Source: Mustelus asterias
Taxonomy: Eukaryota
NCBI RefSeq assembly: GCF_964213995.1
Contig: NW_027590284.1
Coordinates: 372,001-436,000, forward strand
DNA length: 64,000 bases
Reading direction: 5' to 3'
Shown here: in pieces, positions 1 to 64,000 of the stretch
Numbering within the stretch: the stretch's first letter is position 1
Layout of the letters: each line of letters starts with the position of its first letter
Translations under genes and position numbers: made by a program
The notes under the pieces: generated by a model
What the model saw: only the letters and a program-made list of their open reading frames with translations
What the model was told of the DNA's origin: nothing
Database searches by the model: none

Positions 1-1357
1 CACAGGAAACAAATGTTGGTCTTTCCAGAGACTCCCACGTCCCATGGAAGAAAAAAGTGAAATAAAACACAAGCATACATGTTTATGTATTATAAAATGT
101 ATCACCTCTCTGAATCAACTCTCACAATCTGCCTGTGTTTATTTTTATCCATCGTTCACGGTATTTTGTTGTGTTGGAGAGATCATCATTGTTGCTAACA
201 AGGTGCCAGAGAAGCTGGAAACTTTCTTTTCCAAAGAAATGGGAAGCATTCATATAGGTTTACAACTTAAACAATAATTAACTTGCCTCCAGTACTGTTG
301 CTGGGCAGATTTGTTTATAAATAGGCCCCATTGACAATGCTAAGAGTTTGAAGTTGGCTTGCAGCCAAGCGCTCAGTGCTGAGGAAACAGATCTTTGAGT
401 TTCTGAACAAACACCCTCAGATGCTTCCTGTAAATATCTTCGGGTATTTGGCAGCAGGTTGGACTGCTGCCAAATACTGCGTGGGACAGATTAACGTGAA
501 TCTGTAAGAATAAAATGGGACTTAGCCAGTTATATAATAAATGTTTGATTCCCACAAGAAAGACACGTTTTAAGTGGTATTCTCAGCAAATATTTTAAAT
601 GAATGCACTGTTCATTATGTGATTAAACAGTATCGGAAACTAGTAAATTGGCTAGGTGCTATTTCATTTGTATAACTTCCAAATAAATGTCGTTCCAACA
701 ATTAAATCCACGTTGTGAGCAACTTCATGAAGTGCACGAAAGAGATTTTGATGTCCCCAATCCCTGAGTCCAACGAGATCAGTGTAATGGCCCAAAATTA
801 AAATAATTAAAAGTAAAAGAAAGTCATATAACTGCCTTGAACAGCGCGGATTCCTGAAATATTCTCAGTGTTCTACACCTCTTTAAAAAGACAACGTCAA
901 TTATACGTGATTGGCACCATGTTCTGTTGTGCAGCATAACCTGATTTCGATTATTTAACAGTCCCTCTCATAGCTGCCAATGAGTGAAGAAATGACCAGT
1001 TCATAACCTGGTTCAGTGGAAGATAAAACATTTACTCTTGTGATATTGTGCAAAATGCCGCAAAGTCCTGATATCCTGTATTCCCACGACGAATGAATGT
1101 TAGACAGCGGTGGTCAATAAAATGAGCTGTAATGATTGGGATGCTGAAGGAGAACTTTCCTGATCGCCGTGTTGGTTCTGATTCACTAATTTCTCTGTCC
1201 AAATCGATTTCAATTTTATGTATCTCTGTCAACTCAATTAATTATAAGTCAACCAGGTTTCTTTCACTGTTCATTTTCACAGGGTTAAGGAGCTGTTGGG
1301 GAAATATGAGGTGTAACATTGTATCATATGAGGAGTTTCTTTTTTCAATTCATTCAT

Positions 1358-1668
1358 GGACGGCACGGTGGCATAGTTGTTAGCACTGCTGCCGCACAAC
1401 GCAAGGGACCCGGATTCAATTCCCGGTTTGGATCTGCGTGGAGTCTCTGTCTGTGTGGAGTCTGCACGTCCTCCAATTGTCTGCCTATTTACTCACACGG
1501 TCCGAAGATGTGCCGCTTAGGTTGATTGGCGATGATAAATTCTTCCATGATGCCAAGGGAATTAGCAGCGAATATACGTGGGGTGATGGGGATAAGGCCT
1601 GACTGGGAATGTTGTCGGTGCAGGCCTAATGGCCCAAATGGCCTCCTTCTGCTCCGTAGGGATTCTAT
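1358..1668 (+). mobile_element. tRNA-derived V-SINE (HE1-like)
   Basis: ggcacggtggc..gttagcactgctgcc head, B-box-like gattcaattcc, V-domain gtctgtgtggagtctgcacgt, tail ggcctccttctgct..gtagggattctatg; several copies in window. Confidence 0.8.
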
Positions 1669-1671
1669 GGA

Positions 1672-1988
1672 CATGGATGCCGCTGGATGGTCAGCATTTA
1701 TTGCCCACTCCTTGTCCGAGGGCAGTTGAGAGCCAACCACATTGCTGTGGCTCTGGAATCACATGTAGGCCAGCCAGGTAAGGACTGCAGATTTCCTTCT
1801 CTAAAGGACATTACTGAAGACAATCGACAATGATGTCATGGTCATAAGTAGATTCCTAAGTCCAGACGTTGTTACTGAATTTAAATTCCACCATCTGCCG
1901 TGGCGGGATTCGAAGCCAGATCCTGAGAACATTAGTTGAGTTTGTGGATTAATTGTATAGCGGTAATAACACTAAGCCATTGCTTCCC
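1672..1988 (-). mobile_element. tRNA-derived SINE (SacSINE1/DeuSINE-like)
   Basis: Shares caaccacattgctgtgg..ctggaatcacatgtagg and ttaaattccaccatctgcc..ggattcgaa blocks with copies at 26725-27047 and (reverse) 10305-10630. Confidence 0.7.
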
Positions 1989-2409
1989 TTTTTGCTTATA
2001 TCCAGTCCCAAATTACACTGATAGCTATCCACACCTGAAATACAATCATTCCAGCATGTAGTTACATAAATCGATAATAATTCCTCTCATGAATTATTAT
2101 TTTGCTGCAATGTGTTAGAGACACAGAATTATTGCAAATCTGACTGACGTCTTTACCCTGATAAGATAATGTCACCTTGTTTATGTCTATTCCCTTGTGA
2201 AGGGGTGCAGAAATGAAGGTATTTAATTTACAATGAAGTTGTTTATTTTATATAACAGATAATCAAATGCAATTTCACCTCTTGGACTTGCAGAGACATT
2301 ACAATGGATCTCAATCTTACTGCCTCAGTATTAATCTGTTTTTGGAATGTTCCCGTGTCAGCAATCAATTCACCGGGAGTAATTCTCGGTATTTTTGATA
2401 AATTTTATT

Positions 2410-2710
2410 ATGATTTCATTTGATTTATTATTATCACACATATTAGTACACAGTGAAAGTTATTGTTTCGTGTTCACTATATAGACAGAGCATACCGTAC
2501 ACAGGGAAGAAAGGAAGAGAGTATAGAATGTAATGTTACCGTTATAGCTAGGGTGTAGAAAAAGATCAACTTCATGCGAGGTAGGTCCATTCAAAAGTCT
2601 GAATGCAGCAGGAAAGAAACTGTTTTTGACTCGGTTTATAAATGTCCTCAAGCTTTTGCATCATCGCGATGGAAAAAGGCGAGAGAGTATGTCCGGGGTG
2701 CGTGGCGTTG
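2410..2710 (-). mobile_element. Rex1/Babar-type LINE 3' fragment inserted in the pseudo-VH leader intron
   Basis: Minus-strand translation RTFINRVKNSFFPAAFRLLNGP (RT C-terminal motif); homologous + strand copy at 38370-38728. Confidence 0.65.
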
Positions 2711-2742
2711 TTTTTACATGTTTTTCTTTCATATTTTTAAAA

Positions 2743-2892
2743 GTGTCTAATCAGATATTGTGTTGGCTCAGCCAGAGGCAGAAACCGGGCGTCCCTGAGA
2801 CTGACCTGGAAAGCCATTGCGTGGCTTTACCCATGGCAGCAACTGGGTGTCTGGGTCAGACAGGTCCCTGGACAGTGTTTGTAGTATCTTAG
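2743..2892 (+). pseudogene. IGHV: Truncated IgM VH pseudogene (FR1-FR2)
   Basis: gtgtctaatcagatattgtgttggctcagccagaggcagaaaccgggcgtccc matches the functional VH start ([16 protein letters not shown]); WVRQVPGQ motif tgggtcagacaggtccctggacag. Acceptor AG mutated to AA, TAA/TAG stops, indels, first Cys to Trp; cut by CR1 at ~2893. Confidence 0.9.
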
Positions 2893-3560
2893 GAACGTAA
2901 GAACTAGGAGCTGAAGTAGGCCAACTGGCGCCTCGATCCTGCTCCGCCATTGAATAAGATCATGGCCTACCTTTTTGTGGACTCGGCTCCACTTATCAGC
3001 CCGTACACCTAACCCTTAATTACTTTACTGTTCAGAAATGTATTTATCCTTGCCTTAAAAACATTCAATGAGGTAGCCTCCACTGCTTCACTGGGCAGGG
3101 AATTCCACAGATTCACAATCCTTTGTGTGAAGAATTTCCTCCTCATCTGAGTGCTAAATCTGCTCCTCCTTATTTTGAGGCTATGCCCCCTAGTTCTTGT
3201 TTCCCCTGCCAGTGGAAACAACTTCCCAGCTTCTATCTTATTAATGTTATATGCTTCTATAAGATTCTCCCGGCACTCTTCTGAATTCCAATGACTATAT
3301 GTTCAAAATCTCTGAATTTCTTCATTTCCAGTTATTACATCCCCCTTGTCATCATCTATAGGACCAATGTTTACTTTAGCCACTCTTTTTTTTTTGCTTT
3401 ATATATTTGTAGAAACATTTGATACCTGTTTTTATATTCTAAGCTAGTTTACTTTCATCATCCATCTTACTTTTCCTTATAGCTTTCTTCGTGGCTTTCT
3501 GTTGACCTTTAAAGATTTCCAAATGCTCTATTTTCCCACTAATCTTTGCCACTTTGTATC
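2893..3560 (-). mobile_element. CR1 LINE 3' fragment
   Basis: ORF 3009-3221 FPLAGETRTRGHSLKIRRSRFSTQMRRKFFTQRIVNLWNSLP, the CR1 RT C-terminus; closely related to 49011-50410. Confidence 0.9.
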
Positions 3561-4199
3561 TTGTGTAATGAATGTTCAAAAAGTTTCTATTAATTTTGAA
3601 TCAACTGTTAATATTCTTAAAATAAACGCTATTTTGATTTGAAACAGATCAATAAGTGACGGTTTATGGTTTTGCTGCCATGAACATTTCATTGTAAACA
3701 GTGAGGTGTTTATGTAAATAAACACAGAAATAGAAATCCCAGATTAGATTGTTGACTGACAAAAACACAACAAATATTTCCCCACCAACACAGCACAGAA
3801 ATAGAGACAAACATGCAAATCAATCAACGGATTCCAGTAACGATTGTTTTTCAATATTATTGAAAGCTATGATTTTAAATTACATGAGGAAAAACGTCAT
3901 GATGATATCTATGTCCAGAATTAGGAAAACATCCCTCTGATCCCGAAATATAATGACACGGCAAATGTATTCATTGAAATTTCCTGTTTCATCTCTCTGT
4001 CTTTCTCCTGTCTGTTTCAGTGTCTGATCTCCCCACAATGGTTCGTCGCCTTCACTCCACAGCATGAAGTCAATGTCTACCCAATGTGTTCTCTCAGCCA
4101 GAGTTATAGACTTCTAAAATAATTTAACTCACTGAATTGGAATCTGTGAAAGAGCTTGACTCTAAAAGATGTCTTGAGCATTCTTTGATCTCGGAATAT

Positions 4200-4775
4200 T
4201 TGATACATTTTCCTCTGTATCTAACCTCGGCTGTACCTGGTGATAAGGATTCAATGTGGCAGTACCAAAGGATCTGTCCCCATATTTAGCCGCTGCTGTC
4301 CCTGTCTTTGGAATATTTACTCTGCATCTAAACTCACTGTACCTTCCTTTTGAATGTTTGCTATGACTTTGTCAAGGAAGATTTAATCCGTATCTCATCT
4401 CTGCTGTACCTGACCTGGGTGTGTTTTATGGCACTGTGTAGACAGCTCTTTTCCTGTACCTAACACTAATTTAAATCTGCCTCCCGAATCTCTGAAGGAA
4501 GAGTGCAGAAGAGGTTTAACGTAGAAGAGAGTTCATGCTCTTTCTGCCTTCATTTTGTTTGAGCAGACTTTGTAGAGGGAGTTTCACTCTCTTTCTAGAC
4601 AGTATACTGTCCTGGGAATGTTTGATTTGGATAGTCTAGAGCGAGATTCACTTTGTATGTAACTCATGCTATTCCTGCCTTGGGAGGGTTTAATTTGGCA
4701 ATGCAGAGGGAACTTTGCATTCTTCAGCTAACACCATGTTACTCCTGTCCTGTAAGCTTTTGATGGGATAGTCGG
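4200..4775 (+). repeat. Degenerate ~67-bp tandem repeat (ctctgtatctaacc..ctgtacctg.cctgggagtgtttgatgg..cagtgtagagggag)
   Basis: Recurring tctgtatctaac / ctgtacctg / tgtttgat / tgtagaggga blocks; a similar fragment occurs at ~34430-34530. Confidence 0.55.
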
Positions 4776-4799
4776 CCGTCTCTACAAATTTCATGGGGA

Positions 4800-6500
4800 T
4801 TGAACCAGTCTCTTTATATTACAGTAAATTTACCCTCTGTCAGCTTATATTATGAGGCCATGCCTTTGTTGATTTTTCACTGGACCCTAACTATTTTTAT
4901 ATTGCACGTAGAATATTATATTGCCTGTCTCTACTCATATGAAACTAGATGTTGTATCTGTTTATACTAAATTAGACGCTGTTATACGTTATATTATACG
5001 TTACCATGTTTCTGTTCATATTAAGCGAGACGTTGTCTCTGTTTTTATTAACATAAACCTATCTCTATTTGCATTAAACTAGATGCAGCCTTTTTTCTGC
5101 AATTGACCCTGTCCACGTTTATATTGTATTGGACATGGTCTCAGTTTTTACTGCACTGGACAATGCCAGTAATGAGGGAAGTGGTTGGGGGAATACAATT
5201 CTCTGCAAACTTTATGAGGTTTTGAGCACGGGAAAAGAAGAAGCGATATCTGAAATCTACTTCTGCTGACTGCATGGAAAATGGATACCAAGCCCTGTGT
5301 AGCATGCGTTGTCAATAAAGAACAAAAAACAAAGAAAATCACCGCACAGGGAAAGGCCTATCGGCCCTCCAAGACTGCACCAACCAAATACTGTCGATCC
5401 AATACTGCCCGTTTCTGGATCCTGCCTGATAACAATGTTTTTATCCCAACATATTATCTCTTCTTCTCGCAGACATATTATCTCTTCTTCTCGCAGGCAT
5501 AATTCAAACAGCTATAGTTAAGTGCAGGAATAACACAGTCTAGTGAAATATATACAGTGTCGGTATCAAATATTACGTATCCAGAGAGAATGCCTCGTGC
5601 AATATAAACTGAATTTCGATCTAGCAGAGTATTAACAGAACCAGATTGTATTTTAATATAAACAGGGGCCAGATCCAACAAAATAGAAATGAGTTAGTGC
5701 CGAGTGCCATGTCAAATGCCAAATTCCAATGACAGCCACATCCCATGAAAGAAACATTTTTAAAAATGACATTGCCAAGGAAAAGAAAACTGAGACAGTG
5801 TCTAGCTCAGTTTTACTGATATAGGAGCTTATGCGACATGAACTGAGACAGCGCCGAGTAATTAATGATACTGGACCGAGATTTATATGAACTGCGATGG
5901 AGCCAAGTGTATTAGTAATAATTACTGATACAGGACTGAGACAGGTTTAAACTGAAACAAAGTCCAGTGTGTTAGTGATAATTACTGATATAGTACCTTG
6001 ACTGATATAAACTTAGACAGAGCCCACTTCATTCGTAGTAGTTGTTGATAAAGGAACTAGACTGATGCACACTGAGATTCGGACAATGCAGCAATTAGGA
6101 GGTATTGCAAAGTACAATAAAACTGAGACAAGACATAGTCTTAAATAACCAAATACATGGACTGGTGCTGCATTAACTTAAAAAGGACTTGGATTATTAA
6201 AATCTAATGAACGACTAGCAAAGTAACTGTGACAGAACCATGTGTAATGCATGAAGACAGTATTTCCAGTTTAGTACACAGAGGTAAATGTTCTGAGGCA
6301 GTAAGAATTAAGACACGGCCTCTTGTCAGATTAGCAGAGACATGGCTAAGTGCAACCGTAACTTAGAAATTATAATATTAACAGGGCCTGTACATGAACG
6401 GCTGATATTGAGCCGAGTGCAGCAAAAAAACGTAGATAGGACCTCCTGGAATGTGATCCAGGCAGAACCTAGTGTAACACGGACAGAGTCAGAGGTGAGT
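4800..6500. repeat. Degenerate minisatellites: 27-bp array (+, ~4800-5165), same unit inverted (~5510-5700), related 60-bp array (~5790-6130)
   Basis: Units like gtatctgtttatactaaattagacgct / gtttctgttcatattaagcgagacgtt; the reverse-complement array gives 9-aa periodicity in ORF 5478-5681; aactg..attactgata units recur at 5890, 5950, 6010. Confidence 0.6.
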
Positions 6501-6779
6501 TGAATATAAGCAGAGATATGATATTTTTAACATTACTTCATGGGATTCTGACGTCACTGACAGTCAACTTTTGTTGCCAAATCATAATTTCCTTTGAGAA
6601 TATGTTGGCAAGCTTTGGGAAGCTGGTGGGTGGGGTGTTCTTCGAGACAGCTACTTTTTCCAGAATGGCATTGAGCTTTTTGAGTGTCACAAGTTAGGCA
6701 AGTAGAGAATATTCAATCATTTATGTTGGAACAGACTTGATGGGCAGAAGGGCCTGTTCATGTGCTGTACTGTTCTTTG

Positions 6780-7450
6780 TTCATATTCCTGCCTTTTGCC
6801 TGGTAGATGATGGAGAGGGTTTGGAAATTCAGGAGGTGAGCTGTTCGCCGAAGAACCCCTGGCATCTCACCTGCTCTTGTAGCCACATGATTTAAATGCC
6901 TGCTCCAGTTCAGATTTTCACGAAGTATAATGCCCAGGATGTTGATAGTGAGGGATTCTGTGCTAGTAATGCTACTTAGTGTCAGGCGGAGATGGTTGGA
7001 ATCTCCCTTACTGGAGAGGGTCATTGCCTGTCACTTGTGTGGCATTAATGTTACTTGTCACTCAATAGCCCAAGTCTGAATGTTTTCTAAGTCTTGCTTC
7101 ATATGGACACAGACTGTGTCAGTACCTGAGGAGTCGGAACTGGTGCTGAACTTTGTCCAATCATCAGTGAACATCCCACATATGAACTTTGATGATGGCT
7201 GAAGCTTGGGGCTTTGTCACTAACCTGATGAATTCCTGCAAAGCCGTGTGACTGAGATGATTAACCATTAAGAACCACAACCATCTTCCTTTGTGTTCCA
7301 GCCAGTGGACTGTTTCCCCCTGATTCCTATTAACTGCAGTTTCGCTCGGGCTCCTTGATGCGACAAACGGTCAAATGTTGCGTCGATGTCAAGGGCACGC
7401 AACCTCTCTTCACCTTTTAATTTAAAATTTGTATCTATATTTGGACTCAT
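6780..7450 (-). mobile_element. L2/Crack-like (CR1-superfamily) LINE RT fragment
   Basis: ORFs 7268-7450 (ALDIDATFDRLSHQG) and 6758-7024 (ILGIILRENLNWSRHLNHVATRAG..LRR) are degenerate RT segments. Confidence 0.75.
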
Positions 7451-8094
7451 TTTAAATCATTTCTGGAATCGAGTGATCCTGGCGGAACAAAAATTGAGCA
7501 TCTTGGTTTGCGTGTGTTTTGTGAAATATATCATGTTTGACAGAAATTAATTTCAAAATGATCACTTGCATCCTTCCATTTACAGTGCATGTTGGACGCA
7601 CAATAAACACATCCAATTCAGATTGGCTTCCTTTACATATGTCACCTTTTCTGATGATTGAAGAGGACAATTTTTGAAAGGTTAGTTCTGCCACAGGTGC
7701 TGCCCATTAAGCTACCATTTGTCATAGTGTGTTATCGTTTTTGTATCATGAATGGATATTTTGGTGTAGAGCCAGTTATCACCAAAATCCTGTATTCCTT
7801 GCCCTGCTGACGGTGTTGAATGTCTTAGCGAGATTGACCAAAGTACGTTAAAGATATGGACATATGGAACATGGAGAAGTTGTTGGCTGGAGTAAATCTT
7901 CCAACACAATCACTACACTGCACATCAGGAACACCCGGTCTGCAAGTAGATGATGTATTTCAAGTGTGACCCTAGCAAAGATCTTTCCCGTGATGCCATG
8001 ACTGAGATATGTCTGTAGCTGGAGCAGTCTCTTCCATTGGCTTACTTTGCAAAAAGTGTGATGAATTTGAATCATGCATCTCTTGTGGAATGGT

Positions 8095-8390
8095 GTGTGC
8101 CAGGGTTGCACAGTGGTTAGCTCTGTTGCCTCACATCGCCAGGGCCACAGGTTTGGTTCCCGGCTTGGGTCAGTGTCTGTGCGGTATCTGCACATTCTTC
8201 CCGTGTATGCGTGGATTTCCTCTGGGTGCTCCTCCCACAGTCCGAAAAGGCATGCAGGTAGGGTGCACTGGCCCGGCTAAATTCTCCGTCGGTGTACCCG
8301 AACAGACGCCGCAACGTGGCGACTCGGGGATTTTCACAGTAACTTCATTGAAGTGTTAATGTAAGCCTACTTGTGACATTAATAAATAAA
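8095..8390 (+). mobile_element. tRNA-derived V-SINE (HE1-like)
   Basis: cagtggttagctctgttgcctcaca, gtctgtgcggtatctgcacattcttcccg, tail acttgtgacattaataaataaa. Confidence 0.75.
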
Positions 8391-8544
8391 CGTCAAACCT
8401 TAAATCTTCCAGCAGATAAGGAGAATGTCATAAATGTTCAGAAAAATAGTAATTATTTTCACCAACGACCATCCATTCACAATTTTTAAAAATGCATTCA
8501 CCAGTTCTCATTCATTCATAAAGATTAGTATATTTAACATTACT

Positions 8545-8765
8545 TTATGGGAGGTGGGCGACACTTTCTAGGCCAGCATTTGTTCCCCATTGCTAATTGC
8601 ATTCAGTAAAGTGGTGGTGACCTGCCTTGTTGAACCGCTGCAAAACCTGCAGAGTAGGTACTCCCATAGTGCTGTTCGGGAGGGTGCTCATGGATTCCGA
8701 CCCAGCGACAGTATAGGAATGGTAATATATGTTCAAGTGGGGTTGATGAGTGTCTTGGGGAGGGG
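8545..8765 (-). mobile_element. L2/Crack-like LINE 3' end fragment
   Basis: Homologous to 18530-18960 (ccttgttgaaccgctgca..gtgctgttcgggagg..gacccagcga). Confidence 0.6.
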
Positions 8766-8865
8766 AGGGGGGCGGTATTTCCAGGCGGGGTTATTCCACT
8801 TCATCAATTATCATCAAGTCATACAGATAAACAATTATTTCACCAATTATATTCAGCATTTTGAT

Positions 8866-9395
8866 AAAAGCAAACTACTACGGATTCTGGAAACTGAAAC
8901 AAAAACAATAAATTCTGGAAAATCTCAACAGGTCTGACAGCATCTGGGGAGAGAGAATAGAGCCAACATTTTGAGTCAGGATGACCAATTTTTATTTGGA
9001 GGAAATTGAAGTGGATGATGAAATTGGGAAATGATACGGTTGGATAGGGATTAGGAAGTTTTTTTTAGAATATAGTTAGTGATTGAGGCGTTGATTAGGT
9101 TAGTTAGGATGGAGAAGTTGAATATGATATTTGGGATCGATATCTGAATTGGTGTAACTTGTGTGCGGGTCGACATAGTGTATATCATTAAACAGTAACT
9201 ACTTAAACTATTCCCATCTCACAGGAAAGTGATGCAGCTTCTCTGACACCTTGTTAGAAACAATGATGATCTCTCCAACGCATCAGGAATACTCTGTCGA
9301 AGCGCCATCCAGACACGAAACGTTGGCTCCATTCTGTCTCCACAGAAGCTGTCAGACCTGCTGCGATTTTCCAGCATTTTCTGTTTGTTTTCAGT
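8866..9395. mobile_element. Inverted pair of Penelope-like terminal repeats
   Basis: 8866-8987 (ctcaacaggtctgacagcatctggggga..) is the reverse complement of 9292-9395 (ctctgtcgaag..gaaacgttggctcc..cacagaagctgtcagacctgctg); same family as 39594-39775 and 47175-47350. Confidence 0.6.
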
Positions 9396-10304
9396 ATTTC
9401 ATTCTATACAACATACAATTGTAATTTGCTTCGTAGGATGTATTGATATTAACATTTATTGGCATCATGTTGGCCTTTTTGTCACCAAGGAATATAATCT
9501 GTCCCAGAATTCAGTGGGGAATGAAATTAATTCAGACCGTGCATAATGAACAGCGACCCAGCAGCCTCTGTTCTTCATTGACAAGTAATCACCTCATCAT
9601 CACACAGAATGTCCTGATACATAGCTAGAGTGTGTGATGATTTTCAAAGTGATGATATAAATGAAACTACCTGTACCTCATGTGAAGTTACTGAATCTTT
9701 AAATCCCGATTCAGTATTACACTGTTTTGGGAAGTAATGTAACAATTGTTATTGTCCAGTGAGTCTCACAATATTTCTGTTGGTACCTTATTTACTTTTC
9801 ACCCTGTTACCTTCACTAATTTAGGTGAGGGCATGTTGAGTGATTTGCTGTACGTCAAAGAACCACATGTTTCAAATATTACAATCCTCCCTCCTCAACC
9901 TAATCATGTTCACTCGTTTTATCTTGGATATGAAGATTCAGCATCAGCAGAGAAATGAACCATCCGAGCGGCAGGAATATCTCGTCCTTCTCTTCGTGAG
10001 GATTAGCTTGCTAACTCCCGATAAACTCGGGATGGATTTCACCCAGAGACTCTGGAAGAGTTGAAGGTATTAGACTGACACAAATGGAATAAAGGAGCTG
10101 ATTCAATTTATGAAATAATCAAGCACAAATATGGGAATGAAGAACAGCATTTTTCAATGCCATCTCGCAACACATCCATCAATCCATTCACTGATTCCTC
10201 AATCAAAATATTCAGGCATCCAACTGTGATTCATCCAACTATCATTCATTCAACTGTCATTCATTCCTGCATCAAGACAGTCATTCATTTATTGTTTGCG
10301 CAGA

Positions 10305-10630
10305 TGGTGACGTAATATTAATTTAATTGGCCCAGTGATCCAGAGACCCAGGACAACGATGGGACAGGGATTTAAATCGGAGCATTGCAGCTGGTGGAAT
10401 TTGAATTCAATTAATAAATGTGGAATACATTCTAATGGCGACCATATAACCCTCTTTGATCCCCCAATGAGGGAAATCTGCCATCGCTACCTGGACTCAC
10501 AAGAATGTGACTCCAGACGGACACAAAATGGCTGACTCTTCAGAAGTGGCATAGAAAACCATTCAGTTCAAGGGCACTTGGGACAGGCATAATGTGCTCG
10601 TCGTTCCACCAACTCAAACATCTCATGGAA
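10305..10630 (+). mobile_element. tRNA-derived SINE (SacSINE1/DeuSINE-like)
   Basis: atccagagacccagg..gggatttaaatc..ggtggaatttgaattcaa..gggaaatctgccatcgctacctgg..atgtgactccagac. Confidence 0.65.
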
Positions 10631-12404
10631 CGAGATAGGGAAAGAATACACAAACATACATGTTCATGTATTACAACATGTATCGTCTCCCTGAGTCATC
10701 TTTCAGTCTGCCTGTAATTCTTTCGATCCATCCATGACAATATCCTGATGTGCTGGAAAAATCATCATTGTTGCTAACAGGGTGCCAGAGAAGCTGCATA
10801 AATTGTCTTTCTTGAGAGATGGGTAAAATCCATATAGACTTACAACTTAAAACATTAAATTGCCTCCAGTACTGTTGCTGGGTAGATTTCTTTATAAATA
10901 GGGCTCATTGACAATGTGAAGGGTTTGAAGTTGGCTTGCAGCCAAGCGGTCAGTACTGAGGAAGCAGATCTACTGCACAAACACCCCCAGATGCTTCCTG
11001 TCAATAACTTTGAGCATTTGACAGCAGGCTGGATTGCTGCCAAATACTGTGTGGGACAGATTAGCGTGAACCTGAATGGACAAAATGGGATTCAGCCATT
11101 TGAACAGTAAATGTTTCATTCCCACAAGAAAGACACATTTTAAATAGTAATCATTCTAATCAAATATTTTCATTCAATGTCCTGTTCATTATGTGAGTAA
11201 ATAGCATCGCAAAACAGTAAAGTGACCAGATGTTTTTTCATTTGTATAACTTCCAAGTAAATGTCATTCCAATAATTAAAGTCTGTTTATTAACCACTTC
11301 ATGAAATGCGAGAGAGATGTTGATGGTCCCAATTCCCCAGTCAATTGAGATCAGAGCAATGGCAAAAATGCATCGAAATAATATTAAAAGAACATCATCA
11401 AACTGACATGAACAACAGGGATTCCTGGAATATTCTGAAAGTTTTGCCCCCTATTTAAACAGCAGCGTCTCTTGTACCTGATTTACACCGTGTTCTATTG
11501 TACAGTATAATCTGATTTCCATTATTGAAGAGTTCCAATCATAGCTGCCAATGAGCGGAGAAATGATCAGGTCATAACCTGATTCAATGGAAGATAAAAC
11601 ATTTATTCTTGTGATATTGTGCAATGTGCAGCAAAGACCTGATATCTTGTGTTCCCAATACCAGAGAATGTTCGACAGCCGGTGGCCAATAGAGTGAGCT
11701 GCAATGATTTGGATGCTGAAGGAGAACTTTAATGATCTCCGTGTCCGTTCATTCATTAACTTCTCTGTCAAAAGTCGATGTTAAATTTATGTTTCTCTGT
11801 CAACTCACTATTTAATTATCAGGAGGGCGGGATTCTCAGTATTTTCAAAGGGCTGTCTTCGAGATTGGGGCAGTTTGACAAATATAAGGAGAAACATTGT
11901 ATTGTGTGAGAGTTTCTTCTCATCTCCAAACCCAAAATGTCCAGTGATAGCCATCCGCACTGTAAATAGAATCACTTTGTTCATACTCCGCATTCAGTTA
12001 CAGAAATCGACAACAATTCTTCTGATAAATGATGCTTTATTATTGTAATCTGACAGAGACCCGGAATTGTTGCAAAATAGACTGACGGTCTCTTTATATT
12101 CCAAAACTGTTATTTCATCATTTTTAGATTTGTGTTCTTCTTGGGGGCGTGGTAATAAAATCACCATATTTACAATGGAATTAGTTTTTTAAATAAAGAA
12201 ATGATGAACTGCAATATCAGCATCAGCAATAATGGAGACAATACATTGAACATATTCAGCCAAACAAATATCCCGACGCTGATAAAATGTCCATTTTAAT
12301 ATTAATCTATTGTAAATCTGGGAGTCCATTCTGTTGGGGTGTGGAAGGTGGGACCTGGATCCAGTCGCCGCCTCCAGCAGGGAATCAACAGGCGGCGCCT
12401 GGAA

Positions 12405-12433
12405 AGCCGCCCCCTTCTGCCGGGTATTTAAAT
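12405..12433 (+). promoter_or_regulatory. VH promoter: GC box (ccgccc) and TATA-like tatttaaat; no octamer in the preceding ~300 bp
   Basis: tatttaaat at 12425-12433, ~100 bp upstream of the leader ATG, in a locally CpG-rich patch. Confidence 0.55.
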
Positions 12434-12523
12434 GCCGCTCACTGGGACCGGAATCCAACAGTCCGGGAGCTGGTTTGTTCACTGAGTTCCTGACACAACC
12501 ATTTCCCCCAAATCACCAGAAAG

Positions 12524-12569
12524 ATGAGGTCGGCGATTTCTCTCAGTTTGTTGTTGAGTATCTTATCCG
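12524..12569 (+). CDS. IGHV: IgH leader exon (MRSAISLSLLLSILS-G)
   Basis: ATG at 12524, hydrophobic signal peptide, phase-1 donor G|GTAAGT at 12570. Confidence 0.95.
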
Positions 12570-12693
12570 GTAAGTAGTATTTTTTATTGTCCAATTCCTC
12601 ATTGTCACTGTATCAAAATGTTAGTCTGTCTCTGGAATGTTCCAGAGTCAGCAATCATGTCACCAAAATTAATCCTTTGATCTATTTTTACAG

Positions 12694-12998
12694 GTGTCCA
12701 GTCGGAGGTTGTGTTGACTCAGCCAGAGGCAGAGACCGGGCGTCCCGGAGGCTCCCTGACACTGACCTGTAAAACCAGCGGCTTCGATCTTGGCAGCGCT
12801 TACATGCACTGGGTCCGACAGGTTCCAGGACAGGGGCTGGAGTGGTTGCTTTACTACTACTCTTCATCAAACAACAACTACGCCCCAGCAATTAAGGATC
12901 GATTTACTGCGTCCAAAGACACTTCACGCAACATCTTCTCTTTGGAAATGACGAGGCTGAAGACCGAAGACACCGCCATCTATTACTGTGCAAGACAC
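12694..12998 (+). CDS. IGHV: IgM VH exon ([51 protein letters not shown]...[10 protein letters not shown])
   Basis: Acceptor tttttacag at 12693; open frame with both canonical Cys, WVRQ and YYCAR; shark-type VH framework. Confidence 0.97.
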
Positions 12999-13037
12999 CA
13001 CAGCGAGAGGAACCAGGGATGGACCCGGACAAGAACA
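12999..13037 (+). promoter_or_regulatory. VH 23-RSS
   Basis: Heptamer CACAGCG 12999-13005, 23-nt spacer, nonamer ACAAGAACA 13029-13037. Confidence 0.92.
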
Positions 13038-13409
13038 GCTCGAGAGGGAATTCAGCAACTTCCATCATAACCTGAAGGTCAGTGCTTGTTTTAAATGTAG
13101 TATTAACGACAGTGACCAGAACCAAAACACAAAACGCTTCTGACAAACCTAACTTAGTGAAAATTAAACATTAAACCAAGAAAACACACAGACATAATGG
13201 ACTGAGGATTTTCACTCTGTTTATACTTACTCTTAACAGTTTCAGCAATTACACACCTGGATATAACGCTCGTTTTACTATTTCTGATACTTGGAGGAGG
13301 TGTTTCTAGATTGTGTTTTGTAAACTGCTGCATAAACTGTAAATTACATCGAAATAATGGTTTATTTGAAGTACATATTGAGCGGCAGTACTGAACAGAG
13401 AGTGAGTGC

Positions 13410-13489
13410 AGTTTTTGTGCGAGTGTCTGTCACTGTGATACAGCAGTGGGTCACAGTGCTGAGTACAGCGAAATCCTCATACAAAAACC
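13410..13489 (+). other. IGHD: DH1 segment (atacagcagtgggt, 13438-13451) with 5' 12-RSS and 3' 22-RSS
   Basis: AGTTTTTGT-12-CACTGTG | 14 nt | CACAGTG-22-ACAAAAACC; open in all three frames. Confidence 0.95.
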
Positions 13490-13789
13490 TCATGGAAAGA
13501 GATTGTTCAAATTGGTAATCAGTACCACAGCAGGATTTTCAAAGTAAACGAGGCTTCAGTGAAATAATGTGTGGAAGTAATATTAGTTTGTGAAAAGGTA
13601 TAAAAATCTTCCCGTAAAATCTATATTTACCGATATGCTAAATCTACACAGAGAGTTTAAAAGCATTCCGATCCCCTTTATAAATACAATGACCAGGACA
13701 AGCTGAAATATCTCACTCATTCGCTCGTGGATGAGGCAGAATCAGATTTTTGAGACAGCAGTGAAATTAAACAGTTAGCAGTCGGGCAC

Positions 13790-13857
13790 AGTATTTGTCA
13801 TGCTGTGTCTCACTGTGATAACTGGGTGGCACAGCAGTTACTGTCAATACAAAAACC
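13790..13857 (+). other. IGHD: DH2 segment (ataactgggtgg, 13818-13829) with 12-RSS on both sides
   Basis: AGTATTTGT-12-CACTGTG | 12 nt | CACAGCA-12-ACAAAAACC. Confidence 0.95.
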
Positions 13858-14184
13858 CCTCAGCACTAATTGACCGAGACTGGGGCAGTGCTCTGTTTTC
13901 CAATCCAGCATTATTTACAGTGCTGTATTATTTATGTCCCAGCACTACACAAATAGCGAGAATTAATATGGAAAATTTATGATAACTATTTAATTATCAG
14001 TTGGTGTTTTCAATAACTTGATCATGTGACCCTCTATGAAATATAAAACATTAAGGTTATTTACGAAGAGCGAACGGTATCCACCAGTGCAATAATAATT
14101 TCATGAACATGCAGTGATTTGCTTTCCCTCTGGCTTGTGAATTTTTAAAATACTGATGGATTTCTGTCTATTTTGTGCAGAGAT

Positions 14185-14223
14185 GGTTATTGTATGACCC
14201 AGCCTCGAGAATGTGACACTGTG
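14185..14223 (+). promoter_or_regulatory. JH 23-RSS
   Basis: Nonamer GGTTATTGT 14185-14193, 23-nt spacer, heptamer CACTGTG 14217-14223. Confidence 0.93.
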
Positions 14224-14271
14224 ACGCCATGGGCTACTGGGGACAAGGGACCATGGTGACGGTGACTGCAG
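14224..14271 (+). CDS. IGHJ: JH segment (AMGYWGQGTMVTVTA)
   Basis: WGQG motif; phase-1 donor G|GTAAG at 14272. Confidence 0.97.
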
Positions 14272-14359
14272 GTAAGAACCATGCATTTATTTAGTCAGTG
14301 TTTTATTTGAGTTTTTGTTTTGTACTTTTTCTCGATTTTATTAATTCATTCGTTCAATG

Positions 14360-16500
14360 TAATGTGGTTTGGTGGATTCTGTGCTGAAAATCTTTACAAT
14401 GTTTCATGTGATCCTGCTTAAAATGGGGGTTATAGAATTCTACTGTTAATTGACAAAAGGCGATACTGAGTGATTCAGTCTCTTGTTGTGATTTGGTGTT
14501 TATCTGCTGAGGACATTGTGTGGCTGGATTACTTTAAATGCATTCCTTTTGTTAAACAGTTCGGCGTTTCTTCAATGTTTAATCTCGGTGACATCTAGTG
14601 GCTGCGAGTTGCACCATCTACTGCACAAGTGTTTGAAATCTAACCCAATATTAACAAAATGTGTTAAAGTTTCTACTTTAATGTTGCGAACATGTTCCGC
14701 TTAATCACAATCTGGTTTTGTTATCTCATTGTTGTGCTTATTTTAATCATTAGTTGCTTTGGTGATGGTCAGATTGGCTGGATTTTAAATTGAGATTTTC
14801 TGCCAATGTGAAATTTGATTCTGTTGCAACTGTTTGTAGAATTGAGCTGCTTCTGCATGAACCGGGGTTCAGTCCCTCAGTGCTGCGTGTTTCTGGTGAG
14901 GAGGTTGTCTGGCTGGGTGACTTTGAATAAGTAAAATTTGTGAAATGGTTCGGAGATTCTGCATTGTTTCCACTCGGTGACACTGAGCTGTTACACACTT
15001 TGTGATTGAATACAAACAGTCTGCGGGTTTTAAACTACTTGACGCGTGCCTGCAGACAGAAATCAGGCAGGCTTTATTGTATTTGTATTTTTTTAAATCG
15101 TAGCTGATAATTGCAGGTTAAACCAAACCATGGTTTATGCCACTCGTCCAAAACATAGTTTACCACAGCATTCACAATTTGGGATACATGCCATGTTTAA
15201 CCTCGGTGGCATCTGACGGCTGCAGCTTTTACCCACCCAATATTTTAATATGTTTGAAATCTGTTTGAAATATGACCCAATATGAATAGAATGTGGTAAA
15301 ATTTCAATATTAATTTGTTGGACATATTCCACCTCCTCGCAATGCTATTGCTCTTATTCCAAATTTCTGTTTAGTTCAATCATTCATATATTTGGTGACG
15401 AGCTGGTTTACCGGATTGAATATTGAGATTTCCTTGCAATCATATTTTTGATTTTGTTGAATGGATAATTGAGTTGCGTCCCCGTGAAACGGATTCATTC
15501 CCTCATTGATGTGTTTTGGTGTGTTTCTGTTGAGGAGGTTCTGTTGTTGGGTCACTAAGAATGTTTAAAATGTGTGAAATGTTTTGGTGTTTCTGCATTG
15601 TTTAAACTCGGTGGCAGTGAGCGGTTACACGTTTTCTGGTTAAATGCAAATAATCTATGAGTTTGAAAATCCTTGTAGGGAGAAAATAAGCAGGTTGTGA
15701 AATAAATAAAATAAAGGTATTACAGCATTTTAATAAATTTTAACTAACTTAGAAATTAAAATAAATCATGTCTTACAACGCTCAATCGGACACTAAGTAG
15801 TTGCTGCAAAAAGAAACTTCTCGTTAACAAGTTTGATAGTAAAATTAATATAAATCAAACTGTTATTAATCGGTAACATAACTACATATTCACAAAAGAT
15901 TATTTTCCATTAATATCATTTCGCATTAATCGGCGTTAATAGTTCTGCTGTGCTTTGCATACAATTAACATGACCAGAAAGGTTTCTCGGCTGGAAATAT
16001 TTTGTGATAATTCCAGAAACTATTTCCATGATAACATGCTGTTTCCACAGCAGCGCTCAGTTCAACAAGATACTTTGCATTAATTGTTATATCCCCGATG
16101 AAGTTCGCATTCACTTAAATCTGAGTTTTGGAGAATAATTGGCAATAAAACGCTATTTGGCAATTTTTGTGCCCGATTATTACATTGTTTCTGTGCAGGC
16201 GCAGCATTCCTTCCAAGTAATTTGTAGTTGGATGCAGAGGTAATTAATCACTAATCTCATCCCAAAATTTGTGAAATGGTTTGGTGTTTCTCAATTGTTT
16301 CTGTATTGTTTCAACTCGGTGATCCTGAGCGGTTACACTTTTTCTCGCTAAATGAAAAAAACAAACTGCGTTTAAACATCCTTGTCAGGATAAAACAAAC
16401 TGGTATCGGAAAAAATAAAACAAATATATATTTGAGCATTTTATTCATGTTAACTGATGCTTGCAGATTAAAGTAAATCATGAATTACAATTCTTACGGC
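14360..16500 (+). repeat. Three to four diverged copies of a ~400-600 bp unit in the J-C intron
   Basis: Shared block gtgaaatggtt(t/c)gg..ttctgcattgttt..actcggtg....tgagcggttacac at ~14940, ~15575, ~16270 and more weakly ~14560. Confidence 0.75.
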
Positions 16501-18057
16501 GTCACTGTATCTCTGTTAGGGACATTACACTACACTGGATCTGTTATATCTGATGTGCTCATTTTCAGAAAAAAAATATTTTTTTTGCCTAGTTTTCGAA
16601 ATTTGAGATAGACAGGGAGAAATAGTTAAAAGTCGAAGGGAATTTTGAAATGAATATCAGTTTAATTTAAAAGAAGTTATTGATTTTTGTTGTAGTTTGA
16701 AAATTGATCAATTAGAATCCCGCAGTTTAAATAAATGTGACAGAGTGAACACAGTTTTCTGACAGGTGGAATTCGCTAACACTAAACAATTGTTCATATA
16801 ATGGTGTTTGAATTGTCGTAAGGTGTCAACAGAAACTGGCTAGAGATTTGCAATTTAATACTTGAAATTCAAATAATTAATTTTTATAATATTATAATAT
16901 TTTTATATTAGTAATATTTGCTCTGCATTTAATAATCACATCCTGTCTCCCATTACTGCTGAACATAGAATAGAATTATTGGATGAATAAATGACAGAAT
17001 GGAAGAATTGATTCTATTTGAGCATTATGTTTAATTAGTATTAAATATTATACTGAAGAAAAAGTCTCGACTTATTTTGTGCATCATGTTTCAGTGTTGC
17101 AGAGGATTTGAATCAATTGTCCTCATTGTGTTTTTCATTGTTTAATTCAGAACTTCTTAATTTAAACAATATGTTCAGTAATTAAATTATATGGATGGTC
17201 CAAATTATTAAATCTAGGAAGCAGCTTCATTGACCTCAAACTGCCAGGCCGTTACAGTATATACAAATTCAGAAACATGCATTCTTAACACGTTTGCAGG
17301 TTATAATAAGGCATTTGGAGTAAAAGTGGAAATGAAAAAACATGACAATGTTATTCGATTTAAGCAAATGAATTACAGATGTCTGAATTTTTCCATTCAG
17401 TAATTTGAAGTTTATTGTTTAAGATTTAATTGGAACCTAATTACTTCACAATGTTCGAGGCAGGGAAAGTTTTGAATGATTGAAAACTGATTTTATTAGG
17501 GAGTACAAATCAGCTAACAGGAAAAGTAACCGGCAATTAACAAAACAAAATATAATATTGGTGCTAATTAATTCAAAACAAAATACCTTGAATAATGCAC
17601 GGGCGTGCAAAGTATCATCCGTTTCAGAGAATGTTTAATTGTATCGAAAATGAATTAAGAGACAAAACCTTTCTTTCATCAGCTATGCTTAGCTCGATAA
17701 GGTGTTTTATCTCGAATATTTTGTTGATTACATTTAATTAAGAAATTCGATCGAATCAGGTAATGATTTTCAATGTAAATGTTTCTTGGTTTATTTAATC
17801 CTTACTGTGTCACTGTATCTCTGTCGGGGACATTGAACTGTCCTGAATCTGTTATTTTTGATTCCTAATTTTCAGCGAAATTACATTTTTACATAGTTTT
17901 CGAGAAGTGAGACAGACAGAGAGACTTAATTTAAAATCGACAGGAGTTTTGAAATGAATATCAGTTTTATTTAAAAGAGGTTATTGATTTTCTGTTGCAA
18001 ATTGAACATTGATCAATTAGAATCAAACAGTTTGAATTAAATTGACAGATTGATCAT
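16501..18057 (+). repeat. Dispersed ~250-bp direct repeat (16501-16750 and 17809-18057)
   Basis: Both begin gtcactgtatctctgt.ggggacatt and contain ttttgaaatgaatatcagttt.atttaaaaga.gttattgatttt and ttgatcaattagaatc. Confidence 0.85.
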
Positions 18058-18529
18058 ACCTACCTGCTGGGAAATCGATTGTTGCACCGTTTGTGTCTGT
18101 TCTGTTTCTGCGCGCGTGGTCACTGTGTTGGGACCAGGAATCTGCCTGACTGGTTGTAAAACTTCTGGTTCCTTCTGCTGTATTTCAGGGAGTGAAATTT
18201 GATTTATTTCTTCAATAAACTTGTATCTGTGAGAAATGTGACAGTTTGACTTGATGTTTGGCTCGGCGTCTCAGAAATGAGATCCCTAAAGCATATTGTG
18301 ACCATCAGAGAGAGCAGAAACGTCAGATTGTAGAGGGAGATTTGGATGATTTTTAACCAGTGATGTACCGGCCTTGGGAATGTTCGATGAGCAAATGCAA
18401 AGTGAGATTTACTATATTGTGCTCCGTAGTAAAGCAGTCCATGACCTGTTTGGTATGACAGTTGAAGGGTCAAATTCATTTGCATCTTATTTTTAATCTT
18501 CTAAACCCATTTTAGAGTCATTTGCTCGG

Positions 18530-18960
18530 CCAGAAGTTTTAATCATCAATAATTGTTCCTTGAGAAAGTGTTGATATAAAGCATCCTTGAATAACTGCAA
18601 TCCATATGCTGCAGGCATCCGCCGTGCTGTTAGGTGGAAGTTCCAGGATTTTGACCCAGAAGGAACTGAGGTATTGTTTCAAGTCAGGATGGTGTGTGTC
18701 TTGGAGGGGAGCTTGCAGGTGGTAGTCTTCATATGTGGCTGCTGCCCTTATCCTGTTAGGATATAAAGGCAACGGGTTTGGACAGTGTTTACTATGGAGC
18801 CTTGGTGAGTTGCTGCAGTGCATCTTGTATATAACACACACTGCTGTCACTGCTTGTTAGTGATGGAGAGAGCGAATAGGGTGAATGAGGGGGCGGATAA
18901 TCTTGTGGGTGGCTTTGCCCTGGATTGTGTCATATTTCTTGAGTTTTTACAGGTTTCCCT
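18530..18960 (-). mobile_element. L2/Crack-like LINE 3' fragment
   Basis: ORF 18539-18850 TAVCVIYKMHCSNSPRL..PNPLPL..RIRAA, C-terminus of the same family as 6780-7450. Confidence 0.65.
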
Positions 18961-19134
18961 CATTGAGTAGGGTGAATTATTCAATTGCGACTGATTGCGA
19001 AAGATTTAAATGTTTTTCCAACCCTTGGCCCGCGCTCCGTATTGTGCTCACTTGTCACTCCCACGTACTGTGTGAATGGGTGAGTATGTGTGGAGTGAGT
19101 GTGTTTTCCAGACTGAATCAGCCAAATAGAGACT

Positions 19135-20168
19135 TATACACATCACACACTCTCACACACATAAATACTCTCATATTCTCTCACACATGCACACACACAA
19201 ACATACATACTCACACTTACTTTCTCTCTCATACGGTCTCTCTTACACACCCATACACATTCTCTCTCTCACGTTACACATACACTCTCTCAATACAAAT
19301 ACATACATCGTCTCGCTCTCTCCATCAATCTCTCACATCCCCATACACAAAAGCGCTCACATCCCCACACACCCACCCATTCTCTCTTACACACAGACAC
19401 ACACTCTCACATAAGCACAGTCTCACACTCTCGCGCACGCACTCTCACATGGACTCTCTCTCTTCCACTCTCTGTCACACACGCTCAAGCTGTCTCACAT
19501 TTCTCCACACGCTCTCTCACAATTCCTCTTGCACACGCATCTCTTCCTCTCTCTCACACACACACACGCACATATTTCTATTTCTCTTGCGCACACTATC
19601 TCACACCTCTGCATTCTTGCTCTCACACACTGGCTCTCTCACAATCACTCTCTCACAAACATAGAACATGCACACACTCTAACACACACTCTTACACACA
19701 GACACAGTCTCTCCCATAAGCACAGTCTCGCGCACACATTCGCTCTCTCACACACACATGCACTATGCCTCTCACATTCCCTCTTCCGTACACTCTCACT
19801 TCGTCTCACACACATTCCCATGCTCTCTCTCTCTCATACGGACACTTGCACATGTATTCTCTCACACAGGCACATATTTCTCTCTCTTTCACACGCTCAC
19901 TCCCTTACACATTGTCTCACATGCACAATCTTGCTCTCAAACACTGTCTCTCACAAACACCCTCTCTTTCACACGCACACAATCTCTCACACAGTCTCTA
20001 CTTCTCTTACATACGAACACACATGTATGTACAATGTATCTCTCTTTAAACACTCCACCTATCACAGACACATGTTCTCTCAACAGTTATTTCACTCACA
20101 CACACTCACGCATCCATTCTGTCTAAGTTTCACACTTTTTCTCGCTCACACACACTCTCCCCGCCCCT

Positions 20169-20220
<52 letters not shown>

Positions 20221-20735
20221 TCAAACACCCCACATTGCTTCTATCTCCCACACACATTGTACACATCTTTCGCACTCACACGCCATCCCATGCACAGTTT
20301 CACACACTGATGAACATATTATTTTGCTTTCCAATAGGCACTCCCTCTCACACACACTGTCTTTCACATGAACACAACACTCTCCCACACACACACCCTC
20401 CCTCAAGCACACACACTCTCTTTCACAGACATCGTGTATCTCAAATAGACACACTCCCTTTCACATCAACATACACACACTCACACACAGAAGTACTCTT
20501 TCACACAGACTCCCCACACACACTCTCCCCGCCCCTCCACACACATACATTTTCAAGAAGAGACACACTGTCACACACAAAGAATAACTCTTCAAACACA
20601 CATTCTGTCTCACACACACACATTATCTCACACATCCTTTCTCTCACGCACACTCTCTCCTCTTGCACGCACAGCCCACTGTCTCACACACGTGCAAACG
20701 CATTCTATCATTCACAGGCATCCTCACACACACAT

Positions 20736-20769
<34 letters not shown>

Positions 20770-20780
20770 CCTCTACCACT
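19135..20780. repeat. (CA)/(CT)-rich low-complexity tract
   Basis: Degenerate cacacactctctc; pure (AC)n at ~20169-20215 and (CT)n before the gap; explains the His/Thr/Ser-rich ORFs. Confidence 0.95.
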
Positions 20781-20929
20781 NNNNNNNNNNNNNNNNNNNN
20801 NNNNNNNNNNNNNNNNNNNNNNNNNNNNNNNNNNNNNNNNNNNNNNNNNNNNNNNNNNNNNNNNNNNNNNNNNNNNNNNNNNNNNNNNNNNNNNNNNNNN
20901 NNNNNNNNNNNNNNNNNNNNNNNNNNNNN
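20781..20929. other. Assembly gap (149 N) inside the J-C intron
   Basis: Run of n; true intron length and V-to-C contiguity are unproven. Confidence 1.
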
Positions 20930-20954
20930 CAGAGTGTCTGTCCTTGACACCATA

Positions 20955-21265
20955 GAGTAGAATCATAGGATGCTACAGTGCAGAAGGAGGCCATTCAGCC
21001 CACCGAGTCTGCACCAATAGCAATCCCACCAAAGCCCTATCCCCATAACCACATGTATCTACCCTAACTAGTCCCCCTGACACTAAGGGGCAATTTAGCA
21101 CGGCCAATCCACCGAACCCACACATCTTTGGGCTGTGGGAGGAAACAGGCGCACCCGAAGGAAACCCAAACAGACACGGGGGGAACTTGCAAACTCCACA
21201 CAGACAGTGACCCAAGTCGGGAATCCAACTCTGAGGCAGCAGCGCGAATCACTGTGCCACTGCCA
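20955..21265 (-). mobile_element. tRNA-derived V-SINE (HE1-like)
   Basis: tgcaaactccacacagacagtgacccaag, ctacagtgcagaaggaggccattcagccc; near-identical to 60808-61124. Confidence 0.85.
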
Positions 21266-21300
21266 CCGCCCCCCCCCCACCCCGATACGCCCCCCACCCC

Positions 21301-21545
21301 GGTAGCATTTGAATGAGGGTGGGATCAAGGGGCCCGAGTAAAACTAGTCAATAAGAATCGGCGGGAAATTCTTCTCTGTTTGGAGTCATACTTAGCACAA
21401 AGCAACATGGTATTGGTGGTTGGAGGTCAAACATCTAATTTCAGATTTCACTGCAGGATTTCGGCAGGGGATTGTTTCGGGACCAACAATCTTCTACTGC
21501 TTCAACAGTGACATTCCCTCCAACATGAGGTCAGAAGTAGGAATT
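21301..21545 (+). mobile_element. L2/Crack-like LINE RT fragment
   Basis: ggagtcatacttagcacaaag..ggttggaggtcaa..cactgcagga..gaccaacaatcttc..tgcttcaacagtgac, a degenerate GVPQGS region of the same family as 6780-7450. Confidence 0.55.
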
Positions 21546-21834
21546 TCCATGTGTTACACCGGACACAAAAACCCAAAAAATAAGAAGGGAATTGGCTGAG
21601 ACCAAGGCCGCCTGGCTCCCCAATACTAGTTGATTCCTGTGCGACCCATCCTAGTTTTGCTGTCAGCTTCCCTACAGCTCCCTCAGTCTGACTATTTGTT
21701 CACTGGTACGTGTTTCTTAAAGAAAGACACCGACATTAAAGCAGCTGCCTGGTGATTTACACATCCCTGTTACTGAAAGCTGATCAATGTGGAGAATCGG
21801 GAAAAGATCGATGTAGAGGAAGAGGTGGAAGTGG

Positions 21835-23265
21835 CCCACTGACTCTCTCACCCTCACCCACACTTCCTCACTCACCCTCAAACTCTCATCCTCACTCAAA
21901 GAACTTGACTCACTCACCCTCACTTACCCACCTTCCCTCGCTGACACACTCTCACTCATTCATCCCCACTCACAAATCCCAACTCACTCATCCCAACTCA
22001 CTCACCCTTGCTCACTCATCCACCCTCACACACTCAATTTCACACACTCAACCTCACACACTCAACTTCACACACTCAATTTCACGCACTCAATCTCAGA
22101 AACTCACTGACCCTCATTCACCCTGAGTCACTCACCCTCACACCCTCACTCACTCAAAATCCATCACACACATTCGCTCTCTCACTCTCGCCCATCCTCA
22201 CTCACTCACCCTCATTCACTCACATTCACACCCTCATTCACTCACCAGCACTCACTCACTCAGTCACACTCACTCGCCCTCACACACCCTCATTCACTCA
22301 CTGTCACTCAGTCACCCACACTCACACGCTATCACTCACTCAACCTCACTCACTAACCCTCAGTCACTCACTCAGAGCCTCAGTCACTCACCAACACTCA
22401 TAGTCACCTTCGTTCACTCATCCCACTATCCCAGCCTCACTCACCCACTCTCACTCACTCAGTCCACTTACCCACCTTCACTCATCCAGTCTCAATCACT
22501 CTCACTCACTCACCGCACTTACCCTCCCTCACTCATCCAGTCTCAATCTCTCTCATTCACCCTCACTCACTCTCCCCACTTACCCACCCTCACTCACCCA
22601 GACGTTGCCCCACACACTCAAGCTCAATTACCCTCTCTCTCTCACGTACGCCACCTGACCCATTCAAACTCCCTGAGACTCACGCACCTACATTCACTCA
22701 CACACCCTCACATATTCACCATCACTCACGTTCACCCACCCTAACTCACAGATCCTCAATCATTCATCCTCAGTCAAACACCTTTACTCACTCACCTTCA
22801 CTCATCCACCCATCTGCATTCATTCTCCCTCACACACTCTCACACACCACCCTCAATAACACACCCTGACTCACTCACTCTCTCACCCTCACTTACTAAG
22901 TCACATTCACTCCTCACCCTCATTCACTCGCTCTCACTCACCCACCTTCACTAACCTTCACGCATCCTCACTCACTCACCCTCATTCATTCTCTCTTACC
23001 GACACTCACTCACCCACCTTCACTCACACTTTCAGCCACCTTCACTCACCCACCCTCTCTCACACACCCTCATTTACTCACGCTCTCTCACCCTCACCCA
23101 CACTCACTCACTCACTCACCCTCAATCACTCATCCTCATTGAAAGAACTTCACTCACTCACTCTCACTTGCCCACCTTCCATCACTCACACACCATCACT
23201 CATCCACTCTCACTCCTTCAATCACTCACCCTCACGCACTCACATTCTCTCACTCACACTCGCTA
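21835..23265. repeat. (TCAC/CCCTCAC)n low-complexity tract
   Basis: Degenerate ctcactcaccctca repeats; C-rich top strand. Confidence 0.95.
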
Positions 23266-23384
23266 AACCTGTGTGCGGAGGTCTGCAACGAGAGAGAAGA
23301 AAGATCTCAAGCGGCAGTTTGGTGTTCAAATGTGGGAGCTGCCCTGCGAATGTAGAGAGCTGGGGGGAATCCCTGGGGGCTCAG

Positions 23385-24000
23385 GGCCAAGGACAATGGC
23401 AAAGAGCCGGGGAGAACAGGAGGCGTGCTAAATGGCAGAGAGCCGGGGGGGAAGGGCAGAGAGCCTGGGGAATGGGCCCACAGCCGGGCAACAGGGCTGA
23501 GAGCCGGGAAAGGGCAGAGAGTCAGGAGAAAGCGCAGAGAGCCAGAAGAAAGGGCAGAGAGCTAATAGAAAGGGCAGGGAGCCAGGTGAAAGGGCAGAGA
23601 ACCAGGAGAAAGGGCAGAGAGACCAGGGAAAGAGGAGAGAGCCAGGATAAAGGGCAGGGAGGCCGGGGAAAGGACAGAGAGCCGAGGAAAAGGACAAGAG
23701 AGCCCAGAGGAAAGGGCAGAAAGTCAAGGGGAAAGGCAGAAAGTCAGGGGGAAAGGGCAGAGAGCCAGGGGAAAGGGGAAAGTGGATAGGGAGCAGGGAC
23801 ACCGGGCAGAGAGCCGGGGGAAAGGGTAGGGAGCTGAGGGAAAGGGCAGGGAGCCGGGGGAGAGGGGACAGAGCTGGAGGGAAGTGTAGAGAGCCAGGTG
23901 GAAGTGCGGAGAGCCGGGTGAAAGGGGAAAAGAGCCACAGGGAATAGCAGAGAGCCAGGGGAAAGCGCAGAGAGTCGGGGAAAATGGGCAGAGAGTGGGT
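23385..24000 (+). repeat. G/A-rich 20-bp tandem array (consensus AGGGCAGAGAGCCAGGRGAA), ~30 units
   Basis: 20-nt register visible, e.g. 23521-23640; top strand almost purely purine. Confidence 0.92.
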
Positions 24001-24321
24001 GATCGACGGGCGGAGTGAGGATGTGCAAAATAGAGCGAGCACCACAACCAGATCATCTGTAATCTCAGTGAATAATGGAGGAGACTTCAGGGCCCGAATG
24101 GCCAACTCTTGCTCTTAATGTATGACCCTTCAATTAGTCAATGTTGCAATTATTTGAATTTGTAATCACATTGAGAGTTTCCTGGTCATTCAGTAAGTAT
24201 TCATTCCGAAGGTAGTTTTGAAGCAAAGACACTAATCTTCGTTTTGTGGAGTGAGGGGCAGTGAGTTGGAGAGAGGAAGGGGCATCAGTTAGTTTGAACA
24301 CAGGCAATAGCCAAAACTACA

Positions 24322-24442
24322 ATGTGGATATGCCGACGCTAGGTTGGGGTGGGCACAGTAAGGAGTCTCACAACACCAGGTTAAAGTACAACAGGCTTAT
24401 TTGGAATCGTGAGCTTTTGGAGCTCTTTCATCAGGTGAGTGG
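24322..24442 (-). mobile_element. Penelope-like terminal fragment
   Basis: gtctcacaacaccaggttaaagtacaacaggcttatttgg matches the 36330 hairpin; minus strand cacctgatgaaagagctccaaaagctc is a decayed hammerhead-like core. Confidence 0.5.
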
Positions 24443-24973
24443 CTGATATGAATGAAGAGACAACTTCTTCATCACAAAGTGCTGTTGTTTGAGAAATAGC
24501 TCGTGCCTGAAGTAATGGAGAAACTCTTTACACTTCTCTGTTAATCTAATGAATGGTATGAAATTACAATGACATCAAAATGTTTTTGTCTTTCCAACCT
24601 GATAGAGCTCGAGACAGTGATGTGAGTTTCTACAAAGATGGCGATTCTCAAATGATAGGAGTAACAGAAGCTGAAAGGTGTATGTAGGTCTTAATCGGGA
24701 AATATTAAGTTAAGTTCATAATTCGAGACAAATCGTGATGTAGAAACATAGAAAATAAAAGCAGGAGTAGGCCATTCGGCCCTTTGACCCTGCTCTACCA
24801 TTCACTTTGATCACAGCTCATCAATATCCTGACCCCGTCTACTACCCATATCCATTCATCCCTTTAGCCCCAAGAGCTATACCTAATATAGAAACTTACT
24901 TGTATAAATATGTTTGACAAATTAATAAACGCAGATAAGAGTCTAACTTGTTGAATCGACTATTCTTTCCCAG

Positions 24974-25273
24974 CGACACCGTCTCTGCCCAATCTGTACA
25001 GCCTGATCTCCTCCTGTCAGCAACACAACTCCGCTGGCTCCGTCACCTATGGCTGTTTGGCGATGGACTACTCTCCAGAAATCACCAGTCTCACCTGGAA
25101 GAAAAATGGACAGCTGATCACCACTGGATTTAAGACTTACCCATCAGTGAGAAACACGAAGGGAACCTACACCCTGAGCAGCCAGTTAACCATCACCCAG
25201 TCAAAGGGAGAGTGCAGCAAAATCGACTGTGAGGTTCGACACAGCGGCTCAGTCAAGAGCATTGAAATGCAAT
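24974..25273 (+). CDS. IGHM: IgM Cmu1 exon ([15 protein letters not shown]...[10 protein letters not shown]...WKKNG...[12 protein letters not shown])
   Basis: Acceptor ttcccag at 24973, phase 1, donor T|GTAAG at 25274; Ig C1 Cys/Trp; open 300 nt. Confidence 0.95.
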
Positions 25274-25414
25274 GTAAGTGTTGTGGAACCTGGGCAAGAC
25301 AGGGGCGCTCTGATTGATCTCTATAAGGCCTTAGTTATAACTGATCTGTAGCATTCTGAAAAATTGAATTATGCAAAATCCAGGTAAGTGTCTACTGCCT
25401 GAAAAGTTGCTCAG

Positions 25415-26150
25415 AATCAAAGAACAACAGAAATGATACTGTGCAGAATGAGGCCATTTAGCCCATCATGTCTGTGCTGGTCAAAAGGGAGAACAAATAA
25501 ACTAGCCAGACAAGTTAAGTCTATTTTCCAGCCCTTGCTCCGTAGCATTGCAGCTTAAAGCAATTGAGATGCAGACCCAGATACCTTTCAAATGACCATG
25601 CTCCCTGGTAATTGAGCCCTCCACTTGGGGAATGAATTATTTCTGCCTACGTCCCTTATTTTTTTGTGAACCACAATTATGTCAGGCCTCAGCCTCCTCT
25701 TTTCCTAAAGAGAACAACCCCTGCCTATCCAATCTCGTCTCATGGCGGGAATTTTCAGTCCCTGGCAACATTCTTGTAAACCTCATCTCTCTCCAGAGTC
25801 ATTACGTTATTCCTGCAATGTGGTGACCAGAACTGTACAGCAAACTCCAAACGTGGCCTAACTCGGTTTTATGCAGCTCCATCATTGTATCACTGTTTTT
25901 GCATTCAATATCTCACATAATAGAGAAACTAATCCGATATGCTTTCTTGATCAACTTTTCCAGCTGCCCTTCCATCTACAAGGACCTGTGGACGTGCACT
26001 CTAAGGTCTTGCATTTCCTCAATCCCACTTAACATTCCAGTTTATTGCCTTGCTTTGTTTTCCCTCCACAAATGCATTGTATGGCACTTTTGACGGTTGA
26101 ATTCCATTCGCCATTTCCCTGCCAATTCAGCCAAACCATGGATATAATTC
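25415..26150 (-). mobile_element. Degenerate CR1 LINE 3' fragment in the Cmu1-Cmu2 intron
   Basis: KWRMEFNRQKCHTMHL in ORF 26042-26251; tgtggtgaccagaactgtacagcaaactccaa (VQFWSPH reverse). Confidence 0.8.
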
Positions 26151-26245
26151 TCAAATCGGCAGCTATTTTGCTCAAATAAAAGAACTAATTTATAATTGAT
26201 GTCAATTGAATCTTCAAGTAACGTCTGAACATTTGTTTGTTGAAG

Positions 26246-26557
26246 GCCCAATCGTTATCACCCCAACCGTCATCCTCACCGTGAGTTCCAGTGAAGAAAT
26301 CACCAGCAGAAAATTTGCAACCATCGTCTGTTCAATCATCGATTTCCAGCCAAAGTCAATGACGGTGAAGTGGCTGAAGAATGGACAACCCATGGATTCA
26401 GGAATTGTCACCTCTCCCGCCTATGAAGTGAACAGGAACTTCTCGGCCAGCAGTCGGCTGACAGTCTCCGCTCAGGAATGGATCAGCAAAGCGGTCTATA
26501 CCTGCCAGGTCACTCATCAAGAATTCACTCAGAGTCAGAACATCAGCGGATCACTGG
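26246..26557 (+). CDS. IGHM: IgM Cmu2 exon ([34 protein letters not shown]...[13 protein letters not shown])
   Basis: Acceptor ttgaag at 26245, donor G|GTAAG at 26558; Ig C domain motifs. Confidence 0.95.
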
Positions 26558-26724
26558 GTAAGAGACTCAAACCGAGGATAAAATAAAATATACCATTCCG
26601 ATGTTAATCGGAATTAGGGGTCTATTAAAGTTAGTACAAAGCACAGAACAACTTCTAATTTGCTGTCATGTGGTTTGCTGCATTAGGACAGCGCCCCATT
26701 CAGAATTTCATCACAACAGCAATT

Positions 26725-27047
26725 TTTGTTATTCCTTCATGAGATGTGCATTTATTTCCCATCCCTGAGGGCACTTAAGTGTCAACCACGTTGCTGTGGA
26801 CCTGGAGTCACATGCATGCCAGGCCAGATAAAGACAGCAGATTTACTTTTTTAAAGGGCATTCGTGAACCAGGTGGGCTTTTACAACAACGGCTTCATGA
26901 TGATCATTTGACTTTTAATTATAGATTTTTATTGAATTCCAATTTCACCATTTGCAGTGGTGAGATTCGAATCCGTGTCTCTTCAATTAGAGTCTTGTCC
27001 TCGGTCTCTTGGATTACAAGTCCATTGACAATACCACTGCCTCCCCT
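26725..27047 (-). mobile_element. tRNA-derived SINE (SacSINE1/DeuSINE-like)
   Basis: gtcaaccacgttgctgtggacctggagtcacatg..; homologous to 1672-1988. Confidence 0.7.
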
Positions 27048-27481
27048 TGAAAGAGTGTTTCTTTCTATTTTGAAGTAACATAGTGAGCGAGGCGGCCTTG
27101 ATGTCAGCTTTTTTCCTGAGATGGCTGGTAAGATTTGGAGAAACAGTTGGTGTTGGAGTGTTTCACAGGTCACAGCGGAGGGGGTAAATGTTGGAAAGTG
27201 CATTCACCCTAATAATAAATCAATGACAAGTGCTGTGTTCCTGAGTTGGGGCATGGTTTGGAATGCTGCAATGCTGATTCATGAGAATGATACCGCTGCT
27301 AAAATATCTTAATAAAGAGAATAATTTCACAGAACTAGCTGGTTTTCCATCGTCTATAGAAGTTTAAAGGCGATACTTAGAGGTTGATATCTCGAAGGCG
27401 ACCTTTTTCTCCTTTAGGGTGAATACTGCTGTCCTGCTTCTGAAGAGGGAACTTGGGTTGATTTTCATTTGTCATTCACAG

Positions 27482-27790
27482 GTCCTTGCCAGTGCCATGA
27501 TTCCACAGTGACGATACAGCCACCACCAATAGAACAGGTCTTACTGGAGGCAACAGTGACCTTAACCTGCATCATTTCTAATGCTCCTTATGGAGTCAAC
27601 GTGTCCTGGATCCGAGACAGGAAGTATTTGAAGTCAGAGATTGCCGAAAAGCCAGGAGCGGATCCTGACAGCGTGGTCAGCAAATTAAACATCTCGACAC
27701 AAGCCTGGCTGAGTGCGGCTGTGTTTCACTGCGTGGTGAGCCATCAGGATCTACCGACTCCTTTAAGAAAATCCATCCACAAGGAAACAG
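27482..27790 (+). CDS. IGHM: IgM Cmu3 exon ([30 protein letters not shown]...[22 protein letters not shown])
   Basis: Acceptor ttcacag at 27481, donor G|GTGAG at 27791; shark Cmu3 signature [14 protein letters not shown]. Confidence 0.96.
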
Positions 27791-28283
27791 GTGAGCTGAG
27801 AGATTGAAGCAATAAATGCGTCACTGTGTCTATTTCCAGTGTAAGTGTACTGGTCAATATTTAGTATTCAGTGCATTAATGGTCTCCCGAGTGGAAACTC
27901 CACTAACTAAAGACTCTGGTCCTGCAGATAGTTTTACGGGGATATTTGATGTGTTGATGAATGAAAAGTGAACTGAAGGCGATCTTATTGGATATAGATC
28001 GAATAAGGAGGGAGGAGCCTGATGTGGAGCATGAAACCCAATAAAAAAGCAGATCAGTTGGGCCGAAGAGCCTGATTCAGTGCTGTAAACTTTCTGAAGC
28101 TTTCCAGTCCAACCCGCTGAGTTATTTGAGAAAACAATTGCGTTCACCTCTCCTCCAAGCTGGAAGTCAAAGATGGAAACATTTAAAATCGAAAGCGAAG
28201 CACATTTTTCTGATACCTAGCCAGCAGTTTCATTGTCTCCAGAATTCTCCAGTTTATTGACATTTATTGTACTTTTTCTGCAG

Positions 28284-28675
28284 ATCCAAATCCGCGGGAA
28301 CCGTTCGTCTCTGTCCTCCTGCCCTCGGCAGAAGAAGTCTCCGCTCAGAGATTCGTCTCCCTCAGCTGCTTAGTGAGACGTTTCTCCCCGCGAGAGATCT
28401 TCGTCAAATGGACTGTCAACGACAAGCCGGTGAATCCTGGGAACTACAGGAACACCGAGGTGGTCGCGGAGAACGGCAATAGCTCCTTCTTCATGTACAG
28501 CCTGTTATCCATTGCAGCAGAGGAGTGGTCCAGCGGTGCGTCTTACTCCTGTGTGGTGGGACATGAAGCCATCCCCTTGAAGATCATCAACAGAACAGTT
28601 GACAAATCCAGCGGTAAACCCAGTTTTGTGAACATTTCCCTTGCACTGATGGACACCGTTAATTCATGTCAATGA
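28284..28675 (+). CDS. IGHM: IgM Cmu4 exon plus secretory tailpiece (..[23 protein letters not shown])
   Basis: Acceptor ttctgcag at 28283; internal membrane-form donor G|GTAAAC at 28614; tailpiece with NIS sequon and penultimate Cys; TGA 28673-28675. Confidence 0.97.
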
Positions 28676-28702
28676 GAATCACTCGGTTACATTAAAAACT
28701 TC

Positions 28703-28717
28703 AATAAAAAGAATAAA
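28703..28717 (+). terminator. Secretory-form poly(A) signals
   Basis: AATAAA at 28703 and 28712, ~30 nt after the stop codon. Confidence 0.8.
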
Positions 28718-29839
28718 ATCTTTTTCCTCTAACGATAAATGAAATATCCAAACGCCTAATTGATTGTTTTTCAGTTTTACTTCCATTAGATATCTTTGGT
28801 TTGAGTCAGATATTTTCAGGTCTCAGGCCCAAGTCTTGTTGAACCAGTGCGCCCAGCTCAGATACACCCTGTGTTCGAGACAGAGTAGAGCACATTCATT
28901 ACAGGATTCTGCAAAATATCTTCACCGACGTTCCTCCCTGAGGAAAAATCCGACAATTTGAACATTTCTAACAAACGAACACAACATTTAGATCTCGGTG
29001 TTCCTGCTTCTCTCGTTGTCCATGCCTTTACGCATTGATGTCATATTTAAGCTGCTGCACCACACCCACTGGGAACTGGAGTGAGGGTCACACAGAAACA
29101 TGGAGCAATAATCCCCCCATCAGAGAGAGGGAGAATGAAATTGTGAACATACCGGATTCCTACTCACCCAACAAAGAGAGGGGAGGAGCAGTAGCTAACC
29201 CATGTACCACCACTTCCTCAATGAAAAGAGGAGGAATGGCCTTATTTAATCCACTGTACCTCCACCTCCTCAGTGGTGAGAACCATCAGGGACATTGCTT
29301 CACCAGGTTGAGAGAGGGAAACTATGAGCTCACTCACCTCACTCTCCCCAAGTAGCGTGTTTGGAAGGGAACGGCTCTCTACTATAAGGACTCAGTTGTC
29401 AACAGTGCAAATTAGCTTCCGTTTACTTGCTGCAGATTTTGAAGTATCATTATCATTATCAAAGTGTCATTGAAGTATATAATACACATATACTTATATA
29501 TATATATAATATATGTATATATGTGTGTACTTATATACATATATACTTATGCAACATAATTTAAAAATGTTGCAACACTCTTGTTCCTGTTAATCATGTG
29601 CTGGCATTGATTTCCCAGAATACAAATTTAAACAAATAATAGAATCCTCCCCGGTTTTCACTGTTCTGTCACTGAGGTTTCTGAGATGCATCAATGAATT
29701 ATTTCATTCGCTCTCCTGATATCACCGTGCCACTCACATAAAAGAAATTTATACAGCAAACACTGAAAATGTGCTCCATTATTCATATTGTTTGGATCAT
29801 GTTCAGTTAATGATTACCGGTGAAACTTGAAGCAACAGT

Positions 29840-30344
29840 TAAAAAATACACACACTGACAATACCGCACAAAACTGTCACAATTATAAATACACACATAG
29901 GCGCACACACACACAGACACACACACACACATCGACACAAATGCACAAATACACGCACAAATACACATACTCACAAATATGCACACAAATGCAGAAAGAC
30001 ACATGTAAATACACTCACACAAATGCATGCACATATACAGAAATACGGACAGGCGCATTCAAATACAGACATAGAAGCACTCACACACAGCACATACACA
30101 TGCACAGAACACACAGATACATGCATACACACAGATACACTTTCACACACCATAGGTACATGCAATACTTGCACAAACGAACACACATGCAGAGAAACAA
30201 GAATGCGCACACAAATGCACTCATGGACAACGCAGGCACAAACAAAAATACACACACAAATACACACAGACACAAATACACCCACACAAAAATACACCCA
30301 TACATAAATACATCCGTACACAAATATACATAGGTACACACACA

Positions 30345-30412
<68 letters not shown>

Positions 30413-31270
30413 TACATAGACTCGCGCTTGTACAAACAGGCACTAAAACAACAACATACGTAGATAATCAAATATGTACAAACGCACACATATACACATA
30501 AAACACACAAGTACATACACATTCACATACGTGAGTAGGTACACAGACCCAAACACAAACACATACATTCAGAGACACAACACAGACAGATACACACGCA
30601 TGCAGACCCAGATAAATAGACAAGCACATACATCATCTCAAATAAATACATATATTAGCACACATTCACGCTGACAGGAGTATCGATATAAAGACGCACA
30701 ATGTTATACACATTAACAAACATACATGGAAATATATATAAACAAATTAGCAGACTGCATATAGATGAACAGACTGCAAAACATTTACACGCAAACATGT
30801 AGACGCAAACATTAACATGCTCATACAGAACAGAACACCATCGCACACATTACTACACATCGAAACACAAACATACATCAACACACCGTTATAAAGAACT
30901 ATCAACACGTACATACATGTACTGACCTGTTAACAGACATACACACAGACACACGGAGAGACAGACGCACACAGAAAGGGAAACAAACATTACTAGAGTG
31001 ACAGAAATTAACACATAGCAAGAGGCATAAACACACGTGCGCCCATTAAGAATGGCGTTAAGAAATATTCATAGACTTCACACAATAATAGAATCATACA
31101 TACACAATGACACAAGAATAAAATATACACACAGATGCAGACACACAACTTCACAAATCAACAACCATAGGCAAATGAACACGTACATTAACACTCTTGC
31201 ACACATATTAACTCAAAGCTAAAGAATAATGCAGACCAGGAGATGCTCATGCACACGCACACAAACGCAT
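29840..31270. repeat. (AC)-rich low-complexity tract with (CT)n(CA)n core
   Basis: Degenerate acacaca/acatac; pure microsatellite ~30347-30409. Confidence 0.92.
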
Positions 31271-31837
31271 GATCTTAAATACAAACGGTAGGCAAATGAT
31301 GAATGTAAAATTTAAGGGTGATTTTTTAATGCACATATCCACAGATTAACTCTCCAAATGTACAATGAACAGACAAACACATTGAGAAGCTGAATTAAGC
31401 TCATGATCTATTTCCACCATAAAGAAGCACAGATCGGAAATTACATCCCAAGTCTTAAACAACAACATTTACAGTTTATAGATCAGTAACCATCTGTGAA
31501 AACAATCATTGATCAGTGAACGTTCCTCGATATCAGTCATAACATTCTTCAATAAGGGATAGTGGCAAATAGTTCAAAAATGAACTGATACTCAATTAAA
31601 CATCTTCAGTGTTTTCTGACATGGACTGTCCAAGGAATATCAATAAAGATCAGGTGTGAAAATAGTTACGGAGATCGGTTACTGAGTGTCCTGAATTTAA
31701 CAGTAGATACACATTGAAAATTAAATTCGAGATTAAATGAACAGCTTAAAAAGGAGAACGGGGCACATAAAAATAACAATAAGATCACCTGGATAAATAA
31801 AGTAATCTAATTTCAGTTCCTGGTCTCCGTCCCCTAG

Positions 31838-31965
31838 ACTCCACCGACCGCGTCTGGATTGACGACAATGACGATGATAACAGCAACATCTGGACAACCG
31901 CTTCTACATTCATCGTGCTGTTCTTCCTGAGCATTTTCTACAGCACTGCCGTCACTCTGGTGAAG
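31838..31965 (+). CDS. IGHM: IgM TM1 exon ([43 protein letters not shown])
   Basis: Acceptor cccctag at 31837, phase 1 matching the 28613 donor; CART motif TF..LF.LS..YS..T; donor AAG|GTGAG. Confidence 0.96.
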
Positions 31966-32106
31966 GTGAGATGATTCAATTCACTCACATTTCAAACTGG
32001 CAGAATGGATTTGAAAAAAATTCTCAATGTTTCGCTGATTAAAAACTCTAACATTAATGTCCCGCATCATCAACATCTGCTTCATTATTGTATCTTTCTT
32101 TTACAG

Positions 32107-32115
32107 ATCAAATGA
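32107..32115 (+). CDS. IGHM: IgM TM2 exon (IK*), cytoplasmic tail KIK
   Basis: Acceptor tttcttttacag at 32106, then atc aaa tga; candidate AATAAA at 32569. Confidence 0.88.
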   Translation: MK

Positions 32116-33559
32116 TGGGTTGAATTTTGGAAGCTGCAGATTTCCTGCAGCTGATTATCAAGATCTCTGTATGGATCAAATACAATATCTGCTCTCGGTG
32201 ACTCTATCAGTAAAATTCTCTCAGTTTATCATTCTGAATCTGTAACTGAGGCAATTATAGACGTGAATTCAGTTTTCAGTGTGAAATGTACGAGGCATTT
32301 TTTGTTATAATGTAATTGTGATTAATAGTTTCCCCGTAGTTTAAAGATCATGTATAAATAAGAAACTTTTCTCATTCCTTATTCACATTTGATAATTCCT
32401 CTTTCTATTAAGGTCCTGTTTTCTCTTTCTGGTGTATGTAACAGATGTACAGATACTGACGGATTCCCTGTGCATCTGTTCTGTTCTCAATGTGAAGCTC
32501 GATCGTTATGTTCACTTTTCTAACTTTAAAAAAATAATGTTGCTGTAAAATATTCTCTGAATTTTTAAAATAAATATTGAATGAAATTTTAACCATCTCT
32601 GGCTTGGCTTAATTCCGTTCTCCAAAACACATCAACTCCGCCCCATTTTCCCCATTACACGGTTTCCCCTCTTTCCCAGACAGGGATTTTCCCCAGTCAT
32701 ATGTGGGACGTGGTTGAACTCAATGCCCTTTCGTGAAAGAGTCACTGCGCCACCCAGTGACCCATCCGTGTAAATACACCTTCATCGCTGCCTTTTTATG
32801 ATAAAATCCAGATACAGAATGAATGAATAATGAGGAGAACCGCGGTGATTTCAAGCATAAACTGGACTGTCACTGACGAGTTTCAGGTAATTCTAAACAG
32901 CAAAAGGCTCATTCATTAGAGGCCGATGCAGGACAGTGTGTGGCAGAAGATAGTTTCCTATACACTGTCCCTTAAAAACAGTATCAGTGTCGCTGCAGCG
33001 TGGGTTAACAGAGTGTATCTCTCTATATATCGTCCGATGAAATACTTCGCAGGCAGGCAAACCACAAGCAAGATAGAGAACACATACAGAACAGATGTGC
33101 AAACCATGGGGTGAAACCAAGAGAATGAGGTGTATTTCACATAAGCACATCATCGATTGCAAATTTCCAAATTATGACTAATGTTGTGGGATAATTTGAG
33201 ATGACCAATACTGTCGTTAACTACAGACAATATAAAACTCACGCGGCAGGTATCTCTGTGTGAGGAGGTCAAAATGAATATTCCCACCGGCTCATATCCA
33301 AAACTGGATAGACACGTGATCCTGAGTCCCAGTACGATCTGTTCTATGTCTAAACATTGAATGTCCCCATTCATAAAGTTGCAAAATGTGTTCCCTCGCC
33401 AGAAACTTTCAGATATTAATTCTGCAACTACTAAGGTTCCCAGGCCATTGGCTCTCAACTCTTCGATTTGTCATCATACCGTACAGTGACTTGCTTTTGG
33501 TTGAAATGAACAATAATTCATTCAATACATGAATTACATTTAAAATATGAGCATATATG

Positions 33560-33965
33560 TTTTATAATGGTCGGCTTATGATGAAAGTGAGGAGGTGTGG
33601 GATAGAGGGAAAGTTGGCCGATTGGATAGGTAACTGGCTGTCTGATCGAAGACAGAGGGTGGAGGTGGATGGAAATTTTTCGGATTGGAGGCAGGTTGCT
33701 AGCGGAGTGCCACAGGGATCAGTGCTTGGTCCTCTGCTCTTTGTGATTTTTATTAATGACTTAGAGGAGGGGGCTGAAGGGTGGATCAGTAAATTTGCTG
33801 ATGACACCAAGATTGGTGGAGTAGTGGATGAGGTGGAGGGCTGCAAAGAGACATAGATAGGATGCAAAGCTGGGCTGAAAAATGGCAAATGGAGTTTAAC
33901 CCTGATAAATGTGAGGTGATTCATTTTGGTAGGTCTAATTTAAATGTGGATTATAGGGTTAAAGG
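33560..33965 (+). mobile_element. CR1 LINE RT fragment
   Basis: ORF 33557-33856 [43 protein letters not shown]. Confidence 0.93.
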
Positions 33966-34696
33966 CCTTTCCATCCACCTCCATCTCACCATGTTCTTCC
34001 ACAGGTTGTGGATGATATGAGCATCTCCTGGGGATTCTGGTCTGGTCCTTTGTATTTTCCGACATGCCTGAATCTGAGATCTTTTCATTCTAATGTCCTG
34101 GAGTTCAGCCCTGAGATTTGAGTTGCTGACCTGTCATATCAACTTCAGAGAGAGAAGGATGAACGGCCAGCATGCGAGTTCAGAAGACCTTCTCTGAATG
34201 GATCCAGTTGAAAATTAAAGTTTATTTCTGCTCGAATCTCTATTACTCACCATGTCTGCCGCCCCACGCAGCCAAGGGCTGACCCTCCCTCTCTCTTTTA
34301 CTTTTACCTTCAGTGGTCTGACTCCCCATCTCAATGTACTTTCCCCAAGGTCGGAAGGTCTCACGTTGGTCAGGGCGACCGTTTCTTTTCTAACGCATGC
34401 TCTACTGACTTTGGGATTGAGTGATTGGATAATGTAGAGGGAGATTTGTATTGCATCACACCTATACCATACCTGTCCTATAATGTGACACCAGATTGTA
34501 GAGAGAGGTTTTAATTCTATCTGTGCTTAACCTTTGGACTTAATAACACGCTTTGCTGATAACCAGTAAGCACACACACACACTACACACACATACATTT
34601 TAGTTGTTATGAGTCTTTGCTGGTTGGGTCGATGAAAAGATTCTATTCACAACAAATTATTAATACAACTTTATGAAAGATGGAAGTATTCATATA

Positions 34697-35682
34697 AGAA
34701 CAAAGAACAAAGAACAATACAGCACAGGAACAGGCCCTTCGGCCCTCCAAGCCCGCGCCGCTCCCTGGTCCAAACTAGACCATTCTTTTGTATCCCTCCA
34801 TTCCCCCTCCGTTCATGTGGCTATCCGGATAAGTCTTAAACGCTCCCAGTGTGTCCGCCTCCACCACCTTGCCCGGCAGCGCATTCCAGGCCCCCACCAC
34901 CCTCTGTGTAAAATACGGCCTTCTGATATCCGTGTTAAACCTCCCCCCGCCCTCACCTTAAACATATGACCCCTCGTGAACGTCACCACCGACCTGGGAA
35001 AAAGCTTCCCACCGTTCACCCTATCTATGCCTTTCATAATTTTATACACCTCTATTAGGTCACCCCTCATCCTCCGTCTTTCCAGTGAGAACAACCCCAG
35101 TTTACCCAATCTCTCCTCATAACTAAGCCTTTCCATACCAGGCAACATCCTGGTAAACCTCCTCTGTACTCTCTCTCAAGCCTCCACGTCCTTCTGGTAG
35201 TGTGGCGACCAGAACTGGACACAGTATTCCAAATGCGGCCGAACCAACGTTCTATACATCTGCAACATCAGACCCCAACTTTTATACTCTATGCCCCGTC
35301 CTTTAAAGGCAAGCATGCCATATGCCTTATTCACTACCTTCTCCACCTGTGACGTCACCTTCAAGGATCTGTGGACTTGCACAACCAGGTCCCTCTGCGT
35401 ATCTACACCCTTTATGGTTCTGCCATTTATCGTATAGCTCCCCCCTACTTTAGTTCTACCAAAATGCGTCACTTCGCATTTATCTGGATTGAACTCCATC
35501 TGCCATTTCTTTGCCCAAATTTCCAGCCTATCTATATCCTTCTGTAGCCTCTGACAATGTTTCTCACTATCTGCAAGTCCAGCCATTTTCGTGTCGTCCG
35601 CAAACTTACTGATCACCCCAGTTACACCTTCTTCTAGATCGTTTATATAAATCACAAACAGCAGAGGTCCCAATACAGAGCC
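34697..35682 (-). mobile_element. 5'-truncated CR1 LINE (~1 kb) with (AACAAAG)n tail
   Basis: ORFs 35176-35673 (FADDTK, VRPHLEYCVQFWSP) and 34813-35148 (SYEERL..LFSLERRRMRGDLI). Confidence 0.95.
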
Positions 35683-36158
35683 CTATATGAATAAAAGAAA
35701 CACGCATTATGACACTGAATACCAGCAACCTGAAACCATTAATCGCAGACGTTATGCAAATAAGCAACATTTCCAAATGGGAGAAGAAAGGATAAGAAGA
35801 GAGCAGTAATAATAAACCAGCATTAATAATCATTCTATAAAATATCATGTCGCAATATTTGCATAGAAAGGAAGAGGCTTTCGACTGGATTCCACGGGAT
35901 GGCGCTCCAGGACTTTAGATGTGGCCAAAAATATCCGATAGCATCAGTTTATTGGTACCACAGGTGACAGTTGGGATTGCAGGAAATATCGTTGCCTGGA
36001 GGCAACACTTCATACGACAGAGCATTTAAAGGAGGAGCTTGCATCCAAATTGCAGGCTTTATGATAAAGGAGATTTAGACAGTGAACCTTCTTGTATTCA
36101 TTCGTGTATTCAAAGTTCAAAGGATTTGATCAAACATGAGTTCATTCTTATTGTCAAG

Positions 36159-36190
<32 letters not shown>

Positions 36191-36292
36191 GAGAGAGGGT
36201 GGATGGTAAATCATCAGCTCGTTACACCAGCTGACACTCCAAGGAGTTCATCTTCAGATGCAGACGTTTGTTCACCTATTAATTAAACTCAG

Positions 36293-36423
36293 ATGTGGAG
36301 ATGCCGGCGTTGGACTGGGGTAAGCACCGTAAGAAGTCTCACAACACCAGGTTAAAGTCCAACAGGTTTATTTGCTCCCAAATAAACCTGTTGGACTTCA
36401 ACCTGGTTTTGTGAGACTTCTTA
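36293..36423. mobile_element. Penelope-like terminal palindrome (45-bp arms, 4-nt loop)
   Basis: 36330-36374 vs 36379-36423 are reverse complements with 2 mismatches. Confidence 0.6.
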
Positions 36424-36609
36424 AATTGATTAAACTCAGGACAGAGCTAGCGACTGTATTAGTTATTTTTATTTTATGCCTTGGTGCTTTGGCTTCAGTC
36501 ATAATTGAATCAGAATACATAATTATTTTTTATGCAAGAACATACTTCAATGGTGGCTATCTTACCCAGCATTCACAGTGAATCAGAATATGATCTATCC
36601 TTACAACAG

Positions 36610-37230
36610 ACTTTGCGCATGCGTACTGTAGATCTAAAGTGCATGCGCAGTGGATGTTGCTGCCGCAGCAGCAGCAAGGGAGTTATATCGGCTCCGGGTT
36701 TCCAGGGAAACGGCTTATTCTGGAGGGTAATGGAGGCGGCGGGGTGGGTGGAGAGGCTTCATAAGCATCCAGTGGAGACAGGAGAACCCGAATAATAACT
36801 GCTCAGTGCCGCGTTCCTACCATTCGGGGCCGCGACCGCAGATGCCGAGTTGGAGGCCCCGAGTTGATGGAGGCCATCTTTCTCGGGGCGATGGGCAATA
36901 GTGCGCATGCGCGGTGCTCCCTGCCAGCAGGAGGAATGTTGTGAATTTCTCTCCTGGACTGACAGGGATGGACTTTGGAAACTCCTTTTACAGGGAGTTA
37001 GAAGGGGAGGATTTACACACAGAAAACTCAACCCAAGAGAAATGTTTCTCACTTAATTTCTATTCTTGACTGACAGTGATGATCTTTTTTTACAGGAAAT
37101 TTGATGACAAAATTTGAAGGGAAACTCAAACCAGACATCAGACCAAAACCTGCCAGAGTCATTCCATTCATCAGAACCTGATTGTAAGTGTGTCTGTAGA
37201 AAAAGATTCAAACATCTGTGTGACTGGAAA
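36610..37230 (+). promoter_or_regulatory. CpG-rich ZNF-type promoter/5' exons, with a finger-less remnant of the ZNF coding exon
   Basis: NRF1-like gcgcatgcg at ~36615 and ~36903; family acceptor block ggactgacag..aaactccttttacag at ~36955-36993 and ~37067-37095; aaagattcaaacatctgtgtgactggaaa as in the other ZNF exons. Confidence 0.6.
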
Positions 37231-37321
37231 TAGGGAACGATAATGTCATGGAAGGATTTGCAAAAAAAGATGCAATGTTTTAAATTGAGTTGTTTAACCA
37301 GGAGCCTGTGTGGGTCAGTGT

Positions 37322-37572
37322 TTTAAAGTTTATTTATTAGTGTCACAAGTAGGCTTAGCCTACATTAACACTGCAAGTTGCTGTAAAATTCCCCTAGTTG
37401 CCACACTCCGGCACTTGTTCGGGTCAATGCAACTAACCAGTAAGCCTTTCTGACTGTGGGAGGAAACCCATGCAGACATGGGGAGAACGTGCAGACTCCA
37501 CACACACAGTCACCCAAGCCATGAATTGAACCCACTGTGAGGCAGCAGTGCTAACCACTGCAGCCCCATGGT
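37322..37572 (-). mobile_element. tRNA-derived V-SINE
   Basis: gtgcagactccacacacacagtcacccaagcc..ctgtgaggcagcagtgctaaccactg. Confidence 0.8.
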
Positions 37573-37879
37573 GAGGACATGGTGATGGGTGAGTGTGTGG
37601 GACTTGATGCAGAGGACAGGGGTTTATATACGCCAAAGTTTTTCATGGGTTAAATGAGGGACGCTGACAGTCAAGTCTAAAGAAAATAAAGGAATGAATG
37701 AAAGTTCTAGAAACCTCAGCTGAGACAGGGATTTAGCGAAACTCAAGTTGGTAATGAATAGATGAGGCTGTCCGGTCAAGTCAAGAGGGAATGCATGAAA
37801 TTTTCAGAAACAATACTAATATTCTGATGCAGCGAATGGTAATGACCTGAAACTCTATGTTCTAAAAAACTCAATCAAA

Positions 37880-38950
37880 TTTGTGAGACATGATTTTCCA
37901 CTCACAAAGCCATGCTGTCCCTAATCAGTCCTTGCGTCTCTAAATGCCTGTAGATCCTGTCTCTCAAAATACTTTCGAGCAACTTAGCCACTACAGATGT
38001 GAGGCTCACCCACTGGCCTCTAGTTCCCAGGCTTTTCCCTGCAACCCTTCTTAAACAAAGGCACAACATTTGCCACACTCCAATCTTCAGGCACCTCACC
38101 TGTGACTATCGATGATTCAAATATCTCTGCTAGGGGACCCACAATTTCCACCCGAGCCTTCCACAATGTCCTGGGATACACTTCATCAGGTCCCAGGGAT
38201 TTATCTCCCTTGATGCACTTTACGACTTCCAGCACCTCCTTCTCTGGTTACATGTGCACTCCTCAAGACATCACTATTCATTTCCCCAAGTTCCCTAACA
38301 TCCATGCTTTTCTCAACAACGGATTTCTCAAAGGATTGTGAATGAAGTCCAGTCCATTGCGCAAACCTGCCTCCCATCCATTGACTCTGTGTACACATCC
38401 GGCTGCCTCGGAAAAGCTGCCAGCATAATCAACCCTCACACCCCGGACGTTCACTCTTCCACCTATTTCCGTTGGGGAAATGAAACAAAAGTCTGAGCTC
38501 ACGTGCCAACCAACTCAAGAACAGCTTCTTCCCTGTTGCCGTCAGACTTTTGAATGGACCTACCCCGCACTAAGTTGATCTTTCTGTCCACCTGAGCTAT
38601 GACTGTAACACTACATCCTTCACTCTCTCCTTTCCTTCTCTATGAACTGTATGCTTTGTCTTGATAGTGTGCAAGAAACAATTCTTTTCACTGTATACTA
38701 ATACATGTGACAATAATAAATCAAATCAAGTGCATCCTTGGATCTTGTGGGAGTTTGGGGAACTTGGGGAAGAAATTGCAGAGGGCCTTGCAGAGGTATT
38801 TGCTTCATCCCTTTCCACTGGCAAAGTTCTGGAAGACGAGAGTGTGGCTAATGTTGTTCCATTGCTTAAGAAGGGCAGCAAAGAGAAGCCTGGTAATTAC
38901 AGGCCAATGAGCCTGACACCAGTGGCGGGTAAGTTACTGGAGAGGATTCT
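37880..38950. mobile_element. Nested LINE fragments: CR1 (-, ~37880-38335), Rex/Babar 3' end (+, ~38370-38728), CR1 (+, ~38729-38950)
   Basis: EVPEDWSVANVVPLFKKG..PGN on - and ANVVPLLKKGSKEKPGNYRPMSLT on +; aagaacagcttcttccctgttgccgtcagacttttgaatggacc. Confidence 0.8.
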
Positions 38951-39593
38951 GGCCAACCTTTGGATAATCAAGATCCGGTTAGGGAGAGTTGTCAGAGATC
39001 CTGGGTACCAGTACCTTTAGGCATTCTTAGTCGACTTGAGTACAAACAGCACTGGACACCATGCACAATCCAACGTGGGGCCTTTAATGACTTGTGCACA
39101 AGGGGAAACCCTGTGCAGCTGTCCCGCAAGTGGTTCTGATGTTACAGAAAAATAACTTGGCAATAATAGTCAATTACAGCAAATCAGAAACCAGGAATGT
39201 TTCTAATCCTTCATTGACGGACATATTCGCCAATTAAATCCTCGCTTTTCACCCTTTCGCATTCAAAATTGACTTCTGCTAATCTTTTATTTGCATAGCA
39301 TATCCCCATATCTCACCTTTGGTATTTGTTATGGAGAAATCTGGTCTTGCTCACCCTCTGGTGAAGGCCGAAAAGCAGAATGTTCTGGGGCCTACGTAGG
39401 TGAAGATTAGCCTGTTCATGCTGAAATAGCAGACACTGACTCCTTTGAAGGTCTGCAAGCCGATAAACATTTTCACTCGCTGTTACAGAGAAGGCAGGAA
39501 ACTTTAATCTGAGCATTTCCACATAGTCAGCACTGCTTCGTGCATGGGTTAGAGTGGGCCAAGGCTGAGGCAGCTGTCCTATATATATTTATA

Positions 39594-39775
39594 GAGAGAG
39601 AATAGACCAACATTTCGAGTCTGGATGACCCTTTGTCAGAGCTCTGATGAAGGGTCATCCAGACTTTAAATGTTGGCTCTATTCTCTCTCCACAGATGCT
39701 GTCAGACTTGCTGACATTTTCCAGCACTTTCTGTTTTTGTTTCAGATTCCAGCATCCGCAATATTTTGCTTTTAT
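39594..39775. mobile_element. Penelope-like palindromic terminus with decayed hammerhead ribozyme cores
   Basis: ~48-bp inverted arms centred on tcagag|ctctga (39641/39642); CTGATGA-A-GGGTC..GACT..AAA.GTT. Confidence 0.65.
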
Positions 39776-40811
39776 ATGTATTTATATATCCAAACGTGCT
39801 ATGTTAACAAAATGGACAGTTGCTAACCGTAATATAAAGCATCATGTGATTTAGCTGACTTGACCATATTCCTATAGTTATTCAGTCATTAAAGACACAG
39901 TCATGGAACATTAAACTTGCCGAGCAGGGCCCCTCGTATCAACACACAGGCAGCTGCTTTGTGAGACTGCGAGCAGCACAGACAAGTCAGAGATAAGAAT
40001 GTCTTGAGAAGAGAGATTCATTGTGAAGGCTCAAAAACAGTTGATAAGATGTAAGAACTCGATGATTCTAATGAACATTCTTTCCTCTCATTCCCCAAAA
40101 GCTGTGAATCTCCATCCCACACACTCTCCCTCCATTCTCACTCTGCTGTATCTAATATTCACCCTCCCAATTCTCCTGAAGGTGCTGATTGAGGCTGATT
40201 GACAGATCCATGCTCACTGCTTCCTGTCCACCACACACAAATCATAAGAAACAGGAGCTGCAGTTGGCCATTCAGCCCATCGAACTGCCTCAACCATTCA
40301 TTGAGAATTGGCTGATCTACCGCAGCATCATTTCCTACGCTATCCCCCAGATAGAGAGAGAATAGAGCCAATGTTTCGAGTCTGGAGAAAGGAAAGAATG
40401 TTCCATAGAAACTAGAATTGTGTGTTCTGAATTTCTATCCTGCACTGACACTGATGACCTCTGTAAACTTGTTTTACAGGATACTGAAAGAGGAATCACC
40501 GGCCGAAATCTCAAACGTCACACCTAGATCTGACAGAGTCATATTCCTTAGGACCTGAATATCATCGGCATTTGAATCGAGGAGAAATGGTTGTCCGGTC
40601 TGATGACTTGAAAAGATTTCAAACATCAGTGTGACTGGAAAAGCACCAACACACTGCCACACTGGAGTGAGTGTGTTCTAGTGCACTGAGCTTGAACCAG
40701 TTACACAGCCTGAATAAATATCACACCATTCACAGTGGGGTGGGAGGGGTGGGGGGACTGTTCTGTGTGTGGACGAGACTTCAACTGAAGAGAGGAAAGG
40801 ACACCTGCACC

Positions 40812-41905
40812 ATGGAGAAACCATGGAAATGTAGGGACTGTGGGAAGGGATACAGAGCCCCATCAGAGCTGGAAGCTCATCGGCGCAGTCACACTGGGGA
40901 GAGACCATTCATGTGCTCTCAGTGTGGGGAGGGATTTAGTCATTTATCCAGCCTGCAGAGACACCAGCGAGTTCACACTGGGGAGAGACCATTTACTTGC
41001 TCTCAGTGTGGGGAGGGATTCACTCGATTATCCCAACTGCAGACACACCAGCGAGTTCACACTGGGGAGAGGCCCTTTAGCTGCTCTCAGTGTGGGAAGG
41101 GATTCACTCAGTTATCCGTCCTGCAGACACACCAGCGAATTCATACTGGGGAGAAACCGTTCACCTGCTCTCAGTGTGAGAAGGGATTCAGTCAGTTATC
41201 CAACCTGCAGGCACACCAGCGAGTTCACACTGGGGAGAGGCCGTTCACATGCTCTCAGTGTGAGAAGGGGTTCAGTCAATTATCTAACCTGCAGACACAT
41301 CAGCGAGTTCACACTGGGGAGAGACCGTTCACCTGCTCTCAGTGTGGGAAGGGATTCACTCGGTTCTCCACCCTGCAGACACACCAGCGAGTTCACACTG
41401 GGGAGAGGCCATTCACCTGCCCTCAGTGTGGGAAGGGTTTCAGTCGATTATCTGACCTGCAGATGCACCTGCGTGTTCACACTGGGGAGAGACCGTTCAC
41501 CTGCTCTCAGTGTGGGAAGGGATTCACTGATTCATCCACCCTGCGGAGACACTAGCGAGTTCACACTGGGGAGAGGCCGTTCATCTGCTCTCAGTGTGGG
41601 AAGGGATTCACTCATTTATCCACCCTGCGGAGACACCAGCGAGTTCACACTGGGGAGAGGCCGTTCACCTGCTCTCAGTGTGGGGAGGGGTTCAGTCAAT
41701 TATCTAACCTGCAGAGACACCAGCGAGTTCACACTGGGGAGAGACCGTTCACCTGCTCTCCGTGTGGGAAGGGATTCAGTCAATTATCTGACCTGCAGAT
41801 ACACCAGCACATTCACACTGGGAGAGACCATTCACCTGCTCTCAGTGTGGGAAGGGATTCAGTCAATTATCTAACCTGCTGAGACACCAAAAAGTTCACG
41901 AGTGA
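40812..41905 (+). CDS. C2H2 zinc-finger gene, 13-finger array; ORF ends at premature TAG 41553-41555 after 8 complete fingers; 1-nt frameshift near 41820
   Basis: MEKPWKC start, TGERPF linkers, 84-bp periodicity; family acceptor ttttacag at 40479; family end cacgagtga at 41905. Truncated gene or pseudogene. Confidence 0.9.
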
Positions 41906-42169
41906 TTCCAGGGGTTGGATTCTGCTGTTATTGTTTCTGCTCTCAATTACATCCAGGACTGCATTTTGTTCATTCTCACAGTTAGTCAATGGGGAGGGTC
42001 GGGGGGTTTCTTTCTGCTAGACTGGCCGGTCTCACAACTGCCTCCAGTGGGCTGATGCTCTTTGAGTCTTGTTGCGAATACCTTGTTTTAAATTTCACAA
42101 GGATCACAGAGTGACAGGGTGTGAGGAAGTTAAGAGATATTTAATCAGCATTTCTGTTTGAAACTCCCC

Positions 42170-42465
42170 CAGATGCCCATCCAATTTCCTTTGTAATTGT
42201 TTATTGTCTCCACTTCCTCCACCCTCGGAGGCAGCGAGTTCCAGGTCATTACCATTCACTGCATCAAAATATTCTTCCTCACATCCGCGCCCCCCTGCAT
42301 CTCTGACCCAAAACCATAAATCTGTGTCCCCCCTCGTCCTTCTCCTGTCAGCTAATGGGAACAGCTTTTCTTTGTCCACCTTATCTAAACCTGTCAGAAT
42401 CTTGTCCACCTCTATCAAATCTCCCCTCAACCTCCTTTGCTCCAAGAGGAACAACCCCAGCCTGA
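42170..42465 (-). mobile_element. CR1 LINE 3' fragment
   Basis: ORF 42104-42484 LGLFLLEQRRLRGDLIEVDKILTGLDKVDKEKLFPL. Confidence 0.85.
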
Positions 42466-43209
42466 CATTGACAATAAAGAACAAACTAACAGAATATGTT
42501 AATACCTGAAATCAAATGGGAATGTTTAATTTCTATTTTAAAGAAATCATGAATATATTGTCCCGTACAATAAAGGGATTTGAATAACTCAGCTTGAGTG
42601 CAGTTGAATGGAATATATCAATCTCGTATCCACCCACAGTCGAGTGAAAGTGTGGAATGTGTAGCTGGAAATCCCTCCCTAACAGCACTGTGGGTGTACT
42701 TACACCTTCGGCATTATAGCAGTTGGAAGAAGGCAGTGTTGGCGCTGATTGTGGCCGAGGCAGCTACATACAGCCACATATTCTGTTATAATTGAAGGAC
42801 TACAGATTGAATGTGAGGCATTATGGGACTGGACTATCTTGACCACATTCCTGTGACTGCTCAGTTTCTGCAATCATGAACCATTAAAGCTGCTTAGCAG
42901 GGCCCCGACAGAGGACCTGGTGAGAATATTTACTCAGAATGAGTTAGAATGAAACTTATTCCAGGACCGGCTGGTGTTCAGTGGCTGAGATTCCCGAATC
43001 TGTAAAAAGGGGGTCTGACCAATCAACAAACAGTGGTCGGTAGTTAGTTCAGAAGCGTTCTCATGCATTATTTAAATTATTTTATCATAAATTTGTGATC
43101 AGACGTGTGAGGGACTTGTAACCCAATAGTTGTTGAATTGACGGTAAACTCCAAGTAGCACTGGACTGAAAAGGGGGTCTGACCAAGAAGTGAAGTGATC
43201 TCAGGCATT

Positions 43210-43780
43210 GTTTAAATTACATCATCATTGGCCAACTTCCCCTTTGTGATGTCACAATGGAGTCCTGCCTGAATCAGCCAATAGGAATCACTCTGCTCCG
43301 CGGTGACGTCTCTGGGTTCCAGTGCGCAGGCCCGGGCGCGCGGACCCGGGAGCCCCGCCCCCACCCATTGTCCCCCACCCATTGTTCCCCTCCCCCTGCA
43401 CCACATCGAGCCAAGGTTTCCAGGCAACCGGCTGACGGCTCCGGCCAGAGCGAGAAGCCGCTCGGTGATCTCCCCCTCCCCCCGGTCCAGGACTGCTCAT
43501 GTTGAAGGGAGAGGGAAGCTGCGCATTGCAGGGGAGAGCCCACCCCCTGACCTTCTTTGGGATTGACGAACGAGTTGGAGGACCGGAAGGAGTTTGGCCA
43601 ATCAGAGCGCGGGCTTTGTGTGAATGAAGATTGAGCTTCAGACGGACTGAAACTCCCTCCTGTCGCCAACATCTGTGAGTGGGAAAGATTGGATTGTCCA
43701 GCCAGTCCACCATATTGGCCGTTCGCTTTGCGTGTTGGCCAGTATGGTGTGCTCCAGGCAGGGGGCGGGCAGAGGATAAG
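43210..43780. promoter_or_regulatory. CpG-island promoter (CCAAT boxes, CRE-like tgacgtc/tgatgtca, GC boxes), probably for the ZNF at 46516
   Basis: gccaat at ~43277 and ~43597, ggtgacgtc ~43302, ccccgcccc ~43333, ggggcggg ~43762. Confidence 0.55.
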
Positions 43781-44313
43781 GAGTTCAAGGCGGGCTTAAT
43801 GCGCGCCTTGCGGTGAGCTTTTGGAAATGTGGCCGCTGGGAGGAACGCCTTGGTCGGCGTGAAGTTTCTGTTTCAAGTGCTTGGGTTCGTGATTTGTGCA
43901 AGAACTTTTTGTTTCGGCTGCGGCTTGTTGAATGCTGCTCTCGCTGGGATTCCTGTGCCTTGAAAGGCGTGGCCCAGGTAGATGCAATCTCGGAAGACCC
44001 AAGCCAGGGAGGAGCCATTTGGGAACTATGGTTTCGGAAGGTTCAGCCGCGGAAGGTGTGACCCCAGACGGTGCAGCCCCAGTGGGTGTGATTTTGGAAG
44101 TTCTGGCCCGGAGTGGTGGACTTTGGAGGACTGTAGTTGAGCGTTGTCGACTTCGGACGGTGGAATGTTGATGGGCGAAGCTCTGGAAGGCGATGCCTCT
44201 GAAATGTTTCACAATTGTATGGTTGTTCATGGATTGTTTGTTATTGTAATATGTGGTTTTCCTGTTATGATAGTTGGTGGTTTGTTCCGGCCCCCGTCTA
44301 CTTTCTTGCGTTA

Positions 44314-45530
44314 TTTGTGGCCTGGGGGGCATCCCCCCCTGAATAAAGTCACCCCCGGGGGGTGTGACATCCACTTGGGGAAAGTTCTGGGTGGTGAAGC
44401 CCCGGATATAGTAACACCAGAGGGATTTTATTCTCCGGGAGAAAAATTGGGAAGGCAGGCCCGAACTGAGTACCCTGGAGAGACTCTCCCACCGCCCCGG
44501 CTGAAATTCCGGAAGGGATTCCGGATTGAGTAGGTTCGGGGTGGTTTCCCCATTTCCCCCCTCCGGCTGAACATCCGTAAGGTGTAACCCCCGGATATGA
44601 GTACCACTGGAGGGTTGCATCCCCCGGCAGGTGGACAAACCCAGGGGACGGTGCCCTTATGCTTCAGTGTTTATTTTTTGTTGTGTATAGTTGTAGTGTT
44701 GTGTTAATGTTTGTAGATTTGTAGATTATGATTTGTAAATGGAGGTGTATTTTGAGGGCAATGCCCTGGAAAACTGTAATTGATGATGAACCCTTCCGAA
44801 ATGGAAGGTAGTAATTGATAAATGGATGGTGTTAGCCATCGGTAATGTATTTTTCAGATTTGTTCTTTGTTCATTTGTAATTGTTTTGTAATATCGTGTT
44901 TGTACTAACCAACGGAAAATCTTTGCATTGTTTGTGGCCTGGGGGGTATCCCCCCCCCCCCCCCCCCTGGATAGAGTGACCCCCGGGGGGTGTGACATCC
45001 AGTTGGGGAAAGTGTCCGGGGCACCCAGAGGGGTAACACCGGGGGGGTTTTGTTCTCTGGGAGAAAAATTGGGAAGGCAGGTCGAATTGAGTATCCCGGA
45101 GAGCTTTTCCCACCGCCCCAGCCGAAAATCCGGAAGGCAGTCCGGATTGAGTAGGTTCGGGGTGGTTTTCCTGTCCCCCCATCTCCAGTCAAACATCCGT
45201 CAGGTGGAACCCCCGGACCTGAGTACCTCTGGAGGGTTGCATCGCCCGGCAGGGGAAAAACCCGGGAGGCGGTGCCCTGGAGGGCGGCGGATATGCTGCA
45301 ATGTTTATTCTTGTTGTGTTGTACTAATGTTTGTCACTTTGTAGATTATGATTTGTAATTGGAGGTGTATTGAGAGGGCAATGCCCTGGAAAACTATGAC
45401 CGTTAGTGAACCCTTCCGAAATAGAAGATAGTAACTGATAAATGGATGGCGTTAGCCATTGGTAATGTATTTTTTTCACATTTTGTTCTTTGTGTATTTG
45501 TAATTGTTTTGTATTAACGTATTTGTAATA
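44314..45530. repeat. Tandem duplication of a ~620-bp GC-rich unit within an unclassified insertion (~43785-46265)
   Basis: ttgtggcctgggggg at 44315 and 44932; tttgtagattatgatttgtaa at 44718 and 45338. Confidence 0.88.
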
Positions 45531-46515
45531 AACAAAAAGAAACCAACATCTGAGAGTTACGGAGCTTACTCACTGGAGACACCCGTCTTTGTTGTTTCTG
45601 CTGAATTGTTGACTTCCAGGAAGAAGGAAGGAAGGAAAGAAGGGGGAAGGAAGACAGCTATCGCCTGCCTGCCTGCCATCCGGCCTACCTGCCGTCCGGC
45701 CTGCCTGCATGCCTGCTGTCTGGCCGGCCTGCCATCCGGCCTGCCTGCCTGCTTGCTGCCGTCCGACGACTGGAGGGAGAGAAGACACAGAGAGAGTTTC
45801 TCTTTGTTGTTTTTTCCATCTACAGGAAGGAGGACTTAAACATTTCAACATCAAGGGACTGAGTGGCTGGGCTGGTGCCCTCATCATCAGAATGTCGGTG
45901 CCTGAAAAGGAGAGGGGGGAAGAATATGAAGACTGTTTTCCATCTGCAGGGATGGGGGTGAAGACACCCTGGACTTAAACTGTTTCGCCCAAGAGGGCTG
46001 AAGGAGCAAAGTCCCCCTACCTACTGCTGCCGCCCCCAACACCGGCACCCCGCCCCCCCCCCCCGACTGGGGCACCGGCCCTCCTCAGTGCCCTGTCCAT
46101 CGTCCTCCCTCCTGCTCCTCCAACCTCCTCTCTCTCTCTCTAACTCCGGGGAGTGAGCAACTGAACCCCCACCCACCTACCCCACCCTCCCTTATTTCCC
46201 TCTCTGATCTCGCCTTGCCACCTGGGCAGAGACGCCCATTACCTATCCCTCCTACTACTAGAGAATTCATTCCCTGTTTTGTCAGTGACAGAAAATTTCA
46301 CAATTCAATGTGACAGAAAAAGAACTGAGACACACACACTCACACACCCGAGTGAGAGTGCTCCAGTGAACTGACTGTGAATAGAGCTTTAACCAGTTAC
46401 ACAGCCTGAAAAACACCACACCATTCACAGTGGGGAGAAACCATACACATGGTCTGTATGTGGATGAGGCTTCAACTAATCATCCAACCTGGAAAGACAG
46501 AAGGACACCAGCACC

Positions 46516-47034
46516 ATGGACAAACCGTGGAAATGTGAGGATTCTGGTAAAGGATTCAATTATCCATCCCGGTTGGAAACCCATCGACACGGTCACATTG
46601 GGGTGGGGAAAATGGAGAAACCATGGAAATGTGATGATTGTGGTAAAGGATTCAATTATCCATACTTGCTGGAAAACCATAGACACAGTTACACTGGAGA
46701 GAGGTCATTCACCTGTTCTGTGTGTGGGAAAGGATTCACTACCTCATCCCACCTGCTGTTACACCAGCGAATTCACACTGAGGAGAGGCCGTTCAGCTGC
46801 TCCACCTGTGGAAAGCGGTTCTCATGTTCATCCAACCTCAGTGCACATCAGCGAGTTCACACCGGGGAGAAACCATTCACCTGCTCTGATTGTGGCAAGG
46901 GATTCAGTCAATCATCCAACCTGGTAAAGCACCAGCGAATTCACACTGGGGACAGGCCATTCACCTGCTCCGTGTGTGGGAAGGGATTCACTCAGTCACC
47001 TCACCTGCTGAAACACCATCATGTTCACGAGTGA
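46516..47034 (+). CDS. C2H2 zinc-finger protein, 172 aa (4 intact + 2 degenerate fingers)
   Basis: Duplicated M(D/E)KPWKC unit (46516, 46612); finger 1 Cys to Ser, finger 2 His to Tyr; ends HE*. Confidence 0.85.
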   Translation: MDKPWKCEDSGKGFNYPSRLETHRHGHIGVGKMEKPWKCDDCGKGFNYPYLLENHRHSYTGERSFTCSVCGKGFTTSSHLLLHQRIHTEERPFSCSTCGKRFSCSSNLSAHQRVHTGEKPFTCSDCGKGFSQSSNLVKHQRIHTGDRPFTCSVCGKGFTQSPHLLKHHHVHE

Positions 47035-47174
47035 CTGCAAGGACTGAATTTTGCTGTTAATCACATCGAGGTTCCAACCATTTTCATTGGTGTCTGTTTC
47101 TGCTGATGTTAATAAACCCTGGCCCAGTTGTAAGATTTGTATTGTGTATTGTCTTGTCTGAGTCCTGAACACAT

Positions 47175-47350
47175 AAATAAAAACAAGAAGTGCTGTAAAA
47201 ACTCAGCAGGTCTGACAGCATCTCTGGAGAGAGAAACAGAGCTAATGTTTTGACACTGAAGAAGAGTCACATTCAACTGGAAACATTAACTGTTCCTGTC
47301 TTTACAGATTCTGTCAGACTTACTGAGATTTTGCAGCAACTTCTGTTTTT
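47175..47350. mobile_element. Penelope-like inverted terminal pair
   Basis: ctcagcaggtctgacagcatct.. followed by ctgaagaagagtc..gaaacatt..ctgtcagacttactgagatttt. Confidence 0.55.
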
Positions 47351-48054
47351 AGAATGACGGTGAATGCTGGGCACATGAATCAGAGATTGGTGTAAAACTG
47401 GGATCTGCTCCTAAATCAAAGTGAAACAGCAGGTTAAAGTTTCCAGTCTGAAAAGTACTCTGGTTATTATACTATATCTACAATTTTAAGGCTGGTTTTA
47501 ACTCATTTAAAATAAACCTATTTAAAATATATTTGTTAAAGTCAGTATTAAAATACGAGTTGGATGAGTTCACAGGAGCCTGTTAACCACTGGGACAATT
47601 ATTCAACAAACATTGGATTTCCAGATAGAGAAGAAGCTGCAGTTTGTTTGCAGGAATTCCCTGTTTTATTGATGTGTGTGTGTTAGACATCAGGATAACT
47701 AAAACTACACAAACCTGGAACATCAATGGTGATCTGATTGACAGTTACTCTGGGAATCACTCCCACTGTGAAACTTCAGCACTGACACTGCTGAATGTTG
47801 TCGGCTCAGGGAGTGGGGCCTCCAGGAGCGGACTGTAAAAAAGCTGGGTTTCAGTATCCTGACTAATATATGGTGAGGAACCAGAAAAATCCTTACTGAG
47901 GAACTGTCTGGGGTTTTACCAGTGTAGGTTCAGGGGCGAATGATTCCTGACTCCCTGAAATGTCTGATATTGAACCCAGTTTGGAACAAGATTCATTCAG
48001 TTTCCAGGAGAATAGGGACAAATATCACCCACAACTGAGAGAGAGAAAAACAGC

Positions 48055-48800
48055 CACCTTGATCAATGACTTGGATGAAGCCAGAATTGATGATACAAAG
48101 ATAGGTAGAAAAGCAAGTTGTGAGGTTATTACAAAAAATCTGTAAGGGACACAGATAAGTTACCTGAATGGACAGAAAAATGGCAGATGGAGTATAGTGC
48201 GGGAAAGTGGGAGCTTTTCCACTTTGGCAGGAAGAATAGAGAAGCAAAAAATTGTTTAAATATACAGAAACTGAAGAATACTGCCGTAGAGAGGAATCTG
48301 GGTGACCTTGTACATGAATCGTGAAAAAATAGGATGAAGGTACAGCAAGTAAAGAAGAAGGCAAATGGAGTGTTGGACTTTACTGCAAGGGGGTGGAGTT
48401 TGAAAAAGGGAACTTGCTGCACCTACACAGGACATTGCTGAGAGAGCAGCTGGAATACTGTGTACGGTTCTGGTCTCCCTACTTATGGAATGACATGTTT
48501 TCATTGGAATGAGTTCAGAGAAAGTTCACCAGGCCCATTCCTAAGATGAAGGTGTTGTCTTTTGAGGAAAGGTTGTGAAGGTGTAGGGGAGAATTCTCCC
48601 GTCCCACCCACCACAGGAATCGTAGCAGGCCGGGGGGTGGACCAGACAAAGGTCCTTTGACCTCGCAGAATCCAACTCGTTGTCTTTTGGGGAAGGGTTG
48701 CACCGATACTCATTGGGTTTGGAAGAATGAGCAGTGAACATTCTGAAACGTGAGATTCTCATGGGCAGTTGACAAGCTCGAGGCCAAGAGGATGATTCAT
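48055..48800 (+). mobile_element. Degenerate CR1 LINE fragment
   Basis: atcaatgacttggatga, gatgatacaaagataggt, ctggaatactgtgtacggttctggtctcc. Confidence 0.75.
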
Positions 48801-48914
48801 GAAGGAGTCTTGAACTTGGTGCCACAGATCTACAAGGAAGCCAAGTGTATTCTTTCAGCCCTTACAGACACCAATACTTTATCCTCAGTTTTAGTCAGGT
48901 TAGTCAGAGGTTTT

Positions 48915-49010
48915 GTCAGGTGTGGTGAAAGCTTCAACCAATCATCTGGCCTTTTGGAACACAATTGCAGTCACAGGGAGATGCCATGGAAATGTGGGGA
49001 TTGTGGGAAG
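48915..49010 (+). pseudogene. C2H2 ZNF remnant truncated by CR1 insertion
   Basis: CGESFNQSSGLLEHNCSHREMPWKCGDCGK runs directly into the CR1 tail aacataagaactaggagc. Confidence 0.75.
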
Positions 49011-50410
49011 AACATAAGAACTAGGAGCAGGAGTAGGCCATCTGGCCCCTCGAGCCCTCATGGCTGATCATTTTGTGGACTCAGCTCCACTTACACACCC
49101 GCTCACCATAACCCTTACTTCCTTTACTGTTTAATAATTGATCTATCCTTGCCTTAAAAACATTCAATGAGGTAGCCCCAACTGCTTCACTGGGCACGGA
49201 ATTCCACAGATTCACAACCCTTTGTGTGAAGAAGTTCCTCCTCAACTCAGTCCTAAATCTGCTTCCCCTTATTTTGAGGCTATGCCCCCAAGTTCTAGTT
49301 TCACCCGCCAGTGGAAACAACTTCCCTGCCTCTATCTTATCTATTCCCTTCATAATCTTATATGTTTCTATAAGATCTCCCCTCATTCTTCTGAAGTCCA
49401 ATGAGTATAGCCCCAGTCTATTCAGTTTCTCCTCATAAGCCAACCCTCTCAACTCCGGAATCAACCTCGTGAATCTCCTCTGCACCCCCTCCAGTGCCAG
49501 TATATCATTTCTCAAGTAAGGAGACCAAAACTGTACACAGTACTCCAGGTGTGGCCTCACCAGCACCTTCTACAGCTGCAATAATCTTGCTGTTTTTAAA
49601 CTCCATCCCTCTAGCAATGAAGGACAAAATTCCATTTGCCTTCTTAATTACCTGTTGCACCTGCAAACCAACTCTTTGAGATTCCTGCACAAGGACACCC
49701 AGGTCCCTCTGCACAGCAGCATGCTGCAATTTTTTACCATTTAAATAATAGTCCATTTTGCTGTTATTCCTACCAAAATGGATGACCTCACATTTACCAA
49801 CATTGTGCTCCATCTGCCAGACCCTCGCCCACTCACTTAGATTATATATATCCCTTTGCAGACTTTCAGCGTCCTCTGCACACTTAGCTCTTAGTGTCAT
49901 CTGCGAATTTTGACACACTACACTTGGTCCCCACCTCCAAATCATCGATGTAAATCGTAAACAATTGCGGTCCCAACACTGATCCCTGAGGCAAACCACT
50001 AGTCACTGGTCGCCAACCAGAAAAACACCCATTTACCCCCACTCTTTGCTTTCTGTTCGTGAACCAATCCTCTATCCATGCTAATACATTACCCGTGGCA
50101 CTGTGCACCTTTATCTTATGTAGCAGTCTTTGGTGCGGCACCTTGTCAAATGCCTTCTGGAAATCCAGACACACCACATCCACAGGTTCCCCTTTGTCCA
50201 CTGCACATGTAATGTTCTCAAAGAATTCCACCAAATTAGTCAAACATGACCTGCCCTTCATGAACCCATGCTGTGTCTCACCAATGGGACAATTTATATC
50301 CAGATGTCTCACTATTTTTTCCCTGATGATAGATCCAAGCGTTTTCCCTCCGACAGAAGTTAAGCTAACCAGCCTATAGTTACCTGCCTTTTGTCTACCT
50401 CCTTTTTTAA
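49011..50410 (-). mobile_element. 5'-truncated CR1 LINE (~1.4 kb)
   Basis: ORFs 49884-50312 ([42 protein letters not shown]) and 49081-49566. Confidence 0.96.
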
Positions 50411-51134
50411 ATGTTTGTGATTTTGTGAAACCTGTTTTTGTTGTCTGAGCTGACTGGAATTAGAGCCAGAGCAGGAGTAATCCAGGGGAATGATTTGGAG
50501 GTAAAGCAAAATCCAGCAGATGCTGGAATTCTGAATAAAACAGACCTGCTGAGTTTATCCAGCATTTTCTCTATTTATTATAATGAGTTGGGGACCTGGG
50601 TTTGAATCCCACCACGTTTCAATAAAAATATTGATGAGCATGAATTAATTGTTGTAAAAACACATCTGGTTCTCTAATGCCCTTTAAGGAAGGAAATCTG
50701 CCGCCCTGATCCAGTCTAACCGACATGTGACTGGATTCACAAACAATTCAAGGGCTGACTGGGTAAACAGGGAATGTCACCATCAGAAAAACAGAGCCCC
50801 TGGAGGGCAGAAGGGTTAGGACAGGTTATGGAGAGGTTAAAACTGTCATCATTGAGAACAACACAGACTTTAATGGAACAACTGGTCCCAAAAACAATCT
50901 CTTGTAGTTAGTGTGGCAGGGTGTGGTGAATCAGGTTTAAAAAGAGTCAAATTATATATGTTTTCTAGTTTGGACAACCACATTTAAATCTGGGACTCGG
51001 ATGAGGATATGAATTGGTGTTTGGTGGTAAGATCTAAATGTGTGTATTACGCCTGGAAGCCTTAAACCCAGAGTGAGAATATTTCAAACCAGGGTTCAAA
51101 ATGAACGGCTGTGGATGGTGAATTCACCCTCAAA

Positions 51135-51715
51135 AGAAAACAAAGAAAATTACAGCACAGGAACATTCCTTCGACCCTCCAAGCCTGCACCAACCACGCT
51201 GCCCGACTGAACTGAAACCCCCTACCCTTCTGGGGACCATATTCCTCCATTCACATCCTATTCATGTATTTGTCAAGACGCCCCTTAAAACTCACTATCG
51301 TATCTGCTTCCACTACCTCCCCCGGCAGCGAGTTCCAGGCACCCACCACCCTCTGGGTAAAAAACCTGCCTCCTTTAAACCTTGCCCCTCGCACCTTAAA
51401 CCTATGCCCCCTAGTAATTGACTCTTCTACCCTGGGAAAAAGCTTCTATCCACTTTGCCCAAGCCCCTCACAATCTTGCAGACTTTGTCAGATCACCCTC
51501 AACCTGCGTCGTTCCAGTGAGAACAAGCCAAGTTTCTCCAACCTCTCCTCATAGCTAATGCCCTCCATGCCAGGCAACATTCTGGTAGATCTTTTCTGTA
51601 CCCTCTCCGCCCTCTCCAAAGCCTCCACATCTTTCTGGTAGTGTGGCGACCAGAATTGAACACTATATTCCAAGTGCGGCCTAACTGAGGTTCTATAAAA
51701 CTGCAACATGACTTG
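51135..51715 (-). mobile_element. CR1 LINE 3' fragment
   Basis: ORF 51488-51709 VRPHLEYSVQFWSPHYQKD..SYEERLEKLGLFSLERRRLR. Confidence 0.9.
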
Positions 51716-52973
51716 CCAAAAGGCCCGCAGAAATTAAGTCTTGTGAGGAACTACTGGAAGAAAATAAATCATCCTGTACATGGGAGAGACAGAAACTGTG
51801 AGGACCATCTCCTCCAATCACAGATTCTGTCTCTCCCGATGTTGCTACATCTGCAGAGACAGAGTCTCAAACTGGAGGAACAGCTTTGCCACCTATTTTG
51901 AGAAAAGACTCAGCAGCCTATCAGTGACGTGTGGAGGAGTTGTGTCTTCCTGCTACAGAACTAGTTTCATAGCAGTGTGAGCCTCAAAAGGAATGATCCA
52001 ACCATCGGCAGACCTTTCCCCATTCTGCTGAACAAGTCTTGATTATTTTTATATATCTCAGGAGGTGGGGTTTACAGCTCAGGAATTTGAGTAAACAGAT
52101 ATTGTGAACGTACTTACAATCACTTGGGTCGTCACATTAGAAATTGAGATCCATTCATCCAGGTTCATATTCTAAACTGCTTTTATTTGCAGTTTAATGT
52201 TCACAGACAACATCCAGAATCCCCGGTCAGAGCTGATCTCAGCTGGTGCAGTGAGGTTATTGATGGATTATCAATGTAAATCCACACACAATGAAGATCA
52301 GAATCGGGAGAGATTTTTCCTGCTCCACCATCTGAACCAGTAAACATCTGATTCAGTTCCCTTGTGTCAAATAGTTAGAATTCTCATTTTGGAAAGAGAG
52401 TATGGGAGTATTTTTAAAATAAGTTAACAAAACATATCATTCATAGATTCCAATTTAAAAGATTTAATATATACACAGTCTTCAGTATTTGTGCTATCTT
52501 ATTCAAAGAAGTAAACTAACAGAAACACAAAAGGTAATGTTACTACGTGACTACATCACTAATAAAGGAGTTACTGAGAATGGAAAACGATGCCCTGGAA
52601 ACCAAAAAATAGCCCTTAAAAATCAAAGAGTAGCTTTCCAGAAAATCTGAATACAAGCATTGAAAATAAATACTTTGTGCCCTGCAGATGGATCTTTCAG
52701 AGAATGAATTGTAGATTTTGCCCAAAGATCAAATTAGAATTGAAGCAAAAGTTCTTAATTTTATTCTAAACAGGTTCCTGTTGAGAGTTCTTCAATTAAG
52801 GGGTAAGATCACTGGTGGTGCATTTAAAAAGTGACATTGCAGCCCTGAAAATCAGTGACACTTCCAGAATATTAAATTCCAGCTAGTTATAGGGTTTGTT
52901 AACATCAGCAGAAATAAAATATTGTCAGTCAATACTGAACAGCAGCAAAAACAGCAAAATCCAACCCCTGCAG

Positions 52974-53897
52974 TCACTTGTGAACTTGTTGATGTCTCAG
53001 GAGCCATTGTGACTGAGTGAATCCCTTCCCACACACAGAGCAGTTGAATGGCCTCTCAGTGTGAGTGCGTTGGTGAGCCAGCAGGTTGAAAGACTTTGCG
53101 AATCCCTTCCCACACGCGGAGCAAGTGAATGGCCTCTCCCCTGTGTGAACTCGCTGGTGAGCAGAGAGGTTGGATGACCGATTGAATCCCTTCCCACACA
53201 CGGAGCATGTGAATGGTCTTTGTGCAGTGTGAGTGCGTCGGTGAGCAGTGAGGTTGGATGACTGCCTGAAATTCTTTCCACAGTCAGTGCAGCTGAATGG
53301 CTTCTCTTCAGTGTGAATTTTCTGGTGTCTCAGCAGACTGGATAAAACTGTGAATCCCTTTCCACACAAAAAGCAAGTAAACGGTCTCTCCCCAGTGTGA
53401 ATTCGCTGGTGTGCAATGAGGGAGGATGCCTGTCTGAAACTCCGTCCACAGTCAGTGCAGCTGAATGGCTTCTCCTCAATGTGAACTCGCTGGTGTGACA
53501 GTAAGTGGGATGACCCAGTGAATCCCTTCCCACAGTCGGAGCAGGTGAACGGCCTCTCCCCAGTATGAACTCGCTGGTGTGACAGCAGGTGGAATGACTG
53601 AGTGAATCCCTTCCCACACACGGAGCAGATGAATGGTCTCTCCCCGGTGTGAGTGCGTTGGTGCACAGTGAGTGCTGAAGAATGCCTGAACCTCTTCCCA
53701 CAGGAGGTGCAGGTGAATGGCTTTTCCTCAGTGTGAATTCTCTGGTGAGACCAAAGGCCAGATGACTGAATGAATCCCTCCCCACAGACAGAACAGGTGA
53801 ACGGTCTCTCACCAGTGTGACTGCGCCGATGATTTTCCAGCAGGGAAGGGTAACTGAATCCTTTCCCACAGTCCCCACATTTCCACGGTTTCTCCAT
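52974..53897 (-). CDS. C2H2 zinc-finger protein, 307 aa, 11 intact fingers
   Basis: MEKPWKC start, uninterrupted array; family acceptor (tccttttacag) on - strand at 54230-54231. Confidence 0.93.
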   Translation of the reverse strand: MEKPWKCGDCGKGFSYPSLLENHRRSHTGERPFTCSVCGEGFIQSSGLWSHQRIHTEEKPFTCTSCGKRFRHSSALTVHQRTHTGERPFICSVCGKGFTQSFHLLSHQRVHTGERPFTCSDCGKGFTGSSHLLSHQRVHIEEKPFSCTDCGRSFRQASSLIAHQRIHTGERPFTCFLCGKGFTVLSSLLRHQKIHTEEKPFSCTDCGKNFRQSSNLTAHRRTHTAQRPFTCSVCGKGFNRSSNLSAHQRVHTGERPFTCSACGKGFAKSFNLLAHQRTHTERPFNCSVCGKGFTQSQWLLRHQQVHK

Positions 53898-54670
53898 GGT
53901 GCTGGTGTCCTTATGTTTCTCCAGGTTAAACGATCAGTTGAAGCCTCATCCACACACAGAACACGTGTACAGTTTCTCCTTGCTGTGAATGGTGTGATGT
54001 TTTTTAAGGCTGCGTAACTGGATAAAGCTCTTTCCACAGTCAACTCACTGAAACACTCTCACTCGGGTGTGCCTGTATCTTGGTGCTTTTTCAGTCACAC
54101 TGATGTTTGAAATCTTCTCCTCCAGACAGAAGACAAACATTTCTCCTTCCACATTCAAAGTCTGAGGATATTTAAGTCCAAGTGAATCGAGACTCTGTCT
54201 GATTTTGATGTGATGTTTCTTCACCTCACCTGTAAAAGGAGTTTACAAAATTAATCACTGTCAGTCCAGGATAGAAATTTTGAACAGACAATTCTAATTC
54301 TCTGGAACATTTCTTCCTCTCTTGTTCCCCAAATCAATAAATTCCTGTCCCACAAATTCTCCCTCCTCCCTTGGCTTAAATCCAAACCCATCTCACCATT
54401 TCTTTTCTCCACTCCCAGTTTTCTCCCTCCCTCTCCTCTGTCTGGGTTCAGTTCTCCAGCTCCTGTCTGCAGACTGACAATAAAACCAATGGGTCTTACT
54501 GGGGGTGTTGGTGCCTCCAGCGGGTGTTTGTGAATCCTCCCCGCCCACCTCCCAGGGTTTCCTTCCTTCCCAGAGATCAGAGTCCTCATTGATTTGAGGC
54601 CAAAGTGTAACCTCTTATTTATTGTCCCCCTCCCCCATCCTCTGATGTGAACCATCCTCCAGTGGCTGAG

Positions 54671-55156
54671 CCAGGATGGGGCCGTTAACCTGGGCCTGTT
54701 CCCGGGAGGGAGGGAGAAGCCCCGCAGCTGCAAACCAGGGAGCTGACAATGATTCTGAAGGGTTTGCGGATCCACAAAGTGTTTCCAAATCCTCCCAGCC
54801 ACCGCCGAACGCTGACTCCGCTTCTCCGGGACAAACAAGCGCCAAGGACAGCAATGACACAGCGCATGCTCCACATCACAATGCCCGGGCACTGATTGAC
54901 GGCAGCTCCGGACCAATAGGAAGAGGGGGCGGGGCTGGAGGACCGAACGGGAGCGGTTGGTCCTCCAACCAATCGGAGTGAAGGAAGGGCGGGGCTGGAG
55001 CAAATATTTCAGCACCGGGTGAAGCGCTGGAGCCGGCGGTTGGAGTTTGGGGAGGATCCGCAAACCCTTCAGAATCATTGTCAGCTCCCTGGTTTGCAGC
55101 TGCGGGGCTTCTCCCTCCCTCCCGGGAACAGGCCCAGGTGAACGGCACCATCCTGG
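54671..55156. promoter_or_regulatory. CpG-island core promoter flanked by 103-bp inverted repeats (54671-54773 / 55054-55156)
   Basis: Arms have 2 mismatches; spacer has CCAAT at 54913 and 54969, each followed by gggcggggctggag. Confidence 0.8.
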
Positions 55157-55339
55157 TTGGAGCTGGAGCATGCGCAGTGCCTGCGGCAGACGGGAAGGAG
55201 CTCGAGCGAGCGGGTTTTAAATGGAGATTTTTACAAAGACCGAGTGCAGATCCAGAGCCCGAAATAAAACCGGAAACATAAATGGAGTTTGCGGGTGGAT
55301 GGTGAGGCTTTATAAACACCCGGTGTCGGCCACAGTCCC

Positions 55340-58300
55340 TGTGGTGAACCATCGTTGGTTACCACTGGGGGTTGTTATTATGTTACTGTTGGGCTAGGGT
55401 GTTGTTACTGTGGGGGTTGTACAATGTTGTTGGGTTAGGGTGTTTACCTGTTATAAGTGTTATCATGGCACATCCCGGTGGGGCCCCGCCTCCGGTGGCG
55501 AGGTATAAGACCCTCTGCTCCGGCAGGACCCCTTCAGTCTGAACTGGTGTATTCGTGTTAGTAGTTCCATTGTTACACAATAAAAGCCTTCAATATCGAA
55601 GCCTTGGTTCCACGTGCTTGATTGTCGCGCATCAATTTTATTGTGTAACAGAAAACTCTCAGCTGTACAAAAAAAGAGTATGGAACAGATCTTAAAACCA
55701 GATCGTCTGGCGCTGGACCCACGTGCGGTCGGTGCCGCTAACACCTTCGACCACTGGTGGAAGTGTTTCGAAGACTACCTGGTTGCCTCTGTAGCTATCA
55801 CTACAGACAGTGACAAACTCCAAGTCCTCCACGCAAGGGTAAGCGACACGATTTATCTCGCGATTCGTGCGGCTCCCACTTACCCGAGGGCCGTCGAGCT
55901 CCTGAAGAAACGATACACGAAACCACCCAACGAGATACACGCTCGTTACCTCCTCGCTACATGACGTCGGCAGTCGGGCGAAACCATGGAGGACTACGCC
56001 AATGAGCTCCTGCAGCTTGCCAGGGGTTGCGATTGTAAAGACGTATCAGCCGAACAATATATGTACGACCTCGCCCGAGACGCGTTCGTAGCAGGGGTAG
56101 GGTCCTCGTACATCAGGCTTAAATTGCTGGAAAAGGGGAACCTCGACTTGACCCAAGCAATGGAGATGGCTGAGATGCTGGAAGCGGCGTCGAAAAGCTT
56201 GGCGCTGTACCCTGAGGACCACGTGCAGTCAACGTGGCAGGAGCAAGCTCAGCTCCCTCCTCGCCCCGCTAACCCGCGCTCCCAGATCGATCCGACGACG
56301 GCGGCAGCTCCAGGTGGCCAGCGATGCTATTTTTGTGGTGGGGCCAAGCATCCACGGCAACAGTGTCCGGCAAGAACGGCAACCTGCAGCCAGTGCGGTA
56401 AAAAAGGCCACTACGGTAAAGTCTGCAGGTCGAAGTCTAAAAACGGCAGTGCAGCTTGTAACCCTCCAGAACAGAGACAATCTCCTTCGGCGTTGCAGTA
56501 CCCACGAGGTCCGACCACGTGCGAACCCAGGACGGCGCCATCGTGGCTGACGGAGGAGGAGGAAGACCACCAGGAGTCGCTGCGTTTGGCGCCCTCGCCC
56601 ACGTGCGATTCATGGGGGCGGCCATCATGGTCCACGACGACTAGGAGCGACCAGCAGGGGTCCTCAGCATCAACATCGGCGGCATGCAGTGACGCCCAGG
56701 GGCCAACGGTGGCGTCGATCTCCCTGGACCAGACTAAGCACCACAGGCTTGAGAATTCCATGATGGATATAAAGGTAAATGGTCGAACTGTGAATTGTCT
56801 GTTTGACAGTGGGAGCACCGAAAGTTTCATACACCCTGAAACTGCTAAAAGGTGTGGACTCCGGGTTCTCCCTGCCAAGCAGACAATTTCCATGGCATCA
56901 CGGTCCCGGTCTGTACCGATCCAAGGACGATGTATGGTAACTCTTGAGGTACAGGGCACAATTTACGAGCAATACAGGCTCCTTGTGTTACCTCACCTTT
57001 GTGCGCCAATTCTCCTCGGACTAAATTTTATGGTCCACATGAAGAGTGTGATCCTACAGTACGGTGGGCCACTCCCTTCACTGGCAGTAGGGAATCAGCC
57101 GCAGGCTCCAAATTGCCCAAAGCGCCCCGCATGCAACCTTTCCACTCTGAAAATCACTACACCATCCCTCTTTAAGAATCTGGTACCAGGCTGCAAGCCC
57201 ATCGCTACTAAAAGTAGGCGTTACAGCGCTGAGGACCGGATCTTTATTAGATCTGAGGTTCAGCGGCTCCTCAAGGAAGGGATCATACAGGCCAGTGCTA
57301 GTCCGTGGAGAGCGCAGGTCGTGGTAGTCAAAAGCGGGAACAAACCTCGGATGGTCATCGACTACAGTCAGACCATTAATCGTTATACGCAGCTGGATGC
57401 GTATCCTCTCCCGCGCATTTCTGATATGGTCAATCAGATTGCGCAGTACCGAGTGTTCTCTACCATAGACCTTAAGTCCGCCTACCATCAACTCCCCATC
57501 CGCACAGAGGACCGACAATACACGGCTTTTGAGGCAGATGGTCGTCTATACCAATTCCTCAGGGTTCCATTTGGTGTCACCAATGGGGTCTCGGTCTTCC
57601 AGCGTGCTATGGACCGAATGGTGGACCAGAACGGGTTGCGGGCTACCTTCCCGTACCTGGATAACGTCACCATCTGCGGCCATGACCAGCAGGACCACGA
57701 CACGAATCTCCAACACTTTCTGCGCACCGCATCTCGCCTGAACCTGACCTATAACAGGGAGAAGTGCGTATTCCATACGCGCAGGTTAGCCATCCTCGGA
57801 TATGTGGTGGAAAACGGGGTCATTGGCCCTGATCCAGACCGTATGCGCCCCCTTACTGAACTTCCCTTGCCCGCTAGCACGAAAGCACTGAGGAGATGCC
57901 TCGGGTTCTTTTCGTACTATGCGCAGTGGGTCCCCAACTACGCGGACAAAGCTCGTCCGCTCATCAAGTCCACGACCTTCCCACTTACGCCGGAGGCCCA
58001 ATTGGCCTTCAAGGCTTTGAAAAGCGACATCTCGAAAGCCACGAAGCACGCGGTGGATGAATCCATCCCTTTCCAGGTGGAGAGTGATGCATCTGATTTC
58101 GCCCTAGCCGCCACACTAAACCAGGCAGGCAGGCCCGTCGCGTTCTTTTCCCGCACCCTTCAAGGCCCCGAAATTCGGCACTCAGCGGTGGAGAAGGAGG
58201 CTCAGGCCATTGTGGAGGCAGTCAGACACTGGCGCCATTACCTGGCGGGGAAGCGGTTCACCCTGATCACGGATCAACGATCTGTGGCGTTTATGTTCAG

Positions 58301-60014
58301 CAACACGCAGAGGGGCAAGATCAAGAACTATAAGATCTTGCGGTGGAGAATTGAGCTCTCCACCTATAATTACGATATTATGTATCGTCCAGGGAAGCTC
58401 AATGAGCCCTCGGATGCCCTCTCGCGAGGAACATGCGCCATCATGCAGGAGGACCGCTTGAAGGCCCTCCACAATGATCTGTGTCATCCTGGAGTCACCA
58501 GACTCTACCATTTCGTCAAAGCCCGCAACCTGCCCTACTCGGTGGAGGATGTCAGGTCAGTGACGAGAAGCTGTCGGATTTGCGCAGAATGCAAACCACA
58601 CTTTTATCGACCAGACCGGGCACAATTGGTCAAGGCCACTCGCCCTTTTGAGAGGCTGAGTGTGGATTTTAAGGGCCCCCTTCCCTCAACGGACCGGAAC
58701 GTCTATTTCCTCAACATAATAGACGAGTACTCCCGGTTCCCGTTTGTTGTCCCCTGTGCGGACACGTCGACTGCCACCGTCATCAAGGCATTCAGTGAGC
58801 TTTTTACCCTGTTCGGGTACCCCTGCTACATTCATAGCGACAGGGGCTCGTCGTTCATGAGCAACGACTTGAGGCAATTCCTGCTCTCATTCGGGATTGC
58901 CTCTAGTAGAACCACGAGCTACAACCCTAGGGGTAACGGACAGGTGGAAAGGGAGAATGCTACAGTCTGGAAGGCTGTCCTACTGGCACTGAAATCCAGG
59001 GGCCTTCCAGTCTCCCGTTGGCAGGAGGTCCTTCCAAATGCGCTCCATTCTATCCGCTCCCTCCTGTGTACGGCAACCAATGCTACTCCCCACGAGAGGA
59101 TGTTCTCATTCCCTCGGAAGTCGTCCTCGGGGATCTCATTGCCAGCCTGGTTGACGTACCCAGGACCCGTCCTTCTGCGGCGACATGTGAGGGCTCGCAG
59201 GTCCGACCCCTTGGTCGAACCGGTCCAACTCCTCCACGCCAACCCTCAGTATGCCTATGTGGCATATCCTGACGGGCGAGAGGACACTGTCTCCATTAGA
59301 GACCTGGCGCCTGCAGGGGACGTAGCAACTCCTGTCGCTCCTATTCCCCCAGTCACGAATCCACTACTCCTCATTGCTTCCCCAGACGTGGCGCGGTCAG
59401 CACCGGGACCAGTGCATAACAGTTCTACTCCCATGTACAGCTTGCCTGAGACTCGGAGATCGGCGCCACCACCGAAGGTTCCAGGATCCCCTGCACCATC
59501 GCCTCACCAGGGCCAACCGGCCCGGGAGTCCTTGAGGGGACAGCCGGACGTTGTTTTGGAGAGAACGCCACCGCAAGCACCTGCTCCGGTTTCGCAACCG
59601 GTGTTGAGGAGATCACAGCGTCGGTGCGGTCCTCCAGACCGTCTGGACTTGTGAATTCTGTATATATGACCTGTTTTTTCTTGCACCCCGCCGCCTTTTG
59701 TTTTTAAAGGAGGGGTGAATGTGGTGAACCATCGTTGGTTACCACTGGGGGTTGTTATTATGTTACTGTTGGGCTAGGGTGTTGTTACTGTGGGGGTTGT
59801 ACAATGTTGTTGGGTTAGGGTGTTTACCTGTTATAAGTGTTATCATGGCACATCCCGGTGGGGCCCTGCCTCCGGTGGCGAGGTATAAGACCCTCTGCTC
59901 CGGCAGGACCCCTTCAGTCTGAACTGGTGTATTCGTGTTAGTTGTTCCATTGTTACACAATAAAAGCCTTCAATATCGAAGCCTTGGTTCCACGTGCTTG
60001 ATTGTCGCGCATCA
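55340..60014 (+). mobile_element. Full-length Ty3/Gypsy LTR retrotransposon
   Basis: 295-bp TG..CA LTRs (55340-55634, 59720-60014) with 2 differences; 5-bp TSD GTCCC (55335-39, 60015-19); PPT aaaggaggggtgaa 59706-59719; domain order PR-RT-RH-IN. Confidence 0.97.
55680..59654 (+). CDS. Gag-Pol polyprotein in a single frame, interrupted by one TGA (55962-55964)
   Basis: MEQILKPDRL.. is in frame with ORF 55986-59654; two CCHC knuckles, protease DSGS, RT (IDLKSAYHQL, VPFG, YLDN), RNase H (DASD, EKEA), integrase HHCC + DDE; no env or chromodomain seen. Confidence 0.93.
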
Positions 60015-60076
60015 GTCCCTCAATTTGCAAAGCAAATTCCTCAGACCTTCTGATGGTTTCAGGCCGGAGTTCAAAT

Positions 60077-60185
60077 CCGCCATGTTTATAAAGGTCCGTG
60101 TACTGCAAAGCGCATGCGCATCCGCCATCTTTATTGAGGTAAATTGGAACAACGCATGCGCAGCCACCGTATTTGTTGAGGGTGA
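60077..60185. promoter_or_regulatory. Tandem YY1-like (ccgccatntt) + NRF1-like (gcgcatgcgc) modules
   Basis: ccgccatgtt 60077, gcgcatgcgc 60110, ccgccatctt 60122, acgcatgcgc ~60152. Confidence 0.55.
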
Positions 60186-60321
60186 AACCAAATGAATAAC
60201 CCACAGGGGACAAAAAAAATCAGAGTTTGATTTCATAACAAAATCGATGTGTTGTTGTAAAACTGGAAGTTAGGGTTACAGCCAACAACAACTTCTATTT
60301 ATATAACACCATTAATATCAG

Positions 60322-61124
60322 GGTGGTTAGCACTGCTGCCTCACAGCTCCAGGGACCCAGGTTCGATCCCAGCCTTGGGTCACTGTCTGTGCGGAGTTTG
60401 CACGTTATCCCTGTGACTGTGGGTTTCCTCTGGGTGCTCCGGTTTCCTCCCACCGCCCAAAGATGTGACGTTTAGGGGAATTGGCCATGCTATATTGCCC
60501 CTTCGTGTCCAAAGATGTGCGGGTAAGGGGGATTAGTGGGGTACAGATCAGGGGTAAAATATTCAGAGTCAGTGTAGACTTGATGGGCTAAATGGTTTCC
60601 TTCTGCACTGTAGGAATTCTTTGAGAAGTCATCCTTGTGCACTGAAGGTCTAGTCACTAATGGTGGAGTGATTAAAATAGGGAATGTGCAGGAAACCAGA
60701 ATCAGCACAGTGTTAGAGGTGATTCCAGAGATAGGAACAGGCCTTGGAGTGATTTGTACAAATTAGTTGTAAGGATGCATGAAAAATACGCATTTCATTT
60801 GGATCTCATAGAATTCTACAGTGCAGAGGGAGGCCATTTGGCCCATTGAGTCTGCACTGACCACAATCCCACCCAGGCCCTATCCCCATTACCACATGCA
60901 TTTATCCTAGCTAGCCCCCCTGACACTCAGGGGTAATTTAGCATAGCCAATCTATCTAACCCGCACATGTTTGGACTGTGGGAGGAAACCAGAGCACCTG
61001 CAGGAAACCCATGCAGACACGGGAGAACATGCAAACTCCACACAGACAGTGACCCAAGCTGGGAATCAAATCGGGTCACTGGGGCTGTGAGGCACAGGGC
61101 TAACCACTGCGCCACCATGCCGCC
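60322..61124. mobile_element. Two V-SINEs (HE1-like) in inverted orientation (+ 60322-60620; - 60808-61124)
   Basis: gtggttagcactgctgcctcacagc..ggttcgatccc on +; reverse-complement copy ends ctaaccactgcgccaccatgccgcc. Confidence 0.85.
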
Positions 61125-61573
61125 CTCTGCTCAGGGAAGAGGGAGAGTGTATGGGACAGATTTACTGTTTTGGGGAACAAGAGCAGAAAAGTTGTTCCTT
61201 AGAAATTAGACTTGTCTGATCAGAATTTCTATCCTGGACTGACAGTAGTTTTGTAAACTTCTTCTTTTGCAGGATATTTGATGGGGAAGATTTACAGTCA
61301 GAAAAATTGAATCAAGATTTAACAGTCGCTCAATTCACCAGCACCTGAACACGATCAGACTTTGAATGTGGAGTGCGGGAAAAGATTTCAAACATCAGTG
61401 TGACTGGAAAAGCACTGAGACAGACATACACCCGAGTGAGAGTTTTCCAGTGAACTGACTGTGGAAAGAGCTTTAACCAGTTACACAGCCTGAGAAAACA
61501 TCACACCATTCACAGCAATGTGAATCTGTGCATGTGTTCTGTGTGTGGACGAGGCTTCAACTAATCACTCAAT

Positions 61574-62107
61574 ATGGAGAGACATGATGATACTGACACC
61601 ATAGAAAAACCGTGGATATGTGGGGACTGTGGGAAAGCATTCACTTGCCCATCCAAACTGGAAACTCATCGACGCACCCACACAGGGGAGAGACCCTTCA
61701 CGTGTCCCGTGTGTTGGAAGGAATTTACTCAATCATCCTGCCTAACATTACACCAGCGAGTTCACACAGGAGAGAGACCATACACTTGCTCTGTGTGTGG
61801 GAAGGGATTCGTCCAGATGTATAACCTACAATTACACAGGAGAGTTCACACTGGAGAGAGGCCGTTCACCTGCTCCGTGTGTGGGAAGCGATTCATTAAT
61901 TCATCCAACCTTGTGACACACCAGCGAGTTCACACTGAGGAGAGGCCATTCAGCTGCACTGACTGTGGAAAGAGCTTCAGACATTCATCCAGCCTCAAAG
62001 CACATCAGCGACTTCACACTGGGGAGAGACCATTCACCTGCTCAGAGTGTGGGAAGGGATTCACTACCTCCTCCCACCTGGTGACACACCAGCGACTTCA
62101 CGAGTGA
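61574..62107 (+). CDS. C2H2 zinc-finger protein, 177 aa, 6 intact fingers
   Basis: Family acceptor cttttgcag at 61272; TGERPF linkers; ends HE*. Confidence 0.9.
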
Positions 62108-62334
62108 GTGCAGGGAGTGGATTCTGCTGTACCTGCTGCTGTTAATCACATCCAGGAGTGAGCCACATTCATTCTGACATTTGAGGTTTGTTTCTGCTGA
62201 TAATAATCCCTGTCGCTGGGCTGGAGTTTAATATTCTCGATCGAGAGCTGATTGTGTTTTTGGGGTTGCCATTTCCCTTTAAGAACCACTGTCTGTGATC
62301 TTTCCCCATCATTCAGGAACTCTCGTCACCGATT

Positions 62335-62710
62335 CTTCACAGTACAGAAAGAGGCCATTCAGCCCACCAAGTCTGCACTGGCTCACTGAAAGAGCCTTAT
62401 CCCATTCCCCTGCCATACTTCTGTAACCTTGCACACTCTTTCTTTTCAGATAACAATCCAATTCTCTTTTGAGTACCTTGATCAAACCTGCCTCCACTGC
62501 TCTCACAGGACGTTTATTCCAGACTCCAACCACTCACTAGGTGAAAATAATTTTCCTTGCATCACTTTGACTCTGTTTTCCCCATTAACATAGGTCTGTG
62601 CCCTCTAGTTCTTGATGTTCTCTTGGTGGGAACATTTTCTCACTATTTCACCTGCCCAATTCCTCAGGATCTTGAATACCTGTATTAATCTCCTCTCGAC
62701 CATCTTCAAT
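62335..62710 (-). mobile_element. Degenerate CR1 3' fragment
   Basis: VGVWNKRPVRAVEAG..LDCYLK in ORF 62309-62533; tail gaggccattcagccc. Confidence 0.7.
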
Positions 62711-63517
62711 CAGACAATTAACATTTATTTCTTCTGATGTTAATCTCTAACTGACCTGGAATTTAATATTCTGAAATCTGTTAAATAAATCAGCTTTGTT
62801 CCAAACACACGGTGTGTTAAATCCTTGATTTCTCCAGGATAAGAGATTAATTGATGTCTTGTTACTGACTTCTGTTTTTTGGTTCTTTTCTCCTTTTAAC
62901 TCCAGATTATTTCAGTCTCAGGCCTTCAGTTACACTCATTTTTTTAAAATTTGACTTATTATTGTCACAAGTATTAGCATAAAATGAAAAGTATTGTTTC
63001 TTATCATGGACAAGTCCCAGCTCCCTATACTTTCTAGAATGTCTCTCCCAGCCTTGAGATCTAGGGAAGTTTTCAGTATTTAAAAACAGAAAATACTGGA
63101 AATTATAATCCATACTTTTCCAAGTGTCAGTTGATTGTGTCCCAGATTATTGGCTTTTCCCCACTGCTGATGTTAAGCTGATTGTTCTGTAATTGCTGTG
63201 TTTTTGAACAGGGATGTAACATTTACATTCTCTGTCCTTTGTCACTACGACTCTATAAGGATTGGAAGGTTGTGGCCAGAGCCTCCACAAGCTCCATGTG
63301 AAGGACAGTGTGTGACAGAGTGCAGCAGTCCCTCAATGTCAGACTGCAGTGTCAGCCTAGATAATGTGCTCAGCTTGATGAGTATTTCCTGTTGTTACTG
63401 ATGTGGATCATTCAGAAACAATGGACTCTGATGATGTCATCCAGTCCTGCTGCGATGATGTCATAGAGACTATTACATCACAGCAGAGCCTTAGTAGTGA
63501 AAACAGTTTTGTTCCAG

Positions 63518-63982
63518 ATGAGAGGTGATGGCCCAATGCTATTATCCCTGGACTTAATCCATAAACTCAGCTTATGTTCTGGGGACCGGGTTCAAATCCC
63601 ACCACAGCAAGTGGTGTAATTTGAACAAAGAACAAGAAAAAAGAAAATTATAGCACAGGAACAGGCTCTTTGGCCCTCCAAGCCTGCACTGATTATGCTG
63701 CCCGTCTGAACTAAAAAGGCCTCCGGGGACCATATCCCTCTATTCCCATTTTATTCATGCATTTGTCCAGGTGTCCCTTAAAAGTCACTATCATATCTGC
63801 TTCCACTACCTCCCCCAGCAGCGAGTTCCAGGCACCTGCCACTCTTGGTAAAAAAAAAACTTGCCTCGTACATTTAATTCAATAAAAATAATTGAATTCA
63901 ATTTTTAAAAAATCAGGATTAAGAATCTACTGCTGACCATGAAACCATTGTCAATTGTCAGAAAAAAACCATTTGGTTCAGT
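63518..63982. mobile_element. SacSINE-like SINE (+) interrupted by a CR1 3' tail (-, ~63625-63870)
   Basis: gggttcaaatcccaccacagc..tgtaatttgaa | aacaaagaacaag..gcacaggaacaggc | aattcaataaaaa..gaccatgaaaccattgtc. Confidence 0.65.
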
Positions 63983-64000
63983 AAAGCAAAAAGTAAAGTT

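What the first reader, a model, noticed from the sequence alone, without database searches (positions are those of the whole stretch)
55571..55650. Gypsy element whose primer-binding site pairs with its own LTR: self-priming and/or poly(A)-signal occlusion
Seen: there is no TGG tRNA-type PBS after the 5' LTR. One nt past the LTR end lies TTTTATTGTGTAACA (55636-55650), the exact 15-nt reverse complement of TGTTACACAATAAAA in the LTR (55571-55585), which contains the AATAAA (55579-55584). The 3' end of the LTR strand of this duplex points into U5, which is PBS/primer geometry. Known: Tf1/sushi-group elements self-prime, but with the first nucleotides of their transcript. Inference: the TATA box (55504) predicts a start about 35 nt upstream of the paired segment, so the primer would be internal or come from the 3' R copy. 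The same helix would hide the poly(A) signal only at the 5' LTR, so one structure could do both jobs.
Basis: partly seen in the sequence, partly recalled or inferred. Interest (0 to 1): 0.85.

Follow-up and report, generated by a model that had tools for sequence, protein, structure and literature searches.

The report
Self-priming shark Gypsy with fold-back fossils
This shark jumping gene and its relatives from other animals carry, where DNA copying must start, a perfect mirror of a short stretch of their own terminal repeat instead of a tRNA site, so they likely prime reverse transcription with their own RNA, and the genome holds many fold-back insertions joined at exactly that pairing.

Summary
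Observation confirmed: a 4.7-kb chromodomain-less Gypsy element (LTRs 55340-55634, 59720-60014; 5-bp TSD) has no TGG primer site; 55636-55650 is the exact complement of LTR 55571-55585. It is no accident. In 59 own-genome elements the eight unselected helix positions are Watson-Crick in 444 of 472 cells across 27 sequence types, and they diverge about 2.5 times faster than four-fold RT sites. 24 of 27 testable metagenome relatives keep an 11-19 bp helix in the same register (LTR-end CA, one base, TTT; LTR arm ending AAA before RCC). New here: 57 of 103 examined over-extended junctions are integrated fold-back elements (LTR + inverted U3-R, perfect TSD), joined at this helix. Best reading: tRNA-independent self-priming, likely from an internal leader cut about 50 nt after a predicted start; cleavage, start and primer origin are untested (no RNA data). 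Poly(A) occlusion is predicted for shark copies, but only 10 of 19 other families have the signal in the helix, so it is secondary. Self-priming is known (Tf1/sushi); this non-chromovirus, internal-primer form was not found in ten literature searches. This scan reported the lineage before in other genomes; a word search found no earlier fold-back note.

The parts
55335..55339 (+). Left target-site duplication (GTCCC)
55340..55634 (+). 5' LTR, 295 nt, TG...CA
55504..55509 (+). TATA box (predicted)
   Evidence: TATA lies 82-88 nt before the helix end in 56 of 59 related elements
55534..55538 (+). Inr-like TCAGT; predicted +1 at 55536
   Evidence: TATA-to-Inr 31-33 nt in 54 of 59; not mapped by RNA
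55571..55585 (+). LTR arm of the helix = predicted 3' part of the self-primer (transcript nt +36 to +50); predicted cut after 55585, AAA^GCC
55579..55584 (+). AATAAA inside the helix arm
   Evidence: predicted unpaired probability at most 0.05 once the PBS is transcribed
55586..55635 (+). 50-nt loop (rest of R, U5, one spacer base) = predicted template of minus-strand strong-stop DNA
   Evidence: inference
55636..55650 (+). Primer-binding site, complement of 55571-55585, no TGG
55680..55964 (+). gag 5' part, ending at an in-frame stop (55962-55964) in this copy
   Evidence: 3 of 28 close copies have a stop in this stretch
55965..59654 (+). Rest of gag-pol in the same frame: two CCHC knuckles, protease, RT, RNase H, integrase; no chromodomain, no env
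59706..59719 (+). Polypurine tract abutting the 3' LTR
59720..60014 (+). 3' LTR; AATAAA at 59959-59964 has no PBS partner here
60015..60019 (+). Right target-site duplication (GTCCC)

Best explanation
The element has a primer site that is the exact, covarying complement of a stretch of its own LTR, and it likely primes reverse transcription with its own RNA: the predicted 50-nt 5' leader would pair with the site and would be cut at AAA^GCC, likely by the element's RNase H, to free a 3' end pointing into U5. Shown: the helix, its register at LTR end +2, its covariation, the lack of a tRNA-type site, and integrated fold-back products joined at the helix. Inferred: start site near 55536, the cut, the enzyme (by analogy to Tf1), minus-strand strong-stop DNA of about 50 nt transferring through the short R part behind the cut, and plus-strand copying of the primer, which would write each new LTR variant into the next generation's primer site and so explain pure Watson-Crick pairing despite fast change. 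The plus-strand strong-stop DNA then ends in a copy of the site that can snap back (or pair with a second molecule) on R; extended to the U3 end and integrated, that would give the fold-back elements. Hiding AATAAA at the 5' LTR is a likely side benefit in the shark branch.
For: 59 own-genome elements: positions 8-15 (not fixed by the search pattern) 444 of 472 Watson-Crick, 11 G-U, falling to background at position 16; 27 LTR types, 196 of 216 matches against permutation mean 101, maximum 132 of 20,000. The 8-mer diverges about 2.5-fold faster than four-fold RT sites among close pairs (0.205 vs 0.078; 0.376 vs 0.153) and faster than flanking LTR and gag. Metagenome relatives (42-68% protein identity): 24 of 27 testable loci have an 11-19 bp helix above the best of 20 shuffles, nearly all starting CA-N-TTT and ending AAA before RCC. 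Control: a TGG-type Gypsy family of the same genome gives at most 7 bp. Fold-back: 57 of 103 loci are LTR + one base + inverted U3-R with a perfect direct 5-bp TSD; arm mismatch median 1.5%, like ordinary LTR pairs. Two arms stop at 54 and 55 nt, next to the predicted +1 at 53 (L264, L288), and two elements with gag in place carry 23-nt extended sites (L251, L252). Tf1 precedent: RT cleaves the self-primer, and the PBS is copied into single-stranded DNA at the cDNA 3' end (PMC5341516, PMC11042837).
Against: No RNA start, cut or primer was observed. Only 2 of 9 arms that end inside the LTR stop near the predicted start; most run through it to the U3 end, and 6 run on through the PPT into pol, which fits a 3' R primer or aberrant transfer equally well. 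Fold-back priming has the opposite polarity to the proposed minus-strand priming, so it shows that the pairing is used during reverse transcription, not which RNA is the primer. In Ty1 and Ty3 the primer sequence is not inherited (PMC5371799), so templated covariation is an assumption. Faster-than-neutral change of the LTR arm is not explained by copying alone. Pairs are not independent. Three of 27 relatives lacked the helix (L036, L044, L106).
Confidence: 0.58

Rival explanations
1. Self-priming from the 3' R copy: the R segment at the RNA's 3' end (same or co-packaged RNA) pairs with the site and is trimmed to AAA-3'.
For: Six fold-back arms read through U3 and the PPT into pol (L253, L257, L271, L274, L284, L314), as read-through into a long 3' primer would give; in 5 elements the site matches the 3' LTR rather than the 5' LTR.
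Against: In 7 elements the site matches the 5' LTR only, so mismatches are about symmetric, as after-insertion decay predicts; the 5' copy lies 50 nt away and is predicted to pair as soon as the site is made; mis-transfer onto the 3' R explains the six as well.
Confidence: 0.15
2. Plain Tf1-type self-priming: the functional transcript starts at the helix, so the primer is the first 15 nt.
For: All tested self-primers are 5'-terminal (PMC4600332, PMC10085805); Tf2 uses alternative starts (PMC5341516); the helix ends sharply at about 15 bp.
Against: TATA-to-Inr spacing is conserved 50-55 nt before the primer end; R would then begin only 8 nt before its own AATAAA; no pretzel side helices were seen.
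Confidence: 0.13
3. The helix only regulates RNA (hides the 5' poly(A) signal, or packages or protects the RNA), and some other primer starts DNA synthesis.
For: AATAAA is invariant in the shark set (selected for by the pattern) and predicted hidden only in the 5' context (at most 0.05 unpaired vs 0.3-0.98); HIV-1 hides its 5' signal in a hairpin (recalled).
Against: 9 of 19 non-shark families lack a canonical signal in the arm and 3 have one free in the loop; a purely structural helix need not start exactly one base past the LTR, nor avoid G-U pairs; no other primer site exists.
Confidence: 0.09
4. A host tRNA, tRNA half or other small RNA primes at this site; the LTR match is incidental.
For: Half-tRNA primers exist in Copia lineages (PMC6317226); only tRNA-Lys and tRNA-Cys genes were compared here.
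Against: No TGG; 34 different 8-mers in 59 sites of one genome, each tracking its own LTR; longest match to the 20 tRNA loci was 6 nt.
Confidence: 0.03

Closest known systems
Tf1/Tf2/Tj1 and the Tf1/sushi chromoviruses (self-primed Ty3/gypsy)
   Same: Primer site next to the 5' LTR is complementary to the element's own LTR RNA; no tRNA site; Gypsy domain order.
   Different: No chromodomain; primer predicted 35 nt inside the transcript rather than at its 5' end; arm ends in an AAA^RCC context that often is the poly(A) signal; no three-duplex pretzel seen; animal-wide clade outside the chromoviruses by features.
Tcn1 (Gypsy) and TAR (Copia) plant lineages, predicted self-priming (PMC6317226)
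   Same: Self-priming inferred from at least 10 bp complement starting 0-5 nt after the LTR; this element meets that paper's criterion.
   Different: Different superfamily branch and hosts; no internal-primer or poly(A)-signal geometry reported in the passages read.
Cigr-1 clade / Mag lineage of Ty3/gypsy
   Same: Short element, single gag-pol frame, two CCHC knuckles, no chromodomain, no env, no GPY/F motif seen, as in the Cigr-1 row of PMC2774666 supplement 3; language-model look-alikes are K02A2.6-like clusters.
   Different: No Cigr-1 or Mag reference sequence could be aligned, so placement is untested; no statement on their primer was found in the passages read.
HIV-1 poly(A) hairpin (recalled, not read)
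   Same: A helix hides AATAAA at the 5' end only.
   Different: Here the partner is the primer-binding site outside the LTR, and the signal is in the arm in only about half the clade.

Membership tests
Ty3/gypsy LTR retrotransposon | Direct LTRs TG..CA, TSD, PPT, PR-RT-RH-IN order | tested here: met
   best PDB match Ty3 Gag-Pol E 1.6e-61
Tf1/sushi group | PBS complementary to own LTR RNA, no tRNA site | tested here: met
Tf1/sushi group | Chromodomain at the integrase C-terminus | tested here: not met
   no chromo family among 8 Pfam hits
Tf1/sushi group | [quoted passage not shown] | tested here: inconclusive
   promoter motifs predict a start 35 nt upstream; no RNA data
Tf1/sushi group | Three-duplex pretzel around the primer helix | tested here: inconclusive
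   folds show a hairpin or stem starting at the predicted cut, with differing partners, and no conserved U5-to-downstream duplex; judged by eye
Tf1/sushi group | RT phylogeny inside the chromoviruses | not tested
   no chromovirus reference in the tree; only two own-genome outgroup families
Tf1/sushi group | RNase H-dependent release of the primer | not testable with these tools
   needs biochemistry
Cigr-1 clade | Two CCHC, GPY/F lost, no chromodomain, no env | tested here: met
   against the table row; GPY/F judged by eye
Cigr-1 clade | RT/RH clustering with Cigr-1 | not testable with these tools
   no reference sequence reachable; motif searches in three papers' supplements found none
tRNA-primed Gypsy (incl. 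Mag) | PBS complementary to a tRNA 3' end (TGG) | tested here: not met
   own-genome control family has TGG

The most novel reading that the evidence does not exclude
An animal-wide, non-chromovirus Gypsy clade evolved its own form of self-priming: an internal, capped 50-nt leader cut at AAA^RCC next to or inside the poly(A) signal, whose 8 variable bases act as a fast-evolving, self-copied family barcode under diversifying selection, and whose by-product is a class of integrase-inserted palindromic fold-back LTR elements that record the priming helix in the genome.
Probability: 0.4. Interest if true: 0.78.

Novelty: new variant of a known kind. Interest (0 to 1): 0.62.

Why it matters
It would extend tRNA-independent priming from the Tf1/sushi chromoviruses to a separate, very abundant animal Gypsy clade (over 11,000 LTR-PBS junctions in this genome), with a different geometry that makes exact predictions: start site, cut site, primer length. 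Such elements would be out of reach of tRNA-fragment silencing (inference) and are missed by tRNA-based PBS annotation. The fold-back insertions give a genomic record of reverse-transcription intermediates and a source of long palindromes; the fast-changing helix offers a test of selection on primer identity.

Tried and rejected
RNA evidence: no RNA holder listed; three contig runs of unknown kind laid on the element gave no start, end or poly(A) information; neither says anything about expression. Viral contigs: no relative. tRNA comparison reached only Lys and Cys genes (63 scored hits, 20 fetched), so it is weak. Clade naming failed: no reference sequence; gag search gave only 7 houndshark proteins; the tree is a quick one with two outgroup families and only shows the 53 rows as one long-branch group (SH-aLRT 99). 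Looked for a pile-up of extended arms at the predicted start: not found (2 of 9). Looked for the reciprocal product (inverted U5 joined to the site and gag): 3 pattern hits, 2 real (L373, L375), 1 unrelated. Rejected: assembly artefact for fold-backs (direct TSDs, unique flanks, arms as diverged as LTR pairs); host rearrangement for the TSD-flanked class (would not make a direct 5-bp repeat); Saci-2/lennie identity (tRNA sites); poly(A)-tail priming (only 3-4 T, then specific pairing). Of 80 metagenome loci, 47 gave no usable gag start and 6 had under 130 nt upstream; these 53 were dropped before the 24-of-27 count. One review on poly(A) occlusion (PMC12789967) was seen only as a search listing.

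Full report
Anatomy. The finding lies at the 5' end of a 4,675-bp LTR retrotransposon: LTRs 55340-55634 and 59720-60014 (295 nt, 2 mismatches), TSD GTCCC, a polypurine tract abutting the 3' LTR. One reading frame runs from ATG 55680 to 59654 with an in-frame stop at 55962-55964; 3 of 28 close copies have a stop in that stretch. Pfam finds protease, RT, RNase H and integrase in Gypsy order and no chromodomain; the best solved relative is Ty3 Gag-Pol. The genome is 3.68 Gb. The nearest named proteins are from rays and sharks (75-82%) and a houndshark (94% over the gag start), so the host is a shark; relatives at 60-66% come from a sea anemone, a whipworm and many unnamed assemblies.

Observation. 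Every coordinate is right. 55636-55650 is the exact complement of 55571-55585; no TGG follows the LTR. In 5,000 LTR shuffles the longest such helix was 9 bp. 29 of 30 near-identical copies printed the same pair; one was not parsed.

Covariation in the host. A pattern fixing only AATAAA...CA-N-TTTTATT has 14,391 hits against 1,942 for its control. I fetched 60 of the 100 listed hits, chosen by the LTR-like AATAAAAG start and without seeing the variable part; 59 are ordinary elements, one a fold-back. Helix positions 1-7 are fixed by my selection and carry no weight. Positions 8-15 are Watson-Crick in 444 of 472 cells, G-U in 11; at position 16 pairing falls to 5 of 59. There are 27 LTR 8-mers and 34 site 8-mers; with one element per LTR type, 196 of 216 match against a permutation mean of 101 and maximum 132. 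Where 5' LTR, 3' LTR and site disagree, the odd one out is spread about evenly (5 / 7 / about 5), as decay after insertion predicts. The 8-mer changes faster than its surroundings: 0.205 and 0.376 where four-fold RT sites differ by 0.078 and 0.153 (45 elements, pairs not independent), and 0.268 where the upstream 116 nt differ by 0.095. A helix kept only by double compensatory mutation should be slow; this one is fast and pure, which suggests that the site is rewritten from the primer in each cycle and perhaps that variants are favoured (inference). Control: in 20 Gypsy loci of other families from the same genome, the 16 with a detected repeat pair gave helices of 4-7 bp, and those with a resolved LTR end show a TGG site.

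Distant relatives. Of 80 metagenome loci, 27 had a gag start with at least 130 nt upstream; 24 have an 11-19 bp helix longer than the best of 20 shuffles; L036, L044 (site partly deleted) and L106 do not. Of the 6 dropped for short flanks, L052 and L076 show 14 and 15 bp and L090 9 bp plus further pairs. Where both LTRs are present the site starts one base after the terminal CA. The LTR arm ends AAA before RCC in nearly all, with loops of 31-69 nt, often opening with a hairpin right at that point; L081 is an exception in sequence but not geometry. All these rows form one group against the two outgroup families in a quick RT-RH tree.

Poly(A) occlusion. For this copy AATAAA is predicted at most 0.05 unpaired once the site is transcribed and 0.3-0.98 at the 3' LTR. 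But among 19 non-shark families (grouped by eye) only 10 have AATAAA or ATTAAA in the arm; L034, L037 and L102 have their only canonical hexamer in the loop. The conserved features are the register and the AAA^RCC end, which are primer features.

Start site. TATA lies 82-88 nt before the helix end in 56 of 59 elements and 31-33 nt before an Inr-like A in 54 of 59, so the predicted transcript starts 50-55 nt before the helix end. No RNA data could test this.

Fold-back products. L162 is a full LTR, one base, then the inverted LTR from AATAAAA back to the U3 end, with a direct TSD. Patterns for such over-extension gave 12, 66 and 114 hits (some shared), controls 0, against 11,236 junctions. I examined 103 (L162; 12 of 12; 30 of 66; 60 of 114): 57 reach the U3 end with a perfect 5-bp TSD, 29 reach it without a scored TSD (left LTR cut short, or a mismatch), 6 run through the PPT into pol, and 11 were classed as ending inside, of which L280 and L299 reach the U3 end by eye. 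Arms differ by a median 1.5%, as do ordinary LTR pairs. The other 9 end at 22, 23, 23, 36, 38, 54, 55, 164 and 167 nt; the two at 54-55 sit at the predicted start (53), with microhomology blurring the end. These insertions show that plus-strand DNA carrying the site pairs with R and is extended during reverse transcription, and that integrase accepts two U3 ends (inference from TSDs). They do not identify the primer.

Mechanism. Most likely the leader folds as it is made, is cut at AAA^GCC (by analogy to Tf1, where RT releases the self-primer: PMC5341516), primes about 50 nt of strong-stop DNA, and transfers through the R part behind the cut. Self-priming in some form I put at about 0.86; the 5' leader form 0.58, 3' R 0.15, Tf1-like start 0.13.

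Known systems. Tf1/sushi elements have a chromodomain, a 5'-terminal primer and a three-duplex pretzel (PMC10085805, PMC4600332); Tcn1 and TAR are predicted self-primers (PMC6317226). This element works like them but fails the chromodomain test, so it is not filed there. Its features match the Cigr-1 row of PMC2774666 supplement 3, and the language-model search points to K02A2.6-like clusters; placement is untested. Ten searches of the library showed no paper describing self-priming in this clade or such fold-back insertions; the library lacks most subscription papers, and Butler 2001, Goodwin and Poulter 2001, Simmen and Bird 2000, GyDB and Repbase were not seen. What I saw: passages of PMC6317226, PMC3601003, PMC6238403, PMC12471100, PMC4558846, PMC3670739, PMC4600332, PMC8556966, PMC6934838, PMC11042837, PMC2774666, PMC13524379, PMC5371799, PMC5341516, PMC10085805; supplement hits for PMC6238403 (1 file unread), PMC8556966 (3 files unread), PMC3670739 (1 unread), PMC2774666; only the listing of PMC12789967. 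The HIV-1 hairpin is recalled. This scan has at least five earlier notes on what seems the same lineage in other genomes, which are not independent support; searches for the fold-back class and for this LTR sequence returned nothing.

Verdict. Real, strongly conserved, best explained as self-priming; a new variant of a known kind. Interest 0.62: the mechanism class is known and untested here, but the internal primer, the fast-changing helix and the fold-back record make it specific and testable.

Noticed in passing
L162, L254, L255, L258, L266 and others (G000): Fold-back elements: full LTR + one base + inverted U3-R, about 450-620 bp, with direct 5-bp TSD; about 180 pattern hits against 11,236 junctions, 1 of 60 in the unselected sample.
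   Followed up: yes
L375:60-260 (reverse strand), L373: L375 has the U5 loop inverted between the two helix arms in front of gag; L373 starts with an inverted U5 end joined to the primer site.
   Followed up: partly
L155, L159: 5' LTR carries the helix type of one subfamily while 3' LTR and primer site carry another; possible recombinants between co-packaged RNAs or gene conversion.
   Followed up: no
window 55334-60017: Contigs of all three laid runs join the two flanks without the element, so an empty site exists (allele or paralogue); L002 and L011 share the same upstream flank on other contigs.
   Followed up: no
window 46480-47034, 52974-53933, 61565-62107: Three C2H2 zinc-finger arrays; the element sits between two GC-rich promoter-like stretches (about 54600-55300 and 60060-60190) of this cluster.
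   Followed up: no
window 54671-54773 / 55054-55156: 103-nt inverted repeat, 98% complementary, 280 nt apart, just upstream of the insertion.
   Followed up: no
window 55655-55679: Short hairpin between the primer site and the ATG in several shark subfamilies (by eye); in many invertebrate relatives the site ends 0-6 nt before the ATG.
   Followed up: no
window 49081-50459: Broken LINE-type reverse transcriptase pieces on the minus strand (family judged from recall).
   Followed up: no
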